Shown here one piece after another: positions 1-56,368 of a stretch of DNA of 56,368 bases. Each line of letters begins with the position of its first letter. Positions within the stretch are counted from its first letter, which is position 1. The DNA is from a virus. Lineage: Duplodnaviria; Caudoviricetes. Below the pieces are notes generated by a model. That model saw nothing but the letters and a program-made list of their open reading frames with translations. It searched no databases and was not told where the DNA came from. The position numbers and the translations under genes are program-made. Location: positions 1-56,368 of the IMG/VR virus record IMGVR_UViG_3300017912_000240. One strand, 5' to 3'.

Positions 1-141
1 ATACCAACTGAATTGGCATCGGTTTCTAACAGGATGTCCATTGTAGTGCTTTCCTTGCTGGACGACATCGCATACGTTGTCTGGAAATCGGTCATCGTAC
101 ACCCGATTCATCACAACCTGCCCGACTGCAAGTTGCCCCAT
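1..141. repeat. Terminal overlap of circular assembly (identical to 56228-56368)
   Basis: ATACCAACTG...TTGCCCCAT occurs at both ends (141 bp) and splits the SleB-like ORF, which reads through the junction. Confidence 0.95.
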
Positions 142-219
142 AGTGCTTTCGTTGCGTGCCTCGTGGTACAGGTTCAATGCCATGCACATCAAGGCGTTAG
201 CAAATATTGTCTCAATCAT
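1..219 (-). CDS. 5' part of cell wall hydrolase (SleB/Hydrolase_2 family); joins 56024..56227
   Basis: ATG at 219 reads MIETIFANALMCMALNLYHEARNESTMGQLAVGQVVMNRV, matching the CxAxNxYHEAR...NRV motif; ATGA overlap with the upstream ORF. Confidence 0.85.
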   Translation of the reverse strand, partial: MIETIFANALMCMALNLYHEARNESTMGQLAVGQVVMNRVYDDRFPDNVCDVVQQGKHYNGHPVRNRCQFSWY

Positions 220-503
220 TTTCTTTTCTCCGCTTTCTTTCTCAGCTTTGCAAAACCTTTTTCTTGCCTTGCAAGATATCGTTCCGTCTGTGCTACCAGA
301 CTGTCCCATAGTTGCCGCTTGATACGCTTGCGGTTTCCATCTGTACGCTCACGCACGAACACCCACTTGTATCCTATCTTGGCTTCGACCCACCTGTGGC
401 CTGAACCAATCTGCGGTTGCAACTCATCCATGAGTACGAGTTGATGCCTAGTCATTCCAAATCCTTTCGTGTTCCCACTGCTTGCCAAGTCTGTCGGTGG
501 CAC
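216..503 (-). CDS. Hypothetical early protein
   Basis: Co-oriented ORF with coupled overlap to the next gene; true start may be about 455. Confidence 0.6.
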   Translation of the reverse strand: MPPTDLASSGNTKGFGMTRHQLVLMDELQPQIGSGHRWVEAKIGYKWVFVRERTDGNRKRIKRQLWDSLVAQTERYLARQEKGFAKLRKKAEKRK

Positions 504-636
504 GGGCAGTCACATGTTTTACTTTCTCATGTACGTATTTATTATCACCAACTTTTCTTACTTTCCAAGGACTTAGTACGTTATCTTCATACCAAGCATT
601 AAACATCTTTGTATGTTTATTCGTCATCTTTTGCAC
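448..636 (-). CDS. Hypothetical early protein
   Basis: Tightly packed minus-strand ORF. Confidence 0.55.
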   Translation of the reverse strand: MQKMTNKHTKMFNAWYEDNVLSPWKVRKVGDNKYVHEKVKHVTARATDRLGKQWEHERIWND

Positions 637-880
637 CGTTATTTACAACAAGTTTTAGTTCTGGTTTTGGGGTGTGCTTAGTTACCATGTCGATTACATT
701 AATCGTATCAGGAAAAAGTTCAGAGTCCAAAACATTTTCATCGGGTTGCATATCTCTAACGAGAATATATTCTATAAACTCAGGTGGAAAGGGTTCCTCT
801 CCCTGAATAAGCCACCACGGTTGACCGCCTACGTCTTCCAAGTCGGTCTGTATTACGAATGTAACTTCGTACCTGTTCAT
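617..880 (-). CDS. Hypothetical early protein
   Basis: AAGGA SD upstream; follows a sigma70-type promoter. Confidence 0.65.
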   Translation of the reverse strand: MNRYEVTFVIQTDLEDVGGQPWWLIQGEEPFPPEFIEYILVRDMQPDENVLDSELFPDTINVIDMVTKHTPKPELKLVVNNGAKDDE

Positions 881-953
881 GTTATTTCCTTTTCAAAAAG
901 TTGTATAAGTTGAGCAGGGCGTTCAGCCACACTCCCAGTAAAATTAATAGTTC

Positions 954-982
954 AGTATACGATATACTGATTGGTATGTCAA
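954..982 (-). promoter_or_regulatory. Sigma70-type early promoter TTGACA-N17-TATACT
   Basis: -35 at 977-982, -10 at 954-959, 17-bp spacer, largely intergenic. Confidence 0.8.
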
Positions 983-1113
983 GCATCATATTCCTCGTCT
1001 ATACGAAAGGCTATTATTCTTATCCCGTCCATAATGGTCATGGTGAAGTATTCGGCAGGGCTTTTGTCTAGCCACTCATCAAACTCTTCAGCATGCGCCT
1101 GATTTTCTGCCAT
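979..1113 (-). CDS. Small acidic protein (44 aa), paralog-like to 2831..2968; not in ORF track
   Basis: MAENQAHAEEFDEWLDKSPAEYFTMTIMDGIRIIAFRIDEEYDA; TAATG coupling; shares FxxWLD...G(I/L)R(I/V)IxF with the 2831 ORF. Confidence 0.6.
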   Translation of the reverse strand: MAENQAHAEEFDEWLDKSPAEYFTMTIMDGIRIIAFRIDEEYDA

Positions 1114-1454
1114 TACATTGCCATCAGCGTAAAGCCTGTGCCTTCTGGTAGGAAGGTTATCTGTTTCTTTACGTCCTCTGGCTCCATGTCTGTGTCAATA
1201 GACTCGCCGTCTTCATTAGTGCCTAGTATTAGGCCACGACCTGCAAGCGGATTTGGATATCCATCCCATGTGAAGAACCTCTGGTTTTCTACATACAAGC
1301 CCTCGTCATCCACATACAGTGTCTCGCTGTCGTCAATACGCACGACATCAAAATACCTACAGTCAAGCAGACCACCAATGTCTTCCCAGTCTCCTGAGTA
1401 GTCCACGACCTCTACAGTCTCTGTAAAGGGGTCAATCAATATTGCTTTCATCAT
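1113..1454 (-). CDS. DUF3846-like phage protein
   Basis: MKAILIDP..., LYVDDEGL and PLAGRGLILG motifs. Confidence 0.65.
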   Translation of the reverse strand: MMKAILIDPFTETVEVVDYSGDWEDIGGLLDCRYFDVVRIDDSETLYVDDEGLYVENQRFFTWDGYPNPLAGRGLILGTNEDGESIDTDMEPEDVKKQITFLPEGTGFTLMAM

Positions 1455-1530
1455 TACTTTTTCCTATTCAAAATGTAGTAGCCAATAAAGCCTACTATTA
1501 CTAGATATATAAACAAACTTGATACGTCAA

Positions 1531-1734
1531 TCATTCCTCGTCCTCTTCTTCTACTATGTCATACAGGTTCCAGTCGTGACCATAGTAATGGTCAACTTCG
1601 GTGAAGTCACCACCATCAACGTGGTCTTTCACATACTCCCACACATCCATGCCTTCTGGTACTTCGTCTTCGTCAAACTCATACTCTAAGTCTGTACTCA
1701 CTGTTGCCAATGCTCTGTATCGCTTCTTACCCAT
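1531..1734 (-). CDS. Acidic hypothetical protein
   Basis: C-terminal part of track ORF 1531..1806; likely start MGKKRY after a GGAG SD. Confidence 0.55.
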   Translation of the reverse strand: MGKKRYRALATVSTDLEYEFDEDEVPEGMDVWEYVKDHVDGGDFTEVDHYYGHDWNLYDIVEEEDEE

Positions 1735-2284
1735 TTCCATACTCCTTTTGCATGTCTTCACGCAACATCTTGCGCCATTCCTTCTGGTCGTCAGACAATT
1801 CGTCATCGTCTGCGTTCATAATAAAGTAGTCGTAGTCTACGTCAACGCCCCATTCGTCTACTAGCTGGCAGGGCATCTCTTCATGTGGCGGTACATCAAA
1901 GGTATATGTGTACGTGTTATCCATTAAAGGCGTAGTCCACCCTGTAAACATCATGCCTTCTTCCTTGTAGGTAAGTTCAAAGTCAAAGCCGTACCGCTTT
2001 GCACCATGCTGTAGTGCCTTGACGGGCGGCGACCATGCAGTAGTAAAGCACATTTCAAGTTCATTGTCAACCAGAGACACCACATCGACATCAAAGATGT
2101 CCCACTTGGTTCCCCAGTTTTGAACACACCAGCCATAATCCCACTCGTGATTTGTTTCGGCTGTGAATGGACACAGGAACTCCAGCAGTTTCTCCTCTTC
2201 CATCAATGCAGCATCACGCATCTGGATTAGTAGTCCATGATTGTCTGATGTAATAGTCAGACGGTTGTAACAGTGGTTAGGCAT
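1727..2284 (-). CDS. DUF1281/YubB ferredoxin-like domain protein
   Basis: MPNHCxN, WCVQNWGTKWD and FTTAWSPP motifs. Confidence 0.7.
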   Translation of the reverse strand: MPNHCYNRLTITSDNHGLLIQMRDAALMEEEKLLEFLCPFTAETNHEWDYGWCVQNWGTKWDIFDVDVVSLVDNELEMCFTTAWSPPVKALQHGAKRYGFDFELTYKEEGMMFTGWTTPLMDNTYTYTFDVPPHEEMPCQLVDEWGVDVDYDYFIMNADDDELSDDQKEWRKMLREDMQKEYGNG

Positions 2285-2443
2285 CCTTGCCTTCCTTTCT
2301 TTTCAGTTTCCATTTCTCGTATTCGGTTAGTGTTTCCTCTTCAGGTGGTGGATTATACCACGGGTCATGCTCCCAGTCAATCTCTGGATGCGCCTGCTTG
2401 AATATGGCAATGCGCCTCTTGATTTCTTCTGGTGTTGTCTTGC

Positions 2444-2692
2444 TCATCCCCAATCCTTGAAGTCGTCCTGCTCCAGGTATGCCTTCATATAGGCCTTCTT
2501 CTGCTCGTCTGTCATGTCCTGTGCAGACACACGGGTGCCTTTGTAAGTACCTTCAGGCCAGTAGTGCGGGTCATACGGCCTACCATAGTAGGCATCTGCA
2601 CCGCCTCTGTCAGAGGGTGAGCCGTGGCCTTCCAGCCAGTCAGGTCGTGTGTATATCTGTGTCATTTTGCAGTCTCCTTGTACCAGACCCAC
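2444..2692 (-). CDS. Conserved phage hypothetical protein
   Basis: HGSPxDRGxADAYYGRPxxPHYW motif. Confidence 0.6.
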   Translation of the reverse strand: MGLVQGDCKMTQIYTRPDWLEGHGSPSDRGGADAYYGRPYDPHYWPEGTYKGTRVSAQDMTDEQKKAYMKAYLEQDDFKDWG

Positions 2693-2856
2693 TCATTGAT
2701 GGTTGGGTCATGCAGAATCAGTGCCTCTGTCCCATGCAGACGCATGTAGTAACGTGCGTCCTCTTGGGTGAAGTTGGTTACACCGTCTTTCAGACGGGCA
2801 ACTGTTGCGGCCTCAATGCCGTTGTATTTTTTAGTCATCATCTTCCTCTTGTACAT
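2662..2856 (-). CDS. Hypothetical early protein
   Basis: Packed ORF with overlaps to neighbours. Confidence 0.5.
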   Translation of the reverse strand: MYKRKMMTKKYNGIEAATVARLKDGVTNFTQEDARYYMRLHGTEALILHDPTINEWVWYKETAK

Positions 2857-2968
2857 AAAAGTTTATTACTCGCAGTCCTTCTTGAACGTCTACTAAATCC
2901 CACTGTAGCACACCTTTAGGGTAGGTGTCAAGCCAATCATAGAAGGCGTTTGTATCAATATCACTCAT
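2831..2968 (-). CDS. Small acidic protein
   Basis: MSDIDTNAFYDWLD...; track ORF 2831..3037 with a likely internal start. Confidence 0.5.
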   Translation of the reverse strand: MSDIDTNAFYDWLDTYPKGVLQWDLVDVQEGLRVINFYVQEEDDD

Positions 2969-3254
2969 GTGTTTCATTGCCAAATTCTCCCTTGTTAGCA
3001 TCACGATAAGAGTATGCCCACTCATGTGCATGTTCAAGCAGGATATTCAAACCTTGCCCACGTACACCTGTCACATGCAGGCTTTCGTAGTCATCGCCTA
3101 CCCATTCAGCACACCAGTCCCGTGGCGGCACTACAAGGTCGCCCTTGCTTTGGTGGTCAGCCAGCCAGATTTTGACAGACCCTGCTTTCTCGTCATCCTG
3201 TAGGATGCACAGCCACAGGTCGCCATCAATTTCTACTCGCACCATATCAGTCAT
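2961..3254 (-). CDS. Hypothetical early protein
   Basis: Track ORF 2961..3311; likely start MTDMVR. Confidence 0.55.
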   Translation of the reverse strand: MTDMVRVEIDGDLWLCILQDDEKAGSVKIWLADHQSKGDLVVPPRDWCAEWVGDDYESLHVTGVRGQGLNILLEHAHEWAYSYRDANKGEFGNETHE

Positions 3255-3594
3255 CTTCAGCCTCGCTTTCGTTGTCTGTTGCAAATTCTCGCCATATATC
3301 GTTTGGGTCACGCAGATACCACTTGCCCTTGTTGTGCCATGTTTCGCACCTGTCTAGCATGTGTTCTCGCACTTCCCACTCAGGAAAGTCACCAAGATAG
3401 GCCTGCTGTACCATAGTCGTTATGGCCTCGACCATCTTATCATCTATTAGCTGGTCATAGTCATCGCCATAATACACATCCATACCACGCTGGCAGAACC
3501 TGTCATGGTCGGTCACGGCATACATGGCATAGGACACCAGCCCAGACTTGTGGCGGTGATTTCGTTCCAATGCTTCGCTCTGGTTCTTATACAT
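3247..3594 (-). CDS. Hypothetical early protein
   Basis: Coupled minus-strand ORF. Confidence 0.6.
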   Translation of the reverse strand: MYKNQSEALERNHRHKSGLVSYAMYAVTDHDRFCQRGMDVYYGDDYDQLIDDKMVEAITTMVQQAYLGDFPEWEVREHMLDRCETWHNKGKWYLRDPNDIWREFATDNESEAEDD

Positions 3595-3868
3595 GTTCCT
3601 GTTCCCAAATAAATTCTTCAGCTTCTATGTAAACATAGTGCTTGGCATAGCACAGCAAATCCAGCACTCCCATGCCATCCTGCATACGGATAACATCATC
3701 GTCATAGTCCTCGCCTACCCAAGTCGTAGCCCAATACTTGCATGGTACAAATTGGTCGCCGCAGAATAGTGCCACCTCTACAAGGTGTTTATAAGACGAA
3801 CCATCGCTGTCTATCTCTTGCGAGATAGAGAAAGTGTATTGGTCATCTAAGCGTAGCTTTACATTCAT
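3587..3868 (-). CDS. Hypothetical early protein
   Basis: GAGG SD; ATGA overlap with the upstream ArfA-like ORF. Confidence 0.6.
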   Translation of the reverse strand: MNVKLRLDDQYTFSISQEIDSDGSSYKHLVEVALFCGDQFVPCKYWATTWVGEDYDDDVIRMQDGMGVLDLLCYAKHYVYIEAEEFIWEQEHV

Positions 3869-3999
3869 ATCTCATTGTCCTCTTTATGTTTGGGCTTCCT
3901 GTTATAGCTTCCCCTGCCCTTGGGTGGTTTGACTACCTGCTTTGCGTAGTGCTTGCTTTGTAGTAGTCTAGCAAATGGATTTGGTTTTTTCCGCTTCAT
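3865..3999 (-). CDS. ArfA-like (alternative ribosome rescue factor-like) basic peptide, 44 aa; not in ORF track
   Basis: MKRKKPNPFARLLQSKHYAKQVVKPPKGRGSYNRKPKHKEDNEI resembles E. coli ArfA ...[27 protein letters not shown]; ATGA coupling to the next gene. Confidence 0.65.
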   Translation of the reverse strand: MKRKKPNPFARLLQSKHYAKQVVKPPKGRGSYNRKPKHKEDNEI

Positions 4000-4008
4000 A
4001 GTGTAGGG

Positions 4009-4037
4009 ATAGTAGCAAGCCTAGTGCGTGATGTCTA
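4009..4037 (-). promoter_or_regulatory. Early promoter TAGACA-N17-TACTAT (extended -10 TGn), almost leaderless for the ArfA-like gene
   Basis: -35 at 4032-4037, -10 at 4009-4014; ATG 9 nt beyond the -10; no SD. Confidence 0.6.
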
Positions 4038-4163
4038 ATCACGAATTGTTACAGTCTGTAACATTTTGTGATGTTGTGCCTGCATTTTGTGTCTAGTGCC
4101 TGCATTAAATATGTGATATAATCCCTTCAACTATTGTGACGGGGTGCAATAGTTATACCCAAA

Positions 4164-4343
4164 TTATATTTGATTATATATTTGTTTATAACTATACCCC
4201 ATCAGGGCAATGCCTGTTACCATCATTAGTGTGCCGATAAATATGGCTATAGGATATACTGGCATACTATAGACTATCATCCAGCCAGCGACTGCCATAA
4301 GTTTACAACACATAATTACTGTGAATAGAATTAGATTATACAT
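4164..4343 (-). CDS. Small membrane protein (about 2 TM segments)
   Basis: Hydrophobic MYNLILFTVIMCC...; GGGG SD. Confidence 0.5.
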   Translation of the reverse strand: MYNLILFTVIMCCKLMAVAGWMIVYSMPVYPIAIFIGTLMMVTGIALMGYSYKQIYNQI

Positions 4344-4357
4344 TTTATTTTCCCCTA

Positions 4358-4954
4358 TTAAATGTTGTGTATACGTTTCCAGCATACCCATGTAATAGCC
4401 TGCATCTCAAAAGCTTTTAATGCCCGACCATTAAATCGTACTTTCTTGCCTGCTTCGACATAGGCTTTTTGTATCTCAATATATTCTTTTTTGCCAATGT
4501 TTGTCTTGTCGCTGGTCAATCCTGCACGCTGATTATAGTAAATATTTCTTGCATGCCCATCTACCGTGCAAGTGTCATCACCCATAATGTTGCGATAAAA
4601 TGACACAATTTTTTGCCCATTAAGAATCTCAATCACGCCATTATGGTCGGGCATTGCATCCAGAATAGACCATGCCTTGCGTTTCATGGCGTTATATGTA
4701 GATACCTTTATGCTTTCAATATGTTCGCCATTTAAGTATGCTTCAATCAAATCTCTTGTGTTGTCTATGTTTCTTTCCCACTTATTATTAGGTGACAATG
4801 CGGCACATACGCCGACAACAATGTGCAATGGCGTGTCTGTATCCTCTGAAATACGCATGCATGTTGCCAGTGCCGTTGCATACCAGACAACACCATGTTT
4901 CTTTTCCTCTGGGGTTGCCATGCGGTAAATGTTTACAATGTTTTCAATAGTCAT
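4358..4954 (-). CDS. Putative HhH DNA glycosylase-fold protein
   Basis: AALSP, KxxSF, TVDGHA (compare endonuclease III VDTH) and QAITW motifs; GAGG SD. Confidence 0.55.
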   Translation of the reverse strand: MTIENIVNIYRMATPEEKKHGVVWYATALATCMRISEDTDTPLHIVVGVCAALSPNNKWERNIDNTRDLIEAYLNGEHIESIKVSTYNAMKRKAWSILDAMPDHNGVIEILNGQKIVSFYRNIMGDDTCTVDGHARNIYYNQRAGLTSDKTNIGKKEYIEIQKAYVEAGKKVRFNGRALKAFEMQAITWVCWKRIHNI

Positions 4955-4984
4955 AAAAAATTCCTCTTCTCAAAACTTTCATGA

Positions 4985-5013
4985 ATTAGAGCATATTTAT
5001 TCATACTTGTCTA
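4985..5013 (-). promoter_or_regulatory. Early promoter TAGACA-N17-TCTAAT (extended -10)
   Basis: Same -35 and TGC as the 4009-4037 promoter. Confidence 0.5.
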
Positions 5014-5056
5014 TAATTATTTTCATATATCTTGTTAATATCTTATGAAATTATTC

Positions 5057-5193
5057 TGCCTAATTATTATGCATCTGCCTATAATTTAATCAGTGTAACC
5101 CATTGATATTATTGCCTTTTATCTGCCTAGTTATTGTGCAATTCATGGTTATTATTTAGGCACATTAAACACTCATTGCCTAAGAATTGTGCA
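5057..5193. promoter_or_regulatory. Five 17-bp NtrC-like boxes (TGC-N11-GCA type)
   Basis: 5057-5073 TGCCTAATTATTATGCA; 5076-5092; 5124-5140 TGCCTAGTTATTGTGCA; 5146-5162 (inverted); 5177-5193 TGCCTAAGAATTGTGCA. Confidence 0.6.
5096..5108 (-). promoter_or_regulatory. IHF consensus site
   Basis: TATCAA-TGGG-TTA matches WATCAA-N4-TTR. Confidence 0.45.
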
Positions 5194-5218
5194 GTTTGTC
5201 ATAATGCGTGCATGTTTT

Positions 5219-5284
5219 GTTCACCTTTTGTTCACGATTTGTTCTATGTACTTGTTTTGTTCACGATTTGTTCACCTTTTGTTC
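5219..5284. promoter_or_regulatory. Tandem alphaproteobacterial LexA boxes (two GTTC-N7-GTTC-N7-GTTC triplets)
   Basis: GTTC at 5219, 5230, 5241 and at 5259, 5270, 5281; spacers ACCTTTT and ACGATTT. Confidence 0.75.
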
Positions 5285-5552
5285 TACTTGCCGACCCTAG
5301 TGAGCGCATGCATAATATAGAATAAAAAAAATAAAAAAAATTTTTGAAAAAAAAATGTGGACTAGCCGTGTTGTCGGACGGTTGGCCTTTTTGTTTCAGT
5401 TAACCCATCCACCGAGATTAACCTACACTCTTTTCTTATTTATACACGGTGTTGTCGAGTCGTTCCGTGTAGTGACCTAAGACAAGGCCAATTCGATTAA
5501 ACTAAAGATAATTAGAAAACACCATGAGTATATTATTATTTCAGCAATTTTC

Positions 5553-5732
5553 TCAATCAATAGCATGCGCCCTCGCTTCAAATCGTGCAGGGTCAAACAG
5601 GTTGTTAAATTCTGATAGTACCTCGCACCATGATGCAACGGACTCTTGAAACGCCACATCATCGGCAAACAAGCCTGCATGATTATCGTGACGTAATTTG
5701 TCGGCGATAGCCTCGAAATGTTTTTTAGTCAT
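5553..5732 (-). CDS. Small phage protein (59 aa, MTKKHFEAIA...FDPARF type); not in ORF track
   Basis: Open frame with the MTxKxFxxIA...FDxxRF pattern I recognise from phage early genes. Confidence 0.6.
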   Translation of the reverse strand: MTKKHFEAIADKLRHDNHAGLFADDVAFQESVASWCEVLSEFNNLFDPARFEARAHAID

Positions 5733-5740
5733 ATGAAAAG

Positions 5741-5767
5741 AGTGACGGGGTTATTAGCCCCGCCACT
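5741..5767 (-). terminator. Hairpin, possible terminator or processing site
   Basis: Minus strand reads AGTGGCGGGG-loop-CCCCGTCACT followed by CTTTT. Confidence 0.5.
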
Positions 5768-5775
5768 TCCCTAGA

Positions 5776-6021
5776 TTAGAGTGCTGAAAGATTCCAGAAC
5801 GGACGCTCTGTCTTCTTGCGCTCTAGGTAAACACTTCGCTTGCCTAGATGCAAACCCCTAGTCGTTTCACCCTTAGTGAGTCCAAAACGACTTGTCGCTT
5901 TTCGTACTCGATAGAGTCCAGAACGATTCCCGACATTGAATCGGAAACCATCGGTTCCATCATTGAGGCTTGCGCCTTTTTGAAAAAACGGGGTAGGCAC
6001 TACTTTTGAAAATGAAGTCAT
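5776..6021 (-). CDS. Basic hypothetical protein; first gene of the early arm
   Basis: AAGGA SD; directly downstream of the Pho-box promoter. Confidence 0.6.
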   Translation of the reverse strand: MTSFSKVVPTPFFQKGASLNDGTDGFRFNVGNRSGLYRVRKATSRFGLTKGETTRGLHLGKRSVYLERKKTERPFWNLSAL

Positions 6022-6140
6022 CGCTTCATCCTTTCATTTTGCCGCCATTAAAAAACCCGTGCGGTATCGGCGGCGGCGGCCAAGGTTGCACAGGATTCAC
6101 AATGTCAAACAACACGGGGGGTGTCCCTCTTATTGTTTTT

Positions 6141-6196
6141 AGAATAGCAATCTATTGTTACAGTTTTGTGACAATTACATTACAGTTTTGTGAAAT
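6141..6196 (-). promoter_or_regulatory. PhoB-type promoter: four 11-bp-spaced Pho half-sites plus -10 TATTCT
   Basis: Minus strand: ATTTCAC-AAAA-CTGTAAT-GTAA-TTGTCAC-AAAA-CTGTAAC-N10-TATTCT. Confidence 0.7.
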
Positions 6197-6200
6197 GTTT

Positions 6201-6215
6201 GTTCACGTTTTGTTC
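6201..6215. promoter_or_regulatory. Alphaproteobacterial LexA box
   Basis: GTTC-ACGTTTT-GTTC. Confidence 0.65.
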
Positions 6216-6225
6216 CACCCTGCAA

Positions 6226-6288
6226 ACCAGAATCATTCCAAAAAAGGATTCTTGCCTGCTTTAGAATGTTTCTAAGAATCGTTCGCAA
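6226..6288. promoter_or_regulatory. Iron-regulator boxes: two Irr ICE-like elements and an overlapping Fur-like box
   Basis: 6260-6276 TTTAGAA-TGT-TTCTAAG (ICE consensus TTTAGAA-N3-TTCTAAA); 6226-6242 ACCAGAA-TCA-TTCCAAA; 6272-6288 CTAAGAATCGTTCGCAA. Confidence 0.55.
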
Positions 6289-6658
6289 CCGACCCGCCCA
6301 CAAAAAATTTTTGTCTGTATATATATATATATTACCCCTGCCATATACTGACCAAATTTAAGAACCTTTTCATAGACAGGGGGTGGGGTACTATTTCTAA
6401 AAATAAAACTACAAAAACACTGTTCTATTACTAGAAAAAAATAAGAGAGTATATCATATAAAAAAACCACCACGGACGGGGGCATCCGAAGTGGTATGTA
6501 TTTGTCTTGTATAGCTAGAGTTAATGATATATAATTACATGTACAGCGGGGGCAGGACAATAACTAGGGTATAACTATTGCAACCCTTTACTTTAAAGTA
6601 AAATTAGTATAGCACATTTTTTATACTTTTACAATATCAATTCACAGGAAAAAGTAAA

Positions 6659-8221
6659 TTGAGTAATCACGAATTGTTACAAGATGAAACAAAGTCTATC
6701 CCTGACTTTAAAAATTATGTAGACTTTAAATTTAATATGGAGCGATATATTAAGGCAAAGTCTAAGACAGACTTCCTTACATTTGTTCGCAAGACAGCCC
6801 CCACTCTGGTTACAGACTTTAAGATGGGTAGGCACATTGAGCTATTGTGTGACAGACTACAGAAGGTAGCCGATGGTGAAATAAAAAGACTGATGGTCTT
6901 TCTACCACCCCGTAGTAGTAAAAGTCTTATTACTAGTAAGATATTTCCTGCGTGGTATATAGGCCGTGAGCCTAACCACGAGATTATGTCTGTGTCCCAC
7001 AGCGACCAACTGGCTAGTGACTTTGGACGTAGCGTTAGGGACATTGTAAACACAGAAGAGTTTCAGCGTACATTCAAGGGTGTGTCTCTGCGGTCAGACG
7101 TTAAGGCAGCAGGTAAGTGGAAGACAAACCACAATGGCTCCTACTATGCAGCAGGTGTGCGGTCACAGATTGCAGGTCGTGGCGCACACCTAGCCTTACT
7201 GGATGATGTTATGTCTGAAGAAGACAGCTTCAGTGAGGCAGGCCGTAGGTATATCAAGGAGTGGTGGCCTTCTGGTTTGCGTACCCGTCTAATGCCTAAT
7301 GGTTCTATTATTATTATTAATACAAGATATCACTTTGATGACTTATGCGGCTGGCTGCTAAAGCAAGAGTCAGAGTTTACCACAGAGCCGTGGGAAGTAA
7401 TTAGTATTCCTGCATGGCTAGACGAGACTGCAGCAGATTTGCTGGGTTTGCCAGAAGGCACGTCATACTTTCCAGAATGGAAGCCAGATGATGTATTGAA
7501 GCTAGACGAGCAAGAGATACGAGCAAGCAATGGGAGTAGATACTGGGATGCGCTATATATGCAAAACCCCTCGCCAGACGAAGGCGGTATTATCAAAAAA
7601 AACTGGTTTCAGTGGTGGGAGTATGAAGAGCCACCGCACTGCGAGTTTATTATCCAGACCTACGACACAGCATTCTCTACTAAGAAAACGGCAGACTATA
7701 GTGTCATACAAACGTGGGGCATTTTCCATCAAGTCGAGCAAGATGAATATGGTGGAGAATATGTCGTTCCCAACCTCATCCTTCTCGGAAATGTTAAAGA
7801 ACGGTTCGAGTATCCTGACCTTCGCCGCACGGCACAACATCTATACCAAAAACACAGACCAGATGTGTGTATCATTGAGAAGAAGGCTTCTGGTCAATCG
7901 CTGCTTCAGGACATGCGCCTCGCTGGACTACCTGTTTTGGACTACCTTCCTGATAGGGACAAAGTTTCACGTGTCTATGCCGCTACGCCTCTTATGGAGT
8001 CGGGTCGTGTCTACATCCCGAAAGGCAAGGAGTGGGCAAAGGATTTATTCGATGAATGCCTAGCCTTTCCCAATGGCGCACATGATGACCAAGTAGACGC
8101 AATGACTATGGCTATCCACTATATGAGGGACAGTTGGCATGTGTCACACAATGAAGACCCTGACTGGGAAGATGATTATAATCCTAGAAGACAAAAGAGG
8201 GTTGGATACTGGAGAACTTAG
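6659..8221 (+). CDS. terL: Terminase large subunit
   Basis: PPRSSKS Walker A, LLDD Walker B, nuclease motifs QTYDTA and HDDQVDA. Confidence 0.95.
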   Translation: MSNHELLQDETKSIPDFKNYVDFKFNMERYIKAKSKTDFLTFVRKTAPTLVTDFKMGRHIELLCDRLQKVADGEIKRLMVFLPPRSSKSLITSKIFPAWYIGREPNHEIMSVSHSDQLASDFGRSVRDIVNTEEFQRTFKGVSLRSDVKAAGKWKTNHNGSYYAAGVRSQIAGRGAHLALLDDVMSEEDSFSEAGRRYIKEWWPSGLRTRLMPNGSIIIINTRYHFDDLCGWLLKQESEFTTEPWEVISIPAWLDETAADLLGLPEGTSYFPEWKPDDVLKLDEQEIRASNGSRYWDALYMQNPSPDEGGIIKKNWFQWWEYEEPPHCEFIIQTYDTAFSTKKTADYSVIQTWGIFHQVEQDEYGGEYVVPNLILLGNVKERFEYPDLRRTAQHLYQKHRPDVCIIEKKASGQSLLQDMRLAGLPVLDYLPDRDKVSRVYAATPLMESGRVYIPKGKEWAKDLFDECLAFPNGAHDDQVDAMTMAIHYMRDSWHVSHNEDPDWEDDYNPRRQKRVGYWRT

Positions 8222-8230
8222 TGGTATAAT
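8202..8230 (+). promoter_or_regulatory. Promoter TTGGAT-N17-TATAAT
   Basis: ATG 7 nt beyond the -10, so probably leaderless. Confidence 0.6.
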
Positions 8231-8237
8231 ATTGCCT

Positions 8238-8537
8238 ATGGCTCCACGTATACCTAGAAAAAAGGGACAACCCGCACGAAGCAAAAAGCATTCTGATTTA
8301 TATACGGATGAAAACCCCAAGGGTACAATACGTGGATTAAAGTTTGCCACTACAAAAGATGCAGAAGCAAGCGTCAGAAAGATTAAGGCCAGTGGTAGAA
8401 CTCATGCCCACAAGATACAAGCAGCAATTGCTATGGAGCAGAGAGCAAAGGTAGCAGGTAAAACTGGTGCTAGTTCTGTGTATAGAAAATACATTGAACA
8501 AATGAAACGCAAAACAAAAGCTAGGAAAAAAGCATAA
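8238..8537 (+). CDS. Small basic conserved phage protein
   Basis: MAPRIPRKK...HSDLYTDENPKGTI; TAATG coupling to the portal gene. Confidence 0.7.
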   Translation: MAPRIPRKKGQPARSKKHSDLYTDENPKGTIRGLKFATTKDAEASVRKIKASGRTHAHKIQAAIAMEQRAKVAGKTGASSVYRKYIEQMKRKTKARKKA

Positions 8538-11059
8538 TGGCTACAGAACGTAATCCTTACGAGCAAATTCCACAAGACAATATTGTTGAACTTAATATTG
8601 AAAAAGAAATGACGGGAGAAGCCAACATTGAGGTAGACCCTGACACAGGAGATATTGTTGTAGACCTTGAACCTATTTCAGAAGAACTAGAAATTGAAAT
8701 AGATTTGAATACAGGCTTTTATGAAAATCTAGCAGAAAAGATTGATGATGACCGCCTAGAAGAAATAGGCAATATGGTCATTGATAAGTTTGAAGCAGAC
8801 AAGGATTCTCGTGCAGAATGGGAGTCAATGTTTGAACGTGGCTTTGACCTACTTGGTCTGAAGCTAGAAGACACAACTGAACCTTTTGAGGGTGCAGCTA
8901 CAGCAGTGCATCCCCTGTTGATTGAGTCAGCAGTTAAGTTTCAGTCAAAAGCCTCACAAGAATTATTTCCACCTAAAGGGCCAATAAAAACACAAGTTGT
9001 TGGACAAGAAACAATTGAAAGAATAAAACAAGCGAATCGTGTTCAAAACTTTATGAACTATCAGTTGACAGAGCAGATGCCTGAATACTTTGATGAGTTT
9101 GAGCGCATGTTGTTTCATCTACCTCTGATTGGCTCTGCAATTAAGAAGATTTATTATGATGCCAGTTTGGGTCGCCCTGTTAGTGAGTTTGTTCCTATTG
9201 ACCAGTTCTATGTTTCTTACTATGCAACTGACCTTATGAGAGCAGACAGATATACACATGTAGTATATCGCAGTCCAGTAGAACTTGCCCGTCAGATTAA
9301 TGCAGGCATGTATGCAGATATTGAGTTGCCAGAGGCAGGTGTTCCAAACTTGTCAGGCATGGCAGAAAAGATGGACACAGTTCTTGGGCTGTCTCCTGCC
9401 AGTGATAATGATGAACAATATGTTTTACTCGAACAACATTGTTATCTGGATATGCCAGAAGACAAGATGCATGATGGCAATGTTGCCTGTCCCTACATTG
9501 TAACAGTTGAAGAACAGTCAGGCAAAGTTTTGTCGATTAGAAGAAACTGGAATGAAGGAGATGAAAAGTATATCAAAAAACTACACTTCACCCATTATCG
9601 TTATGTTCCTGGTTTTGGCTTTTATGGGTTGGGGCTTATTCACTTTCTTGGCAATCTTACTATGTCTGCCACTGCTGCTATGCGTAGTTTGCTGGATGCT
9701 GGTCAGTTCGCCAATCTCCCTGGTGGCTTTAAGGCTAAAGGAGTACGTATGGTCGGAGATAACGACCCTATTGCACCAGGTGAGTTTAAAGAAGTAGAGG
9801 CTACTGGAGTAGACCTAAGTAAAGCAATTATACCTCTTCCATTTAAGGAACCGTCACAAACTCTGTTTAATATGTTGTCCTTTGTGACAGGTGCTGGTCA
9901 AAAGTTTGCTGACAGCACAGAACAAGTTATTGCAGATAGTGGTGGCTATGGTCCAGTTGGGACAACTATGGCATTGCTTGAGGCATCTAGTAAATTTTTC
10001 TCTGCTATACATAAACGGCTTCATAAGGCACAGCGTGATGAATTTAAAATTCTTAAAAGAATTGATTCAGAATACTTACCAAATGAATATCCCTATGATT
10101 TACCAGGAATAGAAGAAAAGATTTTCAAGGCAGACTTTAATAAGTGTGTAGATGTTATTCCTGTTTCTGACCCTAATATTCCATCAAATGCTCAACGTAT
10201 GATGCTTATTCAGATGGTACAGCAGATTGCTGCACAGTCACCGCCTGATATGTTTGACATGGAACAAATTAATCGTATGCTCTTAACTGCTGCTAATGTT
10301 CCTGATGTAGACAAACTTATGCCTCGTAAAGAAGAAGCAATGCCTCAAGACCCAATGTCTGATATTATTAACGTATCTAAAGGCAAACCTATTAAAGCAT
10401 TTACAGGCCAAAACCACCAAGCTCATGTTCAATTTAAAACTGCATACTTGCAAGACCCAACAACGGCTCAAAATCCTGCGGCTCCAAAGATTGCTGCAGC
10501 CCTGCAGTCTAATATTTCAGAACATATGTTAATGGCGTATGAAGAACAGCTTAATGGTTTGGTTCAACAGGGACAACAAATAGTTGCTCAAAACCCAGAA
10601 ATGGCTATGCAGGTTCAGCAACAGCTTGCACAAACACCAGACCCAGAAGCAATGGTACAGGCACAGGCAGCACAACAGTTGCAGCAAATGCATGCACAAA
10701 TTATGCAGGGTGGAGCAGGAACACCTGAACAACAAATGGTTCAACTTGAATCTCAACGACTACAGGTTGAACAACAAAAAAATCAAACTCTTGCGGCTAA
10801 AGAGCAAGTTAATGCTGCTCTTAAAAATCGTGACCTTGACCTTAAGGAACAAAAAATTGTTCTTGATGCACAAAAAGCAGGAGTATCAGAACAAATTAAA
10901 GTTATGCAAAAAGAAGAAGACAGAAGTAATAAACGAGCCATTGAAGCTATGAAATTACTTGGAGACCTTCTTAAAGCACAAGATGCCAATGAGCTTGAGG
11001 AATCTAAGGCAACTGCAAATTTGCTAATGGATTTAATTAAGCAGGGTGGTATTGATTAA
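8537..11059 (+). CDS. Portal protein (HMO-2011-like podovirus type)
   Basis: Position after TerL; HPLLIESAVKFQ, PGFGFYGLG and GTTMALLE motifs; Q-rich coiled C-terminal barrel. Confidence 0.9.
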   Translation: MATERNPYEQIPQDNIVELNIEKEMTGEANIEVDPDTGDIVVDLEPISEELEIEIDLNTGFYENLAEKIDDDRLEEIGNMVIDKFEADKDSRAEWESMFERGFDLLGLKLEDTTEPFEGAATAVHPLLIESAVKFQSKASQELFPPKGPIKTQVVGQETIERIKQANRVQNFMNYQLTEQMPEYFDEFERMLFHLPLIGSAIKKIYYDASLGRPVSEFVPIDQFYVSYYATDLMRADRYTHVVYRSPVELARQINAGMYADIELPEAGVPNLSGMAEKMDTVLGLSPASDNDEQYVLLEQHCYLDMPEDKMHDGNVACPYIVTVEEQSGKVLSIRRNWNEGDEKYIKKLHFTHYRYVPGFGFYGLGLIHFLGNLTMSATAAMRSLLDAGQFANLPGGFKAKGVRMVGDNDPIAPGEFKEVEATGVDLSKAIIPLPFKEPSQTLFNMLSFVTGAGQKFADSTEQVIADSGGYGPVGTTMALLEASSKFFSAIHKRLHKAQRDEFKILKRIDSEYLPNEYPYDLPGIEEKIFKADFNKCVDVIPVSDPNIPSNAQRMMLIQMVQQIAAQSPPDMFDMEQINRMLLTAANVPDVDKLMPRKEEAMPQDPMSDIINVSKGKPIKAFTGQNHQAHVQFKTAYLQDPTTAQNPAAPKIAAALQSNISEHMLMAYEEQLNGLVQQGQQIVAQNPEMAMQVQQQLAQTPDPEAMVQAQAAQQLQQMHAQIMQGGAGTPEQQMVQLESQRLQVEQQKNQTLAAKEQVNAALKNRDLDLKEQKIVLDAQKAGVSEQIKVMQKEEDRSNKRAIEAMKLLGDLLKAQDANELEESKATANLLMDLIKQGGID

Positions 11060-11241
11060 TGTTATATGAAGATATTGCAAAAGAATTACAAAAAGAAATA
11101 GAAAATATTAAAAATTCACTTGCATATGGTGGAAGTTCAGATTATCATAGTTACAGAGAAAGCGTAGGTAGGATTGCAGGAATCGAATCTAGTTTAAATA
11201 TACTAAAAGATTATATTAGTAAATACGTAGAAGAGGATTAA
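11059..11241 (+). CDS. Small conserved protein between portal and GroES
   Basis: Coupled ORF; DYxxYRxxVGxIxG pattern. Confidence 0.65.
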   Translation: MLYEDIAKELQKEIENIKNSLAYGGSSDYHSYRESVGRIAGIESSLNILKDYISKYVEED

Positions 11242-11242
11242 T

Positions 11243-11650
11243 ATGCAAGCAGTATCAGGTGCTTTTAAGAATGATGAGTTTATTACTGACGCCGAAGTTC
11301 CAGACCCAGAGGTACTCCCAGACGTACCAGGATATCATGTCCTTGTTAGACCAGTATCGGTTAAGGGTAAAACTAAGGGTGGTATACTATTACCAGATTC
11401 CACCAAACAGGACATGGCTTATCTTACAACAGTTGGTCGGGTTTTAAAAGTTGGAAACTTAGCCTATGGTGATGAAAAATTTAAACAACGTCCTTGGTGT
11501 AAAGAAGGCGACTATGTTTGTTATGGTAAGCATAGTGGCAATAGATTTATATACAAGGGTGTACAACTACTTTTAATCTTTGATGATGAAATTAAAATGA
11601 TTGTTGAAGATGCTAAAGATTTAGACCCTACATTTAATTTATCCAATTAA
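11243..11650 (+). CDS. groES: GroES-like co-chaperonin
   Basis: KTKGGILLP, VGRVLKVG, GDYV and LLIFDDEI motifs. Confidence 0.85.
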   Translation: MQAVSGAFKNDEFITDAEVPDPEVLPDVPGYHVLVRPVSVKGKTKGGILLPDSTKQDMAYLTTVGRVLKVGNLAYGDEKFKQRPWCKEGDYVCYGKHSGNRFIYKGVQLLLIFDDEIKMIVEDAKDLDPTFNLSN

Positions 11651-11651
11651 T

Positions 11652-11680
11652 TTGTATAAGTAAAAACTATATTGTATAAT
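11652..11680 (+). promoter_or_regulatory. Promoter TTGTAT-N17-TATAAT
   Basis: Intergenic, upstream of the scaffold gene. Confidence 0.65.
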
Positions 11681-11737
11681 ATACAGTGTAAAGCGTAATC
11701 CGTCTATTTCGCTATGGACGTAAAACAGGAGAATAGA

Positions 11738-12724
11738 ATGTCAGATGAGTGGACGACAGTTGAGCCTAATAAGGCTGAACCCGAAGAAAAAATTGAAATT
11801 GAAATTGAAGGACAAGAAGAAGAACAACAATCCCTGCCTCTTGAGGTCGAAAAGGAAGAACCTGTTGAAGAACAGGTAAAAGAAAAACAAGAAGAAAAAG
11901 TACAAACAGATGAAGAAAAAGCTCTTGAAGGTGTAGAAACTTCAGGCGCACAAAAAAGGATTCGTCAGCTAGTTTCTCAAAAGAAGGAACGTGAAGCTGA
12001 AATTGAAAAACTTCTGGAGCAAAACAAGCAAATGCAAGTTGCGCTTCAGCAAAAAGAAGATGAGTATAGAACTGCTTTATCCAGCAATCTTGAAAGTTCA
12101 GAAAAACAAATTGAAGAGCGTCTTTCTGTAGCAAGAGATTCTTATAAAAGAGCAGTAGACTCTGGTGATTCAGAGCTTATTCTTAAAGCTCAAGAATATT
12201 TAAACTCTGCACAATTAGATGCAAGCCGTCTTGGAGATGCCAAAAAACAGTTTGAGCAGGCTGCTTCTGTAGAACAGCAGCAAGAGGCAGAAGCCCAACA
12301 GCCCCAGCAAGAAAGCTATATGGGCTATGATATGAAAGCATATCAATGGGCATCTCAAAATGATTGGTTTAATAGGGACCAGATTTTAACTTCAGCAGCC
12401 TTGGTTATTGACCAGCAGCTTAAAGAAGAAGGTTTTGACCCTAAAGATGATGAGTTTTATGAGGAAGTTGATAAGCGTTTAGCTGATGCCTTCCCACATA
12501 AGTTTGGTGGAGACACCGAAACCCCCGTACCGCAGGAAACGTCATCTCCTGCTCAAGTGGTGGCTGGAGCCTCGCTAGCTCCAAAAGCCTCATCTGGTAA
12601 GAAAGTCAAACTGACGCAAGAAGATGTTAGACTAGCACAAAAATGGGGAATATCACTTGAACAGTATGCACAAGAAAAGCTTAAGATTGAACAAGCTGGT
12701 GATAGCGCATACACTACTATATAG
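11738..12724 (+). CDS. Putative capsid scaffolding protein
   Basis: Acidic coiled-coil protein upstream of MCP; AGGAG SD before ATG 11738. Confidence 0.7.
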   Translation: MSDEWTTVEPNKAEPEEKIEIEIEGQEEEQQSLPLEVEKEEPVEEQVKEKQEEKVQTDEEKALEGVETSGAQKRIRQLVSQKKEREAEIEKLLEQNKQMQVALQQKEDEYRTALSSNLESSEKQIEERLSVARDSYKRAVDSGDSELILKAQEYLNSAQLDASRLGDAKKQFEQAASVEQQQEAEAQQPQQESYMGYDMKAYQWASQNDWFNRDQILTSAALVIDQQLKEEGFDPKDDEFYEEVDKRLADAFPHKFGGDTETPVPQETSSPAQVVAGASLAPKASSGKKVKLTQEDVRLAQKWGISLEQYAQEKLKIEQAGDSAYTTI

Positions 12725-12744
12725 CAAGCGAAAGGAAAACACAT

Positions 12745-13230
12745 ATGGCACGGACTACTACACGTAATACACAGACTCGTGAACTGGATACAAGAGAAGA
12801 AGAATATACATATACTGAACCTAACCTTTTAGATATTCCTGAATCTGTTACAGATAGATTTGCAGGACAGGGAATGAAACTTCGTTGGTTGCGTACAACT
12901 ATAAAAGGTGCGGATGATTATGCTAACATTGGTAAACGTATTCAAGAAGGATATGAATTTGTTTCTCTTGATGAAGTACCCGAAATGGCTCACACTGCAA
13001 TGGTGAAAGAAGAGGGTCGTTATAAGGGTACTGTCTGTCGTGGTGACTTGGCTTTGGCAAAAATCCCAGTCAAACGTGCTGAAGCACGACAAAGACATTA
13101 TGAACAGGCTTCAGACCACATGATTGATGCGGTTAATTCACAACTTGAAAACATGAGTGACCGTAGAATGCCTATTCAAAATCAAAGTAAATCAAACGTA
13201 ACCAAGGGACGTAATCCTAGTTTCGACTAA
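12745..13230 (+). CDS. Conserved head-module protein
   Basis: RWLR...EGYEFV...GDLALAKIP pattern; position in head operon. Confidence 0.65.
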   Translation: MARTTTRNTQTRELDTREEEYTYTEPNLLDIPESVTDRFAGQGMKLRWLRTTIKGADDYANIGKRIQEGYEFVSLDEVPEMAHTAMVKEEGRYKGTVCRGDLALAKIPVKRAEARQRHYEQASDHMIDAVNSQLENMSDRRMPIQNQSKSNVTKGRNPSFD

Positions 13231-13271
13231 TTTATCTGCCTTGGTTGCACAATCTTGAAGGAGATAAAAAA

Positions 13272-13862
13272 ATGACTGCAACTTTTGCACCTAATGGTTT
13301 GACTCCTTCCCGTATTCGTGGTGCTTCTCCGAATAGCAATGGTACTAATGAGTATTCTATTGCTTCAGGTGAAGCCACAACTATGTACACAGGACAACCT
13401 GTTCGTGTGTCTGCTGGTAAGCTTCAAGCAATTATTTCAGTTGGACAAGCTACCACTGGTGTATTCCAAGGCTGCCGCTATGTAGAAGACGGGGAACAAA
13501 AGTTTAAATCATATTGGCCTGGTGGCACTTCTGCCACTGACGCCGTAGGATTTGTTACTGACAATCCTGCACAAATTTATGTTATTCAATCAGATGCCTC
13601 AGTAACTGCAGGCACTATTGGTAGCACATTGGCATTTAAAGATTCATTGACATCTGGTTCAACTTTTACTGGTAAGTCAGGTGCTAGTGCTGATGGAAGT
13701 ACAACCAATACCACTGGACAAGACCTAAAAGTTATTGGTATTGTTGATGAACCAGGTAATGTGCTTGGTGATGCATTTACTAAAATTGAAGTAATGCTGA
13801 ACTTGCACGAAGATAACTTCCGTAATGTATTTGTTACGGCTCCAGTGACTACAACTAACTAA
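13272..13862 (+). CDS. Putative capsid decoration/cement protein
   Basis: Beta-rich, GVFQGCRY motif, immediately upstream of MCP; GGAG SD. Confidence 0.6.
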   Translation: MTATFAPNGLTPSRIRGASPNSNGTNEYSIASGEATTMYTGQPVRVSAGKLQAIISVGQATTGVFQGCRYVEDGEQKFKSYWPGGTSATDAVGFVTDNPAQIYVIQSDASVTAGTIGSTLAFKDSLTSGSTFTGKSGASADGSTTNTTGQDLKVIGIVDEPGNVLGDAFTKIEVMLNLHEDNFRNVFVTAPVTTTN

Positions 13863-13877
13863 GGGAGATAATTAATA

Positions 13878-14813
13878 ATGGCTATTAATAGAGCAAGTAT
13901 TGCAAAAGAGCTTCTCCCTGGTCTCAATGCCGTCTTTGGTATGGAGTATGGAGAAGTTGATAATGAACATGCACCTCTGTTTGACACAGAAAATTCAGAC
14001 CGTGCATTTGAGGAAGAGGTTCTCTTCACTGGCTTTGGCACTGCACCTGTAAAAGGTGAAGGTGCTGCTGTATCGTATGACGATGCCCAAGAAAGCTTTA
14101 CATCTCGTTACACACACGAGACTATCGCTCTTGGCTTTGCTGTTACAGAAGAAGCTATGGAAGATAATCTGTATGATACGTTTGCTAAACTACGTGCAAG
14201 AGGTCTTGCCCGTGCTATGGCAAACACTAAACAAGTTAAAGCTGCTGATGTATTTAACAATGGCTTTAATTCATCATTTGCTGGTGGTGACGGTCAGCCG
14301 TTCTTTTCAGCATCTCATCCGACTGTTGGTGATGGAAACCAAAGTAATGCATTGACAGGTGCTGACCTCTCAGAGTCTTCACTTGAAACTGCTTTGATTA
14401 CTGTTTCTAAACAAAAAGATGACCGTGGCATCCTGACGGGCGCACAGGCAGTTAGCCTGCACATTCCGACTGATTCAGTGTTTATTGCTGACCAGATTCT
14501 GAATAGCACCATGTCAACAACGATTGCTTCTGGTAGTGATGGCAACGGTGTAACAAATGTAAACGACATTAACTCAATCCGTAATCAAGGGCTTCTGCCT
14601 CGTGGTTACTTTGTTAATCGCCGCTTTACTGACACTAACGCCTTCTTCGTAAAAACTGATTGCCCGAACGGTGCGAAAATGTTCGTCCGTGCGCCGCTTC
14701 AGACGAAGATGGAGCCAGATTTTGACACAGGAAACCTTCGCTTTAAGGCTCGTGAGCGTTATAGCTTCGGTTTCTCTGACTGGCGTAGCTACTACGGTAA
14801 CGCAGGCTCTTAA
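13878..14813 (+). CDS. Major capsid protein (HMO-2011-like)
   Basis: MAINRAxxAKELLPGLNAVFG...DFDTGNLRFKARERYSFG.SDWR signature. Confidence 0.92.
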   Translation: MAINRASIAKELLPGLNAVFGMEYGEVDNEHAPLFDTENSDRAFEEEVLFTGFGTAPVKGEGAAVSYDDAQESFTSRYTHETIALGFAVTEEAMEDNLYDTFAKLRARGLARAMANTKQVKAADVFNNGFNSSFAGGDGQPFFSASHPTVGDGNQSNALTGADLSESSLETALITVSKQKDDRGILTGAQAVSLHIPTDSVFIADQILNSTMSTTIASGSDGNGVTNVNDINSIRNQGLLPRGYFVNRRFTDTNAFFVKTDCPNGAKMFVRAPLQTKMEPDFDTGNLRFKARERYSFGFSDWRSYYGNAGS

Positions 14814-14837
14814 GTCTTTTATCCGTAGTTAACTTTT

Positions 14838-14872
14838 AAAGGGCGTGGGAGTTGTATCCTACGCCCTTTTTT
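14838..14872 (+). terminator. Rho-independent terminator after MCP, overlapping a TTGTAT-N17-TATAAT promoter (14852-14880)
   Basis: AAAGGGCGTGGGA...TCCTACGCCC-TTTTTT. Confidence 0.8.
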
Positions 14873-14911
14873 AGTATAATATAGCTACTAACATTTTTAT
14901 AGGAGCAATCA

Positions 14912-15202
14912 ATGACTAATATTAGAAGCGCATTTGTTTCTGGGACTGGTACTTTTGTAGATTCTCTTACTAGTGTAACTGTTGCAGATACCCGTGTACG
15001 TGGTGTTAATTGTGTAGGAACAGGCATTGTAGTTATTACTGGTACATCTACTGACCCTTTTGGTAATACAATTGGCGGTCGAATTAAGTTTCAAGTAAAC
15101 GGAAGTAATTATCAAAAACTAACAGATAATGGTGTACGTATGGCAGGAAATGTAATTGTTTCTGCGGCGTCTACTATTTCAACAACTATTTATTATGGCT
15201 GA
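14912..15202 (+). CDS. Small virion protein
   Basis: AGGAG SD; beta-rich, S/T/V-rich. Confidence 0.6.
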   Translation: MTNIRSAFVSGTGTFVDSLTSVTVADTRVRGVNCVGTGIVVITGTSTDPFGNTIGGRIKFQVNGSNYQKLTDNGVRMAGNVIVSAASTISTTIYYG

Positions 15203-15848
15203 TTACACATACCTTGTCAATGATATTATTCAGGCCACTGAAAACGATGGTGCTGAATTTATTAATTATATACCAAAGATAGTTAATCGTGCAGAAGAAC
15301 GGCTAACTAAATCTTTAGATGATGCAGGCCTTGTACAAACAACAACAGTTAGTCTTGTGTCTGCAACAAACATCTTTACACTTCCTACGGGAACTCGTGT
15401 AATTAAAAATATTTTTATTGAAGATAGTGGAACTAAGATAAATCTTTTACCTAGAACTGATGAGTTTATAAATGATTACTGGCCTGTCAGTGCCAGCACA
15501 GGAACTCCCAAATATTATGCAAGACAAACCAATACTAAAATTTTGTTTGCTCCTACTGCAAGTACCACTTATACTGGCAACATTGTATATACAGCTAGAC
15601 CTGTAACTTTAACAAGCGTAAATAATACAAATTATTTTACAGACTTTTGCTATGATGCTCTTTACTATGCATCAATGGTTGAAGCATTAAACTTTATGAA
15701 AAACTATTCAGTAACACAAGTGTATGAACAACAATATGCAAATGCTGTAGAAGCACTTAGAAATCAAGCAAGACGCACTCGCCGTGATGATATGCAAGCT
15801 CCTGCATCACCAGCTGGCGGTGATAACACATTAACAGGAGGAAACTAA
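15195..15848 (+). CDS. Head-tail adaptor / tail tubular A-like protein
   Basis: AEERL, GTPKYY and LYYAS motifs; synteny. Confidence 0.65.
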   Translation: MADYTYLVNDIIQATENDGAEFINYIPKIVNRAEERLTKSLDDAGLVQTTTVSLVSATNIFTLPTGTRVIKNIFIEDSGTKINLLPRTDEFINDYWPVSASTGTPKYYARQTNTKILFAPTASTTYTGNIVYTARPVTLTSVNNTNYFTDFCYDALYYASMVEALNFMKNYSVTQVYEQQYANAVEALRNQARRTRRDDMQAPASPAGGDNTLTGGN

Positions 15849-15849
15849 A

Positions 15850-16539
15850 ATGGATGAGTTCCAAAGAACAGCAACACGGGCTGATGTAGACAAAAGACGT
15901 AAAAGAAAAGCTCAACAAAGAGCAACAAATAGAGCAGCTAAAAAAGCAGCTACAGGCGCAGCACAGCGACAACTAGCATCTACGGCTGGTTCTAGGGCTT
16001 TGGGAGTTGCTGGACTTCCTGCAACAATTCTTGGCTTTCTAGGACTAAAAGGAGTTGAGTCTGTAAAAGACGCAAACGCAGCTAGAAAAAGATTTGATGA
16101 AGCATCAAATAGAATGGCTAAAGCTGCTAAAGATAAAGATATTAAAGTTCCAGGAAATCAAAGCCCAACTGATATTATGCGTAAAATAGGAAAAGGTAGA
16201 GAGGTTCTTCAACCTGCTAAAGCTGCATTGAAAAAACATAAAGTTAAATCAGGAGATACTCTTTCTGAAATTGCAAAAGCAAATAATACAACTGTTTCAA
16301 TGCTTAAAAGATTAAATCCAAATATTAAAAATGTTGATAAAATTCGTGTGGGTCAAACAGTTGTTGTTGACGAAGGAACAGCACGAACCCCCTACAAAGG
16401 CATGACAGCAAAAGAAATGAGAACAGGAAATGTTCAACGCAAACCAAAAAGTCGCCCCCTTAAGAGAGGCGGTAAAGCAGGCCGTGGTCGTGGTATGGGC
16501 GTAGCTCTCCGTGGCGGTGGTGCAGTATCTAAACGATAG
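15850..16539 (+). CDS. LysM domain-containing basic protein
   Basis: HKVKSGDTLSEIAKANNTTVSMLKRLNPNIKNVDKIRVGQ. Confidence 0.85.
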   Translation: MDEFQRTATRADVDKRRKRKAQQRATNRAAKKAATGAAQRQLASTAGSRALGVAGLPATILGFLGLKGVESVKDANAARKRFDEASNRMAKAAKDKDIKVPGNQSPTDIMRKIGKGREVLQPAKAALKKHKVKSGDTLSEIAKANNTTVSMLKRLNPNIKNVDKIRVGQTVVVDEGTARTPYKGMTAKEMRTGNVQRKPKSRPLKRGGKAGRGRGMGVALRGGGAVSKR

Positions 16540-16548
16540 GAGAAAGAT

Positions 16549-16797
16549 ATGGCTAAATTTCCAGACTTAAATAAAGATGGTAAAGTAACACAGGCTGATG
16601 TACTTATGGGGCGTGGTGTAAAACTTGCTAAAGGTGGTCGCATGGTTTATAGAGAAGGGGGCGACCAAATTGGAGGCAACCCTACTCAAGGAACTAAATC
16701 TCAAGGACAAAGAGCTTATGAAGAACAAATAAAAAATAAAAATAAATTTTTAAAAGAACTTGAAGAAGAAATGAATAAGGATAAGGAGAATATGTAA
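16549..16797 (+). CDS. Small protein with EF-hand-like loop
   Basis: FPDLNKDGKVTQADVL. Confidence 0.55.
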   Translation: MAKFPDLNKDGKVTQADVLMGRGVKLAKGGRMVYREGGDQIGGNPTQGTKSQGQRAYEEQIKNKNKFLKELEEEMNKDKENM

Positions 16798-16798
16798 A

Positions 16799-17014
16799 AT
16801 GAGTTTACTATTAGGAATAGGCGAAAAACTATATGACGATTTTAAAGGTAAAAAAAAGAAACGTCAGCAAAAAGCATATCAAAAAGGATTTGCTGCAGGA
16901 CAAGAAAGTGTAGGTGGTGGTTTAGGTATGAAACAACTGAACACTGGTGGTCAGATAGGTGACTTTGGTAAAGGTGTTTCTATTAAAGGCAGCACTATAA
17001 ACTATGTCGATTAA
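16799..17014 (+). CDS. Small hypothetical protein
   Basis: Packed ORF. Confidence 0.5.
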   Translation: MSLLLGIGEKLYDDFKGKKKKRQQKAYQKGFAAGQESVGGGLGMKQLNTGGQIGDFGKGVSIKGSTINYVD

Positions 17015-17201
17015 ACGTAAAAAGAAATCTAAAAGCAGAGTAAACGAGGCTGGTAATTATACAAAGCCAGCTATGCGTAAGCGTTTATTTAATCGTATTA
17101 AGGCTGGTTCCAAGGGGGGCCGCCCTGGTCAGTGGTCAGCAAGAAAAGCTCAAATGCTGGCTGCTGCTTATAAAAAAGCAGGTGGAGGTTACAAATCATA
17201 A
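17004..17201 (+). CDS. Small basic conserved phage protein
   Basis: NYTKPxMRKRLF...GQWSARKAQML...YKKAGGGY. Confidence 0.7.
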   Translation: MSIKRKKKSKSRVNEAGNYTKPAMRKRLFNRIKAGSKGGRPGQWSARKAQMLAAAYKKAGGGYKS

Positions 17202-17210
17202 GGATGTGTT

Positions 17211-17522
17211 ATGGCATTAAAGAAATCACAAAAATCCCTCAAGGCTTGGACAAAACAAAAGTGGAGAACCAAGAGTGGTAAAAAGTCTAGCAAGACGGGG
17301 GAACGGTATTTACCAGAAGCGGCTATTAAGGCACTCACACCCGCAGAATATGCGGCGACTACGAGAGCAAAAAGAAAAGGAACTAAACAAGGAAAGCAGT
17401 TTGTTAAGCAGCCTAAAGCTATAGCAAAGAAAACTGCAAAGTATAGAAAAGGAGTTGGTGGAAGTGGCACTAACAGACGCAGAAAAAAATCGACTAAAAA
17501 AAGTAGGTCTAAGCGGTCTTAA
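17211..17522 (+). CDS. Small basic conserved phage protein
   Basis: QKSLKAWTKQKWRTKSG...GERYLP. Confidence 0.7.
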   Translation: MALKKSQKSLKAWTKQKWRTKSGKKSSKTGERYLPEAAIKALTPAEYAATTRAKRKGTKQGKQFVKQPKAIAKKTAKYRKGVGGSGTNRRRKKSTKKSRSKRS

Positions 17523-17808
17523 TAAACCAAAGCGTACTCCTAACCATCCTACAAAAAAGGCAGTGGTTGCGGTACGTGATGGTGATAGAATTAAGATTAT
17601 TCGTTTTGGAGCGCAGGGCATGGGACATAACTATAGTCCTGAAGCTCGTAAAAACTTTAAGGCTCGACACGGTAAGAATATTAAGAAGGGTAAGACATCT
17701 GCAGCTTATTGGGCAAATAAAGTATTTTGGGCAGGAAAGAGTGGCAGTAAAAAACGTCCCCCTAAAAGCCAGAAACAAACCTTTGGACTTAAACGAAAAC
17801 GAACATAA
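17464..17808 (+). CDS. Small basic conserved phage protein
   Basis: NKPKRTPNHPTKK...IIRFG...ARKNFKARH...AAYWA. Confidence 0.7.
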   Translation: MALTDAEKNRLKKVGLSGLNKPKRTPNHPTKKAVVAVRDGDRIKIIRFGAQGMGHNYSPEARKNFKARHGKNIKKGKTSAAYWANKVFWAGKSGSKKRPPKSQKQTFGLKRKRT

Positions 17809-17972
17809 TGGCAATTACAAGAGGCAGTGTTGGCAAACAAGTGAGCCGTCCCCCACAGAAAAAAAGGAGGTGGTCTACTAAATATAAAAAGTCAATTGAC
17901 TGTAAAAATCCAAGAGGTTTCAGTCAAAAGGCTCACTGTCGTGCCAAAAAGAAAAAAGCCCGAAGAAGATAA
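17808..17972 (+). CDS. Small basic protein (54 aa); not in ORF track
   Basis: MAITRGSVGKQVSRPPQKKRRWSTKYKKSIDCKNPRGFSQKAHCRAKKKKARRR; TAATG coupling at both ends. Confidence 0.65.
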   Translation: MAITRGSVGKQVSRPPQKKRRWSTKYKKSIDCKNPRGFSQKAHCRAKKKKARRR

Positions 17973-18169
17973 TGACTTTTAAAAATAAAGAAAAGTATTA
18001 TTGGTTTAAACCTGGAAATAGAAAAATGCATAAAGTATATGACACTATTAGTTCTACCATAACTCATCAAAAAAATATTATAGGAAATACTTATGTTAAA
18101 AAAACTTGTGGCAAAGAAAACTGTAACTGCAAGTGTAACGACAGAAATAAAGAAAAGGATAATTCGTAA
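17972..18169 (+). CDS. Small Cys-containing hypothetical protein
   Basis: Coupled at both ends; CGKENCNCKC. Confidence 0.5.
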   Translation: MTFKNKEKYYWFKPGNRKMHKVYDTISSTITHQKNIIGNTYVKKTCGKENCNCKCNDRNKEKDNS

Positions 18170-18849
18170 TGGCAACATCAGGAACATATAGTTTTTCTAT
18201 GGACATAGATGAAGTTATCCAAGAAGCAATGGAAATGATTGGCGGTGAAGCTACTCTTGGTGAAGAGCCTCGCTCTGCACGCCGTTCTATAAATCTACTT
18301 CTACAAGATTGGCAAAACCGTGGTATTCAATTATGGACAATTGGAACAACTACCGTTACGGTTACAACTAGCACTACTGCCTATACTTTAGCTGACCACA
18401 ACATTGATGTTTTAGAAGCAGTAATAAATATTACAGATGGAGATGGCAATACTGACCTTCAACTAAATAGGATTACAATGGAAGAGTATCTTAAAATTCC
18501 ACGTAAAACTCAAACAGGTCGCTCTTCTCAATATGCTGTTAGACGTGACAGAGATAATATTGTTATTAGTCTTTGGCCTCTTCCTGATAATAGCACCAAT
18601 AAACTAAAGCTTGAAACTGTAAAATATATACAAGATGTAACACGCTCTAGTCAAAATGCAGACGTATCTAGAAGATTTCTTCCTTGTTTAACTGCGGGTA
18701 CAGCCTATTTTATGTCAATGAAAAGACCAGGTGTAGATGCAGGACGCATTGGAATGCTTAAACAAGAATATGAGGAAAGGTTAGTACGGGCGCAAGAAGA
18801 AGACAAGGAACGAGCAAGCATGTTAATTAGGCCACGACTAAAATATTAA
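18169..18849 (+). CDS. Head-tail connector / adaptor-like protein
   Basis: MATSGT...ARRSINLL.DWQNRG..LW motif typical of this phage group. Confidence 0.7.
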   Translation: MATSGTYSFSMDIDEVIQEAMEMIGGEATLGEEPRSARRSINLLLQDWQNRGIQLWTIGTTTVTVTTSTTAYTLADHNIDVLEAVINITDGDGNTDLQLNRITMEEYLKIPRKTQTGRSSQYAVRRDRDNIVISLWPLPDNSTNKLKLETVKYIQDVTRSSQNADVSRRFLPCLTAGTAYFMSMKRPGVDAGRIGMLKQEYEERLVRAQEEDKERASMLIRPRLKY

Positions 18850-18850
18850 A

Positions 18851-19090
18851 ATGACTAAAGCTGTAGGAATATGTGATATATGTGGTTTTAAATATAAATT
18901 ATCTGAACTACAAAAAAATAGTTATGGTATGATGGTATGCCCCACTGATTTTGAAGGGAAGTATGATTTAAAAAGCCACCCCCAAAATAAAATAGCAAGA
19001 GTAACTGATGATGTAAATGTTGATGACCCTAGACCACCTGTTGATTTAGTATCTGCAGTTCCTGTATCAGCATGGCTACCGAGTTTATAA
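18851..19090 (+). CDS. Small Zn-ribbon-like protein (paralog 1)
   Basis: CDICGF...KNSYG..VCPTD...HPQN. Confidence 0.7.
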   Translation: MTKAVGICDICGFKYKLSELQKNSYGMMVCPTDFEGKYDLKSHPQNKIARVTDDVNVDDPRPPVDLVSAVPVSAWLPSL

Positions 19091-19091
19091 T

Positions 19092-19376
19092 ATGGCAAGA
19101 GGTAAATATAATAAGATAGTCTGCGATGTTTGTGGCTTTGCATATCCACGAACAGTAATGAAAAAAAATAGTTATGGGGTTTGGGTTTGCCCTACTGATA
19201 ACGATAGGGGATATGATTTAGTTAATCACCCACAAAATAAAATTATATCTACTATAGACAGAAGCATGTTTATAAAAGATGTGCGCCCAGAAAACAATCT
19301 TGATAGAAATCTTAATTGGGAAGCAGCAGTCTTTGATAACTGGGAAGACATTAATAAAAACTGGAATATAATTTAA
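19092..19376 (+). CDS. Small Zn-ribbon-like protein (paralog 2)
   Basis: CDVCGF...KNSYG..VCPTD...HPQN. Confidence 0.7.
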   Translation: MARGKYNKIVCDVCGFAYPRTVMKKNSYGVWVCPTDNDRGYDLVNHPQNKIISTIDRSMFIKDVRPENNLDRNLNWEAAVFDNWEDINKNWNII

Positions 19377-20680
19377 TGAGTGATTTTACAGGAAAAAAGA
19401 TTGCAAATACTTATAAAGATTTGCTCAAAATTAATACCAGTGTAGATAATGCAGGTATTGATGGAACGCTACGCCGTGTTCAAGATGGTAGTGGTAAGAA
19501 CTCTGCAATCTCTCTTTCACAAAATGAAGCAAGAATAGATGGCAACTTAACTGTTACTGGAAATGTTTCTGCAGCAGGGTTTTTTATAAATGGTCTTGAT
19601 GTTTCTGTATTGAATGCTACAGAGGTATCTACAACACGACTTGCAGCTACTAGTATTACAACTGATAAGCTTGATGCTACAACACTTGTATTTCAAGATG
19701 TAAGTGTTAGTAGTTTACGTACTGGTGATTTTAAAGCATTAACTGTTAGTGCTGGCACGATAAGTGCAACAACAATAGATGCTACAAATATACTGGTTGC
19801 TGGTGAGCCTGCTGCTACATCTTCTACAGTTGCTGCTTTATCTGCTACATTAGAGACTCGAATTGCAGGAGTGTCAAGTACCTTTGCTGCTACCTCTGCT
19901 GCACTTGAAACACGTATTAATGCAGTTTCAGTTCTTGCAGAAACAAAGGCAAGTGCAGCTACATCTGCTAATCTTGAAACTAGGATTGCAGGAGTGTCTT
20001 CTACTTTTGCAACCACTTCTGCAACTCTTGAAACAAGAATTAATGCAGTATCGGTTCTTACAAACACTAATCTAGATGCTATAGCTTCAGTCAATACTAT
20101 TGCGGTAGCTGCTGCCAGTGCAGCCACATCTGCCAATCTTGAAACTAGAATCAACGCAGTATCGGTTCTTGCAGAAACTAAAGCAAGTGCTACAACATCT
20201 GCTAACCTTGAAACACGTATTAACGCAGTATCAGTATTAGCAGAAACTAAAGCAAGTGCCGCAACATCTGCTAATCTTGAAACCAGGATTGCAGGGGTAT
20301 CAAGTACCTTTGCAACTACTTCTGCAACTCTTGAAACAAGAATAAATGCAGTATCAGTCTTGGCAGAAACTAAAGCAAGTGCTACAACATCTGCTAACCT
20401 TGAAACACGTATAGCTGCGGTATCTGTTCTTACTAAAACAAACTTAGATGCTGTTGCCTCAGTGAACACAATTGCGGTGGCTGCTGCAAGCGCAGCTACA
20501 TCTGCTAACCTTGAAACTAGGATTGCAGGAGTATCAAGTACCTTTGCTACTACTTCTGCAACATTAGAAACTAGAATTGCTACAGTGTCTAGCACATTTG
20601 CTGCAACTTCTGCAGCACTAGCAACAAGTATTAGTAATGCCAATGCTGCTGCTGTGGCATTTGCTATTGCATTGGGATAA
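19376..20680 (+). CDS. Ser/Thr/Ala-rich coiled-coil fibre protein with 11 LETRI repeats
   Basis: Repeat units of 18, 23 and 37 aa; C-terminal AxAIALG motif. Confidence 0.75.
   Translation: MSDFTGKKIANTYKDLLKINTSVDNAGIDGTLRRVQDGSGKNSAISLSQNEARIDGNLTVTGNVSAAGFFINGLDVSVLNATEVSTTRLAATSITTDKLDATTLVFQDVSVSSLRTGDFKALTVSAGTISATTIDATNILVAGEPAATSSTVAALSATLETRIAGVSSTFAATSAALETRINAVSVLAETKASAATSANLETRIAGVSSTFATTSATLETRINAVSVLTNTNLDAIASVNTIAVAAASAATSANLETRINAVSVLAETKASATTSANLETRINAVSVLAETKASAATSANLETRIAGVSSTFATTSATLETRINAVSVLAETKASATTSANLETRIAAVSVLTKTNLDAVASVNTIAVAAASAATSANLETRIAGVSSTFATTSATLETRIATVSSTFAATSAALATSISNANAAAVAFAIALG
19840..20620 (+). repeat. Degenerate coding tandem repeats (SAxLETRI)
   Basis: Recurrent (C/T)TNGA(A/G)ACN(A/C)GNAT core with synonymous divergence. 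Confidence 0.9.
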
Positions 20681-20695
20681 TTTATGGAGTATAAT
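20667..20695 (+). promoter_or_regulatory. Promoter TTGCAT-N17-TATAAT
   Basis: ATG 5 nt beyond the -10. Confidence 0.55.
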
Positions 20696-20700
20696 ACGAT

Positions 20701-21030
20701 ATGGCTAATGCGTTTAAATTAAAAACAGATACTGGAGTAGGCACTGGTGCTGCTACCATTTATACTTGTCCTGCTTCTACAGAGACAACTATTATTGGTT
20801 TGGCAATTGCAAACATAGTTGCATCTCAAATAGCAGTAGATGTTCAAATAGAAAACAATGATGGAGATAATATTTACGTAGTTAAGGCTGCTCCTGTTCC
20901 TGCAGGAAGCTCACTAGTTGTAGTGGGTGGCGACCAGAAGGTTGTTCTGGAAGCATCAGATGTTCTTAAGGTAACAAGTGATACTGCAAGCTCTGCAGAT
21001 GTTTCACTTAGTATTTTGGAGATTACATAA
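20701..21030 (+). CDS. Small virion / fibre-associated protein
   Basis: MANAFK...GGDQKVVLE...SILEIT; follows the AIALG-ending protein. Confidence 0.65.
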   Translation: MANAFKLKTDTGVGTGAATIYTCPASTETTIIGLAIANIVASQIAVDVQIENNDGDNIYVVKAAPVPAGSSLVVVGGDQKVVLEASDVLKVTSDTASSADVSLSILEIT

Positions 21031-22103
21031 TGCCAATTAGTCGAATAGATAATGAGGGACTCACAGGACCGATTGGTGGACGGCGCAACATTGTCATTAA
21101 TGGTGCAATGCAGGTGGCGCAGCGTGGAACGTCCGAAACATCTTCGGCTAGTTCGTTACGTCTTGTAGATAGATTTAGGTCAACTAATTCAGGGGGGCAA
21201 AGTCTTACATATTCACAAGAAAGCGATGCGCCTGATGGTTTTGCTAATAGCTTAAAAATAAAAGTGGCAAGTACATTTAGTACAGGCGCAACTGACCAAT
21301 TGGGAATTGGGCAGCTTTTTGAAGGACAAGATGTACAACATTTAAAAAAAGGAACTTCTGGTGCGCTTCCTGTAACGCTATCTTTTTATATTAAATCAAA
21401 CCTAACAGGAAATGTAGTTGTTGAACTTTTAGATAGAGACAGTGCTTTTCGACATATAGAGGCGTTAGTAAATATATCGTCTGCAAATACTTGGGAATAT
21501 AAAACAGTTACCTTTGCGGGTGATACATCAGGCGTACTTGATAATGATAACAATGCCAGCTTTGATTTTCATATTTACTTTGGCGCAGGCTCGAACTATA
21601 CATCTGGCACATTAGCAACATCTTGGGCAACTTTCTCTGCTGCAAATCGTCTTGTTGGTCTTGACTTGGGCGGCAATAACTTTGGTTCGTCGACAGATAA
21701 CTTTATTTCGATAACGGGTGTTCAACTCGAAGTCGGCTCAGTAGCCACTGAGTTTGAGCATCGCAGTTTTGGTGAAGAGTTGGCTTTGTGTCAGAGGTAT
21801 TATCAAAGCATTGACACAAATAGCAGAACTCAAACTATTGGGTTTGGTCATAGACAAACTACAAATACTGTAAGATTTAGTATCCCAACGCCAGTTGCTT
21901 TAAGGGCGGCCCCATCTATTACTATTTCTGGAACTGTAAACTGTCAGGAAAGCGATGGAACTGCCACAGCGACAACTAGCATTTCAGGATTATATAACTC
22001 AAATGGTTATGTTGTTGCTACAGGCACAGCATCTGGTGTTGTTAATGGGTCAATAACTATGCAAGGACATAGTGGCACAGTTCAAATAGATGCGGAGTTG
22101 TAG
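21030..22103 (+). CDS. Tail/fibre protein with carbohydrate-binding-like domain (paralog A)
   Basis: RNIVINGAMQVAQRG...ITGVQLEVGSVATEFEHRS.GEELALCQRYY...DAEL. Confidence 0.7.
   Translation: MPISRIDNEGLTGPIGGRRNIVINGAMQVAQRGTSETSSASSLRLVDRFRSTNSGGQSLTYSQESDAPDGFANSLKIKVASTFSTGATDQLGIGQLFEGQDVQHLKKGTSGALPVTLSFYIKSNLTGNVVVELLDRDSAFRHIEALVNISSANTWEYKTVTFAGDTSGVLDNDNNASFDFHIYFGAGSNYTSGTLATSWATFSAANRLVGLDLGGNNFGSSTDNFISITGVQLEVGSVATEFEHRSFGEELALCQRYYQSIDTNSRTQTIGFGHRQTTNTVRFSIPTPVALRAAPSITISGTVNCQESDGTATATTSISGLYNSNGYVVATGTASGVVNGSITMQGHSGTVQIDAEL
21741..21802 (+). repeat. 62-bp near-identical direct repeat, copy 1 (copy 2 at 26101-26162)
   Basis: GTAGCCACTGAGTTTGAGCATCGCAGTTTT(G/A)GTGAAGAGTTGGCTTTGTGTCAGAGGTATTA; one mismatch. 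Confidence 0.9.
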
Positions 22104-22104
22104 A

Positions 22105-22284
22105 ATGGATAATATGAATATTACTTCAGCTAAATATCTTGCAGATGACACAGGCAACATAGCAATTATTGCCACGATTAATGGCGTTGAGTGGGGACTT
22201 CCGTTGAGTGCTGGCAATCGCCACTACGCTGAAATCATGCGCCAAGTAGAAGCTGGCACACTTACAATACAGGATGCAGACTAA
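22105..22284 (+). CDS. Small partner/chaperone of paralog A
   Basis: PxxxxNRHYAEIxxQVEAGTLTIQDAD. Confidence 0.65.
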   Translation: MDNMNITSAKYLADDTGNIAIIATINGVEWGLPLSAGNRHYAEIMRQVEAGTLTIQDAD

Positions 22285-23732
22285 TGGCATATATTGGACA
22301 TAGCGCAAGCGGTAACTTTACCACGAAACCATCTAAAGATACCTTTAGTGGTGATGGGTCTACTACTGCCTTTACTTTGTCAGAAGGGGCAACAACAAAT
22401 ACTGTAGATGTTTTTGTAGAGAACGTAAGGCAAGAGCCTACAACTGCTTATACTGTAGATGGAACTACACTTACATTTACTGCTGCTCCTGGTTCTGGAA
22501 CAAACAATATTTATGTAGTAAATCGTGGGCCGCTACAGTTAAGTGCTACACATCCTGCGGCACAGGCTCTTGAGGCATCAACAGGAACCTTTACTGGCGA
22601 CCTTACTGTTGACACCAGCACTCTGAAGGTTGACAGCACGAATAATCGGGTCGGAGTTGGCATTACCTCTCCCGAAGCCCTAACACACATAGCTGGCGCA
22701 ACAGCAGATGCAGATGGTGCGCTTGGGTCGCAATCTCCCCAATTAATTATTGAGGGTGGAAACAACAATAATCCATTTGAAATTGGTATGGATAATTCTG
22801 GAGCAACAGCGGTTGGGTTTTTGCAATCAAGAAACAAGCTGTCGGGTGTACAGTTTTTATCGCTCAACCCGAAGGGCGGTAATGTCGGCATCGGGACTGC
22901 CACACCAACACAAAAACTAGAAGTAGCAGGAGCAGGTGCAAGAATATATCTTACTGGTGCAAATGAAGATATCGACATGGATGCCACTTCCAATGGGCAA
23001 CTGCAACTTGATGGCGTTGGCTACGCTGGTGCAATAGCCCTAAATGATGTTGGGATGCAAATTTACCATAATTCAAGTGGTCGTGCGCTAATATTTGGCA
23101 CAAACGAAACGGAGCGTATGCGTATCTCAAGCAGTGGCAATTTGCTGGTGGGGGGCACGACTTATACTGGTGCAGGTCTTTCTTTGGCTAAACCTGACGG
23201 CAGTGGTAGTTTTAGTATTTTTTCTGGGGCTGGCACTGGCTTTCATTGGAGGTTTGGAAATGTCACAAACGGAGTAGTGGGGTCTATTTTATCATCAACA
23301 ACATCAACAACCTTTAGCACATCATCCGACTATCGCCTGAAAGAAAATGTCGCAGACATCACAGATGGCATTGAGCGTGTTAAACAGCTTAACCCGTCAC
23401 GTTTTAATTTCATCGCTGACCCAGACACAACGGTTGATGGTTTTCTTGCACACGAAGTTTCTGACATTGTGCCTGAAGCAATCACAGGCGAAAAAGATGC
23501 AATGCGTGATGAAGAATATGAAGTCACGCCAGCAGTGCTTGATGATGACGGTAATGTAGTTACTGAAGCTGTAATGGGAACACGCTCTGTTCCTGACTAT
23601 CAAGGCATTGACCAAGCGAAGTTGGTTCCATTGCTGACTGCCGCACTGCAAGAGGCCATCGCAAAAATCGAAACACTCGAAACACAGAACGCCGACTTTG
23701 AAAAACGCTTGACCGCATTGGAGGCCGAATAA
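22284..23732 (+). CDS. Tail fibre with intramolecular chaperone (Peptidase S74-like) domain
   Basis: VGIGT repeats; SDYRLKEN cleavage motif; GFLAHEV; coiled C-terminus. Confidence 0.85.
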   Translation: MAYIGHSASGNFTTKPSKDTFSGDGSTTAFTLSEGATTNTVDVFVENVRQEPTTAYTVDGTTLTFTAAPGSGTNNIYVVNRGPLQLSATHPAAQALEASTGTFTGDLTVDTSTLKVDSTNNRVGVGITSPEALTHIAGATADADGALGSQSPQLIIEGGNNNNPFEIGMDNSGATAVGFLQSRNKLSGVQFLSLNPKGGNVGIGTATPTQKLEVAGAGARIYLTGANEDIDMDATSNGQLQLDGVGYAGAIALNDVGMQIYHNSSGRALIFGTNETERMRISSSGNLLVGGTTYTGAGLSLAKPDGSGSFSIFSGAGTGFHWRFGNVTNGVVGSILSSTTSTTFSTSSDYRLKENVADITDGIERVKQLNPSRFNFIADPDTTVDGFLAHEVSDIVPEAITGEKDAMRDEEYEVTPAVLDDDGNVVTEAVMGTRSVPDYQGIDQAKLVPLLTAALQEAIAKIETLETQNADFEKRLTALEAE

Positions 23733-25063
23733 TGGCATATATAGGTAAACAACCAGGAACAGGAGTGCGTAATAGGTTTTTGTATACAGCCACGGCTGGA
23801 CAAACAACCTTTACTACATCTGATTCTAATTTAGCTCTGTCATATTCAGATGCTCTGTATATGGATGTGTACCTTAATGGCGTACTTCTTGACCCTGCAA
23901 ATGACTACACAGCTACATCAGGTACGTCTGTTGTGTTAGGGTCTGGGGCAACTGCTGGAGATGTTCTTGAAATAGTTGTCTATGATGTATTTTCTGTATT
24001 CAATAATACAATAGACGGCAACTTTGATGTGGGCGGCAACCTGACTGTTGACACAAATACCCTACATGTTGACAGCACCAACAATCGAGTTGGGGTAGGA
24101 ACTACTTCACCAGAAAATCCTATTGAGATAGAAACAACTAATAAACTTGGCGGCACGTTTACAGGCACAACAGATGGTGAAGGTTTACGAGTTACACAAA
24201 CAAACTATACCTCTGGAAATTATATAAGCCTTGTAGAGGCTCCCTTTGATGATAGCCAAACTGCCGCTAATGTTCGGATTGGTGCTATGTTTGACGGTGG
24301 TGGCTCACATTTAGCTTTTGGGACATCTAATAGTTATGGCTCTGGTATTACAAATACTGCAATGTTTATTGACCAAGTAGGCAATGTTGGGGTGGGTAAT
24401 ACAGCACCAGATACCACTTTAGATGTTTCTGGTAGTGGTGTTCCTTTTGAAGTTGATAGCACCAACAGCAATACTTACAAAGTACAGTTTAAAAATAACG
24501 GCACTGTTACATCATATTTTGGCACAGCCGCAGACAGTTTTTTCTTTGCTAATTCATCTGCGACACAGCTTGCACGAATTGACAGCGATGGTATAAAGTT
24601 TGGTGCGGATTCTGCCGCCGCTAATGCGCTGGATGATTATGAGGAAGGTACTTGGACACCGACATATAGTGGCAGCACCACAAATCCGACTGTCTCTTAC
24701 ACAGAGCAACACGGAGAGTATGTAAAAATTGGTAGACAGGTTATTGCTAGATTTGAATTAAAAACAAGTTCTTTTTCTGGTGGCAGTGGGACTGTTACAG
24801 TTGGGGGTTTACCATTTACAACTACATCTAATGATGGAGCTAGGTCTGGTAATTTAATTGTTGGATATAGTCAAGGCTTTGCTTCTGCTACTCATGCGCC
24901 TCAAACAGGATATGCAAGTCAGAGTAGTACTTCAATTATATTGGGGCATAGAGCTAGTGATACAGGAGCAAACGCTGAATTATCAGGAACATTTACTATG
25001 AGCAATTGGAGTTCAAGCGGAAATAACTTTTTGATGGCAACTTTAATATACACAGCAACATAA
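23732..25063 (+). CDS. Tail fibre protein
   Basis: MAYIG start; VDSTNNRVGVG; LDDYEEGTWTP...YVKIG domain. Confidence 0.8.
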   Translation: MAYIGKQPGTGVRNRFLYTATAGQTTFTTSDSNLALSYSDALYMDVYLNGVLLDPANDYTATSGTSVVLGSGATAGDVLEIVVYDVFSVFNNTIDGNFDVGGNLTVDTNTLHVDSTNNRVGVGTTSPENPIEIETTNKLGGTFTGTTDGEGLRVTQTNYTSGNYISLVEAPFDDSQTAANVRIGAMFDGGGSHLAFGTSNSYGSGITNTAMFIDQVGNVGVGNTAPDTTLDVSGSGVPFEVDSTNSNTYKVQFKNNGTVTSYFGTAADSFFFANSSATQLARIDSDGIKFGADSAAANALDDYEEGTWTPTYSGSTTNPTVSYTEQHGEYVKIGRQVIARFELKTSSFSGGSGTVTVGGLPFTTTSNDGARSGNLIVGYSQGFASATHAPQTGYASQSSTSIILGHRASDTGANAELSGTFTMSNWSSSGNNFLMATLIYTAT

Positions 25064-25108
25064 TCCGTCTGGAAGTCGGGTCGGACAGTCCAACCATAGG
25101 AGATAAAA

Positions 25109-25390
25109 ATGGCACTAACTAAAGAATTTGAATATGACTGCGAAGTCAGGGGCGAACACAAAAACGTCCAAGTTCGCAAAGCAACAATCGTAAAAGATGA
25201 TGGTGTGGAAATTAGCCGCAGTTACCATCGGCACGTTCTGCACTGCCGCACGAAGTCTGGTGACACTTGGGGTGACACTGACATTTCTAGTGAGGATGCA
25301 ACTGTTCAGGCCGTGTGCAATGCAGTGTGGACTGATGAAGTTAAGACCGCCTACGAAACATTTATGGACAGTCAGACAGGGCCAGAATAA
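25109..25390 (+). CDS. Fibre-associated small protein (putative chaperone)
   Basis: MALTK...VQVR...EISRSYHRHV...VCNAVWT; AGGAG SD. Confidence 0.6.
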   Translation: MALTKEFEYDCEVRGEHKNVQVRKATIVKDDGVEISRSYHRHVLHCRTKSGDTWGDTDISSEDATVQAVCNAVWTDEVKTAYETFMDSQTGPE

Positions 25391-26487
25391 TGACTAGCAA
25401 CGCAAGAGAACTGGCACAGATACCCAGCACTCCGTCAGGGCGGCGCAACCTGATTATTAATGGTGCGATGAACGTCTGTCAAAGGGCAACCTCAAAATCT
25501 GGTTTGGGTGCAAACACTGACAGCGGCTATCATGTTCAGGACAGATTTGATTTGGTTTTAGCTGGTAGCACTGCTGGTCGTTTTACAATGTCACAAGATA
25601 CCGATGCGCCGTCTGGGTTTGGTGCGGCGATGAAGTTTGATTGTACGACTGCTGATACTTCTATTGCGGCAGATGAATTTTTTGCCATTCTTTATCAGTT
25701 TGAAGGTCAGGATTTACAACAGTTAGCTAAAGGAACATCCGATGCAAAAGAGGTTACTGTTTCTTTTTATGCGAAAGCTAACGCATCTAAAACATATGTT
25801 GTTGAGTTAAAAGATTATGACAACACTAGAACTGTATCCAAAACTTTTACAGTAGGTACAAGCTATAGTCGCATTGAACTTACATTTCCTGCCGACACAA
25901 CAGGCGCACTTGATAATGACACTGCCAGAAGTTTTTCACTAAATATTTACTTGCATGTTGGAAGCACCTACACAAGCGGCACACTTCAAACAACTTGGGG
26001 CAGTCAGGTAACAGCTAATCGTGCCGTGGGTTGTGAGAGTTTCTTTAGCAGTACAGACAATACGTTTTTCATTACTGGTTTGCAGATGGAGATTGGCTCC
26101 GTAGCCACTGAGTTTGAGCATCGCAGTTTTAGTGAAGAGTTGGCTTTGTGTCAGAGGTATTACTATGCGGCAGAAACTGATGCTAGTGCTGTCCCGTTAA
26201 TGGGTTATGGCTTTGCGTACAGCACAACAGTAGCCGATTTTAACTTTTTATTGCCTGTTACAATGAGGGCGGCACCTTCTATAACAGCTCTTAGAATAAG
26301 GATAAGTTTAGGTAGCGGAACTGCGTATGATGCAACTCTTGACTACTCTGCAGGTTATCAATCGGGCCAAAGCACGAACGTAAGATTCGGTTTTAGTGCT
26401 ACTGGTTTAACAGCATACAGGCCTTATTTTATAAGAAATAGAGTGGGAACAGGACAGTCCTATATTAGATTTGATGCGGAGTTATAA
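25390..26487 (+). CDS. Tail/fibre protein with carbohydrate-binding-like domain (paralog B)
   Basis: Same framework as 21030..22103. Confidence 0.7.
   Translation: MTSNARELAQIPSTPSGRRNLIINGAMNVCQRATSKSGLGANTDSGYHVQDRFDLVLAGSTAGRFTMSQDTDAPSGFGAAMKFDCTTADTSIAADEFFAILYQFEGQDLQQLAKGTSDAKEVTVSFYAKANASKTYVVELKDYDNTRTVSKTFTVGTSYSRIELTFPADTTGALDNDTARSFSLNIYLHVGSTYTSGTLQTTWGSQVTANRAVGCESFFSSTDNTFFITGLQMEIGSVATEFEHRSFSEELALCQRYYYAAETDASAVPLMGYGFAYSTTVADFNFLLPVTMRAAPSITALRIRISLGSGTAYDATLDYSAGYQSGQSTNVRFGFSATGLTAYRPYFIRNRVGTGQSYIRFDAEL
26101..26162 (+). repeat. 62-bp near-identical direct repeat, copy 2
   Basis: See 21741-21802. Confidence 0.9.
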
Positions 26488-26489
26488 TT

Positions 26490-26672
26490 ATGGAAAATAA
26501 TATTCAATTTTCATCGGCAAGGTATGTTGCGATTGATGGCAATAACGAGTCAATAAAAGTTGTTGTTAACGGAACAACTATTTTTGTCCCACTCGACCCA
26601 GCCAACCGTCACTACGCCGAAATCCTACGTCAAGTAGAAGCTGGTACGCTAACAATACAGGATGCAGATTAA
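26490..26672 (+). CDS. Small partner/chaperone of paralog B
   Basis: PLDPANRHYAEILRQVEAGTLTIQDAD. Confidence 0.65.
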   Translation: MENNIQFSSARYVAIDGNNESIKVVVNGTTIFVPLDPANRHYAEILRQVEAGTLTIQDAD

Positions 26673-26690
26673 TTAAAATGAGAGAGAGAA

Positions 26691-27158
26691 ATGGAACCTA
26701 TATCAACTACACTGGCAGGCATAGCCCTAGTCCAGAAATCTGTAGAGTTTATTAAGTCTAATATTAACACGGCTAATGATATCAAGGATATTATAGGTGC
26801 TGTTGATGGCATGTTTGCTGGTGAACAACAGATACAGCAAAAAAGATTTGGCAGTAAGTCTATTATAGGGCAAACAAAAGATGTTGCGTCTTCTGTTATT
26901 GATGCTAAACTAGCTCAAGAACAAATGTACGAAATGAAAAAACTAATTAACTATAGGTTTGGGCATGGCACATGGGAGCAGATAGTAGCAGAAAGAGCAA
27001 GGCGTATACGAGAAGAAAAGGAAGCTATAGCTGAACAGAAACGCATAGCAAGAAGAAAACAAAAAGAGTTTGAAGAGATGTTGTTTGTTGGAGGCTCAAT
27101 TTTTGTCGGTGTAATTATATTTTTTGGCGTTGCTTTTGGAATATTTACAATAGGTTAA
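26691..27158 (+). CDS. Hypothetical protein with C-terminal TM segment
   Basis: Coiled region followed by a hydrophobic tail. Confidence 0.65.
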   Translation: MEPISTTLAGIALVQKSVEFIKSNINTANDIKDIIGAVDGMFAGEQQIQQKRFGSKSIIGQTKDVASSVIDAKLAQEQMYEMKKLINYRFGHGTWEQIVAERARRIREEKEAIAEQKRIARRKQKEFEEMLFVGGSIFVGVIIFFGVAFGIFTIG

Positions 27159-27197
27159 TAGTTGTTTATTTCATGGTTATAGGTTAAAATATAGGTT

Positions 27198-27362
27198 ATG
27201 GAAGAAATAGATAAAACTATTGTCGATTTAGGCGCACTTGGCGTTACACTAGGGGCTTTCTTTGAGATGCTTCCTAGCATAACTGCCTTTTTATCTTTAG
27301 TTTGGGTATGTATTCGTATTTATGAAACAGATACAGTAAAAAAATTATTAGGAAAAAACTAA
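27198..27362 (+). CDS. Small membrane protein (54 aa, holin-like); not in ORF track
   Basis: MEEIDKTIVDLGALGVTLGAFFEMLPSITAFLSLVWVCIRIYETDTVKKLLGKN; behind TTGTTT-N17-TAAAAT (27162-27190). Confidence 0.6.
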   Translation: MEEIDKTIVDLGALGVTLGAFFEMLPSITAFLSLVWVCIRIYETDTVKKLLGKN

Positions 27363-27363
27363 C

Positions 27364-28344
27364 ATGTCATCAACATACACAGGAAGCCTTGGGCTAGAAA
27401 AACAAGCAGACGGTGAAAATGCTAACACATGGGGGCTAAGATTAAATCAGAGTGTTATTGATTTGGTTGACGAAGCTGTTGCTGGATATGCCTCTGTAGC
27501 CTTAACATCAGGAACACAAACTGACCTTACAGTTTCGGACGGTTCAAGTGATGTAGGAAGACATGCATCCTTAGAATTTACAGGAGATATAGCTGCAACT
27601 GTTACGGTTACTATTCCTGCACAACAAAAAACATATTCTGTTATTAATTCAGTTACAAATGGTGGGGATATTTTAATAAGAAATACAGGTGCAGCAGCCA
27701 ATACAGGTCAAACTATTAAATCTGGTGAAGCAACTCTTATTACTACAAATGGAACCTTAGTTAAAAAAGTAGGTGGCGAAGAGTTTGATTCTGGAACTCG
27801 AATGGCCTTTGCTCAAAATGCTGCACCTACAGGATGGACTGTTGAAACTTGTGCAACATATGATGGGGCAGCCTTGCGAATTGTAAATGCTGCAACAAGC
27901 GGCGCACAGGTAGGCGGGACAAATGAATTTACCAGTGTATTTAATTCAGGTATTACTGTTACTGTTGCTGATGGTGCTACAAATGCAGCAACGCTAACTG
28001 GCAGTACATCTGCAATAGCTCTAACTACTGCTCAAATGCCTGCACACAGACACTTTATAGCTGCTAATATAACCAATAACAGTTCAACCTTGTTATCATC
28101 ATCTAATCAGGCAAAGGTTGGAGGCCACACAGAGCTACCGTCTAACAACAATGAAGACTATCATTTGGGCGGTGTAACTAATGATGCAACCATAGGCCGC
28201 ACTTCTCAACAGGGTAGTGGTTCAGGCCACAGTCACAGTCTTGTAGGAAAAGGCTCCCACCATCACACAGCAGTAAGTATTGCCGATAGTTCTTTTAACT
28301 TAGATGTTAAATATGTGAACTTTATTGTTTGTACAAAGGATTAA
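27364..28344 (+). CDS. Short tail fibre / tail protein with collar-like domain
   Basis: MSSTY...GENANTWG start; AAPTGWT; LTTAQMPAHxH and HxH repeats. Confidence 0.7.
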   Translation: MSSTYTGSLGLEKQADGENANTWGLRLNQSVIDLVDEAVAGYASVALTSGTQTDLTVSDGSSDVGRHASLEFTGDIAATVTVTIPAQQKTYSVINSVTNGGDILIRNTGAAANTGQTIKSGEATLITTNGTLVKKVGGEEFDSGTRMAFAQNAAPTGWTVETCATYDGAALRIVNAATSGAQVGGTNEFTSVFNSGITVTVADGATNAATLTGSTSAIALTTAQMPAHRHFIAANITNNSSTLLSSSNQAKVGGHTELPSNNNEDYHLGGVTNDATIGRTSQQGSGSGHSHSLVGKGSHHHTAVSIADSSFNLDVKYVNFIVCTKD

Positions 28345-28347
28345 TGA

Positions 28348-28638
28348 ATGGAATTAAATGTTAAGAACGGATGTCCGTTACATAACTTTGAACCGTGTAA
28401 ACAATTAGACTGCGCTTGGTTTACAAAGCTTGCAGGTAAAAATCCCCAAGGGGGTAAAGAAGTTGAAGAATGGGGTTGTGCAGTAACTATGATGCCCCTT
28501 CTTTTAGTTGCTCAAACAAACGCTGCTAGAGGAACTCAAGGGGCTGTTGAGTCATTTAGAAATAAAATGATTACACAGCAAGACGAGTTATTACAACTTG
28601 CAAAGCAAGGCGATATAGAAACAAAACTTATTGAATAG
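28348..28638 (+). CDS. Cys-rich hypothetical protein
   Basis: CPL...C...CAWF...WGCAV...AVESFRN. Confidence 0.65.
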   Translation: MELNVKNGCPLHNFEPCKQLDCAWFTKLAGKNPQGGKEVEEWGCAVTMMPLLLVAQTNAARGTQGAVESFRNKMITQQDELLQLAKQGDIETKLIE

Positions 28639-28640
28639 AA

Positions 28641-30494
28641 ATGTCCTCAACAGATTCACAATTAGTACCATTAAATTTTTTACCAGGTTTTCACAGAGAG
28701 TCTACTGAATACTCTGAGGAAGGTAAATGGTTTGATGGTAATCGTATTCGTTTTCGTGAAGGTAAACCTGAAAATATTAGAGGATATGAACGCTTTACTG
28801 ATGACGATATTAATGGTTTTGTTAGAGAAGCAATTACTTGGACAGACAATCAGTCAAGACCCTATATTAGTTTAGGAACAAACCGACAACTTTATATCTA
28901 TCAAAATGAAACACAGTTTGATGCAACACCTATTGTTACAACTGTGTCAGTTAGTGGAAACTTTGAAACTTTTACAGATAGTAAGCTGGTTGAGGTAAGT
29001 CTTAACAATCACAATGTTAGTGTTACAGATAGAGTTTTGTTTCAGGGTGTAGGAACTCTTGGTGGAAATATAGGAATTAATGGAACTACTACTGTTGTTA
29101 GTGTTTCTGACCTAAATCATTTCTTTATTCAAACTTCTGTAACTGCTAATAGTGCAAGCGAAAATCAGGGAAGCACTGGCTCTATAAATATTCTTTTACA
29201 AACAGAAGAGTCTGATGCTATCCAAGGACTTGGCTATGGTGCAGGTGTTTATAATGCAGGAGTAACTGTGGCAGGAGAAAGGGCTTGGAACAGTCCTGCA
29301 TCTGCTTCAGGTATTACTTTCCTACCTTCAATGTGGTCTCTTGATACATGGGGTGAAGACCTTTTAGCTCAACGCCGTGGTGGTCAAATATACTTTGCTG
29401 ACATTGACGCATCTGTTGTGCCTACAAGAGCAACACTTGTAACTACTTCACCGACTGCTACCACTTTTGTTGTGTCTCCAAACGATAGGCACGTTATTTG
29501 TTATGGGGCTAGAGAGTTTGCAGTTACGGTTGGTGAGGGAACTAATCCAATGTTGGTTCGCTGGTCAGACCAGGAAGACTTTAATAACTGGACACCAAGT
29601 GCAACTACTACTTCAGGTGAGGTTGTTCTGGCTGAAGGCACTCGTATTATCGGTGCTATTCGTTCACGTAATGCAATTAATATTTGGACAGACAGATCCT
29701 TATATACACAAGCTTTTGTTGGACCGCCCTTTATATTTAACTTTACACAGGTGGGTTCTAACTGTGGTCTGATTGGACCACATGCAGCTGTTGATTATGA
29801 TGGTGTGTCCTTTTGGATGGGGGACAATAATTTCTATGCCTTTGATGGTCGTGTACAAACATTGCCTTGCACTATTCGCCGCAAGCTATTTGATGATTTT
29901 AATAACACTAACAAAGAAAAAGTATATGCAGGTATCAACTCTGAATTTAAAGAAATAATCTGGCTCTATCCTTTGGCTAATAGTTCAGAGCCAAATGCCT
30001 ATGTTATTTATAATGTAGAAGAAAGAACATGGGTATTTGGTAAGTTATTTGCAGACGGTATTGTTACAACATTTAATGACAGGGTTGTGTATCCTAATAC
30101 ACTAACTACAGGTAAAGTTTCTGCAACGGCAGACATGTATATTTATAATAATGAGCCAGAAGGAATTTACACAGGAGAAGGAACAGCACTAACTTCATTT
30201 GTTGAGTCTGGTTCTTTTGACTTACAAGAAGGTCAGGATGTAATGTTTGTAGACAGGATTATTCCTGACTATAAGTTTACACCTGGTGAAGAAATATCTA
30301 TTACTCTACAACTAAAAGAATATCCTAGTAGTGAGGCTAAAGTAAAAGGACCATTTACAATTAGTCAGAACACTACAAAAGTAGACTTACGAGCAAGGGC
30401 AAGGCAGGCAACATTAAAAGTATCAGCGACAAATACAGGGTCGTGGCGTTGGGGTAAAGTAAGAATGTCAATGCAGCCAGATGGGAAAAGATAA
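28641..30494 (+). CDS. Tail nozzle / stabilization protein (P22 gp10-like)
   Basis: Beta-propeller-like; VRWSDQE, NCGLIG and EIIWLYP motifs; ends PDGKR. Confidence 0.75.
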   Translation: MSSTDSQLVPLNFLPGFHRESTEYSEEGKWFDGNRIRFREGKPENIRGYERFTDDDINGFVREAITWTDNQSRPYISLGTNRQLYIYQNETQFDATPIVTTVSVSGNFETFTDSKLVEVSLNNHNVSVTDRVLFQGVGTLGGNIGINGTTTVVSVSDLNHFFIQTSVTANSASENQGSTGSINILLQTEESDAIQGLGYGAGVYNAGVTVAGERAWNSPASASGITFLPSMWSLDTWGEDLLAQRRGGQIYFADIDASVVPTRATLVTTSPTATTFVVSPNDRHVICYGAREFAVTVGEGTNPMLVRWSDQEDFNNWTPSATTTSGEVVLAEGTRIIGAIRSRNAINIWTDRSLYTQAFVGPPFIFNFTQVGSNCGLIGPHAAVDYDGVSFWMGDNNFYAFDGRVQTLPCTIRRKLFDDFNNTNKEKVYAGINSEFKEIIWLYPLANSSEPNAYVIYNVEERTWVFGKLFADGIVTTFNDRVVYPNTLTTGKVSATADMYIYNNEPEGIYTGEGTALTSFVESGSFDLQEGQDVMFVDRIIPDYKFTPGEEISITLQLKEYPSSEAKVKGPFTISQNTTKVDLRARARQATLKVSATNTGSWRWGKVRMSMQPDGKR

Positions 30495-30763
30495 TGGCTA
30501 CCTATCCGAAACTACCCTTATATATGTTGCCTAAAAGTATAGATGATTTATTTAGAGTATTGTCTACATATACTAATGAGCTTACACGGGAACTAGACTT
30601 AGAGGACCAGAAACAAATTAATGCTCCTGCAACCAAAGTATTTACTGTAGCAACAATTACATCTATTGGTAGGCCACGGGCAGGAGATGTAGCCTTTTCC
30701 ACAAGTAGTGGTAAGTTTAGGGGCTATGTAACGACTGCTGCAGGGTGGTCTGATTTCAACTAG
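30494..30763 (+). CDS. Small tail-associated protein
   Basis: Coupled to the nozzle gene. Confidence 0.55.
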   Translation: MATYPKLPLYMLPKSIDDLFRVLSTYTNELTRELDLEDQKQINAPATKVFTVATITSIGRPRAGDVAFSTSSGKFRGYVTTAAGWSDFN

Positions 30764-30766
30764 GTC

Positions 30767-30795
30767 TGGTATATTTACAACAAATATAGTATAAT
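30767..30795 (+). promoter_or_regulatory. Promoter TGGTAT-N17-TATAAT
   Basis: Intergenic, upstream of the ejection-protein genes. Confidence 0.55.
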
Positions 30796-30818
30796 ATAAA
30801 AAACTAACGAGGAACACT

Positions 30819-32075
30819 ATGGCTTACGGACAAAACATGAAAGCACCAAACGCAGGCATCGCCTCACTTATGGCAATGCGAGGTCGTAGAGGAGACAACA
30901 CACTAGTGCATGTCAATCCTATGGAGCTTAAGGCACTAAATGCAATGGCTCCAGGTGGGTTATCACAGAACCCTGCAACAGGATTGCCCGAAGCATTTAA
31001 ACTAAAAGATATTCTTCCTGCTCTTGGTGCAGTAGCAGGTTCAGTTTTTCTTGGTCCGTTAATTGGAGCAGGTGCTTTAGCTGGTGGTCTAGGGACTGGT
31101 TTAGGTGCAGCAGCAGGTGCAGCAGCCGCAGGTTACAATAGAGAAGAAATTCTAGGAACTGGTTTAATGTCTGGTTTAACTGCAGGTCTTGTAGGTGGTG
31201 CAGGTACAGCAGGAAAAGAAGCAGCGCAAGAAGCTATAAAAGAAGGTGCTACACAGGGGGCAAAAACTTTAGCAGAGCAATCAGCACAACAGGGATTTAG
31301 AGAACAGCTTGCAACAAGGGTATTGCCTAAGTCAGCATTAGAGGGAATAACTAATGTAGGTGTTGATACACTGGGTAAAAGTGCATTTCAAAATGTAGCT
31401 GCTCAAAAAGCTGCGACTGCTGGATTAGAAGCTGCAGGAGGAACATTACTAAAACAGGCTGGTGCTGGTGGACTTTCTGCTTTAGCTACAAGTCCTGCAT
31501 TTATGGAGTCTCCAAAACCTGTAACAGGAGCAAGACCAATTCAAAGTGTTAGAACAGAGCAACGTCCTACAGCATCTCGTGAAGAGATTGATAGATATAT
31601 TAGACAGGGCGGTGTAATGCCTACCTTCTTTGAGCCAAATCCATATGTTGTTCAGGAAGGTATTTATAGAGAAGAAGGCGGCGCAGTACAAACACAAACT
31701 GCCGATGGGAATACTGTTAAGGGGGATTCCTACGTAATGGATGCTTTTGATGTAGCTGCTATAGGAAATGGAAATACTATGGCAGGAGCAGACATAATTA
31801 TGAAAGCTCTAGGAAAAAGCAATGATGATTCTTTTTCAGGTTTAGTTGTAACAGATAATAGTGGCGTTGCAGATGATGTGTCTTTTAATGTTAAAGATGG
31901 GGGAGACATAACAAAAGCAATGATTAGCGGTGGTGAAGTTGTTTTAGCTCCAGACCAAGTTGAAAGAGCAGGTGGAGTAGAAAACATTGATAAGTTTAGA
32001 GAAGAATTAACACAGAGAGTATATAAGGGAGAGCCTTCTAAAGTAGATAGTAGATTTTTACAGAAACTAGCATAG
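30819..32075 (+). CDS. Internal virion / DNA ejection protein
   Basis: GRxGDxxLVHVN...NPATGLPEAF; Gly/Ala-rich hydrophobic segment. Confidence 0.65.
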   Translation: MAYGQNMKAPNAGIASLMAMRGRRGDNTLVHVNPMELKALNAMAPGGLSQNPATGLPEAFKLKDILPALGAVAGSVFLGPLIGAGALAGGLGTGLGAAAGAAAAGYNREEILGTGLMSGLTAGLVGGAGTAGKEAAQEAIKEGATQGAKTLAEQSAQQGFREQLATRVLPKSALEGITNVGVDTLGKSAFQNVAAQKAATAGLEAAGGTLLKQAGAGGLSALATSPAFMESPKPVTGARPIQSVRTEQRPTASREEIDRYIRQGGVMPTFFEPNPYVVQEGIYREEGGAVQTQTADGNTVKGDSYVMDAFDVAAIGNGNTMAGADIIMKALGKSNDDSFSGLVVTDNSGVADDVSFNVKDGGDITKAMISGGEVVLAPDQVERAGGVENIDKFREELTQRVYKGEPSKVDSRFLQKLA

Positions 32076-32078
32076 GCA

Positions 32079-32495
32079 ATGTCTAAAGAATATCATCAAG
32101 TACATCCGATGGATGTAAGTACTCACTGGAGTTTATTTGGTCATCTTATAGAAAAAGCAATGACCAAAACACAACAAACAGATTATACCATAGAAGGTGT
32201 ACGTGATAGATTAATATTTAATCAGTGGCAACTGTTTGTAATATTGAAAGATGGAGAGCTTGAGTCTATTATTGTAACATGTATTATTCCATTTGACCTT
32301 TGTAATTATTTAAATCCTGTATTTATTGCTAGTAATACAAAGAAAGTAGATTTAAATTATATGCAAAAATGTTTAGAAGAAATTGCAGTTAAATTTAATT
32401 GTAGTAAAATAATGGGTGGCGGTAGAACAGGCTGGAAAAAAGTATTAAGTAAATTAGGATACAAAGATTTAAATCTTGTGGTAAAAGAACTATGA
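32079..32495 (+). CDS. GNAT-like protein among the internal virion genes
   Basis: C-terminal GRTGWKKVL.KLGY; synteny. Confidence 0.45.
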   Translation: MSKEYHQVHPMDVSTHWSLFGHLIEKAMTKTQQTDYTIEGVRDRLIFNQWQLFVILKDGELESIIVTCIIPFDLCNYLNPVFIASNTKKVDLNYMQKCLEEIAVKFNCSKIMGGGRTGWKKVLSKLGYKDLNLVVKEL

Positions 32496-34588
32496 TTAAA
32501 ACACATGACTTTCAAGACCTAATGGGTGTTTCTATTGAGACAGAAGATAAGTGGCTCAATAAAAAACTTAATTCACACATTTGTTATGGTAAGGGCGGCG
32601 GCAGAAGCCAGCAGCAAGACGTGCCGCCTACACTTCAACCCTACATTGTTGAAATACTTGACCGTGCAAGTGATTTATATAGTTTAGATAAACAATATAT
32701 ACCATATGAAGGTGAAAGACTTGTAGGGTTTACTCCTGAAGAATTGGCTGCACAAGAAGCAATCAAAGGCCAAGTAGGGATGGGCATTCTTGGAGATGAA
32801 ACTCTAGGTGCTGCCTCTACATATTATGACCCTGCACTAGACCTGCTTGGTTTATCAGGTCAGCTTAGTGAGCAAGCAGTATCTGAAATTACTGCAGAAG
32901 AAATCGCAGGCCGTATGTCTCCATTCCAACAGGCTGTTACAGACATTGCTAAACGTGAAGCAGCAAAGGAAGCAGATATTTATGACCAAAGATTAAAGGC
33001 ACAGGCCGCAGGTACAGGTGGCTTTGGTGGCTCTAGACAAGCAATTCTTGAGGCACAGGCAGCTGCAGACCTTGGTGCAAGACTTTCTGACATTCAAACA
33101 AAAGGCTCTCAGGCCGCTTATCAAGATGCTGTACGTGCAGCCGAAGCACAACGTGCAAGACAGGCGGCAGGAGCGCAGGCGGCAGGGGGGCTATCGCAGC
33201 TATATGGTGGCTTGGGTCAACAGGCTCTGGGTCAGGCGTATCGTGAAGCAGGTTATCTGTCAGGTGTTGGTGAAGCCCAACGTGGCATGGAACAGCAAAG
33301 AGCAGACCTTGCCTATCAAGAGTTTATGAGACAGCAACAATTCCCTACTCAACAATTGCAGCAATTCTCTTCACTTGTTCAAGGGTTCCCGTTTAGCTTT
33401 GGTAATTACGGACAACAGGTTCCTTCACCATTCCAGCAAACAGTAGGTACTGGACTAGCTGCATATGGTCTAGGCCGTAATCTTGGTTTCTTTAATCAGG
33501 GTGGTGGTATATCTAGTGTAGTTAATAGACAGTCGGGTAGCTCAATAACTCCTCAACAATTACAAGACAGAGCTAATCAATTAGGTATATCTGTTGAAGA
33601 ATTAGAAAAACTTTTAAAAGAAACAAGAGAAAAAAAAGGAGGGCCAGGAATTTTAGGTTCATTTCCAAGAAGGGTTGTTAATGACCCAGTAGGAGTAGCA
33701 AAAGATTATGGTCGAGCTTTGCGTGATGACCCGTTACAAACAATTGGTATAACAGCTTTAACAGCCGCTGGTCTTAGTCCTGCTGGTAGATTTTTAAGAG
33801 GAGCTGCCTCTCTTACTGGGCGAGGAGTTAGTAAGTTGCCAGCTTCAGGTAAATTGGGAGTTGGCGGGGCTGGTCTTTTGGGAGCAGACTTTATAGCAGA
33901 TGCTTTTTTTGACGATGCTGAAGCAAAAGAAACAAAAGACGATGAAGCAAAAGAAACAAAGAAGACTGCATCTGGTAAGGGTGCAGAAAAAGCAGAAAAA
34001 GCTGAAATACCTAGCTATCTTTCAACCTATAATGATTCTCTAAAACTTCTTAAACAAAGACAAGAGGACATTGCAGGACGTAGGGAAGAGGGCAAGGCAG
34101 CAGTTGAGGAAGCCTTTAACCTTCAGCTTATATCTTTGGGAACACTAATAGCTACAACACCAAAAGATAAACTGTATGAAAAACTTCCTAAAGAAATTAC
34201 AAAATTCACCAAGAAAAAAGACCTTGTTGAGTTGCAAGATAAGTATGACAAACAAGAACTAACAAACCTTCTGGCACAGGCTTCTTTGAATGAATCATTG
34301 TCTAAGATAATATCTGAGGTTGGTGGGTCAAAACTTCCTCAAACTGCTACTACTGAAGCAATAAGACTAGTTGATGCTAAACTTGGACAAGGCGCAAGCA
34401 GCACACCACAAGGTCAACAGGCTCTTAGTGCAGTTATGACAGCATACAGTCAATTACCTACACAACTACAGGATGACTCTGACGCAAGATTTTTTGCGGG
34501 GTCTAATGCAATTGACAATATTTTAGGCCAAAAAGATAAAAAACAATCTGCAGATACAGTTCAATATTCAGGAACTATAACACCGTAG
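32492..34588 (+). CDS. Internal virion / DNA transfer protein
   Basis: MSPFQQAV...GGFGGSRQAI; Q/A/G-rich. Confidence 0.65.
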   Translation: MIKTHDFQDLMGVSIETEDKWLNKKLNSHICYGKGGGRSQQQDVPPTLQPYIVEILDRASDLYSLDKQYIPYEGERLVGFTPEELAAQEAIKGQVGMGILGDETLGAASTYYDPALDLLGLSGQLSEQAVSEITAEEIAGRMSPFQQAVTDIAKREAAKEADIYDQRLKAQAAGTGGFGGSRQAILEAQAAADLGARLSDIQTKGSQAAYQDAVRAAEAQRARQAAGAQAAGGLSQLYGGLGQQALGQAYREAGYLSGVGEAQRGMEQQRADLAYQEFMRQQQFPTQQLQQFSSLVQGFPFSFGNYGQQVPSPFQQTVGTGLAAYGLGRNLGFFNQGGGISSVVNRQSGSSITPQQLQDRANQLGISVEELEKLLKETREKKGGPGILGSFPRRVVNDPVGVAKDYGRALRDDPLQTIGITALTAAGLSPAGRFLRGAASLTGRGVSKLPASGKLGVGGAGLLGADFIADAFFDDAEAKETKDDEAKETKKTASGKGAEKAEKAEIPSYLSTYNDSLKLLKQRQEDIAGRREEGKAAVEEAFNLQLISLGTLIATTPKDKLYEKLPKEITKFTKKKDLVELQDKYDKQELTNLLAQASLNESLSKIISEVGGSKLPQTATTEAIRLVDAKLGQGASSTPQGQQALSAVMTAYSQLPTQLQDDSDARFFAGSNAIDNILGQKDKKQSADTVQYSGTITP

Positions 34589-34599
34589 AGTAGTAATAA

Positions 34600-37500
34600 A
34601 TGTCCTTAAGCGCATACTCAAGAGATTTTCAAAATACTCTAAGAGAACTACAGGAGAAGGGAGTTACATCCCTGTCTTCTCCTGAAGGCCAAGAGGTATT
34701 AAATAAAGTAGGCATAACATCTGAAGATTTTTTAAGTGCTAGAGATAGATATGTCGAAGCAGCTGAAAGAGGTGAAACAGACTTTCGGGGCTTAGAAGAG
34801 TTGGGTGATGTTGGTGCGCCATTGAGAGTATTAGGCCGTGCCGTTGGAGATGCAGCATCAGGAATTATTGAAAGCAGCGCAGAAATATTAGAGGAAGTAG
34901 GAGGAGAAGATATTGTTAATTCTATATCCTCTGCTGCAGACACTCTTGGTGAAGCCCTTCCTGAGTCTGTAAAATTATATGCAGATGAAATCTTTGACCC
35001 ATATCACGGTGAAGGACTACTGGGTACTGTTGAAGATTTTTCAGGAACAATCGGGTCTTACATAATTCCTGGAAAAGCCATAATTAAGGGTACAAATCTA
35101 GCCTTAAGAACAGGACGAGCAACTCCAGGTGTCCGTGCCTTGGTTGATGACGGTCTTGAGCAAGTTGAAAATAATAAAAGAATAAAAGGTTTCTTTGATA
35201 TGGGAGCAAAGGGTGCTGCATATTCTGCTGGTGCTGCCTTGATTGAAGAACCTGAAGACAATCTTGTAAATATATTAATTGAACAGTTTCCTGAAGCAGA
35301 ACAATATTTAGGTAGAATAGCAGTAGACCCCGATGACTCAGAGGCAGAGCAACTATTAAAGGCATTTATAGCTAATGCTGGATTTGGTGCAGCTTTGGCT
35401 CCTATTTCTGCTGGTGCTATCTATGGGGCAAAGTACGGAATAGACGGGGCAGGGAAAGTTATCAGTAAACTACCCCCTATACCAGAATTTTCTGTTAATG
35501 TTCCTGTTTTAGGTGAAGTTACAAAAGATTTTTTTAAGATTAACTTTTCTTCCTTAAGAGGACTAAGTAGAGAAAGTCGTGATGCCCTTTTAAAAAGAGA
35601 AAATGCAGGTGTTGCAGGTGTTGCAAAAGCTCTGCCTTTGTCTGAACAGCTTGACGAGGTTTTGGCTGATGAGTATGCCGAAGGTATTATTACTATTAAT
35701 AAGAAAAATTATGATATTAGAGAAGCTGCATATAATGCTCTTACTGGTAAAGAAGGATTTAGTATAAACAATTTTAGTACAGACACTAAGGAAGTTCTTC
35801 AGAAAATGCGGAACAATATAGATGCTGAAACTAAGAAATCATTTGCTGTAAATCCTGACGGCGTAGAAGAATTTATATTTGCCAAAGACGTATCTCGACC
35901 CTCTGCAGGAATACGTGGAGAGACTGCTGTAAAATTTAATAAAAATTTAGATTCATATGTAACACAGTCATACAAATTTTTTGATAATCCTAAATTTAGA
36001 AAACAAAGACAACAGGAATTGCAGAAGTATGTCAATGAAGGTATTGACACATCTGAAGGAAAAGTTTTTGAAAGAGCCGTTAGGTCTCTTCTAAAAGAGG
36101 GAGAGATTACAGATTCAGGAGAGGCACGTAGATTCTTGCAAGAGCTTATTGATGCTAATCCTACGGGAGATGTGACAAAAGATTTGTTAACTATGGCTAA
36201 CAAGTTTTCTACAGTTAAGGTTGGTGGAGAAAAGAAACTTAAGAGTCAGGCATTTAAAGATTTGCTAGGAGAAGTAAAAGACCCATCTAAAAGTTATCAG
36301 ATAACTATGGGTAAGCTTGCAGAACTAAATGCAGAAAAAGAACTTATGAACACTATTGCTCAAGACGTAATAAACAGTGGTGCAAAAGTTTTTCCTACAT
36401 CACCAGGAATAGGAGAAAACATAGGTAAAGCAAAAGACTTAGGAGAGATAGCAACTCAAAGAGCAAAGTTGGTATTTGGTCTTGATGACGAGGCAGCCAG
36501 AGAATTTGCAACACCCTTGCAAAATGTTTTTTATGACCAAGCATATTATCTTGCTCTTAAGGATGGTTTAAATTCTGTTCGTCCTGACAGCAATGTAATG
36601 AAAGCCTTTGTTGCTATGAAGGGTTTAAGTCAGACTGCCGCCACAGCCTTAAGTATTCCTACGCATGGTGTTAACATGATGGGCAATCAGATTATGCTTA
36701 TTGCTAATGGTATGTTTGGCGGTAAAGAAACAGGCAAGTCTATAAAGTTTGCAACTCAAAAACTTCTAGAACAAACACCAAAAGAAATGCAAGAAAGATA
36801 TGGGAGATATGTAGAACTAGGTGTAGCTAGTAGTGGTCTAACATCGGGCGTAATCAGAAAAAATTTACAGGCACTAGACATTACAGCACAAAAAAATCCA
36901 GAAAAAATATTTACTGGTTTAAATGATTTTAAAGCGGCTCCTGCTACAACAACATTAAAAGGAGTGCGAAAAGTATTATTTGAAAAACCTCTGGAAGCTT
37001 ATCAACTAGAAGATGATGTATTTAAGATTGCACATTTTGAGAACACAATTACAGACTTAAAAAAATCTCAACAGCTAACAAAAAAATTTAATAACCTTGG
37101 AAAAGAAAGAAATCTTTCAGGCAAAGATTTAGAAAATTTTGTTGAAAAACAATTTGAAGAAGAGGCTGCCAAAAGAACTCGTGACTTAATGCCTAATTAC
37201 AATCTTACTCCAAGATTTGTACAAAACATTAGGTCAGCACCTATAGGTGACTTTGCTGCATTTCCTGCAGAAATGTTACGAGTAACAACAAACTTGGCTA
37301 GATATACGATAGATGATATAACTTCTTCTGACCCAGCTTTACAGGCGATGGGATTTAAAAGACTGGGTGGCTCAACAGCTGTTGCTGTAGCAGGACCAGC
37401 ACTGTCTGCCTATAGTCGTGAAATGCACGGCATAACAAAAGAACAGGCAGAGGCGGCTGAGTTTGCTGTTCCCGACTGGGAATATAAAACAAATAAAATA

Positions 37501-38421
37501 TGGACTTCTCCTTTTGGAATAGATGAAGAGACAGGCCACTATGGTGCTAGTTATTTTAATCAGGGTAGACTAGACCCTTTTGAGTATGTTAGAAATGGAT
37601 TTAGATTACTTCACTCTGGATTAGCTATAAACAATCTAGATGCTGTTGAAAATAACAAACTATTGTTTGGCTCTCTAGACCAGTTTGCTGGTCCCTTTTT
37701 AAGCCCATCAATGATTACAGAGGCAGGCATTCAGGTTCTTTCAGGTAAGACTAGATATGGTGACGAAACAGATAGTCTGGTAGGGTCTCTAGCAAATAGA
37801 CTAGAACCATTAGTGGGACTGGAAAAGGGCGTGTTTGTTCCAGGAACTGTAAAGCTGTTGCAAAGACGAATTAATTATAATGACTCTGTTAATGCAAGGG
37901 GTGAGGGCAACGCACTAAAGGATAGGAGTGGGGCTGTATATGACCCAGGTGAAACTGACCTTGGAGCATGGCTAGGTTTAAAGCGTCAGTTTCTAGATGT
38001 AACTGCTAATACTCCTTTTATGTATCAAGAATCTTTTAATAAAATTAATAGAGCAGGTGCGCCTCTTAATGTACTATTATCGACAGAGGCAGGTCTTGGG
38101 CCAGAGGATAGACAAGAAATTATTGACAAGATGATAGAGGCACAGAAAGTAAAAGCAGAGGGTCTTAAGGAAGTAAGAGCATTAACAAAAAAGATGAGGG
38201 CTTTGTACGGGGATGACTTTAATAGAGAGTTTTACAGAGGATTAAACTTTAAGAGAGAGCAGTCTGCACAAAACTTAAACTCTTTGTCACAGGCTATGAA
38301 TAATATATTTGTCCCTTACATGCCGAAAAAAACTAGAACACAGTTTGTATTAGACCAGTACAGGCCTGATGAAGATTTCTTTAAAATTTATCAAGAATAT
38401 GCGGGAGCAACAATAGAATGA
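34600..38421 (+). CDS. Large internal virion (ejection) protein
   Basis: 1273 aa, helical, last structural gene before the lysis genes. Confidence 0.6.
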   Translation: MSLSAYSRDFQNTLRELQEKGVTSLSSPEGQEVLNKVGITSEDFLSARDRYVEAAERGETDFRGLEELGDVGAPLRVLGRAVGDAASGIIESSAEILEEVGGEDIVNSISSAADTLGEALPESVKLYADEIFDPYHGEGLLGTVEDFSGTIGSYIIPGKAIIKGTNLALRTGRATPGVRALVDDGLEQVENNKRIKGFFDMGAKGAAYSAGAALIEEPEDNLVNILIEQFPEAEQYLGRIAVDPDDSEAEQLLKAFIANAGFGAALAPISAGAIYGAKYGIDGAGKVISKLPPIPEFSVNVPVLGEVTKDFFKINFSSLRGLSRESRDALLKRENAGVAGVAKALPLSEQLDEVLADEYAEGIITINKKNYDIREAAYNALTGKEGFSINNFSTDTKEVLQKMRNNIDAETKKSFAVNPDGVEEFIFAKDVSRPSAGIRGETAVKFNKNLDSYVTQSYKFFDNPKFRKQRQQELQKYVNEGIDTSEGKVFERAVRSLLKEGEITDSGEARRFLQELIDANPTGDVTKDLLTMANKFSTVKVGGEKKLKSQAFKDLLGEVKDPSKSYQITMGKLAELNAEKELMNTIAQDVINSGAKVFPTSPGIGENIGKAKDLGEIATQRAKLVFGLDDEAAREFATPLQNVFYDQAYYLALKDGLNSVRPDSNVMKAFVAMKGLSQTAATALSIPTHGVNMMGNQIMLIANGMFGGKETGKSIKFATQKLLEQTPKEMQERYGRYVELGVASSGLTSGVIRKNLQALDITAQKNPEKIFTGLNDFKAAPATTTLKGVRKVLFEKPLEAYQLEDDVFKIAHFENTITDLKKSQQLTKKFNNLGKERNLSGKDLENFVEKQFEEEAAKRTRDLMPNYNLTPRFVQNIRSAPIGDFAAFPAEMLRVTTNLARYTIDDITSSDPALQAMGFKRLGGSTAVAVAGPALSAYSREMHGITKEQAEAAEFAVPDWEYKTNKIWTSPFGIDEETGHYGASYFNQGRLDPFEYVRNGFRLLHSGLAINNLDAVENNKLLFGSLDQFAGPFLSPSMITEAGIQVLSGKTRYGDETDSLVGSLANRLEPLVGLEKGVFVPGTVKLLQRRINYNDSVNARGEGNALKDRSGAVYDPGETDLGAWLGLKRQFLDVTANTPFMYQESFNKINRAGAPLNVLLSTEAGLGPEDRQEIIDKMIEAQKVKAEGLKEVRALTKKMRALYGDDFNREFYRGLNFKREQSAQNLNSLSQAMNNIFVPYMPKKTRTQFVLDQYRPDEDFFKIYQEYAGATIE

Positions 38422-38843
38422 ACTATAATAAGGAAAGGCTGATAGACCAGTTAATTAGACATGAAGGAATGGAACTTAAGGTATACAAAGACAGTCTTGG
38501 TATTGAAACAATTGGTATCGGGCGTAACCTCGTGGACAGGGGAGTTACTGAAGAAGAAGCTCGTTATCTGTGCAACAACGATATTGAAATTGTTGAGCGA
38601 GAGCTTGTTCAAAGTTTTCCTATTGTTAGCAGCCTTAACGATACTCGCATTAGGGTTCTTCTTGACATGGCTTTCAATGTCGGCCTTCCTCGTTTACGAG
38701 GGTTTAAAAGAATGTGGGCGGCTTTGGACAACCAAGATTACGTAGAGGCTGCAAAAGAAATGCTAGACAGTAAGTGGGCTAGACAGGTAAAGACAAGAGC
38801 CTATACACTTGCTCGTATGATGGAGACTGGAGAAGATGTCTGA
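38418..38843 (+). CDS. Endolysin, phage lysozyme family
   Basis: HEG...YKDSLG..TIGIGRNL triad; DMAFNVG; EMLDSKWARQV. Confidence 0.85.
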   Translation: MNYNKERLIDQLIRHEGMELKVYKDSLGIETIGIGRNLVDRGVTEEEARYLCNNDIEIVERELVQSFPIVSSLNDTRIRVLLDMAFNVGLPRLRGFKRMWAALDNQDYVEAAKEMLDSKWARQVKTRAYTLARMMETGEDV

Positions 38844-39567
38844 TTTTTCTAGTATAACAAGAGCAGGTAAGCATGAGCCATTTGGACTACATGTAAAACG
38901 TGGTTATGTACAAGGCCACGAGCATGTACATAAATTTGGATTTAATACATCTGTAACTACATCTGCTACACTTATATGGAATGGCGGTGGTGACTACACG
39001 TACCCAACAACTGCTGCAGTTCTTGGTGTTGTAGGAACCAGCACAACAGATAACTCACAAATAACTGTTCAAGGTGTAGATGGTGACTACAATGAGCTTT
39101 CTAATATTGTAACTCTTAATGGTACAACTACAGTCACTACTAGTGGTACATTTTTACGTGCATATAGAGCATTTGTAAGCGATGACAATGAGCCTGCTGG
39201 TGATGTAACAATTACACACTCAGGAGATACTGTGGCTATTGTTAGTGAGGGCGAAGGGCAAACTTTAATGGCTACATATACTGTGCCTGCTGGTTATACT
39301 GCTTACTTGTATCAGCTTGTTTTTGGTGGTGCAGCAGAAGTTGCAAATAAGTTTATGACTGTACGTCTTAGAATTAGAGAACCTGGTGGTATTTTTAGAA
39401 CACAAGCAAAGTATACAACTGCTGCACAAACTTTTGAAGAAATTATGGAATTTCCCTTAAAGTTTACAGAAAAAACTGACATTGAAATAACTGCACAGGC
39501 AAGCTCTGGTACGCAACAAGCCTCTGCAATGTTTGATTTACTATTAATTAAAAACGAAAGTACATAA
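38836..39567 (+). CDS. Conserved hypothetical beta-rich protein
   Basis: VHKFGFN...YTVPAGYTAYL...EKTDIE. Confidence 0.65.
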   Translation: MSDFSSITRAGKHEPFGLHVKRGYVQGHEHVHKFGFNTSVTTSATLIWNGGGDYTYPTTAAVLGVVGTSTTDNSQITVQGVDGDYNELSNIVTLNGTTTVTTSGTFLRAYRAFVSDDNEPAGDVTITHSGDTVAIVSEGEGQTLMATYTVPAGYTAYLYQLVFGGAAEVANKFMTVRLRIREPGGIFRTQAKYTTAAQTFEEIMEFPLKFTEKTDIEITAQASSGTQQASAMFDLLLIKNEST

Positions 39568-39568
39568 A

Positions 39569-39934
39569 ATGATACAATTTTTAACACCAATTGCTAATCT
39601 AGCTGGTCAGTGGATGGCTAACCGTGCAGAAAAAGCTAAAGCAAAGCAAGCACTAGAGGTTGCCAAGATTGAGGCTAAAACAAAGAAGGTACAGTCTGAT
39701 GCAAGTTGGGAAGAGACTGCTATGTCTGCTTCTGCAGACTCGTGGAAAGACGAGGCATGGACTTTAACTTTTATCGCTTTAATTTTTGCATGCTTCGTTC
39801 CTGCACTACAGCCCTATATTGAGGACGGCTTCCGCTTTCTGCGAGAAGACTGTCCTGAATGGCTGTCTTGGGGAATACTTGCCAGCATAGCTGCCAGCTT
39901 TGGCCTAAAGTCCATCGGAAAACTCAAGGGCTGA
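39569..39934 (+). CDS. Putative holin
   Basis: SWKDE motif, two TM segments, ASFG ending; near the lysozyme gene. Confidence 0.6.
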   Translation: MIQFLTPIANLAGQWMANRAEKAKAKQALEVAKIEAKTKKVQSDASWEETAMSASADSWKDEAWTLTFIALIFACFVPALQPYIEDGFRFLREDCPEWLSWGILASIAASFGLKSIGKLKG

Positions 39935-40939
39935 GTTCATCATTTCCTTAAGCATGTCGTCAAAAGTATACTTTGGTTCCCAACCAAGGACTTCTTTGGC
40001 CTTTGTTGCATCACCACACAGAAGGTCAACTTCTGCTGGTCGGTAATACTTAGGGTCAACACGAATAACAACATCACCAAACATGTCTACGCCTACTTCG
40101 TCTAGGCCATCACCATCCCATGTTATTCTGTTGCCTACATAATCAAAGCATTTTTCTATCATCTGTCTAATTGAGTGTAACTCCCCTGTGGCTAACACAT
40201 AGTCATCAGGATTGGGCTGTTGTACCATTAGATACATGCCTTCAACATAATCCTTTGCATGTCCCCAGTCACGTTGAGCGTCAAGATTGCCTACACTAAT
40301 GTGGTTAATCTTAGAGTTTTGTATATCTGCAATACCTTTTACAACCTTTTGTGTTACAAATTCTCTACCACGATAGGGAGACTCGTGATTAAATAGAATG
40401 CCATTTGATGCATGCATGTCATATGCTTCACGATAATTTTTTACAGTCCAGAAGGCAAACTGTTTAGCAACACCATAGGGAGAGCGTGGATAAAACGGAG
40501 TTGTCTCTGTCTGGGGTGTTTCCTGTACCTTGCCATAAAGCTCTGATGTAGAGGCTTGATAAAACTTGGTATGATTTTCCATGCCTAATGTACGAATGCA
40601 CTCTAAGAGCCTTAAAACCCCCATAGCGTCCACGTCAGCTGTGTATTCTGGTACGTCAAAAGAGACACGCACATGAGACTGTGCCGCTAGATTATAAACC
40701 TCATCAAATATATGTGTATCAAACAACTTAATCAGGCTTCCTGTATCAGTGAGGTCGCCGTGATGTAGATGTAGGTTGTCGTGATTTAGAATATTTTCTA
40801 TACGTTTTAAACCATCATTTGATGTACGGCGATATAGAGCATGTACTTTATATCCTTTGTTTAGCAGTAGCTCTGCTAGATAGCCGCCATCCTGACCTGT
40901 AATACCAGTTATAAAAGCTGTTTTATTTCTATCGTCCAT
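39905..40939 (-). CDS. gmd: GDP-mannose 4,6-dehydratase
   Basis: ITGITGQDG, NLAAQSHV, YQASTSELYG, SPYGVAK, LFNHES, RDWGHA and YYRPAEVD motifs. Confidence 0.95.
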   Translation of the reverse strand: MDDRNKTAFITGITGQDGGYLAELLLNKGYKVHALYRRTSNDGLKRIENILNHDNLHLHHGDLTDTGSLIKLFDTHIFDEVYNLAAQSHVRVSFDVPEYTADVDAMGVLRLLECIRTLGMENHTKFYQASTSELYGKVQETPQTETTPFYPRSPYGVAKQFAFWTVKNYREAYDMHASNGILFNHESPYRGREFVTQKVVKGIADIQNSKINHISVGNLDAQRDWGHAKDYVEGMYLMVQQPNPDDYVLATGELHSIRQMIEKCFDYVGNRITWDGDGLDEVGVDMFGDVVIRVDPKYYRPAEVDLLCGDATKAKEVLGWEPKYTFDDMLKEMMNSALEFSDGL

Positions 40940-41135
40940 AATAAAGCGACCTAGTATTTTGATTAATTATTTTTGGACACCTATCATCGTAATAAATCTG
41001 ATGTGTCTTCTTTGTTTTTTTGTAATCCTTACACTGATATGTACACCTGCGTACTAATGTTGCAGGTTTACCGTGCATATATGCCATTGTTACCCCCTGC
41101 ATATATAGGTAACAAAGCGCACTAGCTGCTGTTAT
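40929..41135 (-). CDS. Small Cys-rich, possibly secreted protein
   Basis: Overlaps both neighbours; CxYxC motif. Confidence 0.45.
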   Translation of the reverse strand: MTAASALCYLYMQGVTMAYMHGKPATLVRRCTYQCKDYKKTKKTHQIYYDDRCPKIINQNTRSLYYGR

Positions 41136-41562
41136 CATCTTCAAAGTCCTCTGGAAATGTTTCGATTAAAATAGAATATATCTTTTCTTTACCAATAATT
41201 TTAATACAATTTTTTATTTCGTTTTCAAGAGTATCTAAATCATCGGGTACATTATCTTCTTGATTGTTACCCCGCACACGAGACAAAAGCTCAAGTGCTT
41301 TTAGTGCTGTCTGTCCATGACCGTTTGATTTAGCTGCCTCATATTGTTTCTCTAATTCAGATATAACATCTACATCTGTTGTTATCTCACTACCTAACTC
41401 TTCAATTCTTTCCTGTATCTCTGGTCTTTTTAAAAGCTCGTGACCTTGATTGTATGCTGACCTTTCACTATACCCTGCAGCAACAGCAGACTTTGTGGCG
41501 TTCCTGCTAATATAGTAATTCTGTGCAAATTTTTCCCACTTTTCTTTCTCAAGAACGCCCAT
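41122..41562 (-). CDS. terS: Terminase small subunit
   Basis: FAQNY...NATKSAVAAGYS..SA...GHELL.RPEI...I HTH signature. Confidence 0.8.
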   Translation of the reverse strand: MGVLEKEKWEKFAQNYYISRNATKSAVAAGYSERSAYNQGHELLKRPEIQERIEELGSEITTDVDVISELEKQYEAAKSNGHGQTALKALELLSRVRGNNQEDNVPDDLDTLENEIKNCIKIIGKEKIYSILIETFPEDFEDDNSS

Positions 41563-43822
41563 CTAAAAACTCCTGAAAAGGAATAAGACTTTCATTATAG
41601 TATGATTGTTTGAAGACTTGAGATGCCAGAGTATTCTTGCCATAAAACTTTATATTAAGGCCAATATCTTTCTTTTCAAAAAGCTTTTCTAAATCTTGTG
41701 CCAATGCCAGTAGTTCTCCTGTTGTCCAGAATTTAACACCACCTGTTTCAACATGAATGTATTTAGAATTGCCCATACCGTCTAGTTCTTCTTTGCCCTT
41801 CTCTGCAACCTTTTCAGAAACAGAGCAATCAAAGCCAAAGAGATGTACATTCCTATAACCAATAGTATCGAGAAGACCCAGTGTGCGTGTGGCCGAACAT
41901 GTACCGCCAGAGATTAGTACCTCTCCCTTATTGATTCCAAGCTCTTCATTAATCTTTACGCTGTCAGTTACTGACATGTCACGAACTGCGTCTGTGAATG
42001 CATGGAACCCTAAAACATTATCTGTGCGTTCAAGAATATAATCTGTAACAGACAGGTCTGTCATGCTGGCAATAAAAAATAATGTACTAGGGTCAATTTT
42101 TTTAAACAAATCCTTACGTATAAAACCGTGTGTGCTTTCTCCCTCTAATGGTCGAGGGTCTAGAACAACACAGCCAAATGGTTTAATACCATTTTTTAGT
42201 AGGCGAGGATAGGAATGTTTTACACAGAATACTTTGGCATTGTGTTTTTTTATTAGGCGTTTTACTTCAGCAAAGTTTACGTCACCCCCTGACACAATAA
42301 TTGCATGTTCGTCTGTAGCCTTGTAATTTTTAACCCAGTCAAAGTTTTTAATCTTTTTAATATTTTCTTTAATGTTATTCTGAATATCATCAGAAGGCAT
42401 AGAATCTTTAGGCTTAACAATAATCGGAACACGCAACAAACTTGCAGGAATATCTTTTTCTTTTTTAGATACAACAACTGCTAAATGTACAATAGAGTCA
42501 AAGGCAGTGCGGTCATCTGATGGTATGATTGCTTTATTTTTTTCTTCGATATTTGTAAAGACATTAATAATTCCTTGATGCTCTTCTTCTTCTACAGGCT
42601 TGCCATTCCGTGTGTAGAAGTCGTCAAAGACTACAACGGGAACATCAGAAAGATAATTATAATCATTAGAAACAGTTTCATAAGAGTGACCACCATCAAT
42701 GTATGCAAAGTCTACGTCATCAAGGCGAGACTTTTTAAGCGTATCCTTTGTGTTGCCTTTGTTTAGCATCCAACTAAACTCTTTACCATTCTCCATCATC
42801 TTATCAGAGAACTGCCGCAGTCTTTCGTTAACTGCTTCTTCAAGATTGTGTTGTTTAATATTTAGTTCTTCTTTGTCTGTTTCTTCTGTTGCCTCTTCAA
42901 ACAAATCAAACCCACGATAGTGTACCTTGTCTACATTTTCAAAAGCAGCAAGAGCCATCTCGATTGCACGACCACCGTTCCACGTTCCTGTTTCTACAAT
43001 AGTAAAGGTATCCCTGCCTTCGGAATAATATCTAATTAGGTCAGCAAGTTTTTTATATCGTTGTGGTCCTACTACATCAGGTGATGTTTGATTGTATTTC
43101 AGGTTTCCTTTATTGTGAATAAAGTATTCTCCTAACATACACTGGTCAAAGACAGACAGTCCTCGAACACCCTCTGATAGATTACGTACCTTTGCGCCGT
43201 GAGCTTCGTATATCTTTAGTAAACGAGTAAAGATAAAGGAATCTGTCCACTCACGATATCCAAACACTTCGTTGGTATCATATGCACCACGAATGTCAAC
43301 GATAAGAGAGGCAGCATTGTGCATGCCCATATTCCAGCCTATAAAACCTGTTTCACTGTAGTCGATATCAGTACGACCAAGGTGTACAATATCTGCGTTA
43401 GGGGGCAGAATTTTTTCTGCATCTTCTGCTTTGAACATTTTCTTGGTAACTGTATCGGCATCAAGCCATACGAGCCAGCCCTTATATTCATCTTTAATAA
43501 GTTCAAAGGCAAGGTCTGAATAGGCGTATACTTTGTGACAAAAGCGCACTGCGTCAAATCTATAATTATAGGGTGCTTCAGCAAAGCGTCCGTTCTTATC
43601 TGAGTTACGTTTAATAAAGCTAGAGCGTGCATCAATATGTTCTATGTCACGATACTCTATCTGTGGCGACTGAACCAAGCCGCTTGCATCTTTGTATCCC
43701 TCAAGATAAACAACCAATCGAAAGTCGTCTGGCTTCCACTTTTCAGCCACAGACTCCAGCATTTTCCTCGCATAAACATCATAGTCTTCCTTTCGGAAGC
43801 TGGTTACAAAAGTATAGTCCAT
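41549..43822 (-). CDS. Three-domain protein: GT-A glycosyltransferase + class I SAM methyltransferase + Maf/DUF115-like domain
   Basis: N-term RFCHKV, WLDAD, ETGF; middle ETGTWNG, GFDLFE, IDGGHSY, VVFDD; C-term IIVSGG, VVLDPRP, GGTCSA...GYRNVHLFGFDCS. Confidence 0.7.
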   Translation of the reverse strand: MDYTFVTSFRKEDYDVYARKMLESVAEKWKPDDFRLVVYLEGYKDASGLVQSPQIEYRDIEHIDARSSFIKRNSDKNGRFAEAPYNYRFDAVRFCHKVYAYSDLAFELIKDEYKGWLVWLDADTVTKKMFKAEDAEKILPPNADIVHLGRTDIDYSETGFIGWNMGMHNAASLIVDIRGAYDTNEVFGYREWTDSFIFTRLLKIYEAHGAKVRNLSEGVRGLSVFDQCMLGEYFIHNKGNLKYNQTSPDVVGPQRYKKLADLIRYYSEGRDTFTIVETGTWNGGRAIEMALAAFENVDKVHYRGFDLFEEATEETDKEELNIKQHNLEEAVNERLRQFSDKMMENGKEFSWMLNKGNTKDTLKKSRLDDVDFAYIDGGHSYETVSNDYNYLSDVPVVVFDDFYTRNGKPVEEEEHQGIINVFTNIEEKNKAIIPSDDRTAFDSIVHLAVVVSKKEKDIPASLLRVPIIVKPKDSMPSDDIQNNIKENIKKIKNFDWVKNYKATDEHAIIVSGGDVNFAEVKRLIKKHNAKVFCVKHSYPRLLKNGIKPFGCVVLDPRPLEGESTHGFIRKDLFKKIDPSTLFFIASMTDLSVTDYILERTDNVLGFHAFTDAVRDMSVTDSVKINEELGINKGEVLISGGTCSATRTLGLLDTIGYRNVHLFGFDCSVSEKVAEKGKEELDGMGNSKYIHVETGGVKFWTTGELLALAQDLEKLFEKKDIGLNIKFYGKNTLASQVFKQSYYNESLIPFQEFLDGRS

Positions 43823-44586
43823 TATAAACTTTCTAGTATAAGTTGTGTTTCAATTTCTTGTTCTGTTTTTTTCCACTCTTCTGCATAGGCTTCGTCAATA
43901 GGACGGGATGGTTTCCAGTCTGAGAACCACGGACCGCCTGTGGTAAAGTGTGCATTCTTTGCCTCTATATTAGGGTCAGAGTGTCCGTCTAGCCAATTCC
44001 ATTCTTGATGGATAGAACCAATCTCGTCATCTAGAAGCCAGCTAAATGAATGCAACCAAGAGCCTGTCTTCAGGTTGACTGCATCCACAGTAAGCTCAAG
44101 ATTACTTGGGTGACTACAATTAAACAAGACAAAGCTAGACCAGTTCTTTCTGTGATAACGTGTCTGTGCTACACCGTCCAGCTTTGTTCCTTCAGGTGGG
44201 GAATACTTGTGTTTGACACAATATGCTGCATAGGTTTCATCATTATATACTTTGAATATTCCATCAATGTCTGCACGTACCAGCATGTCGGCATCCATAA
44301 ATAAAGCCCATCCCTGATATTGATTTAGGGCAGGAACAAGAAACCTAGTAAATGTAAAGTCAGTGCTAAAAGGTTTCCCATCGAACTGGTCATATCGTTG
44401 CTTTGTATCATGGGGGTATACACGATAGCTACGGCGGTACAAACCAATGCGGCGTAGAGTAGGCTCCATAAGAGGAATAATATTATATTTGTCATTATAC
44501 TTTTTAATAGAGTGTACCAGAACCTCGTAGGCTCTGTGGTCTCTTAAATCATATCCAACATAGATAACTGGTTTAATCTTGTGCAT
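43822..44586 (-). CDS. Glycosyltransferase, GT8 / CDI-like
   Basis: YVGYD, STDFTFTRFLVP, FMDADML (DxD), RKNWSS, WNWL and HFTTGGPWF motifs. Confidence 0.8.
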   Translation of the reverse strand: MHKIKPVIYVGYDLRDHRAYEVLVHSIKKYNDKYNIIPLMEPTLRRIGLYRRSYRVYPHDTKQRYDQFDGKPFSTDFTFTRFLVPALNQYQGWALFMDADMLVRADIDGIFKVYNDETYAAYCVKHKYSPPEGTKLDGVAQTRYHRKNWSSFVLFNCSHPSNLELTVDAVNLKTGSWLHSFSWLLDDEIGSIHQEWNWLDGHSDPNIEAKNAHFTTGGPWFSDWKPSRPIDEAYAEEWKKTEQEIETQLILESL

Positions 44587-45220
44587 CTGCTTGCTTCCAG
44601 AAATATTCGTCAGTGTCGCCCAGTCTATACGTGTATCCATTCTCAACCTGATAGTACTCAGTTGACACTTTAAAGTCAGGCTGTTTCGGTGTACGTGGAG
44701 TCAAAGAATTATCGTAGACACGCATACGGTTATTTGGGTAAAGACAGTACTGCCCGTTATCTAGTTCTAACAGGTTAAATGATTTATGTTCTTCTGGCAC
44801 TTCAGAAGTGCTATAGTCAATCTCGTCTGCAGAGACATGATAGTTATCTAGGGTGCAGATATATGTACCGTGTATAGTTTGTTCATCCCTAGTAAATACC
44901 TCAAAGTCCATGCTTCCAATAAATTGTTTGTAAATGGAAGTAACACCATAGTCCATGCAGTTCCAAAACTGCAGGTTCGATAAACCTAAATCAGGGTCAG
45001 GTGTTTTTGGTTCTGAGACAAATGCAGATATGGGAAGCTTGTCATACAGCGCACCATACTCAGGCAGATATGTTTCAAAATAAAAGGCACGACCAGGAAT
45101 TGATTTAGCTGTTACCCAATGCCCCTCAACAAACTCCCCATGTCCTTTTTCTAAATCATACAGGTATTCTTTTCTAACATATACCTTTTGGTTGTGCATA
45201 TTACAAATTAAATGTGACAT
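44573..45220 (-). CDS. Conserved marine phage protein of unknown function
   Basis: VRKEYLYD...GALYDKLPISAF...EHKS...PNNR; AGGAG SD. Confidence 0.7.
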   Translation of the reverse strand: MSHLICNMHNQKVYVRKEYLYDLEKGHGEFVEGHWVTAKSIPGRAFYFETYLPEYGALYDKLPISAFVSEPKTPDPDLGLSNLQFWNCMDYGVTSIYKQFIGSMDFEVFTRDEQTIHGTYICTLDNYHVSADEIDYSTSEVPEEHKSFNLLELDNGQYCLYPNNRMRVYDNSLTPRTPKQPDFKVSTEYYQVENGYTYRLGDTDEYFWKQADAQD

Positions 45221-45235
45221 ATCTTCTCCTATAAG

Positions 45236-45291
45236 TGACGGTGGGAAGGGAGAGAGGAACCATGTGAGAGAGCAGGTACTTCCCACCGTCA
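45236..45291 (-). ncRNA. Structured leader or sRNA: 13-bp stem with a CU-rich loop
   Basis: TGACGGTGGGAAG / CTTCCCACCGTCA perfect inverted repeat starting at the predicted TSS. Confidence 0.5.
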
Positions 45292-45296
45292 ATACA

Positions 45297-45325
45297 ATTA
45301 TACAAAATTATATTTATAAAGTCAA
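45297..45325 (-). promoter_or_regulatory. Promoter TTGACT-N17-TATAAT for the glycosylation/TerS operon
   Basis: -35 at 45320-45325, -10 at 45297-45302. Confidence 0.75.
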
Positions 45326-45508
45326 GAAGTATTTTTTTACTACCTGTATCTTTTCATCAGCAGCTGCAATCTTTTCTAACTGGCTTTCGATGGCCTCTGC
45401 AATGTCTGGATGTTCTCCAATACCTGCAGGATTCTTTAGGTAAACATCTATGTTTGCCTCTGCCATAGCGATTTCACCCTCTAGCTTTTTAATAATTGCC
45501 TCTAACAT
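45314..45508 (-). CDS. Conserved small phage protein
   Basis: ANIDVYLxNPxGIGEHPDI motif. Confidence 0.7.
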   Translation of the reverse strand: MLEAIIKKLEGEIAMAEANIDVYLKNPAGIGEHPDIAEAIESQLEKIAAADEKIQVVKKYFLTL

Positions 45509-45509
45509 T

Positions 45510-45752
45510 CTAATCTCCTGTAAGTGTTAGCTCTGCATTGAGTTCTGAAAACCCACCAAGATAAGAGCCATTAATCATAATTTGTGGTACTGTTCGTTTG
45601 TGGGGAAAGAGTCGTGCAAACTCTTTAACGTCTACATCAACCCCTATTTCGTAGTAAGTGTAGGGTAGTCCTCTATCTTCACACAAAGACCTAGCCTTGT
45701 CACAAAAGCTACAGTATTTTTGTCCGTATATTTCAATCTTCTCAGTCATCAC
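45510..45752 (-). CDS. grx: Glutaredoxin
   Basis: CSFC, TVPQI and GGF motifs. Confidence 0.9.
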   Translation of the reverse strand: MMTEKIEIYGQKYCSFCDKARSLCEDRGLPYTYYEIGVDVDVKEFARLFPHKRTVPQIMINGSYLGGFSELNAELTLTGD

Positions 45753-47653
45753 GCCGCCGTTAGGTCAACGACCTCACAGGAATCACCAGAACAAGCCAGT
45801 GTTTGCATTCCTGCTGTGTTGTCCTCCTTCTCATACTCAGACAGTTTAGTCCAGTCAATTGACTTAGGAGTTTGTTTGAGAGCCTTTTTGTAGGTTGTCT
45901 CGTCACAGTCTTGATATGGAGCCTGTGCATAGGTGTGGTCACTGTGGGGCAGGAAGGATACGCCAGAGCAGATATCAAAGTTATCGTATACCCATGCACC
46001 AACCTTGAGCCACTCGCTATCACGAACCGTAATGGTTACAGATGGTTTGTGTTCACACCAGTCCAAGGCGTAGGTCTTCCATAACTCAAGCTGCTCAATC
46101 GCAGACATGTCGTTGCGGGTCACTGCACCATCAGGGGAAGCTACAGGGAAGCTGAACACCGTAGTGCTGTCTGGCTTCATAACACAAGGCTCTGCAGGGA
46201 TTCCTGAGTCTTTCATAAACTGTGTCAGCGGGTCTTTGTTATCACCCCGTACAGTCCTAATATAGTACGCACTATGACGAGCGTGAATGCCAGAGGCACT
46301 ATCAACAAGCTGCGATACAGTACCCGAAGGCTTGACACATGTGATGGCCGCAGATGCACTAATTCCAAGTTGCTGTGCAAAATCGTTGTTTGTCTGTATA
46401 GCTGTGTCACGCAACTTCGTAAGAAATTTTCCAGATGGTTTGTTCGTAATTTCATTATCCATAATACCTGTTAGGCTTACACCCAACAGCCTTTCCTCTT
46501 CCGTATTCTTTCTCCACACAGGACGCAGATATGGCATGTGTGTGTACATAGATTGAATTGTTCCTAGTATGGTAGCCAGTTTAACTTTCTCTGTGAGCGT
46601 CTTCTCTGTGTCCGTAGGACGTACCACAACCTCTGTCAGATTACAGAACTGATAAGGCCGTAGAATAATTTCACTACATGGATTTGTACCCCATGCCATT
46701 CCTGTCTTGCGGCGACCATTACGCTCTACATGTTTGTCTGCCGCATCACGACTGAAGATACCACGCTCACCAGACTTGGACTCAACTAGTGCAAGCCACT
46801 CACGCATGAAGGTTTCCATAGCAGGCTTCTCAGTATAGGCAACAGAGTTATTAGCCAACGCACGTTGACCCTCGTTCTCCCACCACTGTCCCGACTTGGC
46901 ATGACGCATGCGGTCATCGGATAGATTGGACAGGCTAATCATTGCACTGCGGCGTACACCACCGACAACCACAACCTCACTAATCTTACACATGATGTCG
47001 TGGCATTCAATACTATTTAGCTGGCGGCCTGCGGCTTCCTTAAACTTTGAAACAACAAAATTAAATAAGTCATTAAGAGGCTCTGGACCAGAGGCACGCC
47101 CACCAAATGTCTTGAGGCGTGCGCCTGCAGGTCTAATCTTTGACAAGTCCCACTTAGGGATGTCGCCAACGTATAGCAAACTAATAAGCTTGCGTAGTCC
47201 TTTTGCCCACCCCTCTTTACTGTCAGCAACAACGATTGTGTCACCATTCTCTGTCAGTTCGTTAGGAATGGTGGGTAGTTTTTGTATTGCCTGACGCTCA
47301 ACACTAAACCCAACGCCTGTGCCGCACAGAAGGATAAACATAGCCTCGTCAAAGGCACGGGGGTGGTCTACAGGTAGGTAGCTACAGTTGTACACACATG
47401 TGTTGTCACGGTCAGCCGCCTGTCCTGCGGTCATCAAGGCACGCATAGAAGGCATAACCTGAAGCGTCAGGATTGCTTCTTCTATCTTGGTATACATCTT
47501 ATTGTCATCAAGGTGTGGGCGCACAATGTTTTCCATAAACCTGTTTACTGTTTCAGGCCATGTCTCTCTGCGGCCTTCGTCTTCAAGCCATCGTGCGTAC
47601 CTTGATGTCGCAATAAATGTTTGGTAGTCGGTGGGTAGAGTATTACTAATCAT
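45749..47653 (-). CDS. nrdJ: Class II (adenosylcobalamin-dependent) ribonucleotide reductase
   Basis: PSMRALMTAG, YNC, GGVRRSA, TNPCSE, FCNL, VKPSGT and C-terminal CxxxxC; no beta-subunit gene. Confidence 0.9.
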   Translation of the reverse strand: MISNTLPTDYQTFIATSRYARWLEDEGRRETWPETVNRFMENIVRPHLDDNKMYTKIEEAILTLQVMPSMRALMTAGQAADRDNTCVYNCSYLPVDHPRAFDEAMFILLCGTGVGFSVERQAIQKLPTIPNELTENGDTIVVADSKEGWAKGLRKLISLLYVGDIPKWDLSKIRPAGARLKTFGGRASGPEPLNDLFNFVVSKFKEAAGRQLNSIECHDIMCKISEVVVVGGVRRSAMISLSNLSDDRMRHAKSGQWWENEGQRALANNSVAYTEKPAMETFMREWLALVESKSGERGIFSRDAADKHVERNGRRKTGMAWGTNPCSEIILRPYQFCNLTEVVVRPTDTEKTLTEKVKLATILGTIQSMYTHMPYLRPVWRKNTEEERLLGVSLTGIMDNEITNKPSGKFLTKLRDTAIQTNNDFAQQLGISASAAITCVKPSGTVSQLVDSASGIHARHSAYYIRTVRGDNKDPLTQFMKDSGIPAEPCVMKPDSTTVFSFPVASPDGAVTRNDMSAIEQLELWKTYALDWCEHKPSVTITVRDSEWLKVGAWVYDNFDICSGVSFLPHSDHTYAQAPYQDCDETTYKKALKQTPKSIDWTKLSEYEKEDNTAGMQTLACSGDSCEVVDLTAA

Positions 47654-48347
47654 TCTCTGTCTTTCCTCTCTTGCTGTGTTTTTGTACTTCATCATAAGCC
47701 TGTTCTAAATTAAATGTTTCAGGCTTCTTAAAACTATATCCTGTCAATGCTTCCCAACTGTGTGGAAACTTGAAGGAACATTCGTCGCTAATCATCTTGG
47801 CAATATGCTTTGTTTCTTTCTGTGCTGTATCTTCTACACGCTGATTAACAACACGAGAGAAGGCATAGAGAGAACCAGACCAGTACCATTCTGTGTACAT
47901 GTTCTGGGGCAGAACCATACGTGCCATCTCTGGTGCAATACCAAGACTCAACATACGGTCATATTCTGCAATAGCTGACCGTGTGTAAGAACCGATATAG
48001 TAGTCGATAGTTTCGTCAGAGCTTCCCTGCTTTACATTGTCTGCTTTTGTACGCCATTCAGTAGGTGTATAGAAGCGTGGCATGTCGTCTACATATCTAC
48101 GACTAACCTCATTCCAAGCCAGTCCAACCTGATGTTTTACAAGTTGTCTAGCAACAAAGATGGGAGCCTCAATCCTGAACTGGATAAAGCAATGTGAAAA
48201 CGGCGACCAGTGTTTGTGTTTCGCCAGATAGTTAATAAGTTTAATATCCTTATCGTCTATGGTTTCGGATTCCTTGTTAAAGGAAACTCTTGCGGCATTG
48301 ACAACCGTTAGGTCGCTGCCCATGTGGTCTATATATGTTACGTTCAT
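47646..48347 (-). CDS. thyX: Flavin-dependent thymidylate synthase
   Basis: VVNAARVS, HWSPF, ARQLVKH, NEVSRRY and PEMARMVLP motifs. Confidence 0.92.
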   Translation of the reverse strand: MNVTYIDHMGSDLTVVNAARVSFNKESETIDDKDIKLINYLAKHKHWSPFSHCFIQFRIEAPIFVARQLVKHQVGLAWNEVSRRYVDDMPRFYTPTEWRTKADNVKQGSSDETIDYYIGSYTRSAIAEYDRMLSLGIAPEMARMVLPQNMYTEWYWSGSLYAFSRVVNQRVEDTAQKETKHIAKMISDECSFKFPHSWEALTGYSFKKPETFNLEQAYDEVQKHSKRGKTEND

Positions 48348-48368
48348 TTCAAAAGTCCAAGAGTTTGG

Positions 48369-48397
48369 ATTATACTACAGGTTCTCTACAGATGCAA
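48369..48397 (-). promoter_or_regulatory. Promoter TTGCAT-N17-TATAAT upstream of thyX
   Basis: Consensus -10 and 17-bp spacer. Confidence 0.55.
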
Positions 48398-48650
48398 TAA
48401 GTTTATTGAGATACCACTGACATTTTTTTAGGTCTTCCACAGGCTTGCCCTTGTACTTGTATCGCCACAAGTATTTCATGCAGTTGCCCTTCAAATATCC
48501 TGTAAATTCTTCGGCTGTCATGCTGGCCTCAATAGCGTCAATGGCTTCAATTCCCTTGAAGTTGTAGTGCGTTGGGCTGTTTACGACATCTGGCTGTTCA
48601 AAATGCTTGAACCTAGTGTCCAAGGACTGCATTAATTCTTTTTCTGACAT
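48375..48650 (-). CDS. DUF3310 (T7 gp1.7-like) protein
   Basis: VNSPTHY...IEAIDAI...GNxxKYLWR...EDLKK..WY. Confidence 0.8.
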   Translation of the reverse strand: MSEKELMQSLDTRFKHFEQPDVVNSPTHYNFKGIEAIDAIEASMTAEEFTGYLKGNCMKYLWRYKYKGKPVEDLKKCQWYLNKLIASVENL

Positions 48651-48957
48651 ATTCTACTTCTCCTGATTTTAATACCTTGTATGCAAATTCTCTCATGTAA
48701 TCTGGGTCTACACCTGCATGGCTACATACCTCTTCAAAGTCTCTGGCTGTTACGCCTACAGATGCGAAGAACCATGCGGTTGCTCTGTCTCTTTCCACTC
48801 GTACCTCTGCTGGCTCTCCTTCATATGGTTTCTTTGTTGCATCTAGGAGTGCCTGTAATAGTACACATAAAAATAATGTTCGTTCTGGTGAGGACTCACC
48901 TGGTCGGAACTCATCCAGTATGATGGATATATTACTACTTTCCATCTTTACTGTCAA
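48613..48957 (-). CDS. Conserved hypothetical protein
   Basis: PERxLFxxVLxQALxD...WF...DFxxVCxxAGxDP. Confidence 0.65.
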   Translation of the reverse strand: MTVKMESSNISIILDEFRPGESSPERTLFLCVLLQALLDATKKPYEGEPAEVRVERDRATAWFFASVGVTARDFEEVCSHAGVDPDYMREFAYKVLKSGEVEYVRKRINAVLGH

Positions 48958-49333
48958 GCCATTCTTTTGGAATGCCCTCTCCTAATTTACAAAACTTATA
49001 ACCATGCTTATTACACCAGTCTGCATAGGTCATCTTGCCGCCCTTGTACAGCTTACGGTACGGGTTATCAAAGACAAAGCGTATATCTAGGTCGGGATAT
49101 GTGGACTTTATGAAGAGGTGTTTCTTTCTATCCTCTATCATAAACCTACCCTTTACTTCTAGTATAACTTCGTTAGACAGTATAAAGTCTGGTGTATATG
49201 TTTTGTCTTCACGCCACTCATAAGACAACTTCATTGTCTCGTATTCAAATTCTATACCTGCTTTTTCGAGAAGCTGTGAGGCGGTTAACTCTGAGTTGGA
49301 CTTGTATTGATGTTTATATTTTTTCCTTTTCAT
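48935..49333 (-). CDS. Endonuclease I (T7 gp3-like Holliday junction resolvase)
   Basis: YTPDF, EVKGRF, DIRFVF and YADWC motifs. Confidence 0.9.
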   Translation of the reverse strand: MKRKKYKHQYKSNSELTASQLLEKAGIEFEYETMKLSYEWREDKTYTPDFILSNEVILEVKGRFMIEDRKKHLFIKSTYPDLDIRFVFDNPYRKLYKGGKMTYADWCNKHGYKFCKLGEGIPKEWLDSKDGK

Positions 49334-50189
49334 TGATAGAGAGTTCTTCCACGTTAGGGGTTTTAGATACTTGTGTCAGATACCGTACACCATTTGAATA
49401 CTTAAATGCACGGAGACCTCTCCCGTCATTTGCGTCCGACCAACATGTGTGTTTGTAGGGACAGAAGACACACCCGACTGCCAGCTTACGATTACCAGAA
49501 GTACCGTCTGCTGTATCGGAGTAGCACCGTGAGGGTGGTGTGTCTACTTCTGCTACCTGTTTTAGATGACGTACTCGTGAGGGAGCATCAATCATTTCTA
49601 AGTCGTCTACTTTGCAAAGCGTAAGCTCACCTGAGTTTTTGTCGATTGCAAAGAAGGCGGCATTCTTGCGATTGTTCTTTGTCGCATAGGCACTAATCTG
49701 TGCTATGTAACCAAAGGGGTCGTCATCGCTGAGTCTGTTCTCTTTAAATTTCTTGAAGGCAAAGGATGAGGCTGACTTAATATCTACAAGCGTATCGTCA
49801 ATAATACAGTCTTGATGGCCTACAATCCCTTCTACTTCTACCTCGTCCTGTTCACCCTCTACCGTGTGTCCTGACACCTCAGTGAGAGAGATTAGGAGAG
49901 CCTCTAGTAGATGACCCATAAGAAACTTAATACGGGTCTGTCCATCCAGAGGCTCCCCCTCTTTGCCACGAAGTCCATACCAGATTTGACGGTCTGGCTT
50001 GCCGATTTGAGAAAGACGTAGGCGGGTAGCACCTGTACGCTCTCCCTCTTGGAGTATCGTAGCTACGGCTGAACGTGCATCTCTGGCAAACTTGTCCAGT
50101 GATTCCTGCACACTCGCTCGATTTACATCGACACCCTTCTCAAGGGTCTCGTATATATCTTGTATTAGAGTGTCGATAGTTTTAGTCAT
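49314..50189 (-). CDS. PD-(D/E)XK (Cas4-like) exonuclease
   Basis: LRLSQIG, GHxD, VDIKS, YxxQxxxY and CxxCxxxxxC motifs. Confidence 0.8.
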   Translation of the reverse strand: MTKTIDTLIQDIYETLEKGVDVNRASVQESLDKFARDARSAVATILQEGERTGATRLRLSQIGKPDRQIWYGLRGKEGEPLDGQTRIKFLMGHLLEALLISLTEVSGHTVEGEQDEVEVEGIVGHQDCIIDDTLVDIKSASSFAFKKFKENRLSDDDPFGYIAQISAYATKNNRKNAAFFAIDKNSGELTLCKVDDLEMIDAPSRVRHLKQVAEVDTPPSRCYSDTADGTSGNRKLAVGCVFCPYKHTCWSDANDGRGLRAFKYSNGVRYLTQVSKTPNVEELSINEKEKI

Positions 50190-50204
50190 GTCTATCCTTT
50201 CGGT

Positions 50205-50281
50205 TGGCGAACACAGCAGGACTCGAACCTGCAACCTGCAGATTAGAAGTCTGCTGCTCTATCCAGTTGAGCTATGTGTCC
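50205..50281 (-). tRNA. tRNA-Arg (anticodon UCU)
   Basis: GGACACA/TGTGTTC acceptor stem, TAGCTCAACTGGATAGAGC D-arm, GCAGA-CTTCTAA-TCTGC anticodon arm, GGTTCGAGTCC T-arm, encoded CCA. Confidence 0.93.
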
Positions 50282-50486
50282 TAGATTTTCTTTTTATAGT
50301 TTTGCGAATGCGTTGTGCCTTGTGTGCAATGTACTCCTCTTCATCTGCAAAGAAGTTGTGCAGTGATTTGAGGACACGCAACTGAAGTGCTTTGAGATGT
50401 CTACCTCGTGGCATTGCCCAACCTATAATAAATCCTGCGAAACCAAAGCATAGTATGACAAGGTATTCGGGTAAGTTTGTTTCCAT
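50259..50486 (-). CDS. Small membrane-anchored protein; its stop codon lies inside the tRNA
   Basis: GGAG SD; N-terminal TM segment. Confidence 0.55.
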   Translation of the reverse strand: METNLPEYLVILCFGFAGFIIGWAMPRGRHLKALQLRVLKSLHNFFADEEEYIAHKAQRIRKTIKRKSRTHSSTG

Positions 50487-50580
50487 TTTAATCTCCATAA
50501 TGTGATAGCCGCCCCAGCCCTCGTAGCTATCGTCAGAAGCCAACTAAGAAGTGCTTCCCCCGTTTGTAGTTTAAGTTACC

Positions 50581-51036
50581 CTAGAAAGGAACCTCGTCAT
50601 CATGCATAGAGGTAGGCGACTGCCCGTCTACAAATCCATCTACGACTTCCAAGTCCTCACCATAGGATACAAGGTCAACGACTTGTACCTTTTTAAGGAT
50701 GGCAGAAGTGCCAGACTTGCCGTTCATCTCCCACTCGAATGGGCTGTATAGTACGTTCACTGTGCTACCATTACCAATCAGCTTTTCGGTAGCATTCTTT
50801 TGAGCATCCACAACTGCAGGTGCATCATTGGTTGTACCGTCACGGCGTTTAACACGCTGGCGAATGTGTACAAAGTCGCCACGCTCATCGCCTTTATTTT
50901 TGATATCCAAGTTATCAGCCTCAATAGCCGCACGATTGTTATCATCAACAGCAATGTCAATGCTCCACTCTGGTTCGTAAGTTGTGTTGGGTGCTTGAAC
51001 GTGCGCCCAGTACGCTTTACCTGTAATAACAGTCAT
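50581..51036 (-). CDS. ssb: Single-stranded DNA-binding protein (gp2.5-like)
   Basis: GKAYWA...IGNGS...VQVVDLV; acidic DDEVPF tail. Confidence 0.8.
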   Translation of the reverse strand: MTVITGKAYWAHVQAPNTTYEPEWSIDIAVDDNNRAAIEADNLDIKNKGDERGDFVHIRQRVKRRDGTTNDAPAVVDAQKNATEKLIGNGSTVNVLYSPFEWEMNGKSGTSAILKKVQVVDLVSYGEDLEVVDGFVDGQSPTSMHDDEVPF

Positions 51037-51088
51037 CTAATTTTATCTCCGTTTTGTTGTCATGTTATAGCAGTATTACTACAACCAT

Positions 51089-51117
51089 ATAGTGCCACAT
51101 CTAGAGTTAAATGTCAA
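51089..51117 (-). promoter_or_regulatory. Promoter TTGACA-N17-CACTAT upstream of ssb
   Basis: Perfect -35 and 17-bp spacer, intergenic. Confidence 0.6.
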
Positions 51118-51127
51118 CACTTTTTTT

Positions 51128-52774
51128 CTAGTGGGTTTCTGCCCACGTTTTCCCGACCTTGTATTCACTGTCGAGAGGGCAACGAACATGCAGAGAATCC
51201 TCTGTAAGTTTCATTGCTTTCTTTGTGACCTCGCCAAACTCTTCAGCGTGGTCTTTGCGAACCTCGAACTGGTACTCATCATGTATACTTGCGACAAGCT
51301 TATAGTCTAGGTTGCGCTTTGTTGCCTGCAGGATAATGTACTTAAGCCATTCCTTGCAGATGATTGCACCTGCACCCTGTAGTAGGGTGTTAAGTGCCGC
51401 ATGCTCTGAACGTATCTGTAGGATACGCCCATCAACACCAACCAGATATCCCCGTGTTGCTAGTTTAGAAACCTTGTTTCTCAACACCTTCAATGCTGGC
51501 ATGTTTGTCAAGAATGTATCTATCAACTTCTTGCCATCCTTGGATGAGCCGTTTACAATCTTGCCTATCTTTGCGGGTCCTGCGCCGTATAGGAATGCAT
51601 AGATAAATGTCTTTGCATTGTCCCGTGTAGGCAGACCAGCCGCACGCTGGTTAGCTGTGTGAACGTCACCATCAACAACTTCCTTAGTGAAGTCGGCATC
51701 GTTCATGTAGTGAGCTAGACATCTAAGTTCTAGACTAGAAGCATCACAGCCAAGAAGTACGTAGCCATCGCTACTGGTAGTCCATACATCTCTACACTCC
51801 TTTCCGTAGGGCGAATACACTGCAGGAATCTGCGCCATGTTGGGTGACGTATGTGCCATTCTTCCAGTGATAGTTCGCAGGGTTAACACTCTGCCGTGTA
51901 CTTTCCCCTCGTCATCTGCCGCCTCAACCCACGACTTGATTTGCGACACACGTTTCTCTAGTAGTAGGTATCGTGCAACAAGGCGTGCCTCTGGTATGTC
52001 TACCGTTTCTAATACCTCTTCAGACACAATGGCCTGACCCTTATCAGTATATGCATGTGGTTCCCAGCCCAAGGCTGACAGACGCTCTGCAATCTGCTTA
52101 CGTGATGCAGGATTAAACACAGTAACCTTGTCCTTCAGACGCTTGCCTGTTTTGTCTGAGTAGCGCACCTCTGTAATCGGTGGGAACTTCTTCTGCAGGT
52201 CAGCCTTGATGCCTTCGGCCTCGTCTGATAATCTTCCCATTAGAAGCATAGCCTCTTTTACATTAAGCTGAAAGCCATTTCTTTCCTGCTGGTCTATGAC
52301 TGCACGTATCTGATGTTCAAGTCTTATTGAGCGTGGACTAAATATTTTGAGATGTGGGACAAGCTCTTTGTAAACCTTGTCGGTTATCTCAACATCACGC
52401 ACACAATACTTAAGCATGTTTTCACTAAAGCATGTGAAGTCCTGATACTCTATCTTGGGATAACCTAGTGAATTACCCCATGCCTCAAGAGAGTGTCCAC
52501 CATCACGGATTGGGTTTACCATCTGCGACAGTATCAGTGTGTCCCGTATCTTGCTCAAGGGTATGTTTACATTTAGAATACGCTTGAGTACAGGGGCATC
52601 AAAAGACACGCCATTATGCATGATAATAATATCTGCGGCTTCGATGTGTGCAACACAGTCGGACAGGTTGGCAGGGGTGTAGGTATAAATCTTATCACCC
52701 TCTTTGATTACGACACAGTGTATGGTCGTTGCGTCAAGGCTGTCTGTTTCTATGTCAACTACTATTCGTTTCAC
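51128..52774 (-). CDS. polA: DNA polymerase, family A (T7-like) with 3'-5' exonuclease
   Basis: DIETD, HNGxxFD, motif A DASSLELR, motif B RxxAKTFIYAFLYG, motif C HDE; GTG start at 52774. Confidence 0.95.
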   Translation of the reverse strand: MKRIVVDIETDSLDATTIHCVVIKEGDKIYTYTPANLSDCVAHIEAADIIIMHNGVSFDAPVLKRILNVNIPLSKIRDTLILSQMVNPIRDGGHSLEAWGNSLGYPKIEYQDFTCFSENMLKYCVRDVEITDKVYKELVPHLKIFSPRSIRLEHQIRAVIDQQERNGFQLNVKEAMLLMGRLSDEAEGIKADLQKKFPPITEVRYSDKTGKRLKDKVTVFNPASRKQIAERLSALGWEPHAYTDKGQAIVSEEVLETVDIPEARLVARYLLLEKRVSQIKSWVEAADDEGKVHGRVLTLRTITGRMAHTSPNMAQIPAVYSPYGKECRDVWTTSSDGYVLLGCDASSLELRCLAHYMNDADFTKEVVDGDVHTANQRAAGLPTRDNAKTFIYAFLYGAGPAKIGKIVNGSSKDGKKLIDTFLTNMPALKVLRNKVSKLATRGYLVGVDGRILQIRSEHAALNTLLQGAGAIICKEWLKYIILQATKRNLDYKLVASIHDEYQFEVRKDHAEEFGEVTKKAMKLTEDSLHVRCPLDSEYKVGKTWAETH

Positions 52775-52926
52775 TTCCAATAATCTCTCTTCTCTCGTTT
52801 GTTTAGTTTTTTGTGACAAGAAAAGCAGTTGCTTCCTCGTCCAGTAGGAAAGCGGGTATCAGTTATAAACTTTCGTATATCCTTTTCTTTACCGCAGACC
52901 TTACAAACTTTTAGTAACCTAGTCAA
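52771..52926 (-). CDS. Small Zn-finger protein (51 aa); not in ORF track
   Basis: MTRLLKVCKVCGKEK...CFSCHKK; GTGA overlap with polA. Confidence 0.5.
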   Translation of the reverse strand: MTRLLKVCKVCGKEKDIRKFITDTRFPTGRGSNCFSCHKKLNKREKRDYWK

Positions 52927-53386
52927 ACTTAATCAACTCTGCTTTCTCGTATGGGATGTGAAAGAAGTGTTCGCCCTTCACAATGTTACGTCCTCGTGCC
53001 TCACGCACATCTGACTCTGCAACCACGTTGTCCTTGATACGCCACGCCGCTTTGCGGTCAGCACGTAGGATGTAGAAGTTGAAGAAGCCATCGGCATCAG
53101 CCACCTTGTTAATCAGCTTGTGTTTGCGATACGGTATGCGTATCTCTTTCCAGTCAGGGTTCCAGTCACCCTTCCAGCCGTACTTGATTTCAACCTCGCT
53201 GAAGTATATATTATCGCCTTTCTTTGACTTGATGTCAACAGAAAAATCTTCTTTGCTGTCAAGAATCTCGTGACCGTTACGCTTGAGGTAGGCAATCACA
53301 ATGTCTTTTGCTGGTGCGTCAGATGTCTCGTAACGCTGGCGGCTGAACGGAATGTTCACTGCGCCTTGTATTGGTTTAAGTTTCAT
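52919..53386 (-). CDS. Putative PD-(D/E)XK-fold nuclease
   Basis: VDI...EVEIK...IPYRK pattern. Confidence 0.45.
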   Translation of the reverse strand: MKLKPIQGAVNIPFSRQRYETSDAPAKDIVIAYLKRNGHEILDSKEDFSVDIKSKKGDNIYFSEVEIKYGWKGDWNPDWKEIRIPYRKHKLINKVADADGFFNFYILRADRKAAWRIKDNVVAESDVREARGRNIVKGEHFFHIPYEKAELIKFD

Positions 53387-53399
53387 GGTTTAATCTCCT

Positions 53400-53810
53400 T
53401 TAATCCCTATGTCCAAATTCTTCTACATCATCTCCCATAACAAGACGACATCCCGTAGGTGCAAGGTCACAGTTTGGGTATGAAAAACATCCTAGATGTG
53501 GGTCTTGGTCTGGGTCTACTATGCTTCCTATTTCATTGCAGTTAGGGCAGTGTTCTTCTGGAAAGATAGTAGGTAGAAGTTGTTTTTCTATTAAGTCCAA
53601 CGTAACTTCAGAGCTATACCTATGAAGTCTAAGACCCCATCCCCCTCCTAACTTCTTGTCTGTTTCTTCTATAAACATTAACGCTTCCTTTAAAATATCT
53701 CCTTGTTCCTGCGACAATTTTGGTTCATGTTCCACATCTTTAAGCACAAGGTCAATCTCTAAACCTACCCAACCACATTCTATACATTTTGCTCTTTGTT
53801 CAAAATCCAT
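53400..53810 (-). CDS. Cys-rich hypothetical protein
   Basis: CIECG, CPNC and HLGCFSYPNCD...GC. Confidence 0.6.
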   Translation of the reverse strand: MDFEQRAKCIECGWVGLEIDLVLKDVEHEPKLSQEQGDILKEALMFIEETDKKLGGGWGLRLHRYSSEVTLDLIEKQLLPTIFPEEHCPNCNEIGSIVDPDQDPHLGCFSYPNCDLAPTGCRLVMGDDVEEFGHRD

Positions 53811-55459
53811 TACAGATACTCCTCAATGTCCACTGTGTCTACATCCTCTTGGTTGGGGTCGTTGATTTCCTGCATGCGGCCTGTGTCGGGGTCATACAGA
53901 AGATAGGTAGCAATGCCTGTCTCACCTGCATAGCGGTTCTTGAGAACACGTATGGTCGTGGTGTTGGCAACCACAGAGTCGGATGCCTGCTGGTCACGCT
54001 CCATAGCAATCACTGCGTCACTGATTTGTGCGATGCTGTGCGAGCCACGTAGCATGGACAGACTAATCTGTATACCCTGCTCCTGTCCCTTGTCACCTGA
54101 TGCACGCCGCAAGTGTGATACCAGAAGCATACAACACTGTGTCTCCTCGACCAGTGAGCGTAGCTGGGTCATCATCTTGTCAATGTTCCTGCGTTCGTCC
54201 TCACCCTCAAGGCCTGATACTAGGATACTCAAGTGGTCAATGATAATATACTTACAGTCAAGTGCCTTGACCATGTACCTAACACGGGACAGTATCTCGT
54301 CAGTCTGTATCGAACCGAAGTGGTCAAAGGCAAAGATGCGTCCACTGCCCACCGTTGCGGCCTCATACATGCGTAACTGTTTCTCGTCTACAGTGTCACG
54401 TATCTCCTTGATGTAGAGCCGTTTGCTTGCCTCGACAGACATCAGGTGGAAGATAGTCTGCTTGACATTTTCCTCAAGGCTGATGATGCCAATATTGTGT
54501 TTGGTATTATTTAGTAGGTGATGCTCAAGCTCACGCATGATGCTGGACTTGCCTGCACCTGTGCCTGCTGTGAACGTGATAAGCTCACCAGTACGCATAC
54601 CATAGAGCAACTCATTCATACCCTCGTATGGATAGGGTACGCTTTCCTGTTTCTCGTCATCATACAGGCCATCAAAGTCTTTGAGGTTGACGATACCTGC
54701 AGGGGTAAACGTCTTGGCTTCCCACCAACGCTTCATAAAGTCTTCGGTCTTGCCTGCTTTGAGATACTCATTGGCGTCCTTTGCTTTGAGGTGTACGACC
54801 TTACACTTGTTTGGCTCAAAGATTTGAGCCACTGCTGTGGCGGCGGCATGGCCTGGTTCGTCATTGTCAAAGCAGATAACAATCTGGTCATACTTATTGA
54901 GATACTCAAACTGTTCCTTGATTTCTTTGACTGCGGCCTGTGCGCCATTGCGTATAGAAACAACAGGCCACTTGCTACCCATCATCTGATAGGCAGACAC
55001 CGCATCCAACTCGCCCTCACAGATGGTGATAAACTTCCCAGCCTGTGAGAATAACTGCTGACCAAAGAGCGTAGCCTGAGACAGTCTGCCTTCGGCGTGA
55101 AAGTCTTTGGTGGCTGTGTGTCGTACCTTGTTAGCGATATGATTGCCATCACTATCATAGTATGGATAGATATGCTTACCGTCTGTAACGGTAATGCCAT
55201 AGGCTCTGGCGGCTTCCATGCTGATGCCACGGTCAGAAATTGGACTAAACTGTCCTCTTGATAAAGTTGTCATACTCTTACTCTGTGCTGTTGGTATAGG
55301 TGTAACCACGTTGTCTCTCCTGTTTGCGGGTGTATAGGATGAACAGACATAACAATAGGCATGTCCGTCATCATAGTGGACGTTACCATCTGATGAACCG
55401 CAGGAACTACACTCTCCACGGTGCGTTTCTCTTGAGTCAGTTTTGTGACTTGTTGACAT
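53810..55459 (-). CDS. Primase-helicase (T7 gp4-like)
   Basis: Zn finger CxxC...CxxC, TOPRIM EGELD and FDND, AGTGAGKS, IIDHL, VSHL, LRGS and KNR motifs. Confidence 0.95.
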   Translation of the reverse strand: MSTSHKTDSRETHRGECSSCGSSDGNVHYDDGHAYCYVCSSYTPANRRDNVVTPIPTAQSKSMTTLSRGQFSPISDRGISMEAARAYGITVTDGKHIYPYYDSDGNHIANKVRHTATKDFHAEGRLSQATLFGQQLFSQAGKFITICEGELDAVSAYQMMGSKWPVVSIRNGAQAAVKEIKEQFEYLNKYDQIVICFDNDEPGHAAATAVAQIFEPNKCKVVHLKAKDANEYLKAGKTEDFMKRWWEAKTFTPAGIVNLKDFDGLYDDEKQESVPYPYEGMNELLYGMRTGELITFTAGTGAGKSSIMRELEHHLLNNTKHNIGIISLEENVKQTIFHLMSVEASKRLYIKEIRDTVDEKQLRMYEAATVGSGRIFAFDHFGSIQTDEILSRVRYMVKALDCKYIIIDHLSILVSGLEGEDERRNIDKMMTQLRSLVEETQCCMLLVSHLRRASGDKGQEQGIQISLSMLRGSHSIAQISDAVIAMERDQQASDSVVANTTTIRVLKNRYAGETGIATYLLYDPDTGRMQEINDPNQEDVDTVDIEEYL

Positions 55460-55646
55460 AGTATCTCCCAAACTCTTCTTTGTTTGTGTAAAGAATAAGT
55501 GTGTCACCCTCTCGCTTTGTATAAAAGTCCATGCCGTGAGCAAGAAGCTCACGATGCTTTAGGAACTCTTCCTTTGCGGCCTCTGTCTTACACATATCCA
55601 TGTGTGATGGTGCCATGCCTACGCTTCTATACATCATTTGATACAT
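55437..55646 (-). CDS. Hypothetical protein
   Basis: GAGG SD; overlaps the primase start. Confidence 0.5.
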   Translation of the reverse strand: MYQMMYRSVGMAPSHMDMCKTEAAKEEFLKHRELLAHGMDFYTKREGDTLILYTNKEEFGRYYVNKSQN

Positions 55647-55841
55647 TTTTGGATACCTCTCTCATAGCCTCTGAAAAACTAATCTTTCGATTGCTGTTGT
55701 TCTGTAGTTTGATTGCCCTCTTCCGTAGCTTTCTCATTTCTGTCTTTGACTTCATTTATAACCTCGTCTGTTTCTTTGTCTCTCTTGACACCGAAACCAT
55801 CATAGTACCAGCTTCTCTGTTCTGGGTCAAGTAATATTTTT

Positions 55842-56024
55842 TTACTGGTCAAATTCTTGCTCCGAAATACTGAAGGCAAAGTCAACATTTTCTGTGTACA
55901 TTTCGTCTGCCTCTTCTCGTGCCATCTTCTTGGCTTCCTTCTGATTGTATCCCTCGTCAATATACTGGTGATACAATTCTCTGAAGAGTTGTTTCTTATC
56001 ACCATCCCATAAGTTCTTATCCAT
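55842..56024 (-). CDS. Hypothetical acidic protein
   Basis: TAATG coupling after the hydrolase; EGYxxKEAKKxA. Confidence 0.6.
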   Translation of the reverse strand: MDKNLWDGDKKQLFRELYHQYIDEGYNQKEAKKMAREEADEMYTENVDFAFSISEQEFDQ

Positions 56025-56368
56025 TAGTCCCACCTGTAGAAAATGTGGCTGTCAACCTTGACAATCCTTGTGTGTGTCTTCGACCAACTAGGCATTACAT
56101 AGTCAGCGTGGTAGTGTGTAGCCCCGTCCATGAACGTGCCGAACCAGCCGTTCAACACAATCTGTGCGTTCTCCTGCGACTTTACAAAAGCTTTCTTATT
56201 GCGTGGCGTATCAGACAGTCCATCGCAATACCAACTGAATTGGCATCGGTTTCTAACAGGATGTCCATTGTAGTGCTTTCCTTGCTGGACGACATCGCAT
56301 ACGTTGTCTGGAAATCGGTCATCGTACACCCGATTCATCACAACCTGCCCGACTGCAAGTTGCCCCAT
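56024..56368 (-). CDS. 3' part of cell wall hydrolase (SleB/Hydrolase_2 family)
   Basis: VMNRV, CQFSWYCDG, GATHYHADYVxPxW and HIFY motifs. Confidence 0.88.
   Translation of the reverse strand: MGQLAVGQVVMNRVYDDRFPDNVCDVVQQGKHYNGHPVRNRCQFSWYCDGLSDTPRNKKAFVKSQENAQIVLNGWFGTFMDGATHYHADYVMPSWSKTHTRIVKVDSHIFYRWD
56228..56368. repeat. Terminal overlap of circular assembly (identical to 1-141)
   Basis: Direct comparison of the two ends. Confidence 0.95.

Follow-up and report, generated by a model that had tools for sequence, protein, structure and literature searches.

A modular control hub beside a conserved candidate promoter, in which repeats of the form GTTC-N7-GTTC would act as operators for the LexA protein of the host, is the explanation that we favour for the stretch between the divergent gene arms of an uncultured marine phage, with a confidence that falls a little short of even. 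The GTTC elements themselves exist, are under selection and are accessory. The window, by which is meant the whole stretch of DNA analysed (56,368 bases), is the complete 56-kb genome of this phage, and its nearest cultured kin, which are distant, infect Pelagibacter, Roseobacter and Caulobacter, i.e. Alphaproteobacteria. TerL and portal genes run rightward from 6659, and DUF7178 followed by the replication genes runs leftward; the initial annotation had placed a control stretch between these arms, and that assignment is supported. The same annotation described 4000-6300 as mostly non-coding, which is correct only in part, since 4164-4954 (DUF7178 and a 75-aa ORF) and 5776-6021 (a small conserved protein) are coding. 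Neither LexA, a tyrosine integrase nor an HTH_3 regulator was found in six frames of the window, and a repressor-type domain was absent from all 30 ORFs scanned with Pfam, in agreement with the earlier statement that the phage has no recognisable repressor or integrase. The phage primase-helicase is of the T7 gp4/DnaB type. All of the elements named in the initial annotation lie where it had placed them (Table 1), and their weights differ greatly.

Table 1. Features of the control region and its borders, in window coordinates.
Feature	Position	Strand	Remarks
17+17-nt near-palindrome	4036-4072		repeat search; also matched in L020, L022, L024, L035 and L037
32-nt inverted repeat, left arm	4136-4167		partner 6560-6591; 84% complementary
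DUF7178 gene	4358-4954	-	predicted model resembles Ogg2-type HhH-GPD DNA glycosylases
Five TGCCTA-N8-NCA boxes, local repeat family	5057-5193		at 5057, 5076, 5124, 5146(-) and 5177
Two GTTC triplets, exact 11-bp spacing, forming four overlapping GTTC-N7-GTTC boxes	5219-5284	+	LexA-operator-like
Extremely A/T-rich tract	5300-5358		adjoins the 5219-5284 array
Terminator-like hairpin	5362-5385	+	after the A/T-rich tract
59-aa ORF	5553-5732	-	no family match
Terminator-like hairpin behind 81-aa gene	5741-5767	-	hairpin prediction
81-aa basic protein gene	5776-6021	-	family conserved in 25 viral contigs
Four Pho-box-like half-sites, exact 11-bp period	6156-6199	-	direct repeats read on the - strand
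Single GTTC-N7-GTTC box	6201-6215	+	in phase with Pho-like units; identical in close relative L002
AGAAT-N-ATTCT type palindromes	6226-6288		ICE-like matches 6226-6242 and 6260-6276
Conserved sequence block across relatives	6292-6372		promoter-like hexamers both ways, read from alignment
Candidate short leftward transcription unit	6467-6634	-	promoter-like site 6634-6606 (extended -10); terminator-like hairpin 6488-6467
Large terminase gene (terL), first of rightward arm	6659-8221	+	second 18-nt direct repeat copy (6664-6681) at gene start

Five GTTC-N7-GTTC boxes, all on the + strand, are present at 5219, 5230, 5259, 5270 and 6201, and no others were found on either strand of the whole window. 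This number compares with 1.46 expected for the window (at least five in 2/100 shuffles) and with 0.06 expected for the region 4000-6658, where none of 300 shuffles reached five. The LexA sites proposed earlier at 5219-5284 and 6201-6215 are thus strongly non-random, and they recur in relatives. The boxes comprise eight GTTC half-site units, of which five contain TGTTCAC and two the exact octamer TGTTCACC, and every unit has a T-run, in helical phase. In the RNA-library contig of one relative, 5285 is joined directly to 6198 and the cassette between the two arrays is missing.

Among 35 non-redundant relatives, 60 boxes occur in 47,716 bp upstream of terL, compared with 2 in 221,065 bp elsewhere; at least one box is carried by 16 lineages, and arrays are missing from 19. 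When spacers from N3 to N12 were scanned in the relatives, N7 gave 60 boxes and any other spacer at most 4, while other orderings of the four letters of GTTC gave at most 8. Up to nine boxes stand in one relative, and relatives also hold isolated GTTC-N7-GTTC pairs, the form of one operator, some of which lie beside promoter-like sites. Five relatives that are 91-100% complete have 0-2 boxes each anywhere, no more than of a reversed control pattern, and the lack of arrays in these near-complete genomes indicates an accessory feature rather than an indispensable origin or packaging site. The same non-coding arrays are found in unrelated viral contigs with no common neighbouring gene, among them L119, which has 17 boxes and a terminase with 67-69% DNA identity to terminases of cultured Rhodobacterales phages. 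Among the ORF families within 5 kb, none follows the distribution of the arrays (the best is found at 5-6 of 17 array-bearing loci), and the family of the 81-aa gene, with GTTC arrays at only 2 of 25 loci, does not track them.

A box is present within 250 bp upstream of 24 of the 31 lexA genes sampled from Alphaproteobacteria. An operator matrix was built from 26 host boxes of these genes and only non-core positions were scored; the phage boxes reached +0.24. Host boxes, each left out in turn, reached +4.9, and the comparison sets gave -4.0 (T-rich random windows), -8.0 (random windows) and -7.25 (11-bp-period TTGTTC arrays in long viral ORFs). Two positions set the phage boxes apart from host operators, namely the second base behind the first GTTC and the one directly preceding the second GTTC. 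Judged from sequence, the spacer and flank bases of the phage boxes lean towards real alphaproteobacterial lexA operators. Three or four half-sites in a row are not the usual form of a chromosomal operator, and a scan for the phage triple form in the genomes of 185,579 species gave 39 stretches, one of them alphaproteobacterial by title. Arrays of TTGTTC with an 11-bp period are frequent within the long ORFs of many viral contigs with 26-50% G+C, in which an alphaproteobacterial LexA is unlikely.

Known systems resemble the GTTC elements in part. Caulobacter-type SOS operators (PMC9578287) share the GTTC core and the strict spacing of 7 nt, and their spacer is similarly T-rich, whereas the window boxes are stacked in rows of three, are phage-borne and differ at two flank positions. 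Host LexA sites in phage promoters, coupling genes to DNA damage, are described for GIL01, CTX and 186-type antirepressors, as summarised in PMC9437464; those phages are temperate and have one or two sites at the switch, whereas the window phage has rows of sites and no integrase or repressor was found in it. The same paper describes an alphaproteobacterial phage in which a 1.3-kb gap between divergent genes holds 12 CtrA sites (TTAA-N7-TTAA), with CtrA binding seen by gel shift (PMC9437464). The large gap between divergent arms of a lytic alphaproteobacterial phage and the N7-spaced half-sites for a host global regulator are alike in the two cases, but there the word is TTAA and the regulator, of which binding is confirmed, is CtrA, and here the word is GTTC and the regulator putatively LexA. 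TTAA-N7-TTAA is absent from 3900-6700 and occurs once in the whole window.

The hub would belong to an apparently lytic phage relying on host RNA polymerase, and its parts would be the conserved block at 6292-6372, further promoter-like sites, short accessory gene cassettes and several operator-like repeat families. The GTTC-N7-GTTC pairs and arrays would most likely be operators for host LexA of the alphaproteobacterial type, and binding would tie neighbouring accessory genes (the glycosylase-like DUF7178 gene and small ORFs) to the SOS state of the host, perhaps together with transcription from the conserved promoter. Going downstream (leftward) from the 5219-5284 array, the first gene of some size is that of DUF7178, the DNA of which resembles roseophage genes, and the predicted fold of its product, similar to that of 8-oxoguanine glycosylases, provides a plausible logic for LexA control. 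Repression of early genes by LexA is awkward in a lytic phage. The block is promoter-like, with a leftward -35/-10 pair and, in most relatives, a rightward TATAAT, so that it is a candidate promoter for either direction. Over 200 bp separate the main array from the closest promoter-like site that points leftward; promoter-like sites on the + strand adjoin this array, and the 6201 box is next to the conserved block. The region has 16 promoter-like sites in total, near the shuffle mean of 12.

The ICE-like palindromes and the phased Pho-like half-sites share the slot beside the conserved block, and may serve host regulators of the Irr/Fur family and of PhoB type, which is much less secure than the assignment to LexA. 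In the 150 bp to the left of the block (22 lineages with the block located), LexA-like boxes were found in 7, ICE-like boxes in 3 and a 20-bp palindrome in 9. In the window, the last Pho-like half-site ends 10 nt before TATTCT, a -10-like hexamer at 6141-6146 (- strand; read from sequence). The arrangement is that of a Pho box, which takes the place of the -35 element and ends about 10 nt before the -10, and it marks a candidate promoter. Compared with the E. coli 18-mer, the best 18-mers at 6156-6199 have 3 to 4 mismatches. With up to 3 mismatches to this E. coli consensus, the whole window has 5 matches against 6.24 expected, which is chance, and the region 4000-6658 has 2 against 0.25 (2 being reached in 10/300 shuffles). 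A near-identical box, two letters off that of the window, stands in the upstream region of a real alphaproteobacterial pstS gene. Phased half-sites are kept only in the close relative L002, with the units permuted; Pho-like tandem repeats occur in 9/35 lineages at a loose threshold without shuffle control, and general conservation among the 35 relatives was not found, the common motif being a 20-bp imperfect palindrome and not a direct repeat of PhoB type. The PhoB site annotated at 6157-6196 stands as a set of phased half-sites kept in L002, and not as one that exceeds chance genome-wide or is generally conserved. Cyanophage Pho boxes read by host PhoB (PMC10976474) likewise place PhoB-type direct repeats before a gene in a lytic marine phage; those precede acquired phosphate genes, whereas the repeats of the window precede an 81-aa gene with no known function and are kept in one close relative.

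The consensus of the iron control element (ICE), TTTRGAAYNRTTCYAAA, a 17-bp palindrome, is matched at 6260-6276 with 2 mismatches and at 6226-6242 with 3. Four matches with up to 3 mismatches in the whole window compare with 4.98 expected, i.e. chance level, while the single match with up to 2 mismatches in 4000-6658 compares with 0.03 (one being reached in 9/300 shuffles). A short A-run plus the element GGATTCTT, which lies within 6226-6288, is found beside the conserved block in 14/22 lineages. ICE-like pairs recur at one position (-310 to -550 relative to terL) in L029 and L031-L037, with one perfect 17-mer copy each in L029 and L032; these boxes represent 3/35 non-redundant lineages, in one subclade, and 15 unrelated array-bearing contigs, 127 kb in all, contain none. 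The Irr/Fur sites annotated at 6226-6288 are supported in part, by recurrence in a subclade, but taken by themselves the matches in the window do not rise clearly above chance genome-wide. The boxes share the half-word AGAAY with GAAC boxes, which fill this slot in other lineages, and may be variants of one element rather than the site of a second regulator. The Irr box of Rhizobiales and Rhodobacterales (PMC1698941) is also a 17-bp palindrome, whereas the sites in the window and its relatives are limited to one subclade, overlap GANTC words and have no link to iron genes.

It is conceivable, with a probability that we place low, that a widespread lineage of apparently lytic marine phages has a swappable 'operator slot' beside a conserved main promoter, in which operators for different host global regulators have been exchanged. 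Some members would have received rows of LexA-type GTTC, others palindromes of Irr/Fur type, and the window phage PhoB-type repeats. Each sister phage would thereby make its infection depend on, or adjust it to, a host state of its own (DNA damage, iron, phosphate), and the window would combine at least two inputs. More generally, the phage may tune genes to the state of its host through putative LexA, iron and phosphate regulator sites; this multi-regulator reading is the new part, and is partly supported.

The TGCCTA boxes, seen in 3/35 relatives, had been annotated as five NtrC-like boxes at 5057-5193. They are real repeats, but 0/5 fall within 3 mismatches of the NtrC consensus, and sigma-54 -24/-12 promoters in the region amount to 3 weak matches against 1.58 expected (64/300 shuffles), none beside the boxes. 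No host candidate binder emerged by sequence for this family or for the 20-bp imperfect palindrome of the relatives. An annotated IHF site corresponds to one consensus match at 5096-5108(-), which is reached in 79/300 shuffles and is thus at chance level. The panel of at least four regulators was therefore overstated: LexA-like sites hold, ICE-like and Pho-like sites hold in part, and NtrC and IHF do not. In comparison with shuffles, GTTC boxes are far in excess, ICE and Pho matches are above expectation in the region and at chance genome-wide, and sigma-54 and IHF matches do not stand out; in relatives, GTTC clusters recur upstream of terL, while ICE-like sites are confined to a subclade and Pho-like repeats to one close relative. 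That early promoters respond jointly, through the full panel (LexA, PhoB, Irr/Fur, NtrC and IHF), to DNA damage and to the phosphate, iron and nitrogen status is very improbable. The reality of the LexA-like boxes, the ICE-like pairs at one spot with their perfect 17-mers, the phased half-sites before a -10-like hexamer and the pstS counterpart all speak for it, but the NtrC, sigma-54 and IHF results and the near-chance ICE and Pho counts do not, and ICE-like boxes fail to accompany GTTC arrays elsewhere and may be one element with the GAAC boxes.

A phage-encoded protein is a serious rival as binder of every element in the region. The repeats would then be sites for one or more DNA-binding proteins of the phage, whether as iterons at an auxiliary origin, as a site for partition or packaging, or as operators of an early/late switch, and their likeness to host operators would be coincidental, which we regard as unlikely, though well ahead of the other alternatives. 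The type-1 origin repeats of P4 (ori/crr; NC_001609) consist of TGTTCACC, exact in 11 of the 16 annotated copies in that record, at 9-11 bp spacing, and are bound by P4's own primase. Like the window units, with their two exact octamers and five copies of TGTTCAC, they are clustered and non-coding, and the array adjoins an extremely A/T-rich tract as well. Such a protein would also accommodate the TTGTTC arrays within ORFs of varied G+C, the TGCCTA boxes and 20-bp palindrome that have no host candidate, and the small ORFs of the phage, most of them without known function. In addition, the small terminase is much more diverged among relatives than the large (59-73% compared with 77-93%), so that a co-varying recognition site is possible. 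However, the window encodes nothing related to the P4 alpha protein (best tblastn E-value 7.7), no ORF family tracks the arrays, and an essential site would be expected in all lineages, including the 19 and the five near-complete genomes without arrays. Relatives conserve the 5' T-run with GTTC but not the ACC tail found in the P4 octamer; these arrays are shared by a roseophage-like contig that is unrelated and has another terminase; and strict N7 spacing together with isolated pairs suits a dimer operator.

Two further explanations are improbable. Arrays on replicating genomes might titrate host LexA, which would induce the host SOS regulon to the advantage of the phage, while phage genes are left unregulated by the arrays. 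The large numbers of half-sites in the richest relative and in L119, the distance of the main array from an obvious promoter and the accessory nature of the arrays are consistent with such a decoy, but it too depends on putative LexA binding, the window has only eight half-sites, and single pairs beside promoter-like sites in relatives resemble ordinary operators. Slightly less probable still are arrays without a specific binder, either T-tracts in phase, which curve the DNA, or junction repeats left behind where cassettes are swapped. The T-run in every unit, the cassette missing from the RNA-library contig and the strong mosaicism of the region between close relatives fit this. The G and C of GTTC are invariant by search definition, yet only GTTC and only N7 are enriched; curvature alone would not fix a G and a C within a T-rich unit, and isolated pairs exist without long T-phasing.

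At the right of the control region, the candidate leftward transcription unit has a fold z-score of only -1.78. The leftward operon that starts at 3999 has a promoter-like site, and immediately upstream of this site is the near-palindrome at 4036-4072, of which the first 18 nt are repeated exactly at 6664-6681; this direct repeat and the arms of the 32-nt inverted repeat flank the variable 2.6-kb region.

The five GTTC-N7-GTTC boxes of the window, the genome's full set, lie within 1 kb on one strand, a number reached in the region (4000-6660) by none of 300 shuffles of that region. In a set of 35 non-redundant relatives, each with at least 600 bp upstream of the large terminase gene (terL), 60 boxes are present in the 47,716 bp upstream of terL, compared with 2 in the other 221,065 bp, so that the cluster of LexA boxes reported in the initial annotation is non-random. 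At least one such box occurs in 16 of these lineages. In the relatives the N7 spacer yields the 60 boxes and each other spacer of 3-12 yields at most 4, while no other ordering of these letters exceeds 8. For the host comparison, lexA genes were sampled from 201 genomes of Alphaproteobacteria, and a box was found within 250 bp upstream in 24 of 31 lexA loci. An operator matrix built on the non-core positions of 26 host boxes gave a score of +0.24 for 65 phage boxes, against -8.0 for random windows of the same regions, -4.0 for equally T-rich windows, -7.25 for TTGTTC arrays within long ORFs of other viral contigs and +4.9 for the host boxes (leave-one-out). The phage boxes differ from host operators at two positions, and the matrix scores indicate that they are like real operators beyond the core, though not fully. 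As an observation the LexA-like part is solid, and use of a host regulator through these boxes is plausible. That they would be host LexA operators within a putative modular control hub is a tentative reading, its chances a little short of even.

The window is one entire IMG/VR virus record of 56,368 bases with direct terminal repeats. No close cultured relative of the phage was found, and the best cultured matches are the Pelagibacter phages HTVC023P/027P (terminase and portal, approximately 40%) and HTVC103P-type phages (polymerase, 46%), followed by the Roseobacter phages CRP-901/902 and Caulobacter phages. At the DNA level the DUF7178 gene shares 68-78% identity with genes from Lentibacter and Celeribacter phages; together with the Pelagibacter, Roseobacter and Caulobacter hosts of the cultured kin, this makes an alphaproteobacterial host likely. 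The phage group is common, since at least 578 related terminase loci are present in IMG/VR. The statement that the phage has no recognisable repressor or integrase was borne out: a six-frame search of the window found neither LexA nor a tyrosine integrase nor an HTH_3 protein, and none of the 30 window ORFs scanned has a repressor-type Pfam domain. The small terminase gene is located at 41122-41562 (-), about 20 kb from terL and in the opposite arm. GATC occurs once in the 56,368 bases, compared with approximately 207 expected from composition, and GANTC 96 times, compared with approximately 207, with 11 sites at 5457-6276. Relatives are also depleted of both words, GATC less strongly than the window, and this pattern suggests that host restriction or methylation has exerted strong pressure.

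The region between the two arms was described as mostly non-coding, which holds for its repeats and non-coding stretches but not for the three small ORFs and the DUF7178 gene inside it (Table).

Features of the region upstream of terL and of the two flanking arms
Feature	Position	Strand	Remark
Large terminase, portal and other late genes	from 6659		rightward arm
DUF7178, then across the record ends T7-gp4-type primase-helicase, DNA polymerase A, Cas4-type exonuclease, ThyX and ribonucleotide reductase	from 4954		leftward arm
18-nt word, exact direct repeat	4036-4053 and 6664-6681		second copy at terL start
17+17-nt near-palindrome	4038-4072		
32-nt inverted repeat	4136-4167 and 6560-6591		
75-aa ORF and DUF7178	4164-4954	-	
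Five TGCCTA-N8-NCA boxes	5057-5193		
Two GTTC triplets	5219-5284		adjoining an extreme A/T tract
59-aa ORF	5553-5732		
81-aa gene	5776-6021	-	basic product; family in 25 viral contigs
Six 11-bp units in a single phase	6156-6222		four Pho-like, two forming one GTTC box
AGAAT-N-ATTCT palindromes	6226-6288		
Conserved block	6292-6372		best-conserved non-coding sequence among relatives

The 18-nt direct and 32-nt inverted repeats bracket a variable region of 2.6 kb; the right copy of the former lies at the terL start, and terL has no obvious ribosome-binding site. Relatives of the 81-aa product keep the pattern LNDGT..GFRFN ... HLGKRSVY, as in a real gene family. Terminator-like hairpins are enriched in the region (9, compared with 2.1 expected), and promoter-like sites are not (16, compared with 12 expected). 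The conserved block contains a fair -35/-10 pair pointing leftward; in most relatives it also has a perfect TATAAT in the rightward direction. As these hexamers fit either direction of the conserved promoter, the boxes may follow an early promoter or precede a late one. At 6467-6634 (-) a promoter-like site has an extended -10 and is 96% conserved in several relatives; a terminator-like hairpin follows it after 110-130 nt. The pair suggests a candidate short leftward transcript, whose fold z-score of -1.78 is not convincing. In one RNA-library contig, 5285 is followed, after 22 other letters, by 6198; it thus represents a relative without the cassette of A/T tract, 59-aa and 81-aa ORFs that separates the two GTTC arrays in the window. 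One RNA run contained a tenth of the sampled words and yielded only contigs of relatives (88-99% identity), which carry no strand, end or expression-level information; bins 5671-6171 were uncovered and are uninformative.

The arrays, in which boxes overlap on an 11-bp period, are accessory and tied to no single gene or phage type. The expectation that related genomes keep such clusters at this locus held for the lineages with boxes upstream of terL, but not for L005 and L009, the closest loci by terminase (92-93%), which have other genes here and no array, nor for CRP-901, which has 4 boxes in 50 kb, compared with approximately 2 expected, no array and a different replication module. Five relatives that are 91-100% complete likewise have 0-2 boxes anywhere, no more than of the reversed control pattern, which speaks against an essential role as origin or packaging site. 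Among ORF families within 5 kb of the arrays, none tracks them. The 81-aa family was rejected as a linked binder gene, since 10 of its 25 loci have any box and 2 have arrays. DUF7178 was rejected as the regulated gene: of 78 loci, counted without de-duplication, 23 have boxes upstream of the gene, at 290-1650 bp, which is too loose an association and too great a distance for a regulon. When the whole collection was scanned for TTGTTC repeated three times at an 11-bp period, at least 119 viral contigs were recovered, of two kinds. In the first kind (26-53% G+C) the arrays are inside long open frames; in the second (40-57% G+C) they are non-coding, like those of the window, and have no common neighbouring gene. 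Rows of five to six TTGTTC within frames of 180-330 codons are seen in the unrelated viral contigs L084, L086-L090, L092 and many more, and may be origin iterons within a replication gene. L119, a contig of the second kind, has 17 boxes and terminase DNA 67-69% identical to that of large cultured Rhodobacterales phages. The cultured roseophage DSS3P8 has 2 boxes and no array in the 25 kb examined, the window array has no match in 50,697 phage records, the array-bearing contigs L091 and L085 have no match among cultured phages, and only methylase and ParB fragments of L124 matched them. In a scan of one genome per bacterial species the triple form was found in 39 places, only one of them alphaproteobacterial, which marks rows of three as a phage habit and not a chromosomal one.

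The main alternative reading, judged less likely, is that the arrays are the sites of a phage-encoded binder, in the manner of the type-1 origin repeats of phage P4. The P4 record has 16 such annotated repeats, 11 of which read TGTTCACC, spaced 9-11 bp apart; two of the eight window units are exactly this octamer and five contain TGTTCAC. The P4 system differs in its alpha protein, as nothing like it is encoded in the window (best E-value 7.7), and the part conserved in relatives is a T-run plus GTTC and not the P4-type ACC tail. The phage does have many small ORFs, and an unrecognised binder among them would suffice. The small terminase is also only 59-73% identical among the five near-complete relatives, compared with 77-93% for terL in the same genomes, so that a co-varying packaging site may be considered, although the scarcity of boxes in these five is unlike an essential site of either type. 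The P4-type explanation is weakened but alive.

The original proposal of a multi-regulator panel sensing host state or titrating regulators is supported only in part. The LexA-like part of that panel stands, and Irr and PhoB are possible members. NtrC and IHF drop out: the NtrC consensus is not matched by the TGCCTA boxes, sigma-54 promoters are inconspicuous and the IHF match is no better than chance. A Fur 19-mer was also without a match at six or fewer mismatches. Using the consensus of the iron control element (ICE, the Irr box) given in PMC1698941, matches in the window alone are no better than chance genome-wide. In a subclade of relatives (L029 and L031-L037), paired ICE-like palindromes occupy the same spot, at -310 to -550 from terL, and L029 and L032 each have one perfect 17-mer. 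In the non-redundant set 7 matches are upstream of terL and 1 elsewhere, with 0.7 expected from shuffles, and they come from 3 of 35 lineages; 127 kb of 15 unrelated array-bearing contigs contain none. GANTC (CcrM) was rejected as the meaning of these boxes, as relatives show no excess of it upstream of terL (85, compared with 157 expected). For PhoB, four phased half-sites stop 10 nt short of a -10-like hexamer. L002 retains the units in permuted order, and a real pstS upstream region has an almost identical box, but tandem repeats are not generally kept in relatives. Their common motif is instead a 20-bp imperfect palindrome (consensus GTGTTGCAWAAATGTCACAS), which as such does not suit a PhoB-type binding mode. 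It occurs 52 times in 21 of the 35 relatives, compared with 1.4 expected, is seen upstream of terL (for example in L047, L053, L073, L075 and L077) and is present in the window only in degenerate forms.

Alignment places the ICE-like palindromes, and a short A-run plus GGATTCTT element, immediately left of the conserved block, and GAAC rows take the same slot in other lineages. Of the 22 lineages with an anchored block, 7 have LexA-like boxes in the slot (150 bp), 3 have ICE-like boxes and 9 have the 20-bp motif. This sharing supports a putative modular operator slot, in which alternative box types lie beside a conserved promoter, and also allows that the ICE-like boxes may be variants of one AGAAY-based element. 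The bolder picture, that operators of several host regulators are swapped among lineages, is improbable. A 16-bp palindrome, TGTTTCACGTGAAACA, is common to window relatives (L034/L037, about -590 from terL), the unrelated roseophage-like contig L119 (about 5870) and DSS3P8 (locus L352, about 20615), and could be a Rhodobacterales host-factor site. Absent from the window are GTCAA-N4-6-TTGAC palindromes, several per region, which stand directly beside GTTC pairs in L032, L050, L053 and L068 and could represent another operator-like family.

Phages are known from individual cases to use host regulators, namely LexA in temperate phages, CtrA in Caulobacter-type phages and PhoB in cyanophages. Host LexA sites in temperate phages are in print, as are the N7-spaced rows of CtrA sites that lytic alphaproteobacterial phages carry in a large gap separating divergent genes (PMC9437464). 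The latter resemble the present arrays in having rows of N7-spaced half-sites between divergent genes, and differ in that the sites are for CtrA there and are LexA-like GTTC here. PhoB use in cyanophages is covered in PMC10976474. A title-level search, which is not proof of absence, found no paper on GTTC-N7-GTTC rows in phages. Should the rows bind LexA, an abundant group of uncultured marine phages that lack lysogeny genes would sense or sequester the repressor of the host SOS response. This would point to a general mechanism, not yet described, by which phages of Alphaproteobacteria link infection to DNA damage such as that caused by sunlight in surface water. If a phage protein binds instead, the arrays would mark a new accessory iteron system common to unrelated phages.

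The structural model of DUF7178 is confident (pLDDT 91.8) and matches best the Ogg2-type 8-oxoguanine glycosylases (probability 1.00, TM 0.52-0.59, E-values only 4e-3 and weaker), to which the sequence match is weak. On the strength of the modelled fold, DUF7178 may represent a family of DNA glycosylases. It would be logical for a repair-type gene to lie behind SOS-type boxes, but the boxes are at least 265 bp from DUF7178.
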